44,120 nucleotides of DNA, taken from IMG/VR virus record IMGVR_UViG_3300025732_000079, positions 1-44,120 of that record; one strand, given 5' to 3'. The position numbers were made by a program, and so were the translations under genes. The notes below the pieces were generated by a model. It did not search any database. It saw only the letters and a program-made list of their open reading frames with translations, and was not told where the DNA came from. Positions 1 to 44,120 of this stretch are shown piece by piece. Position 1 is the first letter of the stretch. Each line of letters begins with the position of its first letter. This stretch comes from a virus (taxonomy: Duplodnaviria; Caudoviricetes).

Positions 1-2
1 CC

Positions 3-146
3 TCGACCTACTGGCGTTGCGTCCTTGTGCCCAACGACCCGCAGGCATCCACGGTATTAAATGAGGCTTACTACCTCAACATCGCCAACTACGCTTGGAG
101 CCAACCATCTCCGCAGCCGTATGACCCCAATCCCCCGACCCCCTGA
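3..146 (+). CDS. 3' end of a hypothetical protein (truncated by window start), tail-associated cluster
   Basis: Open frame STYWRCVLVPNDPQ...PPTP ending at TGA 144-146, directly before the AAGGAG RBS of the next gene. Confidence 0.65.
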   Translation, partial: STYWRCVLVPNDPQASTVLNEAYYLNIANYAWSQPSPQPYDPNPPTP

Positions 147-158
147 TAAGGAGCAGAC

Positions 159-476
159 ATGACTACTTTTACGACCACCATCAACGCGATGTACACCCTG
201 CAACAGCCTGACCCCAACTATGTGGTCAATGTGCTGTGGACTGTGACCGGCGTGGACGGCGCAAACACCGCTGAAATCGGCGGCAACACGCAGTTCGACT
301 CAAGCCAAGCACCTGAGAACTTCATCCCCTATCAAAACCTGACTCCGCAGATCGTGACCGGGTGGATTCCTCCCGAGCAGATTGCAAGCGCACAGGCGTG
401 CGTGCAGGGCCAGATTGACTCCATGATCACCCCGCCCGTGTCGCCGCAGAACACGCCGCTGCCTTGGAGTGCATAA
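159..476 (+). CDS. Hypothetical phage protein, probably tail-fibre associated
   Basis: AAGGAG RBS; 105 aa ending in PLPW, a type often seen next to tail fibres. Confidence 0.8.
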   Translation: MTTFTTTINAMYTLQQPDPNYVVNVLWTVTGVDGANTAEIGGNTQFDSSQAPENFIPYQNLTPQIVTGWIPPEQIASAQACVQGQIDSMITPPVSPQNTPLPWSA

Positions 477-522
477 AGGGCAAGCCGTCAGCCCCCGATG
501 ACGGCAACTGAAGGAGATCAAG

Positions 523-756
523 ATGGGCAATAACAAAGAACCCCAACTTGTGAACATTGATGGTACTGAGTATGACTTTGCGGATCTCACGGATCAGCAG
601 AAGGTCATGTTTGAGCACTGCATTGATCTAGACCGCAAGATCGCCTCTTGCCGGTTCCAACTGGATCAACTGAGCGTGGGCAAGGATGCGTTCTTGAACA
701 TTCTCAAGCAGTCTTTGGCCTCTACCCCGGCAGAAGCCGAGGAAAAAGCCGCTTAA
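523..756 (+). CDS. Hypothetical small coiled-coil phage protein
   Basis: AAGGAG RBS; IDGTEY..DLTDQQK followed by a heptad pattern. Confidence 0.8.
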   Translation: MGNNKEPQLVNIDGTEYDFADLTDQQKVMFEHCIDLDRKIASCRFQLDQLSVGKDAFLNILKQSLASTPAEAEEKAA

Positions 757-772
757 CCTCAAGGAGAGCCCC

Positions 773-946
773 ATGGCAAAGCAATGGATCGCAAAGGCTA
801 TTTCTAAGCCCGGGGCTCTCCGCGAAGCCCTAGGGGTTAAGGAAGGAAAGAAGATTCCCGCCAAGAAATTGGCCGTGAAGGAATCTGACTCTCCATTGAT
901 GAAGAAGCGCAAGACGCTTGCGAAGACTTTGAGGGGCTTTGACTGA
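773..946 (+). CDS. Small very basic protein (57 aa, MAKQWIAKAISKPGALREALG...RGFD)
   Basis: Below the ORF-track cutoff; AAGGAG RBS, ATG 773, TGA 944-946, fills the gap exactly. Confidence 0.8.
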   Translation: MAKQWIAKAISKPGALREALGVKEGKKIPAKKLAVKESDSPLMKKRKTLAKTLRGFD

Positions 947-948
947 TC

Positions 949-1146
949 ATGGAAGAGACGGTAGAGACAAGACTGGCAGTACATGAGGCCGTCTGTTCCC
1001 AAAGATATGGCGCTATCGAAAAGCGTCTAGAAGATGGCAGCAAGCGTATGCGCAACATTGAAATCTTGCTGTACATCACGCTAGGTGCTGTCCTTCTTGG
1101 CCCCGGCGCTATGGCAGAGGTGGTCAAAAAACTACTGGGAATATGA
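949..1146 (+). CDS. Small single-TM protein (possible holin/lysis accessory)
   Basis: HEAVCSQRY coiled segment plus C-terminal hydrophobic helix; upstream of lysozyme. Confidence 0.75.
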   Translation: MEETVETRLAVHEAVCSQRYGAIEKRLEDGSKRMRNIEILLYITLGAVLLGPGAMAEVVKKLLGI

Positions 1147-1147
1147 C

Positions 1148-1417
1148 ATGGCTTGGTCAGATGTTCTGAAGGCGATCATCCCCATCGTGGTGGCTGCAAT
1201 TGCGTGGCTGCTTGGGCAAGTTGCATCTTTCTCAGACCGTCTGACCCGCATCGAAGGCCAGATGCCTGCCCTGATCACTAAGGAAGGCATCCCCACGGAT
1301 AGCCCTATCAGCGCCGAGCGCCGCGCCCTACAGAAAGAACAGTTGATGGCGCACATCAACGAACTTCAAGTCAAGGTTAGGCTCCTTGAGGAGCGTGAAC
1401 GCATGAAGGCGAAGTAA
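1148..1417 (+). CDS. Membrane-anchored coiled-coil protein
   Basis: ATG 1 nt after previous stop; N-terminal TM (IIPIVVAAIAWLLG), C-terminal coiled coil. Confidence 0.75.
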   Translation: MAWSDVLKAIIPIVVAAIAWLLGQVASFSDRLTRIEGQMPALITKEGIPTDSPISAERRALQKEQLMAHINELQVKVRLLEERERMKAK

Positions 1418-1422
1418 GGTGT

Positions 1423-1917
1423 ATGGAGCCGATCTCTGCGATCCTGGCCGCTGCTTCGGCGGCCAATACTGCTTTCACGGTCATCAAGAAGATGGTGGCT
1501 ACGGGCAAGGAGATCGAACAGGTCGCCGGGCAGATTGGCAAGTGGTACTCAGCATTCGGGACATTCAACAGCCTAGCGGCTGAGAAAGCAAACAAGAAAC
1601 CGCCGCTATTTAAACGCTTGCTTAATGAAGGCTCCGTTGAACAAGAAGCCTTGCAGATCACCATGCACAAGCAAGCCTTGCATAAGCAGGAGTACGAACT
1701 GAAGATCCTGATCGTGGCGCACTACGGTGAGCGGGTGTACAACGAGATGATCATGGAGCGCGTCCGGGTCAAGAAGGAGCGCGATAAGCGGGCGCGGGAG
1801 CAGAAACTCCGGCAGCAGGAGTTCTTCTTGACGGTGAAGTACGGTGCGGCGATTGCTTTCTTGGCGGTCGCCGTTATCGCTTTGTTCTATTACCTCAAAG
1901 ACTTGGTGAGGCAGTGA
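1423..1917 (+). CDS. Hypothetical membrane protein
   Basis: 164 aa, C-terminal TM; coupled to next gene. Confidence 0.75.
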   Translation: MEPISAILAAASAANTAFTVIKKMVATGKEIEQVAGQIGKWYSAFGTFNSLAAEKANKKPPLFKRLLNEGSVEQEALQITMHKQALHKQEYELKILIVAHYGERVYNEMIMERVRVKKERDKRAREQKLRQQEFFLTVKYGAAIAFLAVAVIALFYYLKDLVRQ

Positions 1918-2399
1918 TGTTTGAAATGCTTGGCGGGGGACTTCTTGGTTCAGTCTTTGGGGGGCTGTTCCGGCTGGCGCCTGAAGTTTTGAAGTTTTTG
2001 GACAAGGGAAACGAGCGCAAGCACGAACTGGCGATGTTCACGCTCCAGACCGATCTGGAGAAACTGCGCGGCCAGTTCAAGATGGAAGAGAAGTATGTGG
2101 ACTACTCAGTCCAACAACTAGACACCATCAAAGAAGCATTTAAGGAGCAGTCAGCCACGGCCAAGGAGGCCGGCTGGTTTGTCTCGGCGGTGTCTGCTCT
2201 GGTTCGACCTGGCATCACCTGGGCGCTGTTCTTCATGTACGCAGCCGTCAAAGCAGCGGCGATGGTGATGGCCTTTCAGACTGGCGGCAGTTGGGTGGAA
2301 GTGCTCTTAAAGGTTTGGGGCGCTGACGACTTCGCCATGCTCAACATGTGCTTGACCTTCTGGTTTGTTGGCCGCAGCATTGAGAAGTACCAGAAGTAA
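1914..2399 (+). CDS. Holin-like protein (3TM type)
   Basis: Hydrophobic segments, VRPGITW and FWFVGRSIEK motifs; overlaps lysozyme start. Confidence 0.7.
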   Translation: MMFEMLGGGLLGSVFGGLFRLAPEVLKFLDKGNERKHELAMFTLQTDLEKLRGQFKMEEKYVDYSVQQLDTIKEAFKEQSATAKEAGWFVSAVSALVRPGITWALFFMYAAVKAAAMVMAFQTGGSWVEVLLKVWGADDFAMLNMCLTFWFVGRSIEKYQK

Positions 2400-2863
2400 T
2401 GGAAGATGCCATCAAACTTTGCGCGGATGTCCTGGTCAAGCCCTTTGAGGGCTATGCCAGGCGTTTGCCAAATGGTGATTGCACCGCTTATCCTGATCCT
2501 GGTACTGGTGGTGATCCTTGGACTATTGGTTGGGGCTGTACTGGAAGAGACATATCTCAAGGTACGGTATGGACGGTGGAAAGGGCGCAGGCTGCCCTTG
2601 AAGCGCACTTGAGGGAATTTGCCTTGCGGCTCCTCCAAATGTCTCCAAGGCTGCATTCAGAGCCTCCCAGGCGCATTGCGGCCATTCTTTCCTGGGTCTA
2701 CAACTGCGGACTTGGGAACTACCGGATCAGCACCTTCAAAAAGCGTGTAGACGCCGGGGATTGGGTCGGGGCCAAGGAAGAGTGCGTGAAGTGGAACAAG
2801 GCCGCAGGTAGGGTTTTACCTGGGTTGACCAGGCGAAGAGTTGCCGAAGCAGCACTGCTGTAG
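2399..2863 (+). CDS. Endolysin, GH24 phage lysozyme
   Basis: FEG...AYPD...WTIGWG catalytic motif and KWNKAAGRVLPGLTRRR C-terminus. Confidence 0.92.
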   Translation: MEDAIKLCADVLVKPFEGYARRLPNGDCTAYPDPGTGGDPWTIGWGCTGRDISQGTVWTVERAQAALEAHLREFALRLLQMSPRLHSEPPRRIAAILSWVYNCGLGNYRISTFKKRVDAGDWVGAKEECVKWNKAAGRVLPGLTRRRVAEAALL

Positions 2864-2865
2864 CG

Positions 2866-2894
2866 TTGCCAAATAACGGGGCCAAATTTACAAT
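2866..2894 (+). promoter_or_regulatory. Putative sigma70 promoter for tail genes
   Basis: TTGCCA-17 nt-TACAAT in the intergenic gap. Confidence 0.55.
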
Positions 2895-2924
2895 GACAAG
2901 CACACAAGAAAGGGGTAAGGGTCT

Positions 2925-3560
2925 ATGACGGCGGCAGCAGTGATGACCTATGACTCGCTGACAGAAAACATTTCGTCCTACTTAGAGCGGACGGATACTG
3001 CCACGCTTGAGAAAATTCCCCTGTTTATCATGCTGGCAGAACAGGTTATCGCCAGCGAAATCAAGTTTCTGGGCAACCTGACGGTCAACACGGCCTTCAT
3101 GGTAGCGGGCACTAACATCATCCCCAAGCCTGCTCGGTGGCACAAAACGGTGTCGATGAATGTCTTGGTGGATGGCCAGAAGCAGCCGGTGCTGCTTCGT
3201 AAGTACGAATACTTACGCGAATACTGGCCAGACGCCACGCAGACGGATGTCCCCAAGTTCTACGCCGATTACGACTACACGCATTGGCTGATTGCCCCGA
3301 CGCCTGATGCGGCGTATTCGTTTGAGGTGCTGTACTACCAGCGGCTCCAGCCCTTGGACTCGACGAACCAAACGAACTGGATGACCGAGTACGCTCCCCA
3401 GGCTCTGCTTTATGGGAGCCTGTTGCAGGCCATGCCGTTCCTCAAAAACGACGACCGCATACCCATGTGGCAGGCGCAGTACAGCGCCATCATGCAGACC
3501 CTCAAGGCTGAAGACCAGCAGCGCCTGGCCGATCGTCAAGCAATCGCGGTGGATACATGA
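2925..3560 (+). CDS. Head-tail adaptor / tail tubular protein A-like
   Basis: Size, PTPD..Y and ALLYGSL motifs, position ahead of tail genes. Confidence 0.7.
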   Translation: MTAAAVMTYDSLTENISSYLERTDTATLEKIPLFIMLAEQVIASEIKFLGNLTVNTAFMVAGTNIIPKPARWHKTVSMNVLVDGQKQPVLLRKYEYLREYWPDATQTDVPKFYADYDYTHWLIAPTPDAAYSFEVLYYQRLQPLDSTNQTNWMTEYAPQALLYGSLLQAMPFLKNDDRIPMWQAQYSAIMQTLKAEDQQRLADRQAIAVDT

Positions 3561-4795
3561 CTACATACAACTCTCCGTTTACGGGCGATGTGATTCAGCC
3601 CACTGATGTCAGTTACTCGGCGTTCTCAATGAGCGCCGATGTCACACTGGCGTGGCCAATCAACGGCAACCAGAACGGCGACTTTGCGGCCCGGATCATG
3701 GATGTGACGCCCACCGTTGGTGGGCTTTCTCTTTACATGCCCCCCGCAAATCAGGTCAGTGTTGGCACGGATTCGCTGATCACCAACAGAGGCGGGCAGA
3801 CGCTTACGGTCAAAAACTACTCCGGCGGCGCAATCGTCTCAATTGATCCGGGCAAGTCTTTTTACATCTTTGTCACCAACAACAACACCGAGGGTGGCAC
3901 CTGGGGCAATCTGGCGTTTGGTGTTGGAACATCTTCGCCGGATGCTGCTGCGCTTGCAGGCAAGGGTCTTCTGGCCATCGGCAGCACGCTTAACCAAAGC
4001 CATCCGGTTTCGGGCATCGCAAACGGGTACACATTCCAAGACATCGACCGCGCTCAGACCCTTGCTTGGGTTGGCGGGGCTGGAACTGGAACGCTGCCCG
4101 CTTCTGGCAGTTTGGGCAACAACTGGTTCGTGCTTTTCAAAAATGGCGGGACTGGGACATTTGCGATATCTACGACCGGCCTGAATACGATTGATGGCTC
4201 TTCGACCAAGAACTTCCAGCCCGGCGAGTCTGCAATCATTGTTTGCGATGGGTCGAACTTTTTAACGATTGGCTACGGGCAGAGTGCGAACTTTGCGTTC
4301 AATCTGTTGGCCAAGCCGGTTGTAAGCGGGACATACAACATCACGCCATCAGAAGCGTCAAATGTCATCCAAGAATTCGTTGGTGTGTTGTCTGGGAATG
4401 TGACGGTTGTTTACCCCCCGGTGGTGAACCTGTACATCCTGAGCAATCAAACAACGGCTGGCGCGTACACGCTTACGGTAACCACCGGTATTGTTGGTGG
4501 CGCAACAGCCATCATTCCCGCTGGTGGCCAGGCAACTGTGTTCTGTGACGGGACGAATTTCTTCAACGCTAATACCGTCCAGGCGGGTGCTACGCAAATT
4601 GGCATTGTTGACGGCACCGTTTCCAACCCCTCAATTTACTTTTCCAACGAGTCCACGACTGGCATCTACCGCCCAGGCGGTGGCCAGTGGGGGCTGTCAA
4701 TTCTTGGGACGAATGTGGTAACAGTAAACGCTACCGGCATGACGGTTGCGGGTTCAGGAACCTTTACAACCGGCGTGTCGGGCGGAGCATTCTGA
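3557..4795 (+). CDS. Virion structural / tail protein
   Basis: Gly/Thr/Asn-rich beta-type sequence, coupled to the adaptor gene. Confidence 0.7.
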   Translation: MTTYNSPFTGDVIQPTDVSYSAFSMSADVTLAWPINGNQNGDFAARIMDVTPTVGGLSLYMPPANQVSVGTDSLITNRGGQTLTVKNYSGGAIVSIDPGKSFYIFVTNNNTEGGTWGNLAFGVGTSSPDAAALAGKGLLAIGSTLNQSHPVSGIANGYTFQDIDRAQTLAWVGGAGTGTLPASGSLGNNWFVLFKNGGTGTFAISTTGLNTIDGSSTKNFQPGESAIIVCDGSNFLTIGYGQSANFAFNLLAKPVVSGTYNITPSEASNVIQEFVGVLSGNVTVVYPPVVNLYILSNQTTAGAYTLTVTTGIVGGATAIIPAGGQATVFCDGTNFFNANTVQAGATQIGIVDGTVSNPSIYFSNESTTGIYRPGGGQWGLSILGTNVVTVNATGMTVAGSGTFTTGVSGGAF

Positions 4796-4796
4796 G

Positions 4797-6809
4797 GTGA
4801 CAAAAAAAGTCTTCTCACTTGACACGCTGCCTGGTGTGCAGCGCGATGGCACATTCCTCGACAAGAACTACTACACAGACGGAAGGTGGGTCAGGTTCCA
4901 GCGTGGACGCCCACGGAAGGTCGGCGGTTATCGGGAAATCACCGGGAACCTAGCGGGGCCCTCTCGCGGCATCTTTGTCAACCCGCAGAACAACTTCAAC
5001 AATGTGTTCAGTGGGTACTCTGACGGTCTCCAGAAACTGCCGATTGACAACAACGGGGTTGGCGCTGGCATCGTCGATATGACCTTCACCAGCGGGTTCA
5101 CGCCTAACGCGAACAACCTCTGGCAGTTTGACGGCTTCACCGACACGACCGGCTCTGGAAACAATCTTCTTCTAGCGCACCCCGGCCAAAACCTGAGCGA
5201 CATCAACAACAGCGCCAATACGCCTGTTTTGGGTGGCCTGATTAACGGCACATCGATGGGCAAGATTGGCGTGTTTACGCTCAATGTCACCACGACAACG
5301 GGCCTGGCCACATTCACAGTTCCCACCACTGAACCCGTGGGCGCAGGACAAACCATCACGAGCACGGCGTTCCCCCCGGGAACGACAGTCGTCTCCAATG
5401 TCAGCGGGACGGTTACGGTAGATCAAAACGCCACCTCCACCGGGGCTGTGGATGTCGCCTTTGACAACAATGTGGATGTCTCTGGTGGGGTGGTCTCGCT
5501 GCACCCATATGTGTTTGTGTACGGCAACGACGGGTTGATCCGCAACTGCGCGGCCGGCAATGTGAACGATTGGGTTTCTGCTGACGCTAACGAGGTCAAT
5601 GTGGCCACGGACAAGATCGTCCAAGGCCTGGCGGTTCGAGGCGGCTCTAACGCGCCTTCTGGCCTTTTTTGGTCGCTTGATTCGCTGATCCGGGTTTCTT
5701 ACAACCCAACAACGATCACTGTCGGCGGGGCTCCGAGAACGCTGTTCTGGAGGTACGACATCATCACAACGCAGTCCTCGATTCTGTCGAGCCAGTGTGT
5801 GATTGAGTACGACGGCGTTTATTACTGGATTGGTGTTGACCGGTTCCTTCTCTACAACGGCGTGGTGAAGGAGATCCCGAACAACATGAACCAGAACTAC
5901 TTTTTCGACAACCTCAACTACAACCAGCGCCAAAAAATATGGGCGACTAAGGTTCCAAGGTTTGGTGAGGTTTGGTGGTTCTACCCCCGGGGGGACTCGA
6001 CCGAATGCAACGACGCAATCGTCTACAACATTCGAGAGAACTGCTGGTATGACGCCGGAGAGGCTCTAGGCGCCCGCAGGTCTGCTGGGTACTTCTCTCA
6101 GGTCTTCCATTACCCAATCGCGGCGAGTTGGGAATCCAACGCCACTGGCGGGGCTAACCTGTTTACCCTGACGCCTGGCAGTGGGTATACCAACGGAACC
6201 TACACGCTTCAAGCCTTGACCGGAGGAACGGGAACCGGGGCCAAGGCCACGATCGTGGTTGCCGGTGGCGTGGTGACTTCTGTGACGATCACGGTTCGCG
6301 GGACAGGGTATTCCGTCGGCGATCAACTGACGGCCGCTATCCCGGCCGGGGCAAACTTCAAGATCACGCTGACTAAGGTGATGACTTTTGTCTCTTTGTA
6401 TCAGCACGAGATCGGAACAGACGCAATTAAGGGGCAGTCGGCGGAGGCTATTGAGTCCTACTTTGAGACCAATGACATCGGCTGGATCAACGGCGGCCCG
6501 ACCGCAAGCCCCGGCAATACTCCTCCCCAGGGCGGCGTTGGGGACAATGTTTGGTTCCACATCGAGCGCGTGGAGCCGGACTTCTTGCAAAGCGGGACGA
6601 TGACCCTTGAGGTCATTGGAAGGCCCTACGCGCAGGCCGATGACAAGGTGTCGCAGCCCTATGAGTTTGAGCCGGACACGCACAAGATCGACATGCGCGA
6701 ACAACGCCGTGAGTGCCGTCTGAGGTTTACCTCAAATGTGGCTGGTGGCGACTATCAGTTGGGCAAAGTGCTTGTAAACGCCAATGTGGGCGATGTGAGA
6801 GGCTACTAA
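4797..6809 (+). CDS. Tail nozzle / tubular protein B-like (head stabilisation)
   Basis: GTG start after previous stop; PGVQRDGT..Y.DGRWVRF N-terminus, EVWWFYP, VEPDF; ~670 aa. Confidence 0.7.
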   Translation: MTKKVFSLDTLPGVQRDGTFLDKNYYTDGRWVRFQRGRPRKVGGYREITGNLAGPSRGIFVNPQNNFNNVFSGYSDGLQKLPIDNNGVGAGIVDMTFTSGFTPNANNLWQFDGFTDTTGSGNNLLLAHPGQNLSDINNSANTPVLGGLINGTSMGKIGVFTLNVTTTTGLATFTVPTTEPVGAGQTITSTAFPPGTTVVSNVSGTVTVDQNATSTGAVDVAFDNNVDVSGGVVSLHPYVFVYGNDGLIRNCAAGNVNDWVSADANEVNVATDKIVQGLAVRGGSNAPSGLFWSLDSLIRVSYNPTTITVGGAPRTLFWRYDIITTQSSILSSQCVIEYDGVYYWIGVDRFLLYNGVVKEIPNNMNQNYFFDNLNYNQRQKIWATKVPRFGEVWWFYPRGDSTECNDAIVYNIRENCWYDAGEALGARRSAGYFSQVFHYPIAASWESNATGGANLFTLTPGSGYTNGTYTLQALTGGTGTGAKATIVVAGGVVTSVTITVRGTGYSVGDQLTAAIPAGANFKITLTKVMTFVSLYQHEIGTDAIKGQSAEAIESYFETNDIGWINGGPTASPGNTPPQGGVGDNVWFHIERVEPDFLQSGTMTLEVIGRPYAQADDKVSQPYEFEPDTHKIDMREQRRECRLRFTSNVAGGDYQLGKVLVNANVGDVRGY

Positions 6810-7054
6810 TGCTTGGCGTTGTCTACGATCCCCGGTATCACACCTTTATGTCCTGGGCCTCCCTTATGTGCGAGGCATATGCTGGCCAGAACTTGGAAAT
6901 TCCGCAGTCCGAAGATGACTGGAAGGGCTGGGCCGTGGGCATTAAGGCTATCGATATCTTTGCCAACGAGGCCATTCCGGGGCCGTACATCTACGAAAAC
7001 TGGCAGGACTGGGCGCAGGCCGTGGTCGGCGCAGTTAATCAAAGAACGACATGA
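6809..7054 (+). CDS. Hypothetical Trp-rich small protein
   Basis: TAATG coupling to upstream gene; WKGWA...WQDWA. Confidence 0.75.
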   Translation: MLGVVYDPRYHTFMSWASLMCEAYAGQNLEIPQSEDDWKGWAVGIKAIDIFANEAIPGPYIYENWQDWAQAVVGAVNQRTT

Positions 7055-7126
7055 CCAAATTTGGCCCTAAATCAACCATGCAGTCCGTACAATTGTGCGG
7101 GCTTCATGGCACTTCGAGAGTAAGCA

Positions 7127-8992
7127 ATGAGGTTTGATCAGGATTACTCCGAGCAGGAATTTGAGCCCCCGGTAGAGGAGCAGATTCAGCAGCCCGTGCC
7201 GATTGGCGGGGGCCTGTTTAGAACGCCCGACGGCCAAATCATTGACGCCAGCGGGCGCCCGGTTGCGGCGGCTGATGCGGCGGCCATCATCAACGCGACT
7301 CAAACCGCCCAAGAGCCGACTCGCGCCGAGCCCCCTCCGCCCCCTCCCCCGCCCCCTCCTCCTCCCCAGGTGGAACAAGCCCCCGAGCCTCGCGGGCTTG
7401 AGCCCTTTGCAGAGCCCAAGTTCGAGGAGCCTGTCTCCGTCGGCAGGGGGATTTATCGGGTGTCTGGCGGGGAACTGATCGACACCGATGGTTACCCCGT
7501 TTCCGATACTGACTCGCGGCTGTTCCAACCCGCGCCTGCCCCCGCTCCTGAGCCCGCGCCAGCGCCCGCTCCCACCTATAGCCAGGCAGATGTGACGGCT
7601 ACGGTGGGGCGGTATCTTGATCGCGGGTACTCACCGGAAAACTTGCGGGACTTTGCGGTGTCCCAGGGCATTGAGCCGGATCAATTTGAAACCGCCGTCT
7701 CTGCGTACACGCCCGCTCCTGCTCCCGCCCCAACGCCTTCCCCGGCACCTGCTCCGACTCCGGCGCCGACTCCTGCTCCGGCATCGGCAGCAAAAGCACC
7801 CGACGCCAACGATCCGCGCAATTTGTTGAAGGGCATACTTGCATCAGACCCGAATGCTGCCGCCAGCATTGCGCAGACCGGCGGCCTGGTTGATTATGGT
7901 GAGTCAAGCCGTTACGAAGACCCGGGCACTCAGTTTGGGGATTACACCGTCCGCGCGATCAAGCCAACTGATGACGGGTTTGGAAATGTCACCGAGGGTG
8001 GCTACACCGCGACAAAGAACGAACGCGCCAAGAACGGCAATTTCCTGCAAACGGATGTTAGTTATGACTCAGGCGGGAATGTCACCGGCTCAACTTTGAG
8101 GGTGTACACGGGGCCCGATCGTGGCGTCATTTACTATTACGACGCTAATGGCCAAAAAACTGGCGAAAGTTCTTTTGCTCCCGGGTTTCTTGACAAGGCG
8201 TTCCCGGCGCTTGCCCAGGCTGCTTTGACCGCTATGGGCGTGCCCGCTGCATTTTCTAGTGCGCTTGTGGCAAGACAGCAGGGCGCAGACCTTGAGGGAA
8301 TGCTCAAGGCTGGGTTGACTGCTTATGCGGGCTCTGAACTTGCCCCCAGTATTAAATCAGTCGGAAATGCGGCCGCAAGCAATGTCACGACAATGTTGGC
8401 TAACTCTGGGCTGCCGGATGCGCTGGTGGACTATGCTGGGACTGCGGCCAAGGGCGCCGTTACTGGCTTGGCAAAGGCGGGACTCGGTGCTTTGAAAACC
8501 GGGAATATTGACCTTGGAACTGCCATTCTTGGCGGCGCTGCCGGGGGAGTTGGCGGTCAGTTAGCCGGAGACCTCACGAGCAACCTTTCACTTGGCGACT
8601 CAACGGTTCTAAATAATGCAGCCGCTGCGGCGGCCCGCGCCGCCATCACCGGCAAAGATGTATCAACCGCTGTTGCAACCTCTTTGGCAAATAGCGTGGC
8701 GGGCTCTGTCGTCCCGCCATCTGCGCTTGGCGCGGTCTCGGCGGTGATTAGTAAAACGCTGCCCCCGGCGGTGAAAAAAGCCGTGACCAAGGGCGGCCTG
8801 TCTACAGCGAGCAAGACAATTAACGCCACCAACATTGCGGCCACAAAAACCACCAAACCGCCGATCAAAGTTGATGTGAAAACTCTTCGACCCGTAGCGC
8901 CACCAGTTCCGCGCCGGGTGGATGTATCTAAACTCAAGCCCATCAAAACGCTCCCGCCGAGCGTCTTATCCAAAATTAGGAAGCCGGGGTAA
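7127..8992 (+). CDS. Pro/Ala-rich candidate internal virion protein
   Basis: 621-aa ORF with polyproline, (PA)n, YDxxG hairpins and Gly/Ala-rich helices; lies in the ejection-protein position. Confidence 0.75.
   Translation: MRFDQDYSEQEFEPPVEEQIQQPVPIGGGLFRTPDGQIIDASGRPVAAADAAAIINATQTAQEPTRAEPPPPPPPPPPPPQVEQAPEPRGLEPFAEPKFEEPVSVGRGIYRVSGGELIDTDGYPVSDTDSRLFQPAPAPAPEPAPAPAPTYSQADVTATVGRYLDRGYSPENLRDFAVSQGIEPDQFETAVSAYTPAPAPAPTPSPAPAPTPAPTPAPASAAKAPDANDPRNLLKGILASDPNAAASIAQTGGLVDYGESSRYEDPGTQFGDYTVRAIKPTDDGFGNVTEGGYTATKNERAKNGNFLQTDVSYDSGGNVTGSTLRVYTGPDRGVIYYYDANGQKTGESSFAPGFLDKAFPALAQAALTAMGVPAAFSSALVARQQGADLEGMLKAGLTAYAGSELAPSIKSVGNAAASNVTTMLANSGLPDALVDYAGTAAKGAVTGLAKAGLGALKTGNIDLGTAILGGAAGGVGGQLAGDLTSNLSLGDSTVLNNAAAAAARAAITGKDVSTAVATSLANSVAGSVVPPSALGAVSAVISKTLPPAVKKAVTKGGLSTASKTINATNIAATKTTKPPIKVDVKTLRPVAPPVPRRVDVSKLKPIKTLPPSVLSKIRKPG
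7331..7783 (+). repeat. Coding low-complexity repeats: poly-Pro and (PA/PT)n
   Basis: 12-Pro run from 7331; PAPAPA tracts at ~7529-7575 and ~7709-7783. Confidence 0.85.
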
Positions 8993-8995
8993 ATC

Positions 8996-11542
8996 ATGGC
9001 AACACGACCCATTCTGACCGTTAAGAAGCCTGTGGTTTCTAAAGCGCCGATAACCTCCCGAGTAACGCGCCCGGCCGTGACTCGACCTGCCGCTCCTGCG
9101 GTAAGCCGCCCCGTGCTTACAAAACCGGCTGTGTCCTCAGTGGCAAAGCCCCCGATCACAAGGCCTGTCGCTACAAAGCCCCCCGCCACCAAGACCGCCA
9201 TTACCAAGCCTGTCGTCACAAAACCGGTGGTCACAAAGCCGGTTGTGTCAAAGCCCCCGGCCACTTCCGTGACGCGCCCGATCGTTACCAAGCCCCCTGT
9301 AACCAAGCCTGTGGTGACTAAGCCAGTCGTAACCAAACCGGTTGTTACGAAGCCGGTTGTGACCAAGCCCACGGTTACAAAACCGACGGTAACCAAGCCC
9401 ACAACGCTGGCCCCCAAGATCGGCACGAGTCAGAGCGGCCGCAACGCAGCCATTGGTGCTTTGACCGGCGTGGCTGCGAATGCCCTGATCAACAAATTTA
9501 CGGGCAAGCCCACCGTTACAAAACCGGCGGTCACCAAGCCAGCGCCGATTAAGCCTGTGGCTCCGAAGCCTGCTGTCACGAGCACCGTAAAACCCACGGT
9601 TACAAAGCCGACGGTCACGAAGCCGACTGTCACGAAGCCTACCGTGACTAAACCTGCGGTAACTACGCCAGCGGTTACGAAACCCACGACGACCAAGCCA
9701 GCGGTTACTGCGCCCGCAGTTACCAAGCCAACGGTCACCAAACCAACGCTGACCAGCGCCACAACATCTACGCTGCCCTTTGGAACGGTGGCGAATGCTG
9801 ATGGAACCTTCACGCAAACGATGGACGACGGGTCAACTTTGACCTATGACAGCAGTGGCAGGGTTATCGGCTCAACAGAGGCGACCGATACCGTGACAGT
9901 TGCTGGGACAGACACCGGAACCGATACCGGCGGCACTCGTGGGCTCGGCGGCGGAGAAACCGGTGACGATGTTGATGACACCGGAGTCGACACCGGAGTT
10001 GATACGGGAGTTGACCTGTCCGGTCTTGACACAACGCCTGGTTATTACCAAGACGACTACGGCAATGTGTACGACGAGAACGGCGATTTGGTATATGACG
10101 CCTACTCCGATCTGTACGGCAGTGATACCTATTCTGATGACTCTATGGTTGACATGGGCGAAGAGGTCACTGACGACACAACTGATTACACGGAAGACAC
10201 GGAAGACACCGACTACACAGACTACACCGACTACACCGACGAGCCCCCGGGAGAAAAGAACGGCGGCTTGATCAGTTTGCTCTACAAGGACGGTGGCGGC
10301 GTCAAGATGGCCGCCGGTGGTTGGGTGGATATGGGCGGCGGCCAAGTTGCTTACGACCACGGTGACGGCACCTACGATGTGTATGACGCCGACAGCAGCA
10401 CCTTCCTGTACACCGCAAACCAGGAAGAAGAGCCTCTTGCCGGAGAAGAAATCAATCAGGTGTTTGGTGAAGATGAAACATCCGATGAAGAGACCGATCA
10501 AGAGTACGACCTAAACGCCGGCCGCACCGCGATGGAAGACGGCACCTACATGGAGACGGACGAACAGGGCGTTCAGTATTACTTTGATGACCAGGGTAAT
10601 TGGCTGTACTCCACAAACCCGAACGGCGAGTTGACCGCTGCTGCTGGCTCCGATGGCCAGCCGGTCTACTACGACCAGCAAGGCAACACAACGATCGGCA
10701 TGCCAGGCCGTGGGCAATTCGACTTGAGGCGCGCTGTTGATCCTTTGTTGCGTGACCAGCAGCAAGACGGCGGCGGAATTCTGAATACCTTGCGAGGCGC
10801 TATCGGCGGGGATAGTGGCGTCATCTCCGGTGCCCTTGGTGCGCTGATGGGCAGCCTGGCCAGCAGGGGCGCAGATGCTGGCGTCAACCAAGGTGTGGAC
10901 ATGTCCGAACTGGCGGCTATGCAAAGCGCCCCCAGTGGATCTGGTCTTTCCGTTGGCGGCGCCCGTGGGGACGGGATGTATGTGCCTTACGAGCAGTACG
11001 CATTCTGGAACCCAGATAACCAGGGCCAGTTGTACTCTGACCTTGGCGTGTCTGGGTTTGTTCCGACCTACGAGCAGGCCCCGCAGGAGGAGTATCAAGA
11101 GGAGCCCCAAGGGGAGGCCCAAGAGAACGAGGCGCCCCAGTTTGCTGACGGCGGCTCTACCTACTTCACCTATGGCAAGTCGATCCGTCCCGAGGACAAT
11201 CTGGGGATGAAGCGGGGCGGTTTGTCTCAGGCCCACACCGTACACAGCCACCACACCAATCCGATGGTTCAGGGGCGGATTGACTTCCGTCAGGGCTCTG
11301 CTGTGAACGGCGCGGGGGACGGGCAGTCGGACGACATCCCGGCAATGTTGGCTGACGGCGAATATGTGATTGACGCCGACACCGTGGCTCAATTGGGCAA
11401 CGGCTCCAATAAGGCCGGGGCAAAGATTCTGGACAAGTTCCGCGAGGAGATTCGCTCTCACAAGCGGTCGGCTCCGGTCAACAAAATTCCGCCGAAATCC
11501 AAGTCTGCTTTGGCATACCTCAAGGAGGCCATGAATGGCTGA
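8996..11542 (+). CDS. Large low-complexity candidate internal virion protein
   Basis: 848 aa; KPxVT repeats, acidic middle, C-terminal GAGDGQSDDIPAMLADGEYV motif resembling that of tape-measure/internal proteins. Confidence 0.8.
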   Translation: MATRPILTVKKPVVSKAPITSRVTRPAVTRPAAPAVSRPVLTKPAVSSVAKPPITRPVATKPPATKTAITKPVVTKPVVTKPVVSKPPATSVTRPIVTKPPVTKPVVTKPVVTKPVVTKPVVTKPTVTKPTVTKPTTLAPKIGTSQSGRNAAIGALTGVAANALINKFTGKPTVTKPAVTKPAPIKPVAPKPAVTSTVKPTVTKPTVTKPTVTKPTVTKPAVTTPAVTKPTTTKPAVTAPAVTKPTVTKPTLTSATTSTLPFGTVANADGTFTQTMDDGSTLTYDSSGRVIGSTEATDTVTVAGTDTGTDTGGTRGLGGGETGDDVDDTGVDTGVDTGVDLSGLDTTPGYYQDDYGNVYDENGDLVYDAYSDLYGSDTYSDDSMVDMGEEVTDDTTDYTEDTEDTDYTDYTDYTDEPPGEKNGGLISLLYKDGGGVKMAAGGWVDMGGGQVAYDHGDGTYDVYDADSSTFLYTANQEEEPLAGEEINQVFGEDETSDEETDQEYDLNAGRTAMEDGTYMETDEQGVQYYFDDQGNWLYSTNPNGELTAAAGSDGQPVYYDQQGNTTIGMPGRGQFDLRRAVDPLLRDQQQDGGGILNTLRGAIGGDSGVISGALGALMGSLASRGADAGVNQGVDMSELAAMQSAPSGSGLSVGGARGDGMYVPYEQYAFWNPDNQGQLYSDLGVSGFVPTYEQAPQEEYQEEPQGEAQENEAPQFADGGSTYFTYGKSIRPEDNLGMKRGGLSQAHTVHSHHTNPMVQGRIDFRQGSAVNGAGDGQSDDIPAMLADGEYVIDADTVAQLGNGSNKAGAKILDKFREEIRSHKRSAPVNKIPPKSKSALAYLKEAMNG
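9116..9752 (+). repeat. Degenerate 15-bp coding repeat (pentapeptide KP[VTA]VT, roughly 30 copies)
   Basis: Visible in translation; synonymous codons vary between units. Confidence 0.9.
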
Positions 11543-12539
11543 TCTATTCCAAGGTTCCGCACTCCCGGCAACCGTATCGACCACGCAGGCTCAGGAGACC
11601 GCTCCTGAGTTCTATTCCAACTATCTGCAAGACATCGCAAGTCTTGGGCAGCAGGCCGTCCAGCAGGCTGGTGTTGCGGGGTTCAGTCCCTTGCAGCAGC
11701 AAGCCCTCCAGATGGCTCCTGCGCTGTCCTTTGCGGGCTCTGGCACCCTTGGCCAGGCCGCAGGGTTGGCTGGTGCTGCGGGCACCACCATGACCCCGGA
11801 CATCCTCCAGGGCTACATGAACCCGTATCAGTCGGCGGTCGTCGATGAGATGGGGCGGCTGACCCAGCGCAATGTCATGGAGAATGTGATGCCCGCCCTC
11901 GGTGGTGCCGCAGCAGCCTCCGGGCAGTTTGGCTCTAAGCGTCAAGCGGACATCACTGGCCAAACCCTGCGAGACATCCAGGCCGATCTGTTGGGGCGTC
12001 AGTATGGTGCTCTTCAGTCTGGTTATGACGCTGCCACCAAGGCCGCGCAGCAAGACTTGCAGCGCCAACTCCAGTCGGGGCAGGCTCTTGAGAACATTGG
12101 CCAGCAGCAATACCAGGTTGGAACCGGGGGCCTGAATCAGTTGTTTGGCATGGGTGCCAAGGAGCAGCAGTTGGGCCAGACCATGATGGACTATCCAATG
12201 GCTGTGGCGCAGAACTATGCCAAGTTGTTTGGAACGCCGAACATCCCGATGGGCAGGACGACCCAAACGGTGGCCCCGGGACAGCAGGGCCAATACGGCT
12301 TGAGTGGGCTCCAGCAGATCGCCACCCTGGCGGGCGTGTTGAGCGCCATGAACAAGGGTGAGGTGCCCAACATCTCCGGTGCTCTGGTTCAGCCTCAAGC
12401 CGGACAGGCATCTGTGGCCGGTAGCGGAAGAAAAGCCGGTGGCTCTATTCGCATGGCAGGCGGCGGCACTCCGACCAACGCTGCCTACCATGACGGGCAG
12501 GGCAACTATTACGACCAAGACGGCTACCTAGTGGGGTAA
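11535..12539 (+). CDS. Candidate DNA ejection / internal virion protein
   Basis: Gln/Ala/Gly-rich; VAGFSPLQQQA, YMNPY and GQFGSKRQ motifs typical of podovirus ejection proteins. Confidence 0.7.
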   Translation: MADLFQGSALPATVSTTQAQETAPEFYSNYLQDIASLGQQAVQQAGVAGFSPLQQQALQMAPALSFAGSGTLGQAAGLAGAAGTTMTPDILQGYMNPYQSAVVDEMGRLTQRNVMENVMPALGGAAAASGQFGSKRQADITGQTLRDIQADLLGRQYGALQSGYDAATKAAQQDLQRQLQSGQALENIGQQQYQVGTGGLNQLFGMGAKEQQLGQTMMDYPMAVAQNYAKLFGTPNIPMGRTTQTVAPGQQGQYGLSGLQQIATLAGVLSAMNKGEVPNISGALVQPQAGQASVAGSGRKAGGSIRMAGGGTPTNAAYHDGQGNYYDQDGYLVG

Positions 12540-12541
12540 TC

Positions 12542-14173
12542 ATGGCAACTCAACAACCCGGTGGCGGCCTGAACCAGATGGCGCAGCAGCCTGCAAAGGC
12601 CCCTGACACTTCGACTATTGCTGCGGCGCAGATCGTCCCTGAGACCCAGGGCTTTGATGTCAACCGCGAGATGGCTAACCTCGCTCAAGGGCGGGCAGAA
12701 CTTGACGCGCAGATCAGAAAGATGCAGGAGGCCCTAGCGCGGCGTCAGCAGTTGTCTGTAGACCCGCGCATGGCTGCGTTTACCTATGCGATGTCTCAGC
12801 CGACGAAGACCGGTAGCGCCTTCGAGGCGATCGGCTCTGGGCTGGGCGCGTACAGCAAGGCCGAGTTGGAAGATGTAAACAGACAGTCCGAGTTCGACAA
12901 GATGAACTTGGAGTTGTTGGCCAAGCGTCAGCAACTGCAACAGCAGATGGCCGGCCAGTCTCTGCTCAACACGATGTACGGCGGCGGCCCAGAAACCATC
13001 ACGCCGATGTCTACCCAGGCCGCATCTATGACTCCCGTGGCGGGCGCCGCTCCCGGCGTTGCCACTGCTCCTCCGGGATATAGCCAGTTCCGCCCGATTA
13101 CCGAGCGTGACTTGATGTTGGCAAGGCAGATCGATCCAGAATCTGAAAAGTTCTTGATGGAGTTGCGCCGGACTCAGATCGAGGCGCAGAAGGCTGCGGC
13201 GGCTGGGTACACCAAAATCAAGATTCCGCAAACCGACGAAGAGGTCAATGTTCCTATCGAGATCGCGTCGCGGTACTTCGAGACGGCCAAGCAGGCGGCC
13301 CTGAAAAATGACCCGCAACTTCTGATCCGATTCATGGCCGAGAACGGCATGATTGCGGCTACCCGCAAGCCTGGTTCTACTGAGTACGAAATGCCCAAGT
13401 CCGCTTCAGAGCGGGCGGCCGAGCGCGAGGGCATGACCGAGACCCAGAAGGAGCGGGCCAAGGCCTCAGAACTGCGCGGCAATCAGTTGCTACAGCGCGG
13501 TGAGAATGCTCCGATGATGGAGGGTCTTGCTCAGGATGTACTTAGTCTTGCTGATACAAACTCTCGCGCCTTTGACCTCATGCTTGATCCAACGGTCAAA
13601 GACTCAGTGCTTCGCGCCATCGAGCAGGGCGCAAGCATCACTGCTGGGCCAATGACGGTGGCAATCAACCTGCCTGTGCGCACCGCACAGGGCTACAAGT
13701 TGACCAAGGAAGACATCAAGGCGCTGCAACTCTTCCAACAGAAACAGTCGGCGATCACGGCAGAAATGCGCAAGATCAGCCGCACCCCGGGAGAGGGCGC
13801 GACCGACCGCGCAGAGGGCCAGTTGTATGCGGCTATCGGCGTGTTGCCGACGGATTCGGCGCAAGTGCTTGCAATGAAGTCCGAGGCCATCATCCGCAAG
13901 GCTCAGTACGATGCGGCGGCTGCGCAGTTGTGGGCGAAGTTCCAGAACGAAAACCCGAACAAGTCGTTCACCTACTTCCAGCACTTCAGCGACGACTACA
14001 AGCAACTCCAGAAGGACTATGTCAAGACTCTCAACGAAATCCGCGAGAGGAATGCAGACCTGCTGAGATCGACCCCGAAGGCCGCCAAGCAAGAAAAGGC
14101 TCCAGCGGCAGAGACGCCAATAGAGCAATTCAGGCGTGAAAAGGCAGCGCGTGAGAAGCAAGGGGGCCAGTAA
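12542..14173 (+). CDS. Candidate internal virion / ejection protein
   Basis: 543-aa helical protein between ejection-like genes; TAATG coupling. Confidence 0.65.
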   Translation: MATQQPGGGLNQMAQQPAKAPDTSTIAAAQIVPETQGFDVNREMANLAQGRAELDAQIRKMQEALARRQQLSVDPRMAAFTYAMSQPTKTGSAFEAIGSGLGAYSKAELEDVNRQSEFDKMNLELLAKRQQLQQQMAGQSLLNTMYGGGPETITPMSTQAASMTPVAGAAPGVATAPPGYSQFRPITERDLMLARQIDPESEKFLMELRRTQIEAQKAAAAGYTKIKIPQTDEEVNVPIEIASRYFETAKQAALKNDPQLLIRFMAENGMIAATRKPGSTEYEMPKSASERAAEREGMTETQKERAKASELRGNQLLQRGENAPMMEGLAQDVLSLADTNSRAFDLMLDPTVKDSVLRAIEQGASITAGPMTVAINLPVRTAQGYKLTKEDIKALQLFQQKQSAITAEMRKISRTPGEGATDRAEGQLYAAIGVLPTDSAQVLAMKSEAIIRKAQYDAAAAQLWAKFQNENPNKSFTYFQHFSDDYKQLQKDYVKTLNEIRERNADLLRSTPKAAKQEKAPAAETPIEQFRREKAAREKQGGQ

Positions 14174-16197
14174 TGGACTTCAAGAAACTCTCCAGGGAGC
14201 AGATGGCCATCGCCGACATGGTGGTCGCTGCTGCTGAGAAGTACGGCATCGACCCGAACCTGCTTCTAGCGCAGGCCTTCCGCGAATCAAAGTTCCAGCA
14301 CATCCCAAGTTCCGACCCCAACTCGGACGCATTCGGGGTGATGCAGATTCGCCCAAGCACTGCTGCACAGAACAAACTCGGCGACATCCGAGACCTGCAA
14401 ACGAACATCGACGCCGGTGCTCGTTTGATGCGACAGTATCTCGACCAGTACAAGAAGCCCGAAGCGGCTTTGCTGGCGTACCACCAGGGGCCCGGTGTTG
14501 CCGATGAATACATCAAGACCGGCCAACTGAAGGCTGCTGGCCCCAAGGGCTTGGACTATGTCATCGGGATCAGCGAGGCGGCTGGGCTGGCCCCTCCGTC
14601 CGAAGAGCCCCGTCCTGGTGATGTGCTGAAGCAGCCCATCCCGGGCTTGCAAAAGGTTCTAGAGACCGAGTCCGGGCCGCCCGGGCCGCCTCAAGAGGAA
14701 GTGATTCCCCCCGAGGCTGGCGCAGCCTACGGCGCTCTTGCCAATGTGGGGCTGCAATTGCTTGGTACGCCCCCGCCTGCTCCAAAGTCCACGGCAGAAG
14801 AGAAGGCGGCACTTCAGAGTGCGCGGGAAGAGTACGGCACAACGACTTCTGACATTCAGTCCAAGTTCCAGTCAGCCGAAGAGAAGGCCAACCTCAAATA
14901 CCAAGCCGCGCTCCAAGAGGCGCAAAGCAAGGTTGATCTTGCCCACCAAAAACTAGGCTTGGCTCAGGCCCGTCTTCAGCAGACTATGGAAACGCCGATG
15001 GGTATGCCTGGCGGCATGACCTACGCGCAAGCCGATGCAGATTTCCGCGCAGCCCAGCAAGAGGCAATCGCTGCGCAACAAGCCTATAGCCAGGCGCAGG
15101 CTGCGGCCAAGGCCAAGGCTCCTCCTCCTGCCGCTCCTGCCGCGCCGGAGATCATCACAGACCCCAACGCTCCCATGCAGCCGCCTCGAACGGCTGAAGC
15201 GCAAGTGTTTGAGGGCACGATTGACCCAGAGACCGGCACCACCGGCCGCCAGCGGCAGGTCTACAGCGAGGTCACCTCTTTCCAGGCCTTGCAGCGCAGG
15301 GAGCAGGAAAGGGCGCTGCGCGAAGCCCGGGAGCGCGGCCTTGTGCCGGACATCGGCGAGTCCGCCAGGTTGCAGTTTGGCGCTCCCACGGGCACCAGGT
15401 CGGGCATCTTGTTGCAGCCGCAGACCGCAGAGCCGATCAAGCAGCAAGAGGCTCTAGAGCAGCAAGCAGCAGAAGACCGGGCCGCGCAAGAGAGGCTTGC
15501 TCAAGCCCAAGAGATGGAGCGCCTCAAGCAAGAGGCCATCTTGGCCAAGCAGCGCCAGGCTCAGGCGGCTAAGGTGGCGTCCGACATCGAGCGGTTCCAC
15601 CAGCAACGGGTAAGCCGGGCACAAAGTGCAGGCGATACCGCAGTCATGCGGGCATTAGAGGCGAAAAACGCACTGCCGATCGTCCAGCAACAGGCCCAAA
15701 TTGATGCTCAACTGGTTATCGACACCGCAAACATTGCAAGAACACAGGGCTTGCAGGCCGCGCAGGAGGCCTTGCGCAAAGCAGAGCAGGCCTACCCGGG
15801 GTTCTTCGAGCGCAACATGCGCAAGTTTGAATCGATTGGAATTGCCTCAGCACCGACCGGCAAGTTTGGCCTTGGGGCGACAGGTCGGGCCATCTCCGGC
15901 GGCGTGCTTGGCACCTACGGGGCTATGTCGGTCAACGAATTGGCGCAGCGATACCAGCAGGGCGACCGCGACCCCGAGTTGCTCAAGGCGCTGGCTGCTG
16001 CAACTGCCGCAACCGCTGGGGTTGTGCCCGCCTTGGGGCCCAAGACCGCCAGGCTCAAGGGCGCCGGCCTGATGGCTGCTGTGCCCTTGATGGGATACGA
16101 TTTGGTCAAGGCCCTGTCTGAGGAAGAGGGGCGCTTGCGAATGGAAGAAGAACTCAAGCGCCGCACACAACAAGCCAAGAGTGTTGCGGCCCCCTGA
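14173..16197 (+). CDS. Virion-associated lytic transglycosylase (SLT domain) ejection protein
   Basis: AEKYGIDP...RES, GVMQ, NIDAGARLM, ALLAYHQG motifs at N-terminus; long coiled coil. Confidence 0.85.
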   Translation: MDFKKLSREQMAIADMVVAAAEKYGIDPNLLLAQAFRESKFQHIPSSDPNSDAFGVMQIRPSTAAQNKLGDIRDLQTNIDAGARLMRQYLDQYKKPEAALLAYHQGPGVADEYIKTGQLKAAGPKGLDYVIGISEAAGLAPPSEEPRPGDVLKQPIPGLQKVLETESGPPGPPQEEVIPPEAGAAYGALANVGLQLLGTPPPAPKSTAEEKAALQSAREEYGTTTSDIQSKFQSAEEKANLKYQAALQEAQSKVDLAHQKLGLAQARLQQTMETPMGMPGGMTYAQADADFRAAQQEAIAAQQAYSQAQAAAKAKAPPPAAPAAPEIITDPNAPMQPPRTAEAQVFEGTIDPETGTTGRQRQVYSEVTSFQALQRREQERALREARERGLVPDIGESARLQFGAPTGTRSGILLQPQTAEPIKQQEALEQQAAEDRAAQERLAQAQEMERLKQEAILAKQRQAQAAKVASDIERFHQQRVSRAQSAGDTAVMRALEAKNALPIVQQQAQIDAQLVIDTANIARTQGLQAAQEALRKAEQAYPGFFERNMRKFESIGIASAPTGKFGLGATGRAISGGVLGTYGAMSVNELAQRYQQGDRDPELLKALAAATAATAGVVPALGPKTARLKGAGLMAAVPLMGYDLVKALSEEEGRLRMEEELKRRTQQAKSVAAP

Positions 16198-16219
16198 TTG
16201 GTGATGGCAGTTGCCAATT

Positions 16220-16246
16220 TGCCCCGCTTCGGTGGGGCATTTTTTT
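16220..16246 (+). terminator. Rho-independent terminator at convergence point
   Basis: TGCCCCGC-TTCG-GTGGGGCA followed by T7, between convergent operons. Confidence 0.85.
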
Positions 16247-16478
16247 AGGCGTTGCCCTGTGTGTGGAGCAGCAGCAGCGCCATGCGCTGGTGGGCTTGCT
16301 CGGTTTCTTCTACGCCAGCATCAAAGCCGCACTGGAAGGCGGCCATGATGAACTTGGCTATGTAGCACTCATCGGACTCGCTGCCGCTGTCAAACTCCGA
16401 GGCCAACTTACGGACGACATGCATGTCAATCTCGAAGTTGCCCTCGGCGTTTTTGGACAAGGCCTTCCAGATGATCAT
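16245..16478 (-). CDS. Hypothetical protein
   Basis: ATG at 16478 overlaps upstream TGA (ATGA coupling). Confidence 0.7.
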   Translation of the reverse strand: MIIWKALSKNAEGNFEIDMHVVRKLASEFDSGSESDECYIAKFIMAAFQCGFDAGVEETEQAHQRMALLLLHTQGNA

Positions 16479-16693
16479 GGGCGTTGGTTGTCGAGTGAGC
16501 GTGCAACCTCTGGGTTCATGTCGGCCACAATCTTGACGCACCGCTGGTGCTCTTCCTTGGCCGCCTCGATGCGCACGACTGCCTCGATATTAGTGGCGAA
16601 CTGGATGATGTCAACCTCATCGGCCATCACCGCATTCTTCCTCGGGCGGTCGGATTGAAAAAAGATTTGCTTGATCAGTTCTTCATTCAGCAT
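16475..16693 (-). CDS. Hypothetical protein
   Basis: MLNEELIKQIFF...; overlaps neighbours in a coupled leftward operon. Confidence 0.7.
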   Translation of the reverse strand: MLNEELIKQIFFQSDRPRKNAVMADEVDIIQFATNIEAVVRIEAAKEEHQRCVKIVADMNPEVARSLDNQRP

Positions 16694-16895
16694 TTTTCGC
16701 GTTCCACAGTTGCCAGTTGATGATGGAATTTTTCGCAATGACCCGCTGGGGGCCGCTGCGATATGTATTAAGGTCGCTGTCAAGAAATTGCTCGATAACA
16801 TCCGAATGCTTTAGGAATTCTTCGTGGCGGCTGGCCTGCACCTCCGTCTCAAACAGGGTGCCGTCACTGGTTTGGTAGGCTTTGACGGGCTTCAT
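16683..16895 (-). CDS. Hypothetical protein
   Basis: 70 aa, AYQTSDGTLFET motif; ATGA coupling. Confidence 0.75.
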   Translation of the reverse strand: MKPVKAYQTSDGTLFETEVQASRHEEFLKHSDVIEQFLDSDLNTYRSGPQRVIAKNSIINWQLWNAKNAE

Positions 16896-17647
16896 TTGTG
16901 CTGGTTCTTCATTTGCCAGAACGACAACAGCGCGACGAACATCTTCCAGCCCCGCTCAAGGTCGGCCTGATCCCACTCTAGAACCTTCACAAGGCCGGGG
17001 ACGCTGCGGCTGACAAAGACATTCGCGCACCGCGCCGTAGGCATGGCCAGGCCAACCCGGTACGCTGAGAGTTGCATCAGGTGCTCGTCATACCCTTCGA
17101 TCTTGTCGTCGGGCCCGAAGTCTTTGGTCTTGACATCGGCCACGATGTTCTGGACGTGCAGGTCAACCTTGCCGCCGAACCCAAGTTCATGCCCGAAGGC
17201 CCGCTCAGAAACCCACGCCTGGTGGCCAAAATGCGCCTGTAAGGCGTCAACGCATCCCCGGACATGGTCTTGGTGCCGGTCGTTCGATTGGCCCTCATAG
17301 AAGGCCTGTATCGAAGCGTGGATGTCGGTTCCAAGGTCAGCAGCCGAGCGACCCTGTTCCTTGGAATCCTCCATGATCCTGGCGATCCAGTCGTCCTCGG
17401 ACTCAATCGGCCGGCGGGGGAGCGTCAGCGCCGCTAGGAGCACTTGCTTTTGCAGCCACTGGGTCAGGGCTGGTTTGGCGGCCACATTCAAGATGGTCGT
17501 CACAGAGGGGACAAGCCCCTCCTTTCTTGCATCTCGAAGCGTGGTGTTGCGCTCCTTGCCGTTGACGCCCATCACCGTGTAGCGAGGGACGCCGTCCCGG
17601 GTGTACCAGTGGTTTCCCTCGCTGGCGCGGGTTTCTTTAGCAATCAT
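16892..17647 (-). CDS. PD-(D/E)XK superfamily exonuclease
   Basis: PSVTTIL, GTDIH, E...GGKVD...DVKT, QLSAY motifs. Confidence 0.85.
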   Translation of the reverse strand: MIAKETRASEGNHWYTRDGVPRYTVMGVNGKERNTTLRDARKEGLVPSVTTILNVAAKPALTQWLQKQVLLAALTLPRRPIESEDDWIARIMEDSKEQGRSAADLGTDIHASIQAFYEGQSNDRHQDHVRGCVDALQAHFGHQAWVSERAFGHELGFGGKVDLHVQNIVADVKTKDFGPDDKIEGYDEHLMQLSAYRVGLAMPTARCANVFVSRSVPGLVKVLEWDQADLERGWKMFVALLSFWQMKNQHK

Positions 17648-17669
17648 GCGGTTTCTTCTCGGTTAAAGG

Positions 17670-18335
17670 TCAGAACGGCAGGTCGTCTTCCATGTCGGTC
17701 AAGCCTTCCTTTTGCCGGGCGATCCTGTCGGCACCGGCTCGGTTCTCGTTGGCCTCATAGTCGTATCGCTGCCACTCGGGGGACTCTTTGATCTTGCCCT
17801 TGAGCCAGTCGCTGAAGGTCTCGAACAGCGCCATGTCGGGGCTGTCGATGTCAAAGATGTCGGTCTTATTGAACCCTTCCGGGAGCCCGGCTTGCTTCAT
17901 CTTGGCCGGAACCGGGTTGATGCCCACGATGTTGGTGTAGACCTTCTGGTTGTCGCCCAGAGTCTCCTGTACCGACAGCATGGCCCAACTGCCAAGAATG
18001 TTCTTGAGTTCAAACCCATCGAGTTCCTGGCGCGTGAAGTCGCGGCTTCGCCAGGCGGCAAGGTCTTTGCGCAGCCGGGACTCCGGGTTCAGCGACAGGG
18101 TGTAGTTCTTCGAGATCGTCATCGGCTCGCCCTTGGAGGTCACCAAGGCCTTGCCGTCGCTGTCTTCGCCATGCACCTCGAAGAAGACCATGATCTTGTG
18201 CTGTTGCTTGGATACGCCCTTCCACTCGCTGGTCTGGGTTCCAAGGTCAACAACCCGGTAGCACCGCGCAAGGTGCATGCCCGGGGGCACCGGCTTAAAA
18301 GAAGATGCTGCGCCATCTCTCGCTATCAAACTCAT
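17670..18335 (-). CDS. ssDNA-binding-like replication/recombination protein
   Basis: GMHLARCYRVVDLGTQ N-terminus; acidic SSB-like tail DDLPF; next to exonuclease. Confidence 0.7.
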   Translation of the reverse strand: MSLIARDGAASSFKPVPPGMHLARCYRVVDLGTQTSEWKGVSKQQHKIMVFFEVHGEDSDGKALVTSKGEPMTISKNYTLSLNPESRLRKDLAAWRSRDFTRQELDGFELKNILGSWAMLSVQETLGDNQKVYTNIVGINPVPAKMKQAGLPEGFNKTDIFDIDSPDMALFETFSDWLKGKIKESPEWQRYDYEANENRAGADRIARQKEGLTDMEDDLPF

Positions 18336-18499
18336 GCTTCGCTCCTAGTTTCAAAGGTTTGACTCCTGGGCATCCCGCACTCCTGCCGGATCACAACCCA
18401 GTCGTCCTCGGTGGCAGTGCCAGACTCGGCCCTTTGAAGAGCCTCCTCAAGCATCTGCATTCTTTCCAGCATTGCCTGCTGTGCTTCGCTGTCGTTCAT
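18332..18499 (-). CDS. Hypothetical protein, first gene of leftward operon
   Basis: ATG 18499 preceded by GGAG; coupled to downstream gene. Confidence 0.7.
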   Translation of the reverse strand: MNDSEAQQAMLERMQMLEEALQRAESGTATEDDWVVIRQECGMPRSQTFETRSEA

Positions 18500-18527
18500 T
18501 GCTGACTCCGTGGTTAAACGGCAGGCC

Positions 18528-18589
18528 ACTGTATCATGTTTAACCCCAGGATACAACCCCCTTGCAATTGGATTGGGTTTGTGTATGAT
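18528..18589. promoter_or_regulatory. Back-to-back divergent sigma70 promoters
   Basis: Plus: TTGCAA(18562)-16-TATGAT; minus: TTGTAT-17-TACAGT (18556 to 18528). Confidence 0.65.
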
Positions 18590-18617
18590 GTGCTTAAACC
18601 ACGCAGAAGGAGCGTTG

Positions 18618-18827
18618 ATGAACTTGAGGCAATACTTTGATGGCAAGTCGCGGGGGGCTCAGGTCGAGTTAGCCCGCCAGTGCGGCATCAGCAAGACTTG
18701 GATGAACCTGTTGGTGTCGGGCCGGGAGGTGCCTTCTGCCGGGCTGGCGCTGATGATTGAGAAGTTCACCAAGGGCGCGGTGACGCGCAAGACGCTGCGG
18801 CCAGACCTTTTTGGAGACATCAAGTGA
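18618..18827 (+). CDS. Cro/YdaS-like HTH regulator
   Basis: AGGAG RBS; QVELARQCGISKTWMN HTH; TKGAVTRKTLRPDLF C-terminus. Confidence 0.85.
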   Translation: MNLRQYFDGKSRGAQVELARQCGISKTWMNLLVSGREVPSAGLALMIEKFTKGAVTRKTLRPDLFGDIK

Positions 18828-19480
18828 TCTGGTACAAGTTCCACCTCGGCGACTACATCACCCATACCCTGCACCTGTCCGATGCAGAGGACTTGGCCTA
18901 CCGTCGGCTGCTCGACCTGTACTACATGTCCGAGAAGCCTATCCCACTTGAAACCGATTCGGTATCGCGCAAGATCAGGCTTGATTTAGACATAACCGAA
19001 TCGGTTTTGGGGGAGTTCTTCGAGAAGACTCCAGATGGGTATCGACACCATCGTTGTGATGAAGAAATAGCACGATATCAGCGCCAGGTCGAGATCAACC
19101 GAACCTCTGGAAAGCGAGGCGGCAGGCCGCTGAAAACCGAATCGGTAACCGAAACGGAACCGAAAGTTAACCCTAAACAGATACAGATACAGAAGAAGAA
19201 TAAATACATATCGTCGGACAAGCCGACTCGGTTCGAGGAGTTCTGGAACACATGGCCACAGTCCAAGCGCAAGGTTGGGAAGGCTGCTGTGCTGACGAAG
19301 TGGCAGAAGCACAACCTGGACGAGGTGGCCGACCGGATCATCGCCAGCGTTGAGGCTCTGAAGTCAACCGAGCAATGGACAACCGGGTACGAGCCCGCAC
19401 CCCTGACCTTCATCAACCAACGGCGCTGGGAAGACCAAAACGAGCCCGTACAGCCGTTTTTTGCCCGGAGGGTAGTGTGA
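18824..19480 (+). CDS. Replication initiator (DUF1376/YdaU-like)
   Basis: WYKFHLGDY..T.HLS..E..AYRRLLDLYY; FEEFW..WP; FINQRRWED; internal iterons. Confidence 0.85.
   Translation: MIWYKFHLGDYITHTLHLSDAEDLAYRRLLDLYYMSEKPIPLETDSVSRKIRLDLDITESVLGEFFEKTPDGYRHHRCDEEIARYQRQVEINRTSGKRGGRPLKTESVTETEPKVNPKQIQIQKKNKYISSDKPTRFEEFWNTWPQSKRKVGKAAVLTKWQKHNLDEVADRIIASVEALKSTEQWTTGYEPAPLTFINQRRWEDQNEPVQPFFARRVV
19133..19212 (+). promoter_or_regulatory. Probable replication origin: AACCGAA iterons plus A-rich tract
   Basis: AACCGAATCGGT-AACCGAAACGG-AACCGAAAGTT then ACAGAT repeats and an A-rich run inside the initiator gene. Confidence 0.65.
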
Positions 19481-19899
19481 CCCCCATCGAGAACTTTTTA
19501 TCGCGCCTAGAGGCCGTTAAAGGCCGTTCTGGGGCATTCACGGCCCGCTGCCCCGCCCACAACGATCGCGGCCCGAGCCTGGCCATCCGCGAAGCCGACG
19601 ACGGCCGGGTGCTGCTGCACTGCTTTGCCGGGTGTGAAACCGAATCGGTTCTTCACGCTGTTGGCATGGACTTTGAGGACTTGTTCCCGCAGTCCCGGGC
19701 TCCGGTAGAGGGCAAGTCAAGGGTCAAGCCTGCGTTCTACGCCAGCGATTTGATTCGCGTTCTGTCTTTTGAGACACTGGTTGTGAGCATCTGCGCCAGT
19801 GACTTGCGCAAGGGCCAACCTTTGTCCGAAGCCGACCACGAGCGGCTTTTGGTTGCCCAGCAACGCATACAGGAGGTCGCCCACTATGCAGGTCTCTAG
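19477..19899 (+). CDS. Primase-type CHC2 zinc-finger protein
   Basis: GTGA coupling; CPAHND..PSL...LLHCFAGC. Confidence 0.8.
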   Translation: MTPIENFLSRLEAVKGRSGAFTARCPAHNDRGPSLAIREADDGRVLLHCFAGCETESVLHAVGMDFEDLFPQSRAPVEGKSRVKPAFYASDLIRVLSFETLVVSICASDLRKGQPLSEADHERLLVAQQRIQEVAHYAGL

Positions 19900-20887
19900 C
19901 GTTATCGAGCGGGCCAAGGCCATCGATGAAGCCCGCCGGGTGCGGTTGATCCAGCCCGAGGAGGTCGATGTCGAGAAGTACCTCAAGGCGGGCGACCTAA
20001 GCAACAAGGTTCGCGATGTCGGCGGGCTGATTGATGAGTTGCGCCAGGAGTTAGCGCACCCTCAGCGCGACATCACCCAGACGATGCCCTGGCCAAAGAC
20101 GGAGGCCACCTTCCGGTTTCGGCCTGGTGAGGTCACCGTCTACGCAGGCTCCAACGGAGGCGGAAAGTCTCTGATCACCGGGCAGATCGCCCTGAGCCTG
20201 ATCAAGCAGAACCAGAAGGTGTGCATTCAATCCTTCGAGATGAAGCCCCGGCGCACCATCTTGCGGATGCTGCGGCAGTTCTCCGGCGAGAACACCGACG
20301 CGCCCCAACTCAATCGCGTCTCGCAGATGAACCGGCTGCTTGACCGATTCCACAGGTTTGCGGGCGATCACCTTTGGTTATACGACCAGCAGGGAACCGT
20401 GACGACCGCCCAGGTGATTGCGGTGGCCCGATACAGCGCCATCGAATTGGGCGTGTCGCATGTCTTCATTGACTCGCTGATGAAGTGCGTGGCCGGTGAG
20501 GACGACTACAACGCGCAGAAGGCTTTCGTTGACCAGATTACGGCGGTGGCCAGAGACCACAACATCCACATTCACCTGATCCACCACATCAGGAAGTTGC
20601 AGAACGAAGAGTTGCAGCCCAACAAGAACGACCTGAAGGGCACGGGCGCCATCGCAGACCAAGTTGACAATGTTTTGCTGATGTGGCGCAACAAGAAGAA
20701 AGAGCACGACTTCCAGAAGAAGGGCACCACAGACGACAAGATCCCCGACGCGATGTTGATGTGCGAGAAGCAGCGCAACGGCGAGTCCGAGGAGTGGTAC
20801 AGCCTGTGGTACGACCGCGAGTGCCAGCAGTTCAACGAGATGCCTGGCGCAATTCCGATGCAGTTTGATACAGGGGGGTCGTTTTGA
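19886..20887 (+). CDS. DnaB-like (SF4) replicative helicase
   Basis: Walker A GSNGGGKS, SFEM, Walker B VFIDSL, HIHLIHH, KGTGAI, KQRNG. Confidence 0.9.
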   Translation: MQVSSVIERAKAIDEARRVRLIQPEEVDVEKYLKAGDLSNKVRDVGGLIDELRQELAHPQRDITQTMPWPKTEATFRFRPGEVTVYAGSNGGGKSLITGQIALSLIKQNQKVCIQSFEMKPRRTILRMLRQFSGENTDAPQLNRVSQMNRLLDRFHRFAGDHLWLYDQQGTVTTAQVIAVARYSAIELGVSHVFIDSLMKCVAGEDDYNAQKAFVDQITAVARDHNIHIHLIHHIRKLQNEELQPNKNDLKGTGAIADQVDNVLLMWRNKKKEHDFQKKGTTDDKIPDAMLMCEKQRNGESEEWYSLWYDRECQQFNEMPGAIPMQFDTGGSF

Positions 20888-21120
20888 ATGGAGAAGGACA
20901 AGGAGATGACGAGCATCGCCACCGTTGTCTCGTTCGATGGGTCATCAAAAAGCGAATTGAAGATCGTGATGCTGCATACCGATTCCTCTACGGCTACCGT
21001 GACGGAACTGGTAAAGATCACAAGGGCTGGAACAGATTACATCCGGGCTCACGGCTGGAACAAGATGTTAGAGAACAGTGGGCTAAAGGAAATCGTGGAG
21101 CAAAAGGGGATTGGAAATGA
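20884..21120 (+). CDS. Hypothetical protein
   Basis: HRHRCLVRW...DVREQWAKGNRG; overlaps both neighbours. Confidence 0.65.
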   Translation: MNGEGQGDDEHRHRCLVRWVIKKRIEDRDAAYRFLYGYRDGTGKDHKGWNRLHPGSRLEQDVREQWAKGNRGAKGDWK

Positions 21121-21404
21121 GTAAGGGCGAATTGACTGACTTCCAAAAGCGTTTCTTGTTGGGCTCTCAGGGTCAGACCCTGTACACCCAGAAGGAGTTC
21201 GAGGAGGCGCTGTCTCAGGCCAAGGCCGAGATCATGGCTGTGGCCATCCAGACCACTAAGCAGGCCATCTTCATCGAGAGGCAGGCTTGTGCGGAGATCG
21301 CGTTCGAGCATGAGGCCAAGTTGGCTGGCAAGCAAGACGACCCTGACTTCGTTTCGCCGTTGGCCAACGAAATCCTTAACCGCATACCGAGTCAGCGGCA
21401 GTGA
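21117..21404 (+). CDS. Hypothetical protein
   Basis: ATGA coupling; ERQACAEIA motif common in small phage proteins. Confidence 0.7.
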   Translation: MSKGELTDFQKRFLLGSQGQTLYTQKEFEEALSQAKAEIMAVAIQTTKQAIFIERQACAEIAFEHEAKLAGKQDDPDFVSPLANEILNRIPSQRQ

Positions 21405-21745
21405 TCGAGTTGACGCTGCCGTGGCCACCAAGTGTGAACCGGTACTGGAGAACCTTCCAAGGCCGAATGATCATCAGCGCAGAGGGTCGCTCTTACCGCA
21501 AGGCTGTGGCCGATCAGGTGCTGATTCAGAGGGGAGCAAAACACTACGCCGGAAAGATGAGGGTCGAGATCGAGGCTTGGCGGCCGGACAACCGCCGTCG
21601 CGATCTAGACAACCTTCTGAAGGCTGCGCTGGATGCCTGCACTCACGCAGGTGTATGGGAGGACGACTCCAACATTGTTGACCTCCGCATCTATTGGGCC
21701 GAGCACATCGGCGGAATGTTGAAAGTGAAAGTGAGCGAAGCATGA
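21401..21745 (+). CDS. rusA: RusA Holliday-junction resolvase
   Basis: LPWPPSVNRYWR; PDNRRRDLDNLLKAALD; WEDDS. Confidence 0.92.
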   Translation: MIELTLPWPPSVNRYWRTFQGRMIISAEGRSYRKAVADQVLIQRGAKHYAGKMRVEIEAWRPDNRRRDLDNLLKAALDACTHAGVWEDDSNIVDLRIYWAEHIGGMLKVKVSEA

Positions 21746-22638
21746 AAGAACCATTGGACTATTTGAGAAAAGCGATTCCTGCCTTGGCCAAGTTGCACAA
21801 GGAGTTGGAGAAGAAGGAGCCGGAATACGTCAAGCACTGCCGCGATGTACTGCAAGCAGCCCGCAAGGCTGTGAAGTTTGTGATGCCGCCGAATGGCCAG
21901 ATTTTTGACTCCGAACTGGCTGGTCTACCTGACGTCGTCAAGTTGCCTTACAGCAGTATCGTCGTTGAGTACGAGTGCCCGAACCCGGGAGGCATGGCGA
22001 GTTCTGTATTCGGTGTGGACAAAACCGAGCCAGCCCGCAAGCGCATCGTGTACGCAGAGCAGGTTGAGAACAACATCTATGTGGCCTCCATCGTTGCGTT
22101 TCAGAGTTACGGCGTAGACCATTGGCAAGTACAGCCATACATCTCGATCATGGTGCCCAAGGCAGATGTGCCTGATGACTCTGTGGTTGATGACATGCCC
22201 GAGTTGTCCGGCAAGAAGTTGGTTGACCAAGTTCGTGTGCAGTTCATAGACATCGGCGGCGTTGCAGAAAAAAGATTTGGCAAGGACTGGGAGCGGCACG
22301 CCTACGTTGACATGGTTGATGAAGAGGGTGTGGTGCTGTCCTTGATCGAGGCGCTGACTTGCCGCAACGTCAGCCTCGAAGCGTTGCCCGTCAAAAAGAA
22401 CAAGGGCGCTCAGATGCGCGGTGCTCTGCCGTATGACGAGTACCACACGCTAGTTGTCAACGCGAGGTCTAGGTCATCAGGGTCTGGAGAAGACCAAGGC
22501 ACGCACAGGTCGCCGCGTGAGCACCTGCGTCGTGGCCACATCAGGCGGCTGCCAACCGGCAACGTATGGGTTAACTCGACCATCGTCAATCCGGGCAACC
22601 ACGGCAAAGTTTACAAGTCCTATGAGGTGGCGGCATGA
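21742..22638 (+). CDS. Hypothetical protein with SPREHLRRGH motif
   Basis: 298 aa, ATGA coupling at both ends. Confidence 0.8.
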   Translation: MKEPLDYLRKAIPALAKLHKELEKKEPEYVKHCRDVLQAARKAVKFVMPPNGQIFDSELAGLPDVVKLPYSSIVVEYECPNPGGMASSVFGVDKTEPARKRIVYAEQVENNIYVASIVAFQSYGVDHWQVQPYISIMVPKADVPDDSVVDDMPELSGKKLVDQVRVQFIDIGGVAEKRFGKDWERHAYVDMVDEEGVVLSLIEALTCRNVSLEALPVKKNKGAQMRGALPYDEYHTLVVNARSRSSGSGEDQGTHRSPREHLRRGHIRRLPTGNVWVNSTIVNPGNHGKVYKSYEVAA

Positions 22639-22805
22639 AAGAGGAACCGGAGTTGATCGACATCTTTGCGATGTTTGCCCTAACGGCGCTGATCCAAGGG
22701 TTTAGGGGCGAGAGCCCGCAAAGCGCAGCGGAGTCGGCATACGAGTACGCAGCGGAAATGATGAAGGCAAGAAAGTTCTACAGCGAAGGGAAAAGCGATG
22801 AGTGA
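22635..22805 (+). CDS. Hypothetical small protein (56 aa)
   Basis: Not in ORF track; DIFAMFAL...AESAYEYAAEMMKAR; coupled on both sides. Confidence 0.75.
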   Translation: MKEEPELIDIFAMFALTALIQGFRGESPQSAAESAYEYAAEMMKARKFYSEGKSDE

Positions 22806-23304
22806 GCAATTCGACATGTTTGAAGACGGGGGCATGTTCCTCGCAAAGTTGCGCAGGAACTGGAGAGATGCGGTTGAAAAAAAGGGTGCGATCTGTCCAT
22901 GCTGCGATCGTAAAGGCAAGGTTTACAGGATCAAACTCAACCACACCTACGCGCTGAGTGTGTTGTGGATCTTCAAGAACGGCGGAAACGACGGCTGGGT
23001 GGATGTGCAGAACAGGGCCCCGAGGTGGATGCTCAAGGGCAAGAACTACGGCATGTTGGCCCACTGGGGGTTTCTGGAGTCGAAGTCGCACAGGTCTGGC
23101 ATCTGGCGTGTGACGCAGATGGCAAAAGACTGGATCGCGGGGAACATCGGCGCAAGCGAATCGATCTACATCTACGACAACAAACTATGGGGCGCGTCCG
23201 ATGAAGAGACATCCTTCCGATCCTGCATTCGGAAGTATTTTGACTTCGATGAGGTGATGTCTAGCCAATTCAACTGGGCCAACATCAAGAGGAAGCAAGC
23301 ATGA
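22798..23304 (+). CDS. Hypothetical protein with CPCC motif, possible winged helix
   Basis: 168 aa; CPCCDR; LAHWGFLE...GIWRVT. Confidence 0.75.
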   Translation: MSEQFDMFEDGGMFLAKLRRNWRDAVEKKGAICPCCDRKGKVYRIKLNHTYALSVLWIFKNGGNDGWVDVQNRAPRWMLKGKNYGMLAHWGFLESKSHRSGIWRVTQMAKDWIAGNIGASESIYIYDNKLWGASDEETSFRSCIRKYFDFDEVMSSQFNWANIKRKQA

Positions 23305-23600
23305 GTGAATTGCGAAAAGCAGCACAGCAGGCGATTGAAGCCATAGGGACGATCAGAAAACTGATCAACATGCACGGCGAGTTTTGGTTAGTAGATTCAC
23401 TCAAGTGCCACGAAGCCGCAGACGCCCTGCGCAGGGCTCTTGCGGAGCCAGAGGTCATTGCGGACAAGCGCAAGCCGCTCACAGACGCAGAGATCAGTGC
23501 GCTAGACAACCTGCCTTCGTACCCGTCGGATGCTGAGGTGATGAAGTTCGCCCGGCGCATTGAGCGTGCTCATGGGATAGGAATCAACGATGAACTGTGA
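23301..23600 (+). CDS. Hypothetical accessory protein
   Basis: ATGA coupling; paralogous with 23684..24118. Confidence 0.75.
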   Translation: MSELRKAAQQAIEAIGTIRKLINMHGEFWLVDSLKCHEAADALRRALAEPEVIADKRKPLTDAEISALDNLPSYPSDAEVMKFARRIERAHGIGINDEL

Positions 23601-23670
23601 ATACATCTGGTACGGATTGGCGGCTGGCCTCTTGAGCAGTTTGGTGTTTGGGTTTATTTCGGCATGGTAG
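23590..23670 (+). CDS. Possible 26-aa membrane peptide
   Basis: MNCEYIWYGLAAGLLSSLVFGFISAW; AGGA upstream; fills a gap. Confidence 0.45.
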   Translation: MNCEYIWYGLAAGLLSSLVFGFISAW

Positions 23671-23683
23671 AAGGATCGCAAAC

Positions 23684-24118
23684 ATGACTAACCTACGACA
23701 AGCCGCGCAACAGGCGCTTGAGGCGTTGGTGCTGTGGGAAGACGAAGCACCACATGCGTGGAGTAAGGCTGATGAGGAGGCTGTTGCCGCCCTCCGCGCA
23801 GCCCTTGCCGAGCCTGAGCAGGAGCCGGTTGGTCATGCAGACCTTGGCATCAACAACATCTATATCTTCAGCGCATTGGAACCTCGCGTAATTCCTGTTG
23901 GCAGGACGCCCCTCTACACCGCACCCGCCCCGCGCAAGCCTCTGCCAGAGGAGGAGATCGTCAGACTGATGGTTGGTGAGGATCGCGTCCAACTCTTGTA
24001 TGCGAAGCCTGATGACCCTTACTTCTCAGAGTTCGCTCAAGGCGCGATACGGGAGTTGGTTGAATCAGGCCGCGCCATAGAGAGAGCGCATGGCATAGGA
24101 GAGCAGCATGGATCGTGA
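23684..24118 (+). CDS. Hypothetical accessory protein
   Basis: AAGGA RBS; AEPEQEPV...PLYTAP...IERAHGI. Confidence 0.75.
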   Translation: MTNLRQAAQQALEALVLWEDEAPHAWSKADEEAVAALRAALAEPEQEPVGHADLGINNIYIFSALEPRVIPVGRTPLYTAPAPRKPLPEEEIVRLMVGEDRVQLLYAKPDDPYFSEFAQGAIRELVESGRAIERAHGIGEQHGS

Positions 24119-24329
24119 CACCATCATCCGACTGGCGCGGGAGGCGGGGCTGAAGTTGTTTAACGAAGGGTGGACATCCTCAGATAACGGAGACGCCGTA
24201 GCCGAAGAAAGCCTTGAACGCTTCGCCGCCCTTGTCGCCGCGCATGAGCGGGAACGCATCTGTAAACAGATCGCCATGCTGCATGACTCACTGTCTTTGA
24301 CTGGAACCGCCAACTGGGGCAGGACATGA
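24108..24329 (+). CDS. Hypothetical accessory protein
   Basis: AGGAG RBS; IIRLAREAG...LERFAALVAAHERE. Confidence 0.75.
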   Translation: MDRDTIIRLAREAGLKLFNEGWTSSDNGDAVAEESLERFAALVAAHERERICKQIAMLHDSLSLTGTANWGRT

Positions 24330-24652
24330 ACGATCTGCATCTCAAAATTAAAGAGGCGCGTACATCAAGTGTTTACAAGACCCAGAAGGCTTTGGCTGAA
24401 CAATTGAATGTGTCGCCGGGGGCCATCAGCCAGTGGGAGTCAGAAGACCCCGCCATGCGGACGGTTCCTGACTTGAAAAAGTTGGTTGCCCTAGCGGAAG
24501 CAACTGGCAAACCTATTGGATGGTTTTTCGGTGAAGACCCCGCCAAGGCCGAGCGCAAGCGAATTGTTGACATGTTGCTGGACATGCATGCCCAGGAAGA
24601 GAGGCACAACTACTTCCTCTTCATAAGCAACATCATCAAGGAGTCGGCATGA
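24326..24652 (+). CDS. XRE-family HTH regulator
   Basis: TQKALAEQLNVSPGAISQWE...PDLKKLVALAE. Confidence 0.85.
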   Translation: MNDLHLKIKEARTSSVYKTQKALAEQLNVSPGAISQWESEDPAMRTVPDLKKLVALAEATGKPIGWFFGEDPAKAERKRIVDMLLDMHAQEERHNYFLFISNIIKESA

Positions 24653-24882
24653 CTGCGCTGACACAGGCAACCCTAGAGAACGCGCTCATAGATGTGTGGA
24701 GCATGGTCAAGGGCAATTGCATCGCGCTCAAGCCCAACAGACTGATCGTTCCTCCAGTCATGTACCGAACACTGATGTGGCGTCCCGCGCTACACAAAGC
24801 GCGTGGTGTGCGAGGAAGAAAGCAGGCGATGAAGCGCAGGGCTGTGTCTAAATTGTCTATTTTGCTCAGGAGCAGAACATGA
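24649..24882 (+). CDS. Hypothetical protein
   Basis: AAGGAG RBS; ATGA coupling both ends. Confidence 0.65.
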   Translation: MTALTQATLENALIDVWSMVKGNCIALKPNRLIVPPVMYRTLMWRPALHKARGVRGRKQAMKRRAVSKLSILLRSRT

Positions 24883-25208
24883 GTGATAGAGACCCACACA
24901 AGGCTGTTGACTACATCATCGATAACGCAAAGCACTTCGCTAAAGCGAAAGCCGAGCGCGTATACATCGAGGAATATCGCAAGTCACTCAAGGCCTTGTT
25001 GATGAAGCGTTCTATGGAGTCTGCTATCGGCGCTCAGGAGCGAGAGGCGTATGCCCACGAGGAGTACATCGAGTTGCTCAAGGGGCTGAAGCAGGCCGTG
25101 GAAGTCGAAGAGAAGTTGCGGTGGGACTTGATCGCTGCGCAGGCCCGTGTTGAGGTCTGGCGCACTGAGCAAGCAAACAACCGCGCCGAAGGTAAGGCAA
25201 CACTTTAA
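24879..25208 (+). CDS. Hypothetical helical protein
   Basis: AGGAG RBS; AQEREAYAH...WRTEQAN. Confidence 0.8.
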   Translation: MSDRDPHKAVDYIIDNAKHFAKAKAERVYIEEYRKSLKALLMKRSMESAIGAQEREAYAHEEYIELLKGLKQAVEVEEKLRWDLIAAQARVEVWRTEQANNRAEGKATL

Positions 25209-25217
25209 GGAGTCGTC

Positions 25218-25433
25218 ATGGTTGCGAAAATCGGGAAGAAGAAATTGGTACTGATCGCCGACATGGAGCCGGTGTCTAGGAGCGAGACCTTCACCGCCCC
25301 CTGGGGCAAGGTGTGGACGCACGGCTCCGATGTGATGGCCACATGGAAGCGATTCGGTTTCAAGCCGCCATCAGAGTACCGAAACGACTATCGATTCAAG
25401 ATCAACCGCGAAGGGGGTGTTGTCAATGATTGA
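25218..25433 (+). CDS. Hypothetical protein
   Basis: AAGGAG RBS; DVMATWKRFGFKPPSE. Confidence 0.7.
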   Translation: MVAKIGKKKLVLIADMEPVSRSETFTAPWGKVWTHGSDVMATWKRFGFKPPSEYRNDYRFKINREGGVVND

Positions 25434-25632
25434 TGATCCTGAAGAGGAGGCCTGGCTTGAACTGGAGCGCCGCCTGCAAGTCAAGCCAGCGAAAGTTAGG
25501 GGCGTCGAGGAAGCGTTTGCGGACTGGGCGCACAGCCACCGGCCTGACCTGTACTGGGTTGAGATGAAGGCCTTCAAGGCGGGTTGGGTTGCGGCCATGC
25601 GCAACGAATGGGCAAAGGAGCGCAACGATTGA
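25426..25632 (+). CDS. Hypothetical protein
   Basis: DPEEEAWLELERR; overlaps neighbours. Confidence 0.65.
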   Translation: MIDDPEEEAWLELERRLQVKPAKVRGVEEAFADWAHSHRPDLYWVEMKAFKAGWVAAMRNEWAKERND

Positions 25633-25817
25633 AATGCCCAGCATGCGGGGCGCCCACTGAAGTACGCGATACAAGGGTCAAACGCACCAACACCATCACT
25701 AGGCGCAGGCTGTGTTTCAACATGCATGCGTTCAATACCCTGGAGTCGGTGATCAGTCAACCAAAGGTCAAGCGTGACAACAAAAGCCGAAAAGAAGCAC
25801 ATGGATCAGGTGGCTGA
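25629..25817 (+). CDS. Zn-ribbon protein (NrdR-N/Ogr-like)
   Basis: AAGGAG then TTG; KCPACG..TEVRDTR...RRRLCFNMH.F.T.E. Confidence 0.75.
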   Translation: MKCPACGAPTEVRDTRVKRTNTITRRRLCFNMHAFNTLESVISQPKVKRDNKSRKEAHGSGG

Positions 25818-26070
25818 CCTGGGGTGCGCCGTCTGTCGCAGGATGGGCTACCCCGGGACGCCAGCAGAACTACACCATCCAAGGGCCGGAACGGGGGCTG
25901 GAAGACGCGCAAGCCACATGGATGTCATCCCACTATGCCCGAGGCACCACAGAGGCTCTGACGGCCTCCACGGCCTTGGGACGAAGGGGTTCCCAAAGCA
26001 TTGGGGGTTCACCGAGGCCGACCTGCTGGAGGACACCCGCCGCCTGCTTGGCAAAAACCCCACAGATTAG
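25774..26070 (+). CDS. Ref-like HNH nuclease
   Basis: LGCAVC...AELHHPR.G.G...VIPLCPRHH. Confidence 0.8.
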   Translation: MTTKAEKKHMDQVADLGCAVCRRMGYPGTPAELHHPRAGTGAGRRASHMDVIPLCPRHHRGSDGLHGLGTKGFPKHWGFTEADLLEDTRRLLGKNPTD

Positions 26071-26082
26071 TGGGATAAGGGG

Positions 26083-26110
26083 TTGACATGATGTAACTTC
26101 AGATTAAACT
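26083..26110 (+). promoter_or_regulatory. Early sigma70 promoter 1
   Basis: TTGACA-16-TAAACT before AGCGAA-flanked RBS. Confidence 0.65.
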
Positions 26111-26163
26111 AGCACCCATCGACACAGCAATTCCGCACAGTCGAGACAGCGAAGGAAAGCGAA

Positions 26164-26451
26164 ATGGAACTCACCTCTACCAGCAGCATCGATCGCGCCG
26201 GTCAACTCAAGGCTCAGATCGCCGAGTTGAAGAAGGAATTCGACTCGATCACCGATGCGGTCAAGGACGCCGCCAGCCTGTCGGGTCAGAAGCACTTCGA
26301 GGGCGAACTCTTCAAGGCCACCTACATCGAGTCCAACCGTTCCACGGTTGACTACAAGGCCCTGTGCGCCGACCTGGGCATCACGCCCGAGCAGATCGCC
26401 AAGTACACCAAGACCGAAGCGGTGTTCACCGTCAAGGTCACCGGCCGTTGA
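26164..26451 (+). CDS. Hypothetical early protein
   Basis: AAGGA RBS; strong codon bias. Confidence 0.8.
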   Translation: MELTSTSSIDRAGQLKAQIAELKKEFDSITDAVKDAASLSGQKHFEGELFKATYIESNRSTVDYKALCADLGITPEQIAKYTKTEAVFTVKVTGR

Positions 26452-26463
26452 TCAGGGGGCAAC

Positions 26464-26688
26464 ATGAAATCCTTGTACGACAAAGCCTACGCAGAGTATT
26501 GCAACCTGCCCGAGGTGAGGGTCGATGCCCTCGATATGCCCGAAGACATCAGCCATATGGTCTACCGCGCCCAGCATGAGATTGACCTAGTCGAGGAAGG
26601 CGAGAGGGGCGACGGCGACGACTACATACCCTCACGCGCCGACCTAAACAAGATCAAACGCTTCATCAAGAAGTGGTCTGGTAAGTAA
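26464..26688 (+). CDS. Hypothetical early protein
   Basis: AGGGGG RBS; 74 aa. Confidence 0.7.
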   Translation: MKSLYDKAYAEYCNLPEVRVDALDMPEDISHMVYRAQHEIDLVEEGERGDGDDYIPSRADLNKIKRFIKKWSGK

Positions 26689-26733
26689 CCCAACCGGGGG
26701 CTTCGGCCCCCACCTAAAGCGAAGGACAGAGAA

Positions 26734-26913
26734 ATGGACAACTTAACCGCAACCGGCATCGTCGAGGGCTTCATCGAAGCCGACTCCGAGGATCAAGTCA
26801 TCGAGGCTTGGCAGCACCTCATCGACACCGGGCTGGCCTGGCGTCTTCAGGGCTGGTTTGGCCGCATGGCCCAGCGCCTGATCGAAGAGGGTTTTTGTTT
26901 GGAGGCCGCATGA
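26734..26913 (+). CDS. Hypothetical early protein (59 aa)
   Basis: Not in ORF track; AAGGA RBS; AWQHLIDTGLAWRLQGWFGRMA. Confidence 0.8.
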   Translation: MDNLTATGIVEGFIEADSEDQVIEAWQHLIDTGLAWRLQGWFGRMAQRLIEEGFCLEAA

Positions 26914-27089
26914 GCATCACCAGTTCAAAAACGATTAACGGCATGACGGCGGAAGCGATGTGGCATCTTGCCTGCGTGCTGATGAACATCATAGACGAAG
27001 AGGGAACCAGCGCAGACGACATCGATCATTTGATGCAAGCCATGCACGCGCTGTCGTTGTCTTACTTGCGCGACCGACAAATTCTTTGA
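26910..27089 (+). CDS. Hypothetical protein
   Basis: GGAGG RBS; ATGA coupling. Confidence 0.7.
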   Translation: MSITSSKTINGMTAEAMWHLACVLMNIIDEEGTSADDIDHLMQAMHALSLSYLRDRQIL

Positions 27090-27099
27090 GGAGACCGCC

Positions 27100-27285
27100 A
27101 TGTTCGACCCCAACAACAAGGACGACCTGGCGTACATCGCCGGGTTCAGCGACGGCGTGAAGTTTGTTCTGGGGGAGATCGAGCACTACATCGAGCGCCG
27201 GTCTCAAGAGCCCCGCATCACTAAACCCGTCGAAGCACTCTTGCGCCACTTGAAAGGTGAACTGGGTGAAAAGAGCATTCGGTGA
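27100..27285 (+). CDS. Hypothetical protein
   Basis: GAGGAG RBS; AYIAGFSDG. Confidence 0.7.
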   Translation: MFDPNNKDDLAYIAGFSDGVKFVLGEIEHYIERRSQEPRITKPVEALLRHLKGELGEKSIR

Positions 27286-27733
27286 GATTGCGGTCAGCGA
27301 GTTGTCCAACCCTATCCGGGGGCTTTGGTACTCGCGGCATGAGGAGCCGCAGCCGCAGGAGTTCGACGGCCTGCCTGATTGGATGGCCATAGAGCCGCAG
27401 GAAGCCGACCCAGACCTGGGACTGGTGGTGGAGTACCTGCTGTGGAGTCTCCCGGCCCGGGAGGCCAAGATCATCAGGCTGCGGTTCTGGCATGAATGCA
27501 CCCATCAAGAAATCGCCGACATGCTCGGGGTCTCAACGGTGCGTGTTGGCCAGATCGAAAAGAGGGCCCTGGAAATACTGCGCCACCCCAACCGGCTGTT
27601 GGTGCTGACACTGGCCGCCGACCTCCCTAAGCGATACCGCAACTGGGAAAGGGCCCCGCGCTGGGACTGGCTGGGGCTAAGGCGCAACTTCGACCAGTGG
27701 CTTGCCGAGGAAAGAGACCCTGAGATTTTGTAG
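27257..27733 (+). CDS. Sigma70 region-4-like HTH protein
   Basis: LPAREAKIIRLRF...THQEIADMLGVSTVRVGQIEKRALEILRHPNR resembles RpoD region 4. Confidence 0.8.
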   Translation: MNWVKRAFGEIAVSELSNPIRGLWYSRHEEPQPQEFDGLPDWMAIEPQEADPDLGLVVEYLLWSLPAREAKIIRLRFWHECTHQEIADMLGVSTVRVGQIEKRALEILRHPNRLLVLTLAADLPKRYRNWERAPRWDWLGLRRNFDQWLAEERDPEIL

Positions 27734-27737
27734 GGTA

Positions 27738-27767
27738 TTGCATTGTGATTTAAGTTTGGGTTACACT
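27738..27767 (+). promoter_or_regulatory. Early promoter 2
   Basis: GGGTA-TTGCAT-18-TACACT; near copy of promoters 3 and 4. Confidence 0.7.
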
Positions 27768-27811
27768 ACAAGCACTGCATGTCGCAGTGATAGCGAATAG
27801 GAAAGCGAATC

Positions 27812-28576
27812 ATGGAAAAGCAAACCGTCCCCTTCAGCCAACTGCTCATCGATGCCGTGAGCCAGCCTGGTGTCCTGTCCAGCGCCTACAGCGCCTTCCA
27901 CGGGTACAGCATCGGCAACCAACTGTGGGCCCTGTCCCAGTGCGCAGCCCGCAAGATCCCGCTGGGCCCCATCGCCACCTTCAAGAAGTGGCAAGAACTC
28001 GGGCGCCAAGTGCAGAAGGGCCAGAAGGCCATCTCGCTGGTGATGCCCGTCACCATCGCCAAGAAGGATGACCAAGGCGAGAAGACCGGCGAGTTCTTCT
28101 CCCTGTTCACCGTGCGCAACAACTGGTTCGTACTGAGCCAGACCGAGGGCGAGGACTTCCGTAACGAAGCCCCGACCCCCTCCTGGGACAAGGCCAAGGC
28201 CCTGGAAGCCCTGGGCATCACCGAGTCCACCTTCGACCTGGCCAACGGCAATGTGCAGGGCTACGCCCAACTCGACACCATCGCCGTTAACCCGGTGGCG
28301 GCTCTCCCCCACAAGACCCGGTTCCATGAGATCGCCCATGTGGTGCTGGGCCACACAAAAGAGGGCTTGGTGACCGACTCCGAGCTGACCCCCCGCGACA
28401 TCCGCGAAGTGGAGGCCGAGAGCGTGGCGTACATCCTGTGCAGCCTGCTGGGTTTGCCTGGTCTCGAAGAGTCCCGGGGCTACATCCAGAACTGGCTGCA
28501 AGGCGGCCAGATCAGCGACAAGAGCGCCCAGCGCATCTTCGCTGTGGCCAACAAGATTCTGGAGGCTGGCAAGTGA
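27812..28576 (+). CDS. ardC: ArdC-like ssDNA-binding / zincin antirestriction protein
   Basis: YSIGNQ, TFKKWQELGRQVQKGQKA, F.LSQTEG, HEIAH, EVEAESVAY, YIQNWL. Confidence 0.8.
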   Translation: MEKQTVPFSQLLIDAVSQPGVLSSAYSAFHGYSIGNQLWALSQCAARKIPLGPIATFKKWQELGRQVQKGQKAISLVMPVTIAKKDDQGEKTGEFFSLFTVRNNWFVLSQTEGEDFRNEAPTPSWDKAKALEALGITESTFDLANGNVQGYAQLDTIAVNPVAALPHKTRFHEIAHVVLGHTKEGLVTDSELTPRDIREVEAESVAYILCSLLGLPGLEESRGYIQNWLQGGQISDKSAQRIFAVANKILEAGK

Positions 28577-28603
28577 TGCAAATCCCCACACACCAGTGGG
28601 GTA

Positions 28604-28633
28604 TTGCATTGCAGTTTAATTTTGCCTTATACT
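28604..28633 (+). promoter_or_regulatory. Early promoter 3
   Basis: GGGTA-TTGCAT-18-TATACT. Confidence 0.7.
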
Positions 28634-28675
28634 GACAACACTGCAATCCGCAGGACAGCGAATCAGGAGCGAATC

Positions 28676-28903
28676 ATGGAACAGCAGAAGCCCTTCAGCG
28701 TAGGCGCCCGAGTCAAGGGCCTGTACTACGGCCAGCCGTACACCGGCACGGTGGAGTACGCCCGCCCCCACACCATGAACTTGTCCTACAAGCACCACAT
28801 CGTGCTGGACGCCCCCATTACGGTGTTCAGCGCCCAGCGTGACCGCATCATCGTTTCCATCTGGGAACCCCGCGAGTCCGGCAACACCATCGAAGCAGCC
28901 TAA
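28676..28903 (+). CDS. Hypothetical early protein
   Basis: AGGAG RBS; VGARVKGLYYGQPYTGTV. Confidence 0.75.
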   Translation: MEQQKPFSVGARVKGLYYGQPYTGTVEYARPHTMNLSYKHHIVLDAPITVFSAQRDRIIVSIWEPRESGNTIEAA

Positions 28904-28914
28904 AGGGGAAGAAC

Positions 28915-29157
28915 ATGAACGACTACATCATCGAACTCGAAGTTGAAATCGGCGGTGAGGCCTATACCGTAGGCGTGACCGAGTGGGAGCCCTATACACC
29001 GGCCGTCGTGTCCTACCGCCCCGAGCACAGTTACCCCTCCGAGGGCGGCACCGCTGACTGGGTGGTGTTCGACGCCGACGGCGGCCCTCCCCCTGTGATG
29101 ACTCAGGCTATCCGCGACCGCATCGACCAGATGGTCTTCGAGGCGTTGGTGGATTAA
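28915..29157 (+). CDS. Hypothetical acidic protein
   Basis: AAGGGGAAG RBS; 80 aa. Confidence 0.75.
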   Translation: MNDYIIELEVEIGGEAYTVGVTEWEPYTPAVVSYRPEHSYPSEGGTADWVVFDADGGPPPVMTQAIRDRIDQMVFEALVD

Positions 29158-29177
29158 CCACACAAAGCAATTGGGTA

Positions 29178-29207
29178 TTGCATTGTCGTTTAATTTGGTC
29201 TTATACT
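29178..29207 (+). promoter_or_regulatory. Early promoter 4
   Basis: GGGTA-TTGCAT-18-TATACT. Confidence 0.7.
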
Positions 29208-29256
29208 GCACCCATGCGCTGAACGGTTCGGCGCAGACAGCGAAAGGAAAGCGAAC

Positions 29257-29508
29257 ATGAACACCACCACACTCAAGGCCTCCAACATCGCCATCTACGG
29301 CTGCGAAGACATGGAGGAGTTTGTTGACAGCGTCACAGACAGCCTCACCTACAAGTTCTCCGGCATCAACATGGTCGTGGCTGGCCTGATGTCAGATGCT
29401 CAAGAGCAATTGGCCCACGGCGACAGCGAGGGTGCCCGCCAGACCCTCAACCGCGCCAAGCACCTGCTGTTCCGTGTAATGGACGGCGAACTGGCCGCCA
29501 GCGTCTAA
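29257..29508 (+). CDS. Hypothetical early protein
   Basis: AAGGA RBS; LMSDAQE...ARQTLNRAK. Confidence 0.8.
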   Translation: MNTTTLKASNIAIYGCEDMEEFVDSVTDSLTYKFSGINMVVAGLMSDAQEQLAHGDSEGARQTLNRAKHLLFRVMDGELAASV

Positions 29509-29554
29509 TTAACCCCGGGGGCTACGGCCCCCTTCAACAGCGAAGGAAATCACC

Positions 29555-29767
29555 ATGACTAACGATCTCTACACCGCCATCGACACCACCTCCCCGACCA
29601 CCCGCCTGGTGGTGGACAAGTACGACAACAATGAGGTTTGGGTGGCCATGCATGTGCGCCAGGGGCATGTGTACTGCGTAGTGAACTTCGAGCAGGCCCG
29701 CGAGATGATCGCCGCCCTCCAGCGCGTTCTCGACAGCGAGAAGGCCCCCAGTGAAGTTGCTGCTTGA
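29555..29767 (+). CDS. Hypothetical early protein
   Basis: AAGGA RBS; 70 aa. Confidence 0.75.
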   Translation: MTNDLYTAIDTTSPTTRLVVDKYDNNEVWVAMHVRQGHVYCVVNFEQAREMIAALQRVLDSEKAPSEVAA

Positions 29768-29852
29768 AATCCTGGCCCTTGTGACCTGCCTGGTGCTGGG
29801 GCCCATCGTGGCCCTGGCCATGCTTTTGTCCAGCCTTTGGGGGAGCCTATGA
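29751..29852 (+). CDS. Possible 33-aa membrane peptide
   Basis: GTG start; KLLLEILALVTCLVLGPIVALAMLLSSLWGSL; ATGA coupling to next gene. Confidence 0.55.
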   Translation: MKLLLEILALVTCLVLGPIVALAMLLSSLWGSL

Positions 29853-30271
29853 GCCAGAACATCGGCATGAACAAGGCCGACATCGAACAGATGATGGGCT
29901 CCATCTCATCCTGGGGCCGGGCTATGGACAAGGTCAACGGGGCCGAGCGCCGCCTGCTGTACCAGCAGTACCTGAAATCGACGCCCCCCGAAACCCTCCT
30001 GGCCATGCAAAAGGTATTCGGCTCCGGCATGAGGAATACCTTCGGCTTGACCTCAAACCACCGCAAGAACATCAGCGAATCAATGAAGGCCCGATGGGCC
30101 CAAAGGAAAGAGTATGAACGCCAAAGAAATCGACCAAATGATGCAGCACCTGCCCAGCCAGAGACACCGGTACGAACGGCGGCTGCTGGACGAGGTTTTG
30201 GCTGGCTTGGCAATAACCTTGTTTTTGACTACACTTTGTTTTATGTGAAAGCGAAGCAGAAGCGATCCTGA
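29849..30271 (+). CDS. Hypothetical protein (3' third overlaps another ORF)
   Basis: GGAG RBS; HRKNISESMKARW resembles a NUMOD3-type motif. Confidence 0.6.
   Translation: MSQNIGMNKADIEQMMGSISSWGRAMDKVNGAERRLLYQQYLKSTPPETLLAMQKVFGSGMRNTFGLTSNHRKNISESMKARWAQRKEYERQRNRPNDAAPAQPETPVRTAAAGRGFGWLGNNLVFDYTLFYVKAKQKRS
30114..30248 (+). CDS. Possible 44-aa membrane protein nested in another frame
   Basis: AAGGA RBS; MNAKEIDQMMQHL...LAGLAITLFLTTLCFM. Confidence 0.55.
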   Translation: MNAKEIDQMMQHLPSQRHRYERRLLDEVLAGLAITLFLTTLCFM

Positions 30272-30311
30272 TGCGAAGCACAACCGAATCGGTTTATACG
30301 GTATGGATCAA

Positions 30312-30358
30312 CCGCAACTGATCTAGGGGCCCGCCACAAGCGGGCCTCTTCGTTGCGG
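30312..30358 (+). terminator. Hairpin ending the early region (possible terminator)
   Basis: AGGGGCCCGC/GCGGGCCTCT stem enclosed by CCGCAAC/GTTGCGG; weak U tail. Confidence 0.45.
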
Positions 30359-30363
30359 GGTGC

Positions 30364-30393
30364 TTGACAGGGATTTGAATCTTGTCGCACAAT
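30364..30393 (+). promoter_or_regulatory. Putative sigma70 promoter of the ncRNA block
   Basis: TTGACA-18-CACAAT with no ORF immediately downstream. Confidence 0.6.
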
Positions 30394-30400
30394 GCTTTTA

Positions 30401-30519
30401 CTGCTACGGAGTGGAACCCAAAGCAGAGAGAGCCGCTAGATCAGACTCCGACCCCGTATGGGGTGCCACCCTGCCAAAAACAGGGTCGGGTTCCACCGGG
30501 GTCTGTTCTAGCGGTTTTT
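30401..30519 (+). ncRNA. C4/CI-like antisense RNA with upstream target hairpin
   Basis: Long closing stem 30431-30450/30497-30516 with two inner hairpins; unpaired GGGTTCCAC is the exact reverse complement of GTGGAACCC at 30411-30419. Confidence 0.65.
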
Positions 30520-30525
30520 GCTTTC

Positions 30526-30748
30526 CGCTCCTGGCCGTCGTACTCCGCACGCAGTAGGGGCCGCAAGTGGGGCCGCTCGGAAGGAAACCGCGCCGTACTC
30601 GAACCACCAACGGGTGCGTGCCAGCCTTGGTTGAGGGACTGGCGCAGGCATGACTGAGCGTGACCGGCTCCAGAGCAGTCATCCCGATGAATTAACCCGT
30701 CAAGCGCACTTGGTTTGCTGTGTACAGATGAGACAGGCAGATGGAGCG
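30526..30748 (+). ncRNA. Putative large pseudoknotted RNA of unknown family
   Basis: Several compatible helices found by eye; no convincing ORF. Confidence 0.45.
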
Positions 30749-30797
30749 TGGCCCAAGGCAGGGTCACCCGGAGTAGCCATGTCTTGAGAGGATTGGC

Positions 30798-30995
30798 ATG
30801 AGAATTAACCTCAAAGTTCCATTTGAAGATAAGGACAAAGCCAGAGCGGCTGGCGCTCGATGGGATGTGGCCAGGAAGACTTGGTATGTTGAGAATGCCG
30901 AGGATCTCAAGCCGTTTGCGCCGTGGATAAGTGAGGAAGTGCAGGCCTGGTTCAGCGGCAAAAAGCCTTTACCCAAGACCAGCAAGCGCCTATAA
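30798..30995 (+). CDS. DUF5710-like small protein
   Basis: GAGG RBS; LKVPFEDKDKARAAGARWD..RKTWY. Confidence 0.8.
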   Translation: MRINLKVPFEDKDKARAAGARWDVARKTWYVENAEDLKPFAPWISEEVQAWFSGKKPLPKTSKRL

Positions 30996-31091
30996 TTTCA
31001 CCGTGCGTTTGGGTTCAATTTTGAGCCGATATCAAACCGCAAGCGGACTGAAAGCGCACCGAAAGCGAATCGGTTTTCCCCACAAAGGGGG

Positions 31092-31300
31092 CCAACACGC
31101 ATGGGGATTGGGTGAATTCGGGCGGGCCGTCAGCCGCACCGATGAGCCGCAACCTGACGGATCAGTCCCCAGCCGTGTTGGTGAATGCGCAGGCTGATGC
31201 GCGACTCAGCGGCCTCACTTTCGAGTGTGGATGTTTCGGAGATGACATCGACCCAGCCGGGAGAACCGAATGCCGGAGATCAGCGCCGGCCGCCAACAGC
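31092..31300 (+). ncRNA. tRNA-like structured RNA with upstream long hairpin
   Basis: Acceptor-like stem 31177-83/31291-97, D-like and T-like arms with complementary GCTGAT/ATCAGC segments. Confidence 0.55.
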
Positions 31301-31372
31301 CCATACTGGCGACTCGAAAGCGAATCGATTACATTGCGAATCATTCGACTTTTATTCAAGGGATTACGGGTG

Positions 31373-31984
31373 ATGCCAGAAACCGTCAAGAAACCGCGCA
31401 AAAAGGCCGTAGAGGCTGCGAACGCCCCAAAGGCAGGGGCAAGTACCTCCGACGCCCAAAAACCCGCCAAAAGGCCGCAAAAGACTGGCAGACCCTCAAA
31501 GTACGACCCTGAGATCGCAAGGCAGATATGCGAACAACTCAGTGAAGGGATACCACTGAGGCAGATATGCAGGGACAACGAAGGGTTCCCGGCGTGGAGG
31601 ACGGTTTACGATTGGATGGCGAAAGATGATGCGGCTGGTTCCGCTGGCGTCGGTCTTTCCGCATCCATCGCACGCGCTCGCGACATTGGTTACGACGCGC
31701 TGGCCGAAGAGTGCTTGCTGATTGCCGACAATCCCCACTTTGGTCAGAAGCAGGTAATGACGGATCAGGGGACGGCCACGACCATCGAGGATATGCTGGG
31801 CCACCGCAAACTTCAGATCGAGACCCGGCTCAAGTTACTGGCGAAGTTCCACCCCACCAAGTACGGCGACAAGATCGGCGTGCATGGAGTTGAGGGCGCC
31901 GCTCCCATCAAAACCGAGAACGCGACGGCAGACAAGTTCTTGGAGATTATCCGCAACATGGAGATGAGCAAGCGTGCTGGCTGA
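31373..31984 (+). CDS. terS: Terminase small subunit
   Basis: GRPSKYDPEIARQICEQLSEG.PLRQIC...P..RTVYDW; HRKLQIETRLKLLAK.HP.KYGDK; directly before terL. Confidence 0.9.
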   Translation: MPETVKKPRKKAVEAANAPKAGASTSDAQKPAKRPQKTGRPSKYDPEIARQICEQLSEGIPLRQICRDNEGFPAWRTVYDWMAKDDAAGSAGVGLSASIARARDIGYDALAEECLLIADNPHFGQKQVMTDQGTATTIEDMLGHRKLQIETRLKLLAKFHPTKYGDKIGVHGVEGAAPIKTENATADKFLEIIRNMEMSKRAG

Positions 31985-33386
31985 GATTCTGGAAGACCCA
32001 GAAGTCAAGGCTGAGTTCAATGCCCAGCCAGAGCATCAGCGCATCGCCAAGATCGCCCACGCAATGTGGGTAGAAAGCGCACACAAATACCAGGTGCCGC
32101 CGCCGCTGGAGCAGGATTACCATGTTTGGGTAATGCTCGCGGGGAGAGGTGCGGGCAAGACCCGCTCCGCTGCCGAGGCCCTGTGGTGGTGGTGCTGGAT
32201 CACCCCAGAGAGCCGGGGGCTGGTGCTGGCTCCTACCAGCAACGACTTGAAGTTCACCTGCTTCGAGGGCGTATCAGGCCTGCTGTCGGTTATCCCGAAA
32301 GAATTGATCGCCGACTACAACAAGCAAGACCACCAGATCAAGTTAGTCAACGGCTCGATCATCCGGGGCATCTCGGCCGACTCCTACGAGCGCCTGCGCG
32401 GCCCTCAGTTCCACTTTGCCTGGTGCGACGAGTTGGCGGCCTTCCAGTACATCCAAGAGGCCTGGGACATGATGCAGTTCGGCCTGCGCCTGGGCGACAG
32501 CCCCAAGGTGATCGTGACCACCACCCCGAGGCCTAAAGACCTAATCCTGGAGTTGGTGGGGCGTGAGGGCCAGGATGTGATCATCGACCGCGCCAGCACC
32601 TACGACAACGCCGAGAACCTGGCGCCCACCTTCAGAAACCAACTGGAGCAGTACAAGGGCACCAAGTTGTACGAGCAGGAGGTGATGGGCTCGATCGTTG
32701 ACCTGGAGGACGGCAAGGTCGTCTCCCGGGACATGTTCCGCCTGTACCCCGCCCGCAGGGCCTTCCCGAAGTTCGAGTTCATCGTCCAGTCCTATGACTG
32801 CGCCTTCAGCGAGAAGGAGCACAACGACCCTACGGCCATGACGACCTGGGGCGTGTTCAAGCCTATGGACGGCCCCATGAGCGTGCTGCTGATCGACTGC
32901 TGGGCCGAGCACCTGACCTTCCCCAAACTCAAGGATAAGGTGCTGGACGAGTGGAAGGTGTCCTACGGCGAGGGCAAGGAGATGAAGCGCCCCGACCTGA
33001 TCCTGGTAGAGGAGAAAGCCGCAGGCATCTCGCTGATTCAAGAACTCCAGAAGGCGCACCTGCCTGTGCGGGGCTACAACCCCGGGCGGGCGGACAAGAT
33101 GCAGCGCCTACAGATCACGGCGGCCATCTTTGCTGCTGGGCGGGTGTGGCTGCCGGAGTCTGACCGTGGCAACGGGATGGTCAAGGACTGGTGCGAGGGG
33201 TTCTTGAGCCAGATATGTAGTTTCCCGGATTCGAGCCACGACGATTATGTGGACTCGGCCACGCAGGCCATGCGGCTGCTCAAGGACATGGGGTTCCTCG
33301 ACATCGATCCAGAGCCCCGATATGATGACGACGATGATTATGTGATCGAGAATCAACAGGCGCGGGTCAATCCCTACGCCCAGTGA
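31974..33386 (+). CDS. terL: Terminase large subunit
   Basis: AGRGAGKT Walker A, LRGPQF..AWCDE Walker B, TTTP, SYD, FPDSSHDDYVDS nuclease. Confidence 0.95.
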   Translation: MLAEILEDPEVKAEFNAQPEHQRIAKIAHAMWVESAHKYQVPPPLEQDYHVWVMLAGRGAGKTRSAAEALWWWCWITPESRGLVLAPTSNDLKFTCFEGVSGLLSVIPKELIADYNKQDHQIKLVNGSIIRGISADSYERLRGPQFHFAWCDELAAFQYIQEAWDMMQFGLRLGDSPKVIVTTTPRPKDLILELVGREGQDVIIDRASTYDNAENLAPTFRNQLEQYKGTKLYEQEVMGSIVDLEDGKVVSRDMFRLYPARRAFPKFEFIVQSYDCAFSEKEHNDPTAMTTWGVFKPMDGPMSVLLIDCWAEHLTFPKLKDKVLDEWKVSYGEGKEMKRPDLILVEEKAAGISLIQELQKAHLPVRGYNPGRADKMQRLQITAAIFAAGRVWLPESDRGNGMVKDWCEGFLSQICSFPDSSHDDYVDSATQAMRLLKDMGFLDIDPEPRYDDDDDYVIENQQARVNPYAQ

Positions 33387-33394
33387 GGGACTGT

Positions 33395-36300
33395 ATGGCG
33401 GACTACGGCAAGGTAATCAAAGGCGCACTGTCTGCCGTGAAGGGCACTCAGGAGGTGTTGCCAGCCGCCCAGCGAGAGGCCAACAAGGCCAAGTTCCTGG
33501 CTGAATCTAAAGACCCTCGCCGGATGTATCACGCGACGGGGATGGACTTCAAACAGTTTCTGCCTGGCGGTCAATCGCAGGCTGTGTTTGTAACGCCCGA
33601 AGCCAAATTCGCCGAAGATTTTGCGCTCAATAATTTCACAACATCACAAGGCAGTGACAAATTCCAGGCGGGCACTCAAACAATGCCTGTCCGTGTGCAG
33701 GTCAAGAATCCATTTGATTACGAGAATCCGGCTCACATAAGGCATCTCAGGGAAATGGCCCGCAAGCGATTCCCCGGTAATCAACAGGTCATGGACGAGA
33801 TTGAGGCGATGGGCCTGTTCGAGCACAACTGGCCATCGGTGGAGCACCCAGACATCCAGCGGCTGATCAAGCAAGGGGGCTACGATTCGTTCTACTCCGC
33901 CGAGCGCGGCACAAAGAATCTGGGTATCTATGACCCGCGCAAGGTCAAGTCCGAGATCGGCAACCGTGGAACCTTCGATGTGACAAACCCCGATATCACC
34001 AAGCGCCGTGGTGGCCCTGTGCGGATGCAAGCAGGCGGGGCGTTGAATGTTCTAAAGATGCTGGCCAAGGGCGAGGACGCAGCCAGCGCGGCGCAGCGGG
34101 CAGCAGCCGGGAGGCGGGCGGCTGATGTGATCAAGGCCACGGAGCCTATGAAGATGTCCGAGGCTCTTGGCGGCATGAATGTCGAAGGCAAGGGCGTTCT
34201 AAAGGTCACGCAGTCTGACCGCACCCGAGTCGGCGGCGGCAACATCGGCGGGGCCATGTTCCCCGGCCTTCAGCAGGTTGACCCCATCTATGAGGGAGCG
34301 GTCTGGGGCGTGGGCAACAAGCCGACGGCCAGTGGGCTGATCCGCCAGTCTGACGAGAACACACTATGGTCAACCCTGTTGGGGTCGGCCGATCAACTCA
34401 AGACCAATCCGCTGGTGTTCAATAAGTTGCGCAAAGGTTTCACCGACGCAATGAAGGAGGGCAAACTCTCCGACGAACTGGCCGAAAAGATCAACAAGAA
34501 CCTGGCGCTGAAGTTTGGGGAAGGGGCGGACATCCGCGACCCCAAGATTTGGCAGAAGGCCGACACTTTCGACAAGCGTGCTTTGTTGGCCGATCTGATG
34601 ATGGGCCAGGGCGTGGCTCCTGGTAAGGGCGGTGTGGCGCTGGGCGGCGAGAAGAGCGGCAAGGGCGTGATCTTCCAGCCCACGGAGATTCTCAAGCGCG
34701 AAACCGAGCCGCTGTTGATGCATCCCGAATTTGGCGGCGATGTCCCGACCTTTTCGGTGGGGCCGCGCCTGTTTACTTTGTCCGGCGAAGTCAAACAGCG
34801 CCCAGATTTGCATCCCGGGTTTCCGATCATTTTGCAGGGCGAAGACAAGGGCTTGGTATTTAAGCCAGCGCCCGGCGAGATTGCGATGCGCGATTATTAC
34901 GACCGGTTTGTCAAGAGCAAGGGCCGTGCGCCTGGTTACTACGACTGGACGCTAGGAGAAAAGGGTATTGGCCTGCCGTCGCAATTGATCACGGACAAAT
35001 ACCTCACCCACCTCCAGAAGGCGGGTTTTGCAGAAGGAGGCAATGTGGATTCATTCAGCGCACGCCTGAAAGCAGGCCTAGAGCAGTACAAGGCCGTCGG
35101 TGGGGCGGTCAATCTATCGGATACCCGGCCTGATGTGACGGACAGCGAGGCCAGGATTGCCGCGCCGTTCTACAAGAAGGGCGGAGGGGTGCAGCGGTTT
35201 GATGGCGGCGGTTATGCCGAGCCTCTAGCGGCTCCCGATGCTCCGGTCGATCCTCTGACGCGCAAGGCGTTTGCCAATCTCATGGGCAAGGGCCGGGAGC
35301 AACTGGAAAAAGAATTCAGGATGTTGATGAGCGACCCAGCGGCCCGGGCGGACATCCTGAAGCGCATCGGCCTGCAAACCGCAGGGGGCGGGTCGGACTT
35401 GCTCAACCTGCTGGCCAGTGGGGTGGACATCGCCCAGGAGCAGATTCCGGCTTTGCGCAAGCCCGCCAGTGTGCTCGACCCTTCTGGCAAGACGCTGGGG
35501 TTCCAGCCCAAGGCGGCGCTGTCGTCTGAGGAGCCGACGCTGGGCAGTGCGCACCTGATCCGCAAGGCTCAGGAGGCTGGGCTGCTAGGCGAGAACGAGG
35601 CCCCGATTACAGAGATTCTGGGCAGCATTGCGCTTGGCGCTGGTGCGGCAAACCCGGCCAAGGTTCGGGGCGGGCTCAACACCATGACGGCGGCCTCTCG
35701 CAGGCCGTTCACGCCCGCAACGGTGACGATGGAGGCTGTGGCCCCCGACCTGGCCAAGTTCAAGCCCCGCGACTGGCAGGAGACGACCACCCGCCGGTTG
35801 ATTTCTGGTGAGGGCGCTCCGGTATCGATGTCCACGGTAGGTGGCCAGAGGACGACCAAGCGGCCCGGGCAGGGGGTGTACTTCAACGACCCGGATGATT
35901 TTGGCGTGCGCCAACTAGAGACCAACCCAATGGTGGCCGTGGATGTTCCGGCAGTTGGGTCGATGGCCAAGAATCAAGCGTTCCGCCGTGACATCTCGCA
36001 GGCAGGCAAGGAGTTGGGTCAAGAGAGCGTGGCCGCACACCGGTTCCTGCCGATGCTGTCCAACACGATGGCCGACGCCAATGCGGTGCTGATCAAGCCC
36101 AGCAAGGGAACCCTGTCCAACGAGCAGGCGATTGAGTTGGGCCGCATGCTGGGCGGCGACATGGTGGTGGCGCACAACCCCCGCTTGGGTGGTGTGGTGG
36201 TGTACCCCTTCCCATTCAAAGAGGTCAAGGGCATGCCCGGCGAATTGGTTCAGGCCACGCAGGCGGCCAAGACGATTCTTGGGGAGGGCGCAAACCTGCG

Positions 36301-36463
36301 GTACGGGCGCGTTCACCCGACCAAGGACACAACCTACATCCCGAGGGCAGACTATGCTAAGGAAGGCGCAGGAGAGCCCTCAGCCGCTTCCGTAGCGATG
36401 CGAGAGCGACTGAAAAAGGGTGAGGCGCGGCTCTTCCGCGAGCGCGAGAAATCAACGCAGTAG
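33395..36463 (+). CDS. Multi-domain protein with N-terminal ADP-ribosyltransferase-like (ART-PolyVal type) domain
   Basis: MYHAT...F...VFVTP..A..FA...PVRVQVKNPFDY...GYDSF...YDPRKVKS..GNRGTFD; ~1,022 aa between terL and portal. Confidence 0.75.
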   Translation: MADYGKVIKGALSAVKGTQEVLPAAQREANKAKFLAESKDPRRMYHATGMDFKQFLPGGQSQAVFVTPEAKFAEDFALNNFTTSQGSDKFQAGTQTMPVRVQVKNPFDYENPAHIRHLREMARKRFPGNQQVMDEIEAMGLFEHNWPSVEHPDIQRLIKQGGYDSFYSAERGTKNLGIYDPRKVKSEIGNRGTFDVTNPDITKRRGGPVRMQAGGALNVLKMLAKGEDAASAAQRAAAGRRAADVIKATEPMKMSEALGGMNVEGKGVLKVTQSDRTRVGGGNIGGAMFPGLQQVDPIYEGAVWGVGNKPTASGLIRQSDENTLWSTLLGSADQLKTNPLVFNKLRKGFTDAMKEGKLSDELAEKINKNLALKFGEGADIRDPKIWQKADTFDKRALLADLMMGQGVAPGKGGVALGGEKSGKGVIFQPTEILKRETEPLLMHPEFGGDVPTFSVGPRLFTLSGEVKQRPDLHPGFPIILQGEDKGLVFKPAPGEIAMRDYYDRFVKSKGRAPGYYDWTLGEKGIGLPSQLITDKYLTHLQKAGFAEGGNVDSFSARLKAGLEQYKAVGGAVNLSDTRPDVTDSEARIAAPFYKKGGGVQRFDGGGYAEPLAAPDAPVDPLTRKAFANLMGKGREQLEKEFRMLMSDPAARADILKRIGLQTAGGGSDLLNLLASGVDIAQEQIPALRKPASVLDPSGKTLGFQPKAALSSEEPTLGSAHLIRKAQEAGLLGENEAPITEILGSIALGAGAANPAKVRGGLNTMTAASRRPFTPATVTMEAVAPDLAKFKPRDWQETTTRRLISGEGAPVSMSTVGGQRTTKRPGQGVYFNDPDDFGVRQLETNPMVAVDVPAVGSMAKNQAFRRDISQAGKELGQESVAAHRFLPMLSNTMADANAVLIKPSKGTLSNEQAIELGRMLGGDMVVAHNPRLGGVVVYPFPFKEVKGMPGELVQATQAAKTILGEGANLRYGRVHPTKDTTYIPRADYAKEGAGEPSAASVAMRERLKKGEARLFREREKSTQ

Positions 36464-36644
36464 CCTCAAGCCACGCATCATGTTCAAGCGTCCAATCCCG
36501 GTTCTTCTTGTTGACAAAGTTCAGCGCGTCAGCCCGAGAGCAAAACTCGGCGACGCGATAGGGCCGGTCGGTGCGGACGAACAACACCTCCCAGCCGTCC
36601 TGAAACGGCTCAACCACATAGGGGTATTGGAGCGTGACATTCAT
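36357..36644 (-). CDS. Small antisense-oriented hypothetical protein
   Basis: 95 aa filling the gap before portal; own promoter immediately upstream. Confidence 0.6.
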   Translation of the reverse strand: MNVTLQYPYVVEPFQDGWEVLFVRTDRPYRVAEFCSRADALNFVNKKNRDWTLEHDAWLEATALISRARGRAAPHPFSVALASLRKRLRALLRLP

Positions 36645-36650
36645 GCTTCG

Positions 36651-36680
36651 ATGTTACACCCGGCATTAAACAATTGTCAA
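36651..36680 (-). promoter_or_regulatory. Minus-strand sigma70 promoter (probably leaderless)
   Basis: TTGACA-18-TAACAT with ATG starting 7 nt after the -10 box. Confidence 0.6.
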
Positions 36681-36690
36681 GGGGCGGCAC

Positions 36691-39174
36691 ATGGCCACTG
36701 AGTTTCCAACAGACCCTGAGTTCGGTCGATTCATTGACGGCATCACGCAGATGCCTGATGGGGGCGCTATGGTGGATATGCCCCCGGACGATATGGACAT
36801 CGTCGAGCAGCCCGACGGGGGCGCTTTGGTGACCATCGGCGGTCAAGACGAAGAGGGCGAGAGCGACTTCTACGAGAACCTAGCCGAGAAGATCAGCAAC
36901 ATCGAGTTGTCCAGTATCGCGATGCGCTACCTGGAGTTGATCGACAAGGACAAGGAAGCGCGTAAGGATCGGGACAAGAAGTACGAAGAGGGCTTGAAGC
37001 GCACCGGCATGGGCAACGACGCACCTGGTGGCGCTCAGTTCCAGGGGGCTTCCAAGGTTGTCCACCCGATCATGGCCGAGGCCTGTGTGGACTTCGCGTC
37101 CCGGGCCATGAAGGAGTTGTTCCCGCCTGATGGGCCCACGCGCACGAGGATTGTGGGCGAGATCAACGCCGAAAAGGAAGAGCGGGCCAAGCGCAAGCGC
37201 GATTGGATGAACTGGCAGTTGACGGAGCAGATCGAAGAGTTCCGCGACGAGCAAGAGCAGTTGCTTACCCAGTTGCCGTTGGGGGGTTCGCAGTACCTCA
37301 AACTCTGGTACGACGAGGACAAAAAGCGCCCCTGTGCTGAGTTCATCCCCATCGACAACATGATCCTGCCGTTTGCGGCGACGAACTTCTACACCGCACA
37401 GCGCGCAGCCGAGCAGCAAGACATCACCGAGTGGGAGTTTTCCCGCCGGGTAGAGGCCGGGCTGTATCGGGACATCCGCATGATCCGGGCCACGATGGAG
37501 CCCGATCAATCCGCAGCGGAGAAGGCCAACAACAAGATCGAAGGCCGCAAGTGGCAAGACAACGAAGACGGCATGCGCCGGGTCTTTCATGTCTACACCT
37601 ACATGAACATCGAGGAGGATTCGTTCTCCAAGGGCAAGAACGCCCCGTACATCCTGATGATCGACGAAATCGATTCTGAGGTCATTGGGCTGTACCGCAA
37701 TTGGGACGAGACCGACCCCACGATGGCCAAACTGGACTGGGTCATCGAGTTCAAATTCATCCCCTGGAGAGGCGCGTATGCCATCGGGCTACCTCACCTT
37801 ATCGGAGGCCTCGCTGCGGCCTTGACGGGCGCTTTAAGGGCCTTGCTGGACACCGCTCACATCAACAACTCGGCCACGATGCTGAAGTTGAAGGGGGCCA
37901 AGATCAGTGGCCAGTCCCAGAATGTGGAGGTCACGCAGGTCACCGAGATCGAAGCCGGGCCTGGTGTGAACGACATCCGCCAGGTGGCCATGCCGATGCC
38001 GTTCAATCCCCCCAATCAAGTGCTCTACGAGTTGCTGGGGTGGTTGGATAAGGCCGCCAAGGGCGTGGTGACCACGGCAGAAGAGAAGATCGCCGACGCC
38101 ACGGCCCAAATGCCGGTGGGCACGACCCAGGCCTTGATCGAGCAGGGCGCTGCGGTGTTCTCCTCGATCCACGCACGGCTGCATGACAGCCAGCGGCGCG
38201 TGTTGCAGGTGCTGGGCCGCATCAACCGCTGGTATCTGGAAGACATGATGCGCGGCGATGAGGTCGCCGAGTTGCCCATCAGCGGTCAGGATTTCAGGAA
38301 GAACAGCGATGTCATCCCGGTATCCGACCCGCACATTTTCTCCGAGACTCAGCGCATGGCCCAGACGCAGGCCGTGCTCCAGTTGGCCACGCAAGCCAAC
38401 CAAGTCATGCCGGGTTCGTTTGACATGCGGGCGGTTTACGCTCGGATGCTCAAGCAGTTGAAGGTTCCCGATGTGCAGGAGTTGATGCCCAACACCGGCA
38501 AGCCTCAGGAACTCAACGCAGCGGACGAGAACGCCGCGATGTCGCTGGGCAAACCAGCATTTGCGTACCCTGGCCAAGACCACCTGGCGCACATTCAGGC
38601 GCACCTGAACTTTGGTCTTGACCCGATGCTGGGTGCCAGCCAGTTGATTGGGCCGAAATTTGTGCCCAACGCAATGGAGCACATCAAGCAGCACATGGTG
38701 CTTTGGTACAAGGAGCAGATGCAGGGCTATGTCACCACGGGCACCAACATCAAACTTGGGCCTTACGAGGACTCGCGCATGGCTTCGGAAATCGACAAGG
38801 CGTTTGCCCTGGCCTCAGACCATGTGAAGATGGACACGCAGGAGGTTTTTGGCGGCGTTATTCAGGCCATGCAGCAGATGGGCCAGTTCATGGCTCAGTT
38901 GCCCAAGCCGCAGCCGCCGATGGACGCAGAGGCTCAGGCCGTGTTGCAGGCCTCTTTGGCCGAGACGCAGCGCCGCGCCCAGCGCGACCAGGCAGAAATG
39001 GCCTTCAAGGCCCAACAGTTGCAGGCGGATATCGCCATGAACGCCGAGAACAACCTCACCAAGGAGAGGATGACCACGGCGGAGTTGACGGTAGACGAAG
39101 CAAGGCTGCAACGAGAGCAGGAAGAAACTGCTATCAAGTTGCAAAACACCACCCAAGCCAGACTAGGAGGCTAA
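36691..39174 (+). CDS. Portal protein
   Basis: 827 aa after terL; F.GAS.VVHP.MAEA..DF, LPLGGSQYLK.W, PVGTT.ALIEQG, DVIPVSDP.IFS; Gln-rich barrel tail. Confidence 0.9.
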   Translation: MATEFPTDPEFGRFIDGITQMPDGGAMVDMPPDDMDIVEQPDGGALVTIGGQDEEGESDFYENLAEKISNIELSSIAMRYLELIDKDKEARKDRDKKYEEGLKRTGMGNDAPGGAQFQGASKVVHPIMAEACVDFASRAMKELFPPDGPTRTRIVGEINAEKEERAKRKRDWMNWQLTEQIEEFRDEQEQLLTQLPLGGSQYLKLWYDEDKKRPCAEFIPIDNMILPFAATNFYTAQRAAEQQDITEWEFSRRVEAGLYRDIRMIRATMEPDQSAAEKANNKIEGRKWQDNEDGMRRVFHVYTYMNIEEDSFSKGKNAPYILMIDEIDSEVIGLYRNWDETDPTMAKLDWVIEFKFIPWRGAYAIGLPHLIGGLAAALTGALRALLDTAHINNSATMLKLKGAKISGQSQNVEVTQVTEIEAGPGVNDIRQVAMPMPFNPPNQVLYELLGWLDKAAKGVVTTAEEKIADATAQMPVGTTQALIEQGAAVFSSIHARLHDSQRRVLQVLGRINRWYLEDMMRGDEVAELPISGQDFRKNSDVIPVSDPHIFSETQRMAQTQAVLQLATQANQVMPGSFDMRAVYARMLKQLKVPDVQELMPNTGKPQELNAADENAAMSLGKPAFAYPGQDHLAHIQAHLNFGLDPMLGASQLIGPKFVPNAMEHIKQHMVLWYKEQMQGYVTTGTNIKLGPYEDSRMASEIDKAFALASDHVKMDTQEVFGGVIQAMQQMGQFMAQLPKPQPPMDAEAQAVLQASLAETQRRAQRDQAEMAFKAQQLQADIAMNAENNLTKERMTTAELTVDEARLQREQEETAIKLQNTTQARLGG

Positions 39175-39177
39175 ATC

Positions 39178-39354
39178 ATGTCAGTCGATCTCAAGGACGA
39201 GCAGTCCGAAGCAGTGCGTCAGCAGCATCGCAACGCCGCTGGTGCATGGATCAATGGAAGCGAATTGAAAGAGCAGTCAAAAGCGACCCAGCCGCAGGCC
39301 AATTCTGACCACGGCAATTTCACAAACAAAGGTGTAGATAAGAAGAACGCATGA
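39178..39354 (+). CDS. Hypothetical small protein (58 aa)
   Basis: AGGAGG RBS; ATGA coupling; not in ORF track. Confidence 0.7.
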   Translation: MSVDLKDEQSEAVRQQHRNAAGAWINGSELKEQSKATQPQANSDHGNFTNKGVDKKNA

Positions 39355-39536
39355 GGTACACCTCCGACTTCATCGCTGTGGTTAAGCAGCGGCAAGCCGA
39401 AATCGCCCAGAGCCTTGCGCAGGGACAGTGCATGACTTTTGAGGCGTATCAGCGGCTGGTCGGTACTTATGCGGGTCTTGTTGAAGCCCTTGAAATTCTC
39501 AACAACCTTTTAGAGGAATCTAATGAAGATGACTGA
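39351..39536 (+). CDS. Hypothetical head-module protein
   Basis: 61 aa; LAQG...FEAYQRLVG...GL. Confidence 0.75.
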   Translation: MRYTSDFIAVVKQRQAEIAQSLAQGQCMTFEAYQRLVGTYAGLVEALEILNNLLEESNEDD

Positions 39537-39960
39537 GCCGGTAGCGTTCACAGACGCTGATGTGCGGGAAGCCTTTCCTGCTGTAGACCCCGGTGCAAAA
39601 CCCCTCGGAGCCCGAGTTTTGGTGCAGTTGCGGCGCACCAAGAAGAAGGTCACGAGTGCCGGGATTGTTTTGGTCGAGGAAACTCGCGAGACGGAGAAGT
39701 GGCAGAACATGGTGGGCAAAGTTATCGAACTTGGCCCCCTTGCTTTCCGCAAGCGAGACACGATGGAGCCTTGGGTAGAGGGCACTTGGTGCGAAGTGGG
39801 TGACTACATTCGCGTTCCCAAGTGGGGTGGAGACCGCTGGGAGGTCAAGGCCCCCGGTGATGACGACACCGAAGACCCAATTCTGTTCATGGTTCTCAAC
39901 GACCACGAGGTAATCGCCAAGATTACTGGTAATCCCCTAGAAATGAAGGCATTTGTATGA
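39523..39960 (+). CDS. groES: GroES-like co-chaperonin
   Basis: PLGARVLV...TSAGIVL...GKVIELGP..VGD...LNDHEVIA. Confidence 0.85.
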   Translation: MKMTEPVAFTDADVREAFPAVDPGAKPLGARVLVQLRRTKKKVTSAGIVLVEETRETEKWQNMVGKVIELGPLAFRKRDTMEPWVEGTWCEVGDYIRVPKWGGDRWEVKAPGDDDTEDPILFMVLNDHEVIAKITGNPLEMKAFV

Positions 39961-40964
39961 GTACAGCCGCTGAAAAAGAGGAGGTAATGGTGATCCAGGA
40001 GGCTGCTGACGGCTCTGCTGTCGTGGAATTGCCTGCTGGTCTTGTTCCTCCCGACGAAAACGAAGAAAAACCGGTCAAAAACGAGTCGGAAGACTCCGAT
40101 GACGGGTCAGATGAGGCCGATGACGAGGCTCGGGAGGCAGAAATTGCCGCTGGGGGCTCTGTTAATGAGGATGCGGAGGCCCTGCGGGAGCAAAAGCGCC
40201 TCAAACGGCTGCGCCGCAAGGAGTACCACCGCCAGGTTGAGCAGGAAAAGAACCTCAAACTGGACATGCTCAGTCGCCAGAACCAGCAACTGCTGGAGCG
40301 CCTGGCCGTTTTGGAGCGAAAGAGCCACGGAAGCGACATTGCGCGGCTGGAATCCAAGATTGAGGAGCAGCAAAACCGGGTTGCGTTCGCCAAAGCGAAG
40401 ATGGCCGAGGCCACAAGCACCCAAAACGGTGAATTGCTGGCTTCTGCGCAAGAAATGTGGTTCGAGGCCCGTCGCAATGTCGAGGCGCTGGAGAATCTGC
40501 GCAAGCGGGCGACTCAGCCGCAGCGCCAGCAGCCGATTCAGCAGCAAAACCCGGCCTTGGTCAACCTGGCCAAGCAGTGGATGTCCAACAACCGCTGGTA
40601 CGACCCCAAAGGCGGCGACGAGGACTCCAAAATCGCCCTGGCCATCGACGAACAGATGGCCGCTGAGGGCTGGGACGCCACCACACCAGAATTTTGGCGA
40701 GAACTGGACAATCGCGTTGCAAGACGACTGCCCCATCGCTATACTGAAGATGCCGACGAGAAACCAAATCGCCGACCGCGAAATGTGGTGACAGGGTCGG
40801 GTCGAGAAGCAAGCCCTCCTGCTTCGAGTGGTAATCAGTTATACCTGTCAAGGGAACAGATTAACGCGATCAAGGAGGCGGGCATGTGGGACGACCCAAG
40901 GAAGCGAGCGAAGATGATTGCCAACTACGCTCAATACGCCAGGTCACAACGGAATAGTGGTTAA
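39957..40964 (+). CDS. Probable capsid scaffolding protein
   Basis: Acidic N-terminus, coiled coil, W..NN.WY; lies between portal and capsid. Confidence 0.7.
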   Translation: MSTAAEKEEVMVIQEAADGSAVVELPAGLVPPDENEEKPVKNESEDSDDGSDEADDEAREAEIAAGGSVNEDAEALREQKRLKRLRRKEYHRQVEQEKNLKLDMLSRQNQQLLERLAVLERKSHGSDIARLESKIEEQQNRVAFAKAKMAEATSTQNGELLASAQEMWFEARRNVEALENLRKRATQPQRQQPIQQQNPALVNLAKQWMSNNRWYDPKGGDEDSKIALAIDEQMAAEGWDATTPEFWRELDNRVARRLPHRYTEDADEKPNRRPRNVVTGSGREASPPASSGNQLYLSREQINAIKEAGMWDDPRKRAKMIANYAQYARSQRNSG

Positions 40965-40975
40965 GGAGATTAAAA

Positions 40976-41515
40976 ATGGATTCTCGTTTGAAGAAAAATC
41001 TTTCTGCTGGTGGGCGCGACAACCGCGCCATTCTTGATTCAAGTCGAGAGGCACCGGAGAAGCAGTTCGCGTCGTCCGAAGAGCAGATGAAAATGTGGAA
41101 GGACGAGTGGACACAAAGCGCGTTGCCATCTGTCCCGGAAATGCCGGGATGGCACCTTTGCTGGCTATCGACAACTAACAGTTACGACAGCATCGACAAG
41201 CGGATTCGGCTCGGGTATGTCCCCGTCAAGGTGGAAGAGTATTCGGGATTTGAGAATTACCGTGTCAAGTCTGGGGAACATGTTGGTTTTATCGCGTGCA
41301 ATGAGATGTTGCTGTTCAAGATACCGATGGAGCGGTATCAGCAAGTGATGGCTCATTTCCACCATGAGGCTCCGCTGGAGGAGGCGAACAAGATTCGCGT
41401 TCAGGCAGAGCAGCAAGTTGGTCGCGATAGCAGGGGCAGGCCCCTGGGTCAGATTGAAGGCGAAGGTTTGGACAACATTGACAAGCCGATCCCGATCCCC
41501 GTATTCCACGGGTAA
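40976..41515 (+). CDS. Hypothetical head-module protein
   Basis: AAGGAG RBS; PGWHLCWLST...RIRLGYVPV. Confidence 0.8.
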   Translation: MDSRLKKNLSAGGRDNRAILDSSREAPEKQFASSEEQMKMWKDEWTQSALPSVPEMPGWHLCWLSTTNSYDSIDKRIRLGYVPVKVEEYSGFENYRVKSGEHVGFIACNEMLLFKIPMERYQQVMAHFHHEAPLEEANKIRVQAEQQVGRDSRGRPLGQIEGEGLDNIDKPIPIPVFHG

Positions 41516-41542
41516 GGGTTGTTGAATAAACAAGGAGTTCAC

Positions 41543-42115
41543 ATGAGTTCTACCTCTGCTCCGTTCGGTCTGCGCCCTGCTTTCCATCCCTCTGGCTTGG
41601 ATCGGGCGACCATGATCGTTGACGGAATCACCTCGGGCTACGGCTCGGCAATCCTCAAGGGCCAACCTGTAAAACTGGACACTGCTGGCGTTATCCTGCC
41701 TGCGGCTGCTGGTGATGCATTCGTTGGCGCATTTGCTGGCGTCGAGTGGACTGACACCACTGGCCGTCGTCGCGTATCGAACAACTGGCCCGCCAGTACC
41801 GCATATGTGACCGGTTCCTGCAACGCCTACTTCTATCAAGATCCGAATATCGTTTACGAGATTCAGACTGATGGAACGCTGACCCAGGCATCGATTGGTG
41901 CGGAAGCCGACCTGTCCAACACCACGGACGGTTCGACCACCACCGGTCTGTCGCAATGCACGCTGTCTTCGACTCTGAAGGCTGCTGGCGTGCAGGGCCA
42001 AATGCAGATTCTCAACCTCGCCCCCTATGCCGACAACGCATGGGGAGATTCCTTCGTCATCGTTCGCGCCCAGATCAGCAAGTCGCAGGTCACGGCAGCG
42101 TTCACCGGCATTTAA
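41543..42115 (+). CDS. Capsid decoration-like structural protein
   Basis: AAGGAG RBS; APFGLRP...GAFAGVEWTD...DPNIVYEIQ; directly before MCP. Confidence 0.7.
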   Translation: MSSTSAPFGLRPAFHPSGLDRATMIVDGITSGYGSAILKGQPVKLDTAGVILPAAAGDAFVGAFAGVEWTDTTGRRRVSNNWPASTAYVTGSCNAYFYQDPNIVYEIQTDGTLTQASIGAEADLSNTTDGSTTTGLSQCTLSSTLKAAGVQGQMQILNLAPYADNAWGDSFVIVRAQISKSQVTAAFTGI

Positions 42116-42129
42116 GGAGGGCGTGAATC

Positions 42130-43044
42130 ATGGCAGCCCCGATGCGCAGTACCGACTTTCGGTCAATTGTTGAACCCATTCTGAACGAGTGTTTTGACGG
42201 TGTTTATGACCAGCGTCAAGACGAGTGGAGCCGTGTGTTCCGCGAACAGGATGGTATTCCCCGTAACTACCACGAAGAGCCCGTCCTGTACGGATTCGGC
42301 GCCGCTCCCCAACTGCCTGACGGAACCCCGGTTTCGTATCAGCAGGGCGGCGTGCTGTTCCTCCAGCGTTATGTGTACCAAGTCTTTGGTCTGGCTTTTG
42401 CTCTGACCAAGGTTTTGGTGGAGGACGGCGACCACATCCGTATCGGCCAGGTCTATGCCCGCCACCTTGCTCAGTCGCTGATTGAGACCAAGGAAACGCT
42501 GGCAGCCAATGTGCTGAACCGCGCTTTCAACAGCGCATACCCCGGCGGTGACGGCGTGCAGTTGAACTCCAACGCACACCCCATCGTCAACGGCACGGCG
42601 TCCAACCTGCTGACCACGGCAGCCAACCTGTCCCAGACCTCTCTGGAGCAGATGCTGATCCAAATCCGCCAGGCTGTGGACAACAACGGCAAGAAGATTC
42701 GTCTGGTGCCCCGCCAACTGGTGGTGGCTCCTGGCAACATCTTCCAAGCCGAAGTGCTGCTGAAGTCCGTGCTGCGCACTGGCAATGCGAACAACGACAT
42801 CAACCCGATCAAGTCGATTGGCTTGCTCGACGAGGGTGCCGCTGTGATCTCGCGTTTGACCTCTGCAACCGCATGGTGGGTTCAGACCGATGCACCTGAA
42901 GGCATGAAACTCCTGATGCGCCGCCGTCTCGAAAAGACGATGGAAGGCGACTTTGAAACTGACACAATGCGCTACAAGGCAACTGAGCGTTATCAAGTCG
43001 GTTTCACTGACTGGCGTGCCATGTACGGCACCCCCGGCGTCTAA
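42130..43044 (+). CDS. Major capsid protein (Mu gpT-like)
   Basis: AAGGAGG RBS; GFG.AP...G, KE..AANVLNRAF, GGDGV.L....HP, GDFET..RYKATERY..G..DWR. Confidence 0.9.
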   Translation: MAAPMRSTDFRSIVEPILNECFDGVYDQRQDEWSRVFREQDGIPRNYHEEPVLYGFGAAPQLPDGTPVSYQQGGVLFLQRYVYQVFGLAFALTKVLVEDGDHIRIGQVYARHLAQSLIETKETLAANVLNRAFNSAYPGGDGVQLNSNAHPIVNGTASNLLTTAANLSQTSLEQMLIQIRQAVDNNGKKIRLVPRQLVVAPGNIFQAEVLLKSVLRTGNANNDINPIKSIGLLDEGAAVISRLTSATAWWVQTDAPEGMKLLMRRRLEKTMEGDFETDTMRYKATERYQVGFTDWRAMYGTPGV

Positions 43045-43050
43045 GGAAAC

Positions 43051-43070
43051 AGGGGGGCTTCTGCCCCCCT
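43051..43070 (+). other. Strong intergenic hairpin after MCP
   Basis: AGGGGGGC-TTCT-GCCCCCCT without U tail. Confidence 0.6.
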
Positions 43071-43086
43071 ACTTACAGGAGGATTT

Positions 43087-43536
43087 ATGGCTCAGACCTA
43101 CATTGGTTCGACACTCAGAACCGGTTCGGGTACGCTGACCGACACCACCGACGGCGGCTTCGTCGTCGTGAGTCAGACGACAACCGTCACGACTCTGGCG
43201 TCTGGTGCAGCATCGAGTGCAACGCTGACGCTTCCTGCTTCGTCCCAGATCATCGACTTCTTTGTCGATATGGTGCAAGACGAGGCGGTTGGCGGTGGCA
43301 CTGCAACTCAAATTGCGATGACCATCGGAACTGCTGCGGCGGGTACACAGTATGTGTCCTCGACGAACATTTTCGCTGGTGGCCGCGCCGCCCTGACCTT
43401 TACCGCCGCTCAATTGGCCGCGATGGCCGACATTGGCACCAACCAATCTGTCGTCATCACGGTTGACCCCAACGGCACTATCAGCACCACCCAAGCGATT
43501 GTCCGCCTCACGGTGGTCTACGCTCAGAAAGTTTGA
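43087..43536 (+). CDS. Virion structural protein (capsid-associated)
   Basis: AGGAGG RBS; Thr/Ala-rich, LPASSQIID motif; follows MCP. Confidence 0.75.
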   Translation: MAQTYIGSTLRTGSGTLTDTTDGGFVVVSQTTTVTTLASGAASSATLTLPASSQIIDFFVDMVQDEAVGGGTATQIAMTIGTAAAGTQYVSSTNIFAGGRAALTFTAAQLAAMADIGTNQSVVITVDPNGTISTTQAIVRLTVVYAQKV

Positions 43537-43547
43537 GGAGGCACATC

Positions 43548-44120
43548 ATGGGCCAATTCAAACCAATGGTCAAAATGATGACCACGGAGCCCTCCGTTGA
43601 GTTGAAACTCAAAAAGGGTGGCCATGTCAACATGAAAAAAGGTGGACATGCAAAAGACGGCCACAAGTCCATGCCCAAGATGATGGACGGTGGCGTGATG
43701 GGCGCTCTGGCTAATACGCCCGCTTTGGTGGGTCGTCCTGCGGTGAATGCGCCCGTTCGCACTCCCGGCAAGCCCCCGATGGCTATGCGCCGCAAGGCGA
43801 TGATGCCCGTTCGTCCTGCCCGTCCTATGGGCATGATGAAGGAAGGTGGCGAGACCTCCAAGGAGCACATGGCTGAAATGAGGAAGATGGCCAGCACGGC
43901 CAAGGAACTCAAGAAGCATGAGTCCATGCCCGCTTCCAAGGCTCACAAAGGCCTGAAGACCGGCGGTGTTGCTATGGGCAACGCTGGCGGCTTTAAGAAG
44001 GGCGGCAAGGTCAAGATGGCCGAGGGCGGACTGCCCAAGAGCGGGATCATCAACACCGAGGATCAAGGTGGCGCATATCGCAACACCAAGATGCACACGG
44101 CTGAAGGTGAAGACCACACG
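43548..44120 (+). CDS. Basic Met/Lys/Gly-rich protein with repeated xxGG motifs (truncated by window end)
   Basis: GAGGAGG RBS; open frame MGQFKPMVKMMTTEPSVELKLKKGGHVNMKKGG... to window end. Confidence 0.85.
   Translation, partial: MGQFKPMVKMMTTEPSVELKLKKGGHVNMKKGGHAKDGHKSMPKMMDGGVMGALANTPALVGRPAVNAPVRTPGKPPMAMRRKAMMPVRPARPMGMMKEGGETSKEHMAEMRKMASTAKELKKHESMPASKAHKGLKTGGVAMGNAGGFKKGGKVKMAEGGLPKSGIINTEDQGGAYRNTKMHTAEGEDHT

What the first reader, a model, noticed from the sequence alone, without database searches (positions are those of the whole stretch)
30526..30748. Candidate ~220-nt pseudoknotted ncRNA downstream of the antisense switch
Seen: closing helix CGCTCC/GGAGCG (30526/30743); long-range CAAGTG/CACTTG (30564/30707); hairpins 30594-30618, 30618-30645 and 30650-30682; and loop sequence GGTTGA (30629) complementary to TTAACC (30692). 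No RBS-backed ORF. Inference: a compact ribozyme-like or scaffold RNA that I cannot assign to a known family. Short helices in GC-rich DNA can occur by chance.
Basis: inference. Interest (0 to 1): 0.7.

Follow-up and report, generated by a model that had tools for sequence, protein, structure and literature searches.

The report
Knotted phage RNA beside headless initiators
This stretch is part of a conserved, roughly 250-base RNA-type element with a predicted multiply knotted fold, absent from the Rfam catalogue and found in many uncultured phages, often next to a replication-start protein that lacks its DNA-binding half, so the RNA likely helps start phage DNA copying.

Summary
Real, and larger than reported. 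30526-30748 is most of a conserved ~250-nt non-coding element (about 30537-30785, + strand) in an uncultured phage. There are 78 non-redundant members; the 72 aligned average 61% identity. On 71 of them, 43 of 49 modelled pairs show compensatory change. I found a second pseudoknot in a swappable 5' module and two loop-to-3'-tail pairings. No Rfam match.

It sits directly behind a promoter and c4-like hairpin, a slot filled in other phages by unrelated RNAs, including Rfam Betaproteobacteria-1. 16 of 21 near-complete carrier genomes encode only the C-terminal half of a replication initiator, and none has a T7-type primase-helicase. Best reading (0.35): the RNA is the origin-opening, ColE1 RNA II-like part of a replication module. 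Against: this phage has a full initiator, primase and helicase; the cassette is accessory here; the skew test gave no support. Transcription and catalysis are not shown.

The parts
30355..31028 (+). Accessory cassette: promoter, c4-like hairpin, structured RNA and DUF5710 ORF
   Evidence: One contig of run X11 joins 30354 to 31029 (674 skipped, letters between not known, 30 letters on the short side, depth 26), while another contig of the same run covers 30563-31001. The RNA core is absent from 28 of 28 related phage records.
30364..30393 (+). Sigma-70-like promoter (TTGACA-18-CACAAT), predicted to drive the hairpin and the RNA
   Evidence: consensus match only.
30400..30525 (+). c4-like long hairpin ending in a U tract; 'c4-like' is a recalled label, not an Rfam match
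   Evidence: Arms 30433-50/30497-514 and 30411-19/30488-96; segments complementary to upstream 30216-27 and 30318-30. A stable hairpin (z <= -2) lies just upstream in 21 of 22 family members tested, and a U tract in 58 of 68.
30537..30785 (+). The conserved structured RNA (family I), full extent
   Evidence: Alignment A1. A near-identical copy in run X5 has different letters before 30536.
30539..30585 (+). 5' module, an H-type pseudoknot: P1 30539-41/30549-51; PK1 30544-47/30578-81 plus C30548-G30575; hairpin P1b 30559-74. Shared with other RNA families.
   Evidence: Covariation (helices 1-4). The same module precedes different 3' bodies in 45 loci classed II or III; a breakpoint lies at 30592 in run X5.
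30594..30618 (+). Hairpin P2 with A/C-rich loop
   Evidence: covarying pairs 30598-30599 with 30610-30611.
30620..30643 (+). Hairpin P3 with invariant bulged A30638; its loop holds the pseudoknot strand 30629-34
   Evidence: 7 of 7 pairs compensatory (six of them were required by the descriptor).
30650..30682 (+). Hairpin P4; its loop carries segment A (GTGACC 30660-65) and segment B (GCTCC 30667-71)
   Evidence: 9 of 9 pairs compensatory; loop-tail tests.
30689..30706 (+). Near-invariant GAA, pseudoknot partner TTAACC (30692-97) and 2-bp hairpin P5
30709..30746 (+). Hairpin P6, variable in length, with a conserved CTTG/GGAG base
   Evidence: helices 9-10.
30748..30781 (+). 3' tail: local hairpin P7 (30748-54/30761-67) competing with A' (GGTCAC 30762-67); B' = GGAGT 30770-74, which is also a Shine-Dalgarno-like site before ATG 30779 (Met-Ser-stop)
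   Evidence: A pairs A' with 5 or more WC bp in 74 of 76, B pairs B' with 4 or more in 73 of 76; 0 of 1000 permutations reach either mean. P7 takes 3 or more of the 7 A' bases in 72 of 75.
30798..30995 (+). DUF5710 ORF, 65 aa, a passenger in the cassette
   Evidence: PF18974, E 6e-19.
18824..19480 (+). The phage's own full-length DUF1376 initiator; its C-terminal half is homologous to the stand-alone 'headless' proteins beside most homologous RNAs
   Evidence: PF07120; profile of 14 headless proteins matches it at E 4e-18; primase and helicase follow.

Best explanation
This is a conserved ~250-nt non-coding element with covarying hairpins and pseudoknots, placed directly behind a promoter and a c4-like hairpin, and it likely works as the RNA part of a phage replication origin, in the manner of ColE1 RNA II. 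Steps: (1, shown) the fold is conserved, and its G-U pairs point to the + strand. (2, predicted) it is made by read-through of the hairpin's U tract, which would put it under the same control as the antisense hairpin. (3, shown) two segments of the P4 loop covary with two consecutive segments at the 3' end, which also form a competing local hairpin. (4, inferred) the folded transcript would clamp its own 3' end or the displaced DNA strand there, leaving a lasting R-loop or primer. (5, inferred) the stand-alone C-terminal initiator domain would then bring in the host helicase, so the RNA would replace the missing origin-binding half. In this particular phage the cassette is accessory, so it would be a second origin or a passenger.
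For: Structure. Strand: conserved G-U pairs outside the descriptor-required helices, e.g. 64, 57, 55 and 54 of 71. Link to replication: a headless initiator lies within the +/-1.5 kb locus in 26 of 57 family members. All 48 evaluable closest homologues of that protein have a stop within 60 codons upstream, and 24 sit by this RNA. 46 of those 48 have some hairpin-plus-RNA slot (42 by motif, 4 by eye), against 0 of 19 loci of full-length initiators for this family. Of 21 carrier records at least 90% complete, 16 have only a headless initiator, 3 have a full one, 2 are unresolved, and 0 have a phrog_239 primase-helicase. In complete G001 the RNA and headless gene sit between the recombination arm and ninB, where lambdoid O/ori lies (layout recalled). 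In sister family II a 7-9-nt direct repeat covaries (7.1 vs 5.2, 0 of 1000) with no complementary partner upstream in the RNA, which fits RNA-DNA pairing. ColE1 precedent: PMC5043065, passages.
Against: The window's phage has a full DUF1376 initiator, primase and helicase, as does G012; G031 and G047 also carry a helicase. None of the 14 other members of the window's own subtype has a headless gene within 1.5 kb. The RNA core is absent from 28 of 28 relatives of the window. The headless-protein sample is biased: the query came from genes beside this RNA, and only the best 80 of 393 matches from 11 of 64 parts of the collection were kept. Much of the association may be one clade. The strand-skew test showed the expected sign in only 7 of 20 genomes, and six controls showed the same reversed pattern. 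Covariation cannot tell RNA-RNA from RNA-DNA pairing. The conserved SD-like site and start codon (63 of 76) fit a translational switch equally well.
Confidence: 0.35

Rival explanations
1. A cis-acting conformational switch: docking of the P4 loop on the 3' tail hides the Shine-Dalgarno site, the local P7 hairpin frees it, and the state is set by a protein (perhaps the headless initiator itself), the antisense hairpin or a ligand.
For: Two exclusive partners for A' in 72 of 75. B' is the GGAG in the window's subtype. ATG or GTG follows in 63 of 76 and opens the next gene in many loci.
Against: The downstream genes are unrelated: headless initiator in 14 of 56, also terS, capsid, methylase, Mom, YbcO, HNH and DUF5710. 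In several loci a fresh promoter-like TTGACA/TATAAT follows the RNA (L304, L358). The headless gene lies upstream in 9 of 57.
Confidence: 0.25
2. A stand-alone, trans-acting RNA or RNP scaffold (host-factor decoy, superinfection or lysogeny aid), co-transcribed with the antisense hairpin and unrelated to origin firing.
For: It moves as a cassette among unrelated phage types and genome positions, has 24 columns at least 97% conserved, and occurs in a record classed as a provirus (G035).
Against: It does not explain why nearly all sampled headless initiators have one or another RNA in this slot. No enrichment in two metatranscriptomes (contigs only).
Confidence: 0.2
3. A new self-cleaving or processing ribozyme; the shared 5' module would cut the antisense hairpin free of the read-through transcript.
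For: A small pseudoknotted module with conserved junction bases sits right behind the hairpin in at least three families. The parallel A/B pairing on the tail resembles how group II introns hold exons (recalled).
Against: No ribozyme family matched. No invariant C before GAA. Families IV, V and Betaproteobacteria-1 fill the slot without this module.
Confidence: 0.12
4. The structure acts as single-stranded DNA (a priming or primosome-assembly signal) rather than as RNA.
For: The replication context; the same idea was raised for the STAXI motif (PMC2864571, passage).
Against: It nearly always lies behind a promoter-like site and hairpin in one orientation, with many conserved G-U pairs.
Confidence: 0.06
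5. Chance helices in GC-rich spacer DNA.
For: Single-sequence statistics are at chance.
Against: The descriptor hits 256 sources against 1 hit in a shuffled set of like size; compensatory changes in 43 of 49 pairs.
Confidence: 0.01

Closest known systems
Betaproteobacteria-1 RNA (Rfam RF02932)
   Same: Fills the same slot: in MW202545.1 it follows a hairpin 84% identical over 87 nt to the window's.
   Different: Different sequence and fold; the model does not match the window or the homologues. What its authors wrote about it could not be read (supplement of PMC5737381).
ColE1 RNA II pre-primer
   Same: Promoter-driven, folded non-coding RNA in a replicon without an origin-binding initiator, with an antisense-type element at its 5' side (PMC5043065, passages).
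   Different: About 250 nt against 550 nt; in tailed phages; linked to a headless initiator; no counter-transcript fully complementary to its 5' end was identified; R-loop and priming are untested.
c4 antisense RNA (RF01695) and P4 CI-type leaders
   Same: The upstream hairpin has segments complementary to nearby sites.
   Different: That is the neighbour, not this RNA, and Rfam c4 does not match even the hairpin.
STAXI motif
   Same: Pseudoknot element near DNA-handling genes, occasionally near c4 RNAs (PMC2864571, passage).
   Different: STAXI is a small pseudoknot repeated 2-3 times; no match here.
HDV-like and theta ribozymes; GOLLD, ROOL and raiA large ncRNAs
   Same: Multiple pseudoknots; phage association.
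   Different: No HDV topology or catalytic C (HDV features recalled); no tRNA in the window; less than half the length of ROOL (581 nt); no Rfam match.

Membership tests
Any Rfam 15 family | Score at or above the gathering threshold | tested here: not met
   0 matches in the window; none over the RNA in homologous loci.
Conserved structured ncRNA | Compensatory base changes among diverged homologues | tested here: met
   43 of 49 pairs; 93% of cells paired vs 71% shuffled and 25-41% slid. 14 pairs were required by the selection descriptor. No tree-aware test such as R-scape was available.
Conserved structured ncRNA | No conserved reading frame | tested here: met
   Lengths mod 3 are 29/27/22; only 32 of 78 have any open + frame.
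Conserved structured ncRNA | Transcribed as RNA | tested here: inconclusive
   A contig of metatranscriptome X18 covers 30668-30895 at depth 3.4, but that run covers 23 of 30 bins of the 20-kb stretch at similar depth.
Betaproteobacteria-1 (RF02932) | Match to the family model | tested here: not met
   only L083 matches.
HDV-like and theta ribozymes | Invariant catalytic C before GAA in J4/2 (feature recalled) | tested here: not met
   C37/T28/G4/A2 of 71; T in the window.
HDV-like and theta ribozymes | Nested double pseudoknot P1/P1.1/P2/P3/P4 (recalled); theta type next to a tRNA | tested here: not met
   The covarying helices follow another order; no tRNA in the window.
Self-cleaving ribozyme of a new class | Site-specific self-cleavage | not testable with these tools
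   Needs in vitro transcription.
ColE1-type RNA-primed origin | Replicon lacks an origin-binding initiator | tested here: inconclusive
   True for 16 of 21 near-complete carriers; false for 3 and for the window.
ColE1-type RNA-primed origin | Persistent RNA-DNA hybrid, RNase H cut and Pol I extension | not testable with these tools
   No assay available.
ColE1-type RNA-primed origin | Origin maps to the RNA locus | tested here: inconclusive
   Skew fits are confounded by gene strand and gene class; expected sign in 7 of 20.
ColE1-type RNA-primed origin | Counter-transcript complementary to the RNA's 5' end | not tested
   The simple scan found no - strand promoter-like site in 29800-31500; not pursued further.
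Gene-specific riboswitch or leader | Consistent class of downstream gene | tested here: not met

The most novel reading that the evidence does not exclude
Many small uncultured tailed phages have swapped the origin-binding half of their initiator for one of at least five unrelated, interchangeable, multiply pseudoknotted RNAs. The RNA opens its own template and, with the left-over C-terminal domain, loads the host helicase: an RNA-protein hybrid initiator that travels as a ~0.7-kb cassette.
Probability: 0.3. Interest if true: 0.92.

Novelty: new variant of a known kind. Interest (0 to 1): 0.75.

Why it matters
Even without a function, this is an uncatalogued, strongly covarying, multi-pseudoknot RNA family with a swappable 5' domain. 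It comes with several sister families in the same slot, and that slot gives the orphan Rfam motif Betaproteobacteria-1 a testable context. If the origin reading holds, it explains how complete 32-38-kb phages replicate with no recognisable initiator head, primase or helicase. It would also extend RNA-primed origins, known from ColE1 and T4, to a modular RNA-plus-protein form.

Tried and rejected
Single-sequence folding: uninformative. Protein-coding reading: rejected, although GenBank MW202484.1 annotates its copy as a hypothetical protein. A loose regular expression for the family rang falsely in 4 initiator loci and 5 terS loci; the strict descriptor cleared them. Strand-skew mapping of the origin: one genome (G024) had its minimum at the RNA, but across 20 genomes there was no support and the controls behaved alike. 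Expression: contigs only, low and spread over the phage; X19 has no cover in the RNA's bin, which proves nothing. Structure of the headless protein: poor model (pLDDT 67, pTM 0.36), no PDB sequence relative, and no fold comparison was obtained, so its fold is open. No cultured phage or plasmid with the RNA: the only GenBank hit is an uncultured spring phage. The two genome-contig hits are short MAG contigs (4.3 and 1.6 kb) and say nothing reliable about the host. The idea that the GGGTC tail tracks a phage primase was dropped: G031 has a helicase with the other tail type. Three look-ups of earlier scan findings returned nothing.

Full report
SETTING. The window is a virus record of 44,120 bases, linear, estimated 82% complete: a tailed phage with terS, terL, portal and head genes to the right of the finding and a DUF1376 initiator, primase and DnaB-type helicase at 18.8-20.9 kb. 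The runs that hold this DNA are labelled freshwater or aquatic, with one small-share marine run. The finding lies between a sigma-70-like promoter (30364-93) plus a long hairpin ending in a U tract (30400-525) and a 65-aa DUF5710 ORF. I call the hairpin 'c4-like' from recall and from its complementarity to 30216-27 and 30318-30; Rfam's c4 model does not match it.

OBSERVATION. A profile search of 82 related loci gave one hit, L076 (E 0.003), which kept the loop and its partner. Pattern scans then gave 97, 120 (scan stopped early, about 200 estimated), 116 and 74 loci; these overlap and include chance matches. A structure descriptor (P3 with bulged A, 6-bp pseudoknot, 2-bp hairpin) hit 256 sources in 2.44 Mb against 1 hit in 2.35 Mb shuffled; 78 are non-redundant. 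The 72 aligned (6 with insertions or odd tails left out) average 61% identity; the window is 49% identical on average and 69% at most.

STRUCTURE. On alignment A1 (71 rows; L357 also left out) a 49-pair model has 93% of cells paired, with compensatory change in 43 pairs. The controls give 71% (shuffled) and 25-41% (slid). Caveats: 14 pairs (six of P3, the pseudoknot, P5) were required at selection; the shuffle ignores relatedness; and the window's subtype is out of register in P4 and at the 5' end of A1. P1, PK1, P1b, P4, P6 and P7 were not selected for and still covary. 125 of 127 loci fetched by 5'-module patterns and matched by a sequence-only profile satisfy the pseudoknot. The window's own subtype (15 distinct members) adds further partner pairs. 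The fold, 5' to 3': an H-type pseudoknot module (30539-85), P2, P3 whose loop pairs with 30692-97, P4, GAA, P5, P6 and a 3' tail. Two segments of the P4 loop pair with two consecutive tail segments in the same order: 5 or more WC bp in 74 of 76 and 4 or more in 73 of 76, with 0 of 1000 permutations reaching either mean. The first tail segment also forms a local hairpin in 72 of 75, so the two pairings exclude each other in one RNA molecule. The second is or abuts a Shine-Dalgarno-like site, with ATG or GTG behind it in 63 of 76. 24 columns are at least 97% conserved. Conserved G-U pairs point to the + strand. There is no reading-frame conservation.

MODULARITY. The 5' module also precedes different bodies: of 228 loci fetched by its two patterns with enough sequence, 160 are family I, 40 family II, 5 family III and 23 other (some of the 'other' are divergent family I). 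The window's module is nearly the same as family II's. In DNA run X5 one contig matches 30556-92 and continues as family II, and another matches 30536-31185 with different letters before it. In run X11 one contig joins 30354 to 31029, leaving out promoter, hairpin, RNA and DUF5710 (one contig, 30 letters on the short side, letters between unknown), while another carries the RNA. A covariance model of the core finds none in 28 related records, 9 of them at least 90% complete, while 5 known or suspected carriers ring. In this phage the RNA is therefore an accessory cassette.

THE SLOT. A stable hairpin lies just upstream in 21 of 22 members tested and a U tract in 58 of 68. In MW202545.1 a hairpin 84% identical to the window's is followed by Rfam Betaproteobacteria-1. 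Downstream genes vary, but a 120-140-aa protein matching only the C-terminal part of initiator families (phrog_9474 179-255 of 288, phrog_270 179-249 of 383) lies in 26 of 57 loci, 17 downstream and 9 upstream, and is homologous to the C-terminal half of the window's DUF1376 protein. From the protein side: of 80 loci kept, 61 non-redundant and 48 with enough flank, all 48 are headless and 24 have family I. 18 more carry motifs of three other RNA-like types and 4 more look so by eye, leaving 2 without. Those other types were not tested for covariation, apart from the family II repeat. None of 19 loci of full-length initiators has family I. Of 49 records searched, 23 are at least 90% complete and 21 of these carry family I: 15 have only the headless gene, G029 has a headless O-like gene, G027, G030 and G033 have a full initiator, and G008 and G038 are unresolved. 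0 of 23 match the primase-helicase profile. Only parts of the ORF sets of five records were scanned against PHROGs, and DNA polymerases were not searched for genome-wide.

MECHANISM. I commit to an RNA-dependent origin at 0.35; that a conserved structured element exists is about 0.97. ColE1 has no plasmid-encoded initiator: a promoter-driven RNA forms a lasting hybrid that opens the origin and primes, under antisense control (PMC5043065, passages). Here the RNA sits where the initiator's DNA-binding half would be, its tail has two exclusive partners, and sister family II has a covarying direct repeat with no RNA partner (29 sequences), as expected if an inner RNA segment pairs with DNA at the end of its own unit. 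All functional steps are inference. Against it: this phage and G012 have full protein modules, and G031 and G047 carry a helicase; none of 14 subtype members has a headless gene within 1.5 kb; the protein sample is biased and may be one clade; skew gave the expected sign in 7 of 20 genomes; transcription is not shown. Rivals: translational switch 0.25, trans-acting scaffold 0.2, ribozyme 0.12, ssDNA signal 0.06.

PRIOR ART. No Rfam match. Seven full-text searches (listings and abstract openings only) found no description. Read: Weinberg 2017, PMC5737381, passages only, supplement unreadable (that it is the source of Betaproteobacteria-1 is recalled); Weinberg 2010, PMC2864571, passages; Fremin 2023, PMC10690425, passages and three supplement files, with no motif hit, but its alignment archives, PDFs and one table were not searchable, so parts of this family may be among its more than 10,000 unnamed candidates; Eckert 2023, PMC10085705, abstract, one section and a supplement search. 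Subscription papers and preprint supplements were not visible.

VERDICT. A real, apparently undescribed multi-pseudoknot RNA family in a reusable genomic slot, with a specific and testable link to initiators that lack their DNA-binding half. Interest 0.75.

Noticed in passing
window 31040-31385: A second conserved non-coding stretch directly upstream of terS, with inverted repeat 31092-110/31163-81. It hits dozens of terS-related loci, many contigs of other organisms in three RNA runs, and a similar piece sits inside a family II RNA in L204. No Rfam match at threshold. It may be another structured RNA.
   Followed up: no
L193, L197, L482, L487, L497 and others (family II): A separate ~250-nt RNA-like element with the window's 5' module, a G-rich 3' hairpin and a covarying 7-9-nt direct repeat.
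   Followed up: partly
L423, L426, L480, L481, L486, L489 (IV); L447, L490, L461, L463 (V); L312, L339, L344 (III); L432, L412; L002: Further unrelated RNA-like occupants of the same slot. No Rfam match in those scanned; covariation untested. L023 has type IV upstream of terS.
   Followed up: partly
L083 2606-2790 (MW202545.1): Rfam Betaproteobacteria-1 covers 118 nt, but RNA-like sequence continues to a CCACC tail like family I's, so the Rfam model may be a fragment of a longer RNA.
   Followed up: no
L364; L318 and L320: Natural variants: L364 fuses the 5' module straight to the 3' tail ahead of a headless gene; L318 and L320 carry the 5' module twice.
   Followed up: no
G016 about 4,538 (-) and 23,008 (+): Two descriptor hits in one genome; the second may be a second copy or chance.
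   Followed up: no
window 30222-30294: Short GCGAAGCA-type repeats, shared with L055, L057, L074 and L075; related copies at 31054 and 31309.
   Followed up: no
window 33383-36463: A 1026-aa ORF between terL and portal with no PHROG match.
   Followed up: no
window 27257-28576, 39523-39960: Sigma-factor-like gene, ArdC-like anti-restriction gene and GroES-like gene.
   Followed up: no
L497 2915-2987: int-alpA RNA (RF02996, just over threshold) between a family II RNA and the headless gene.
   Followed up: no
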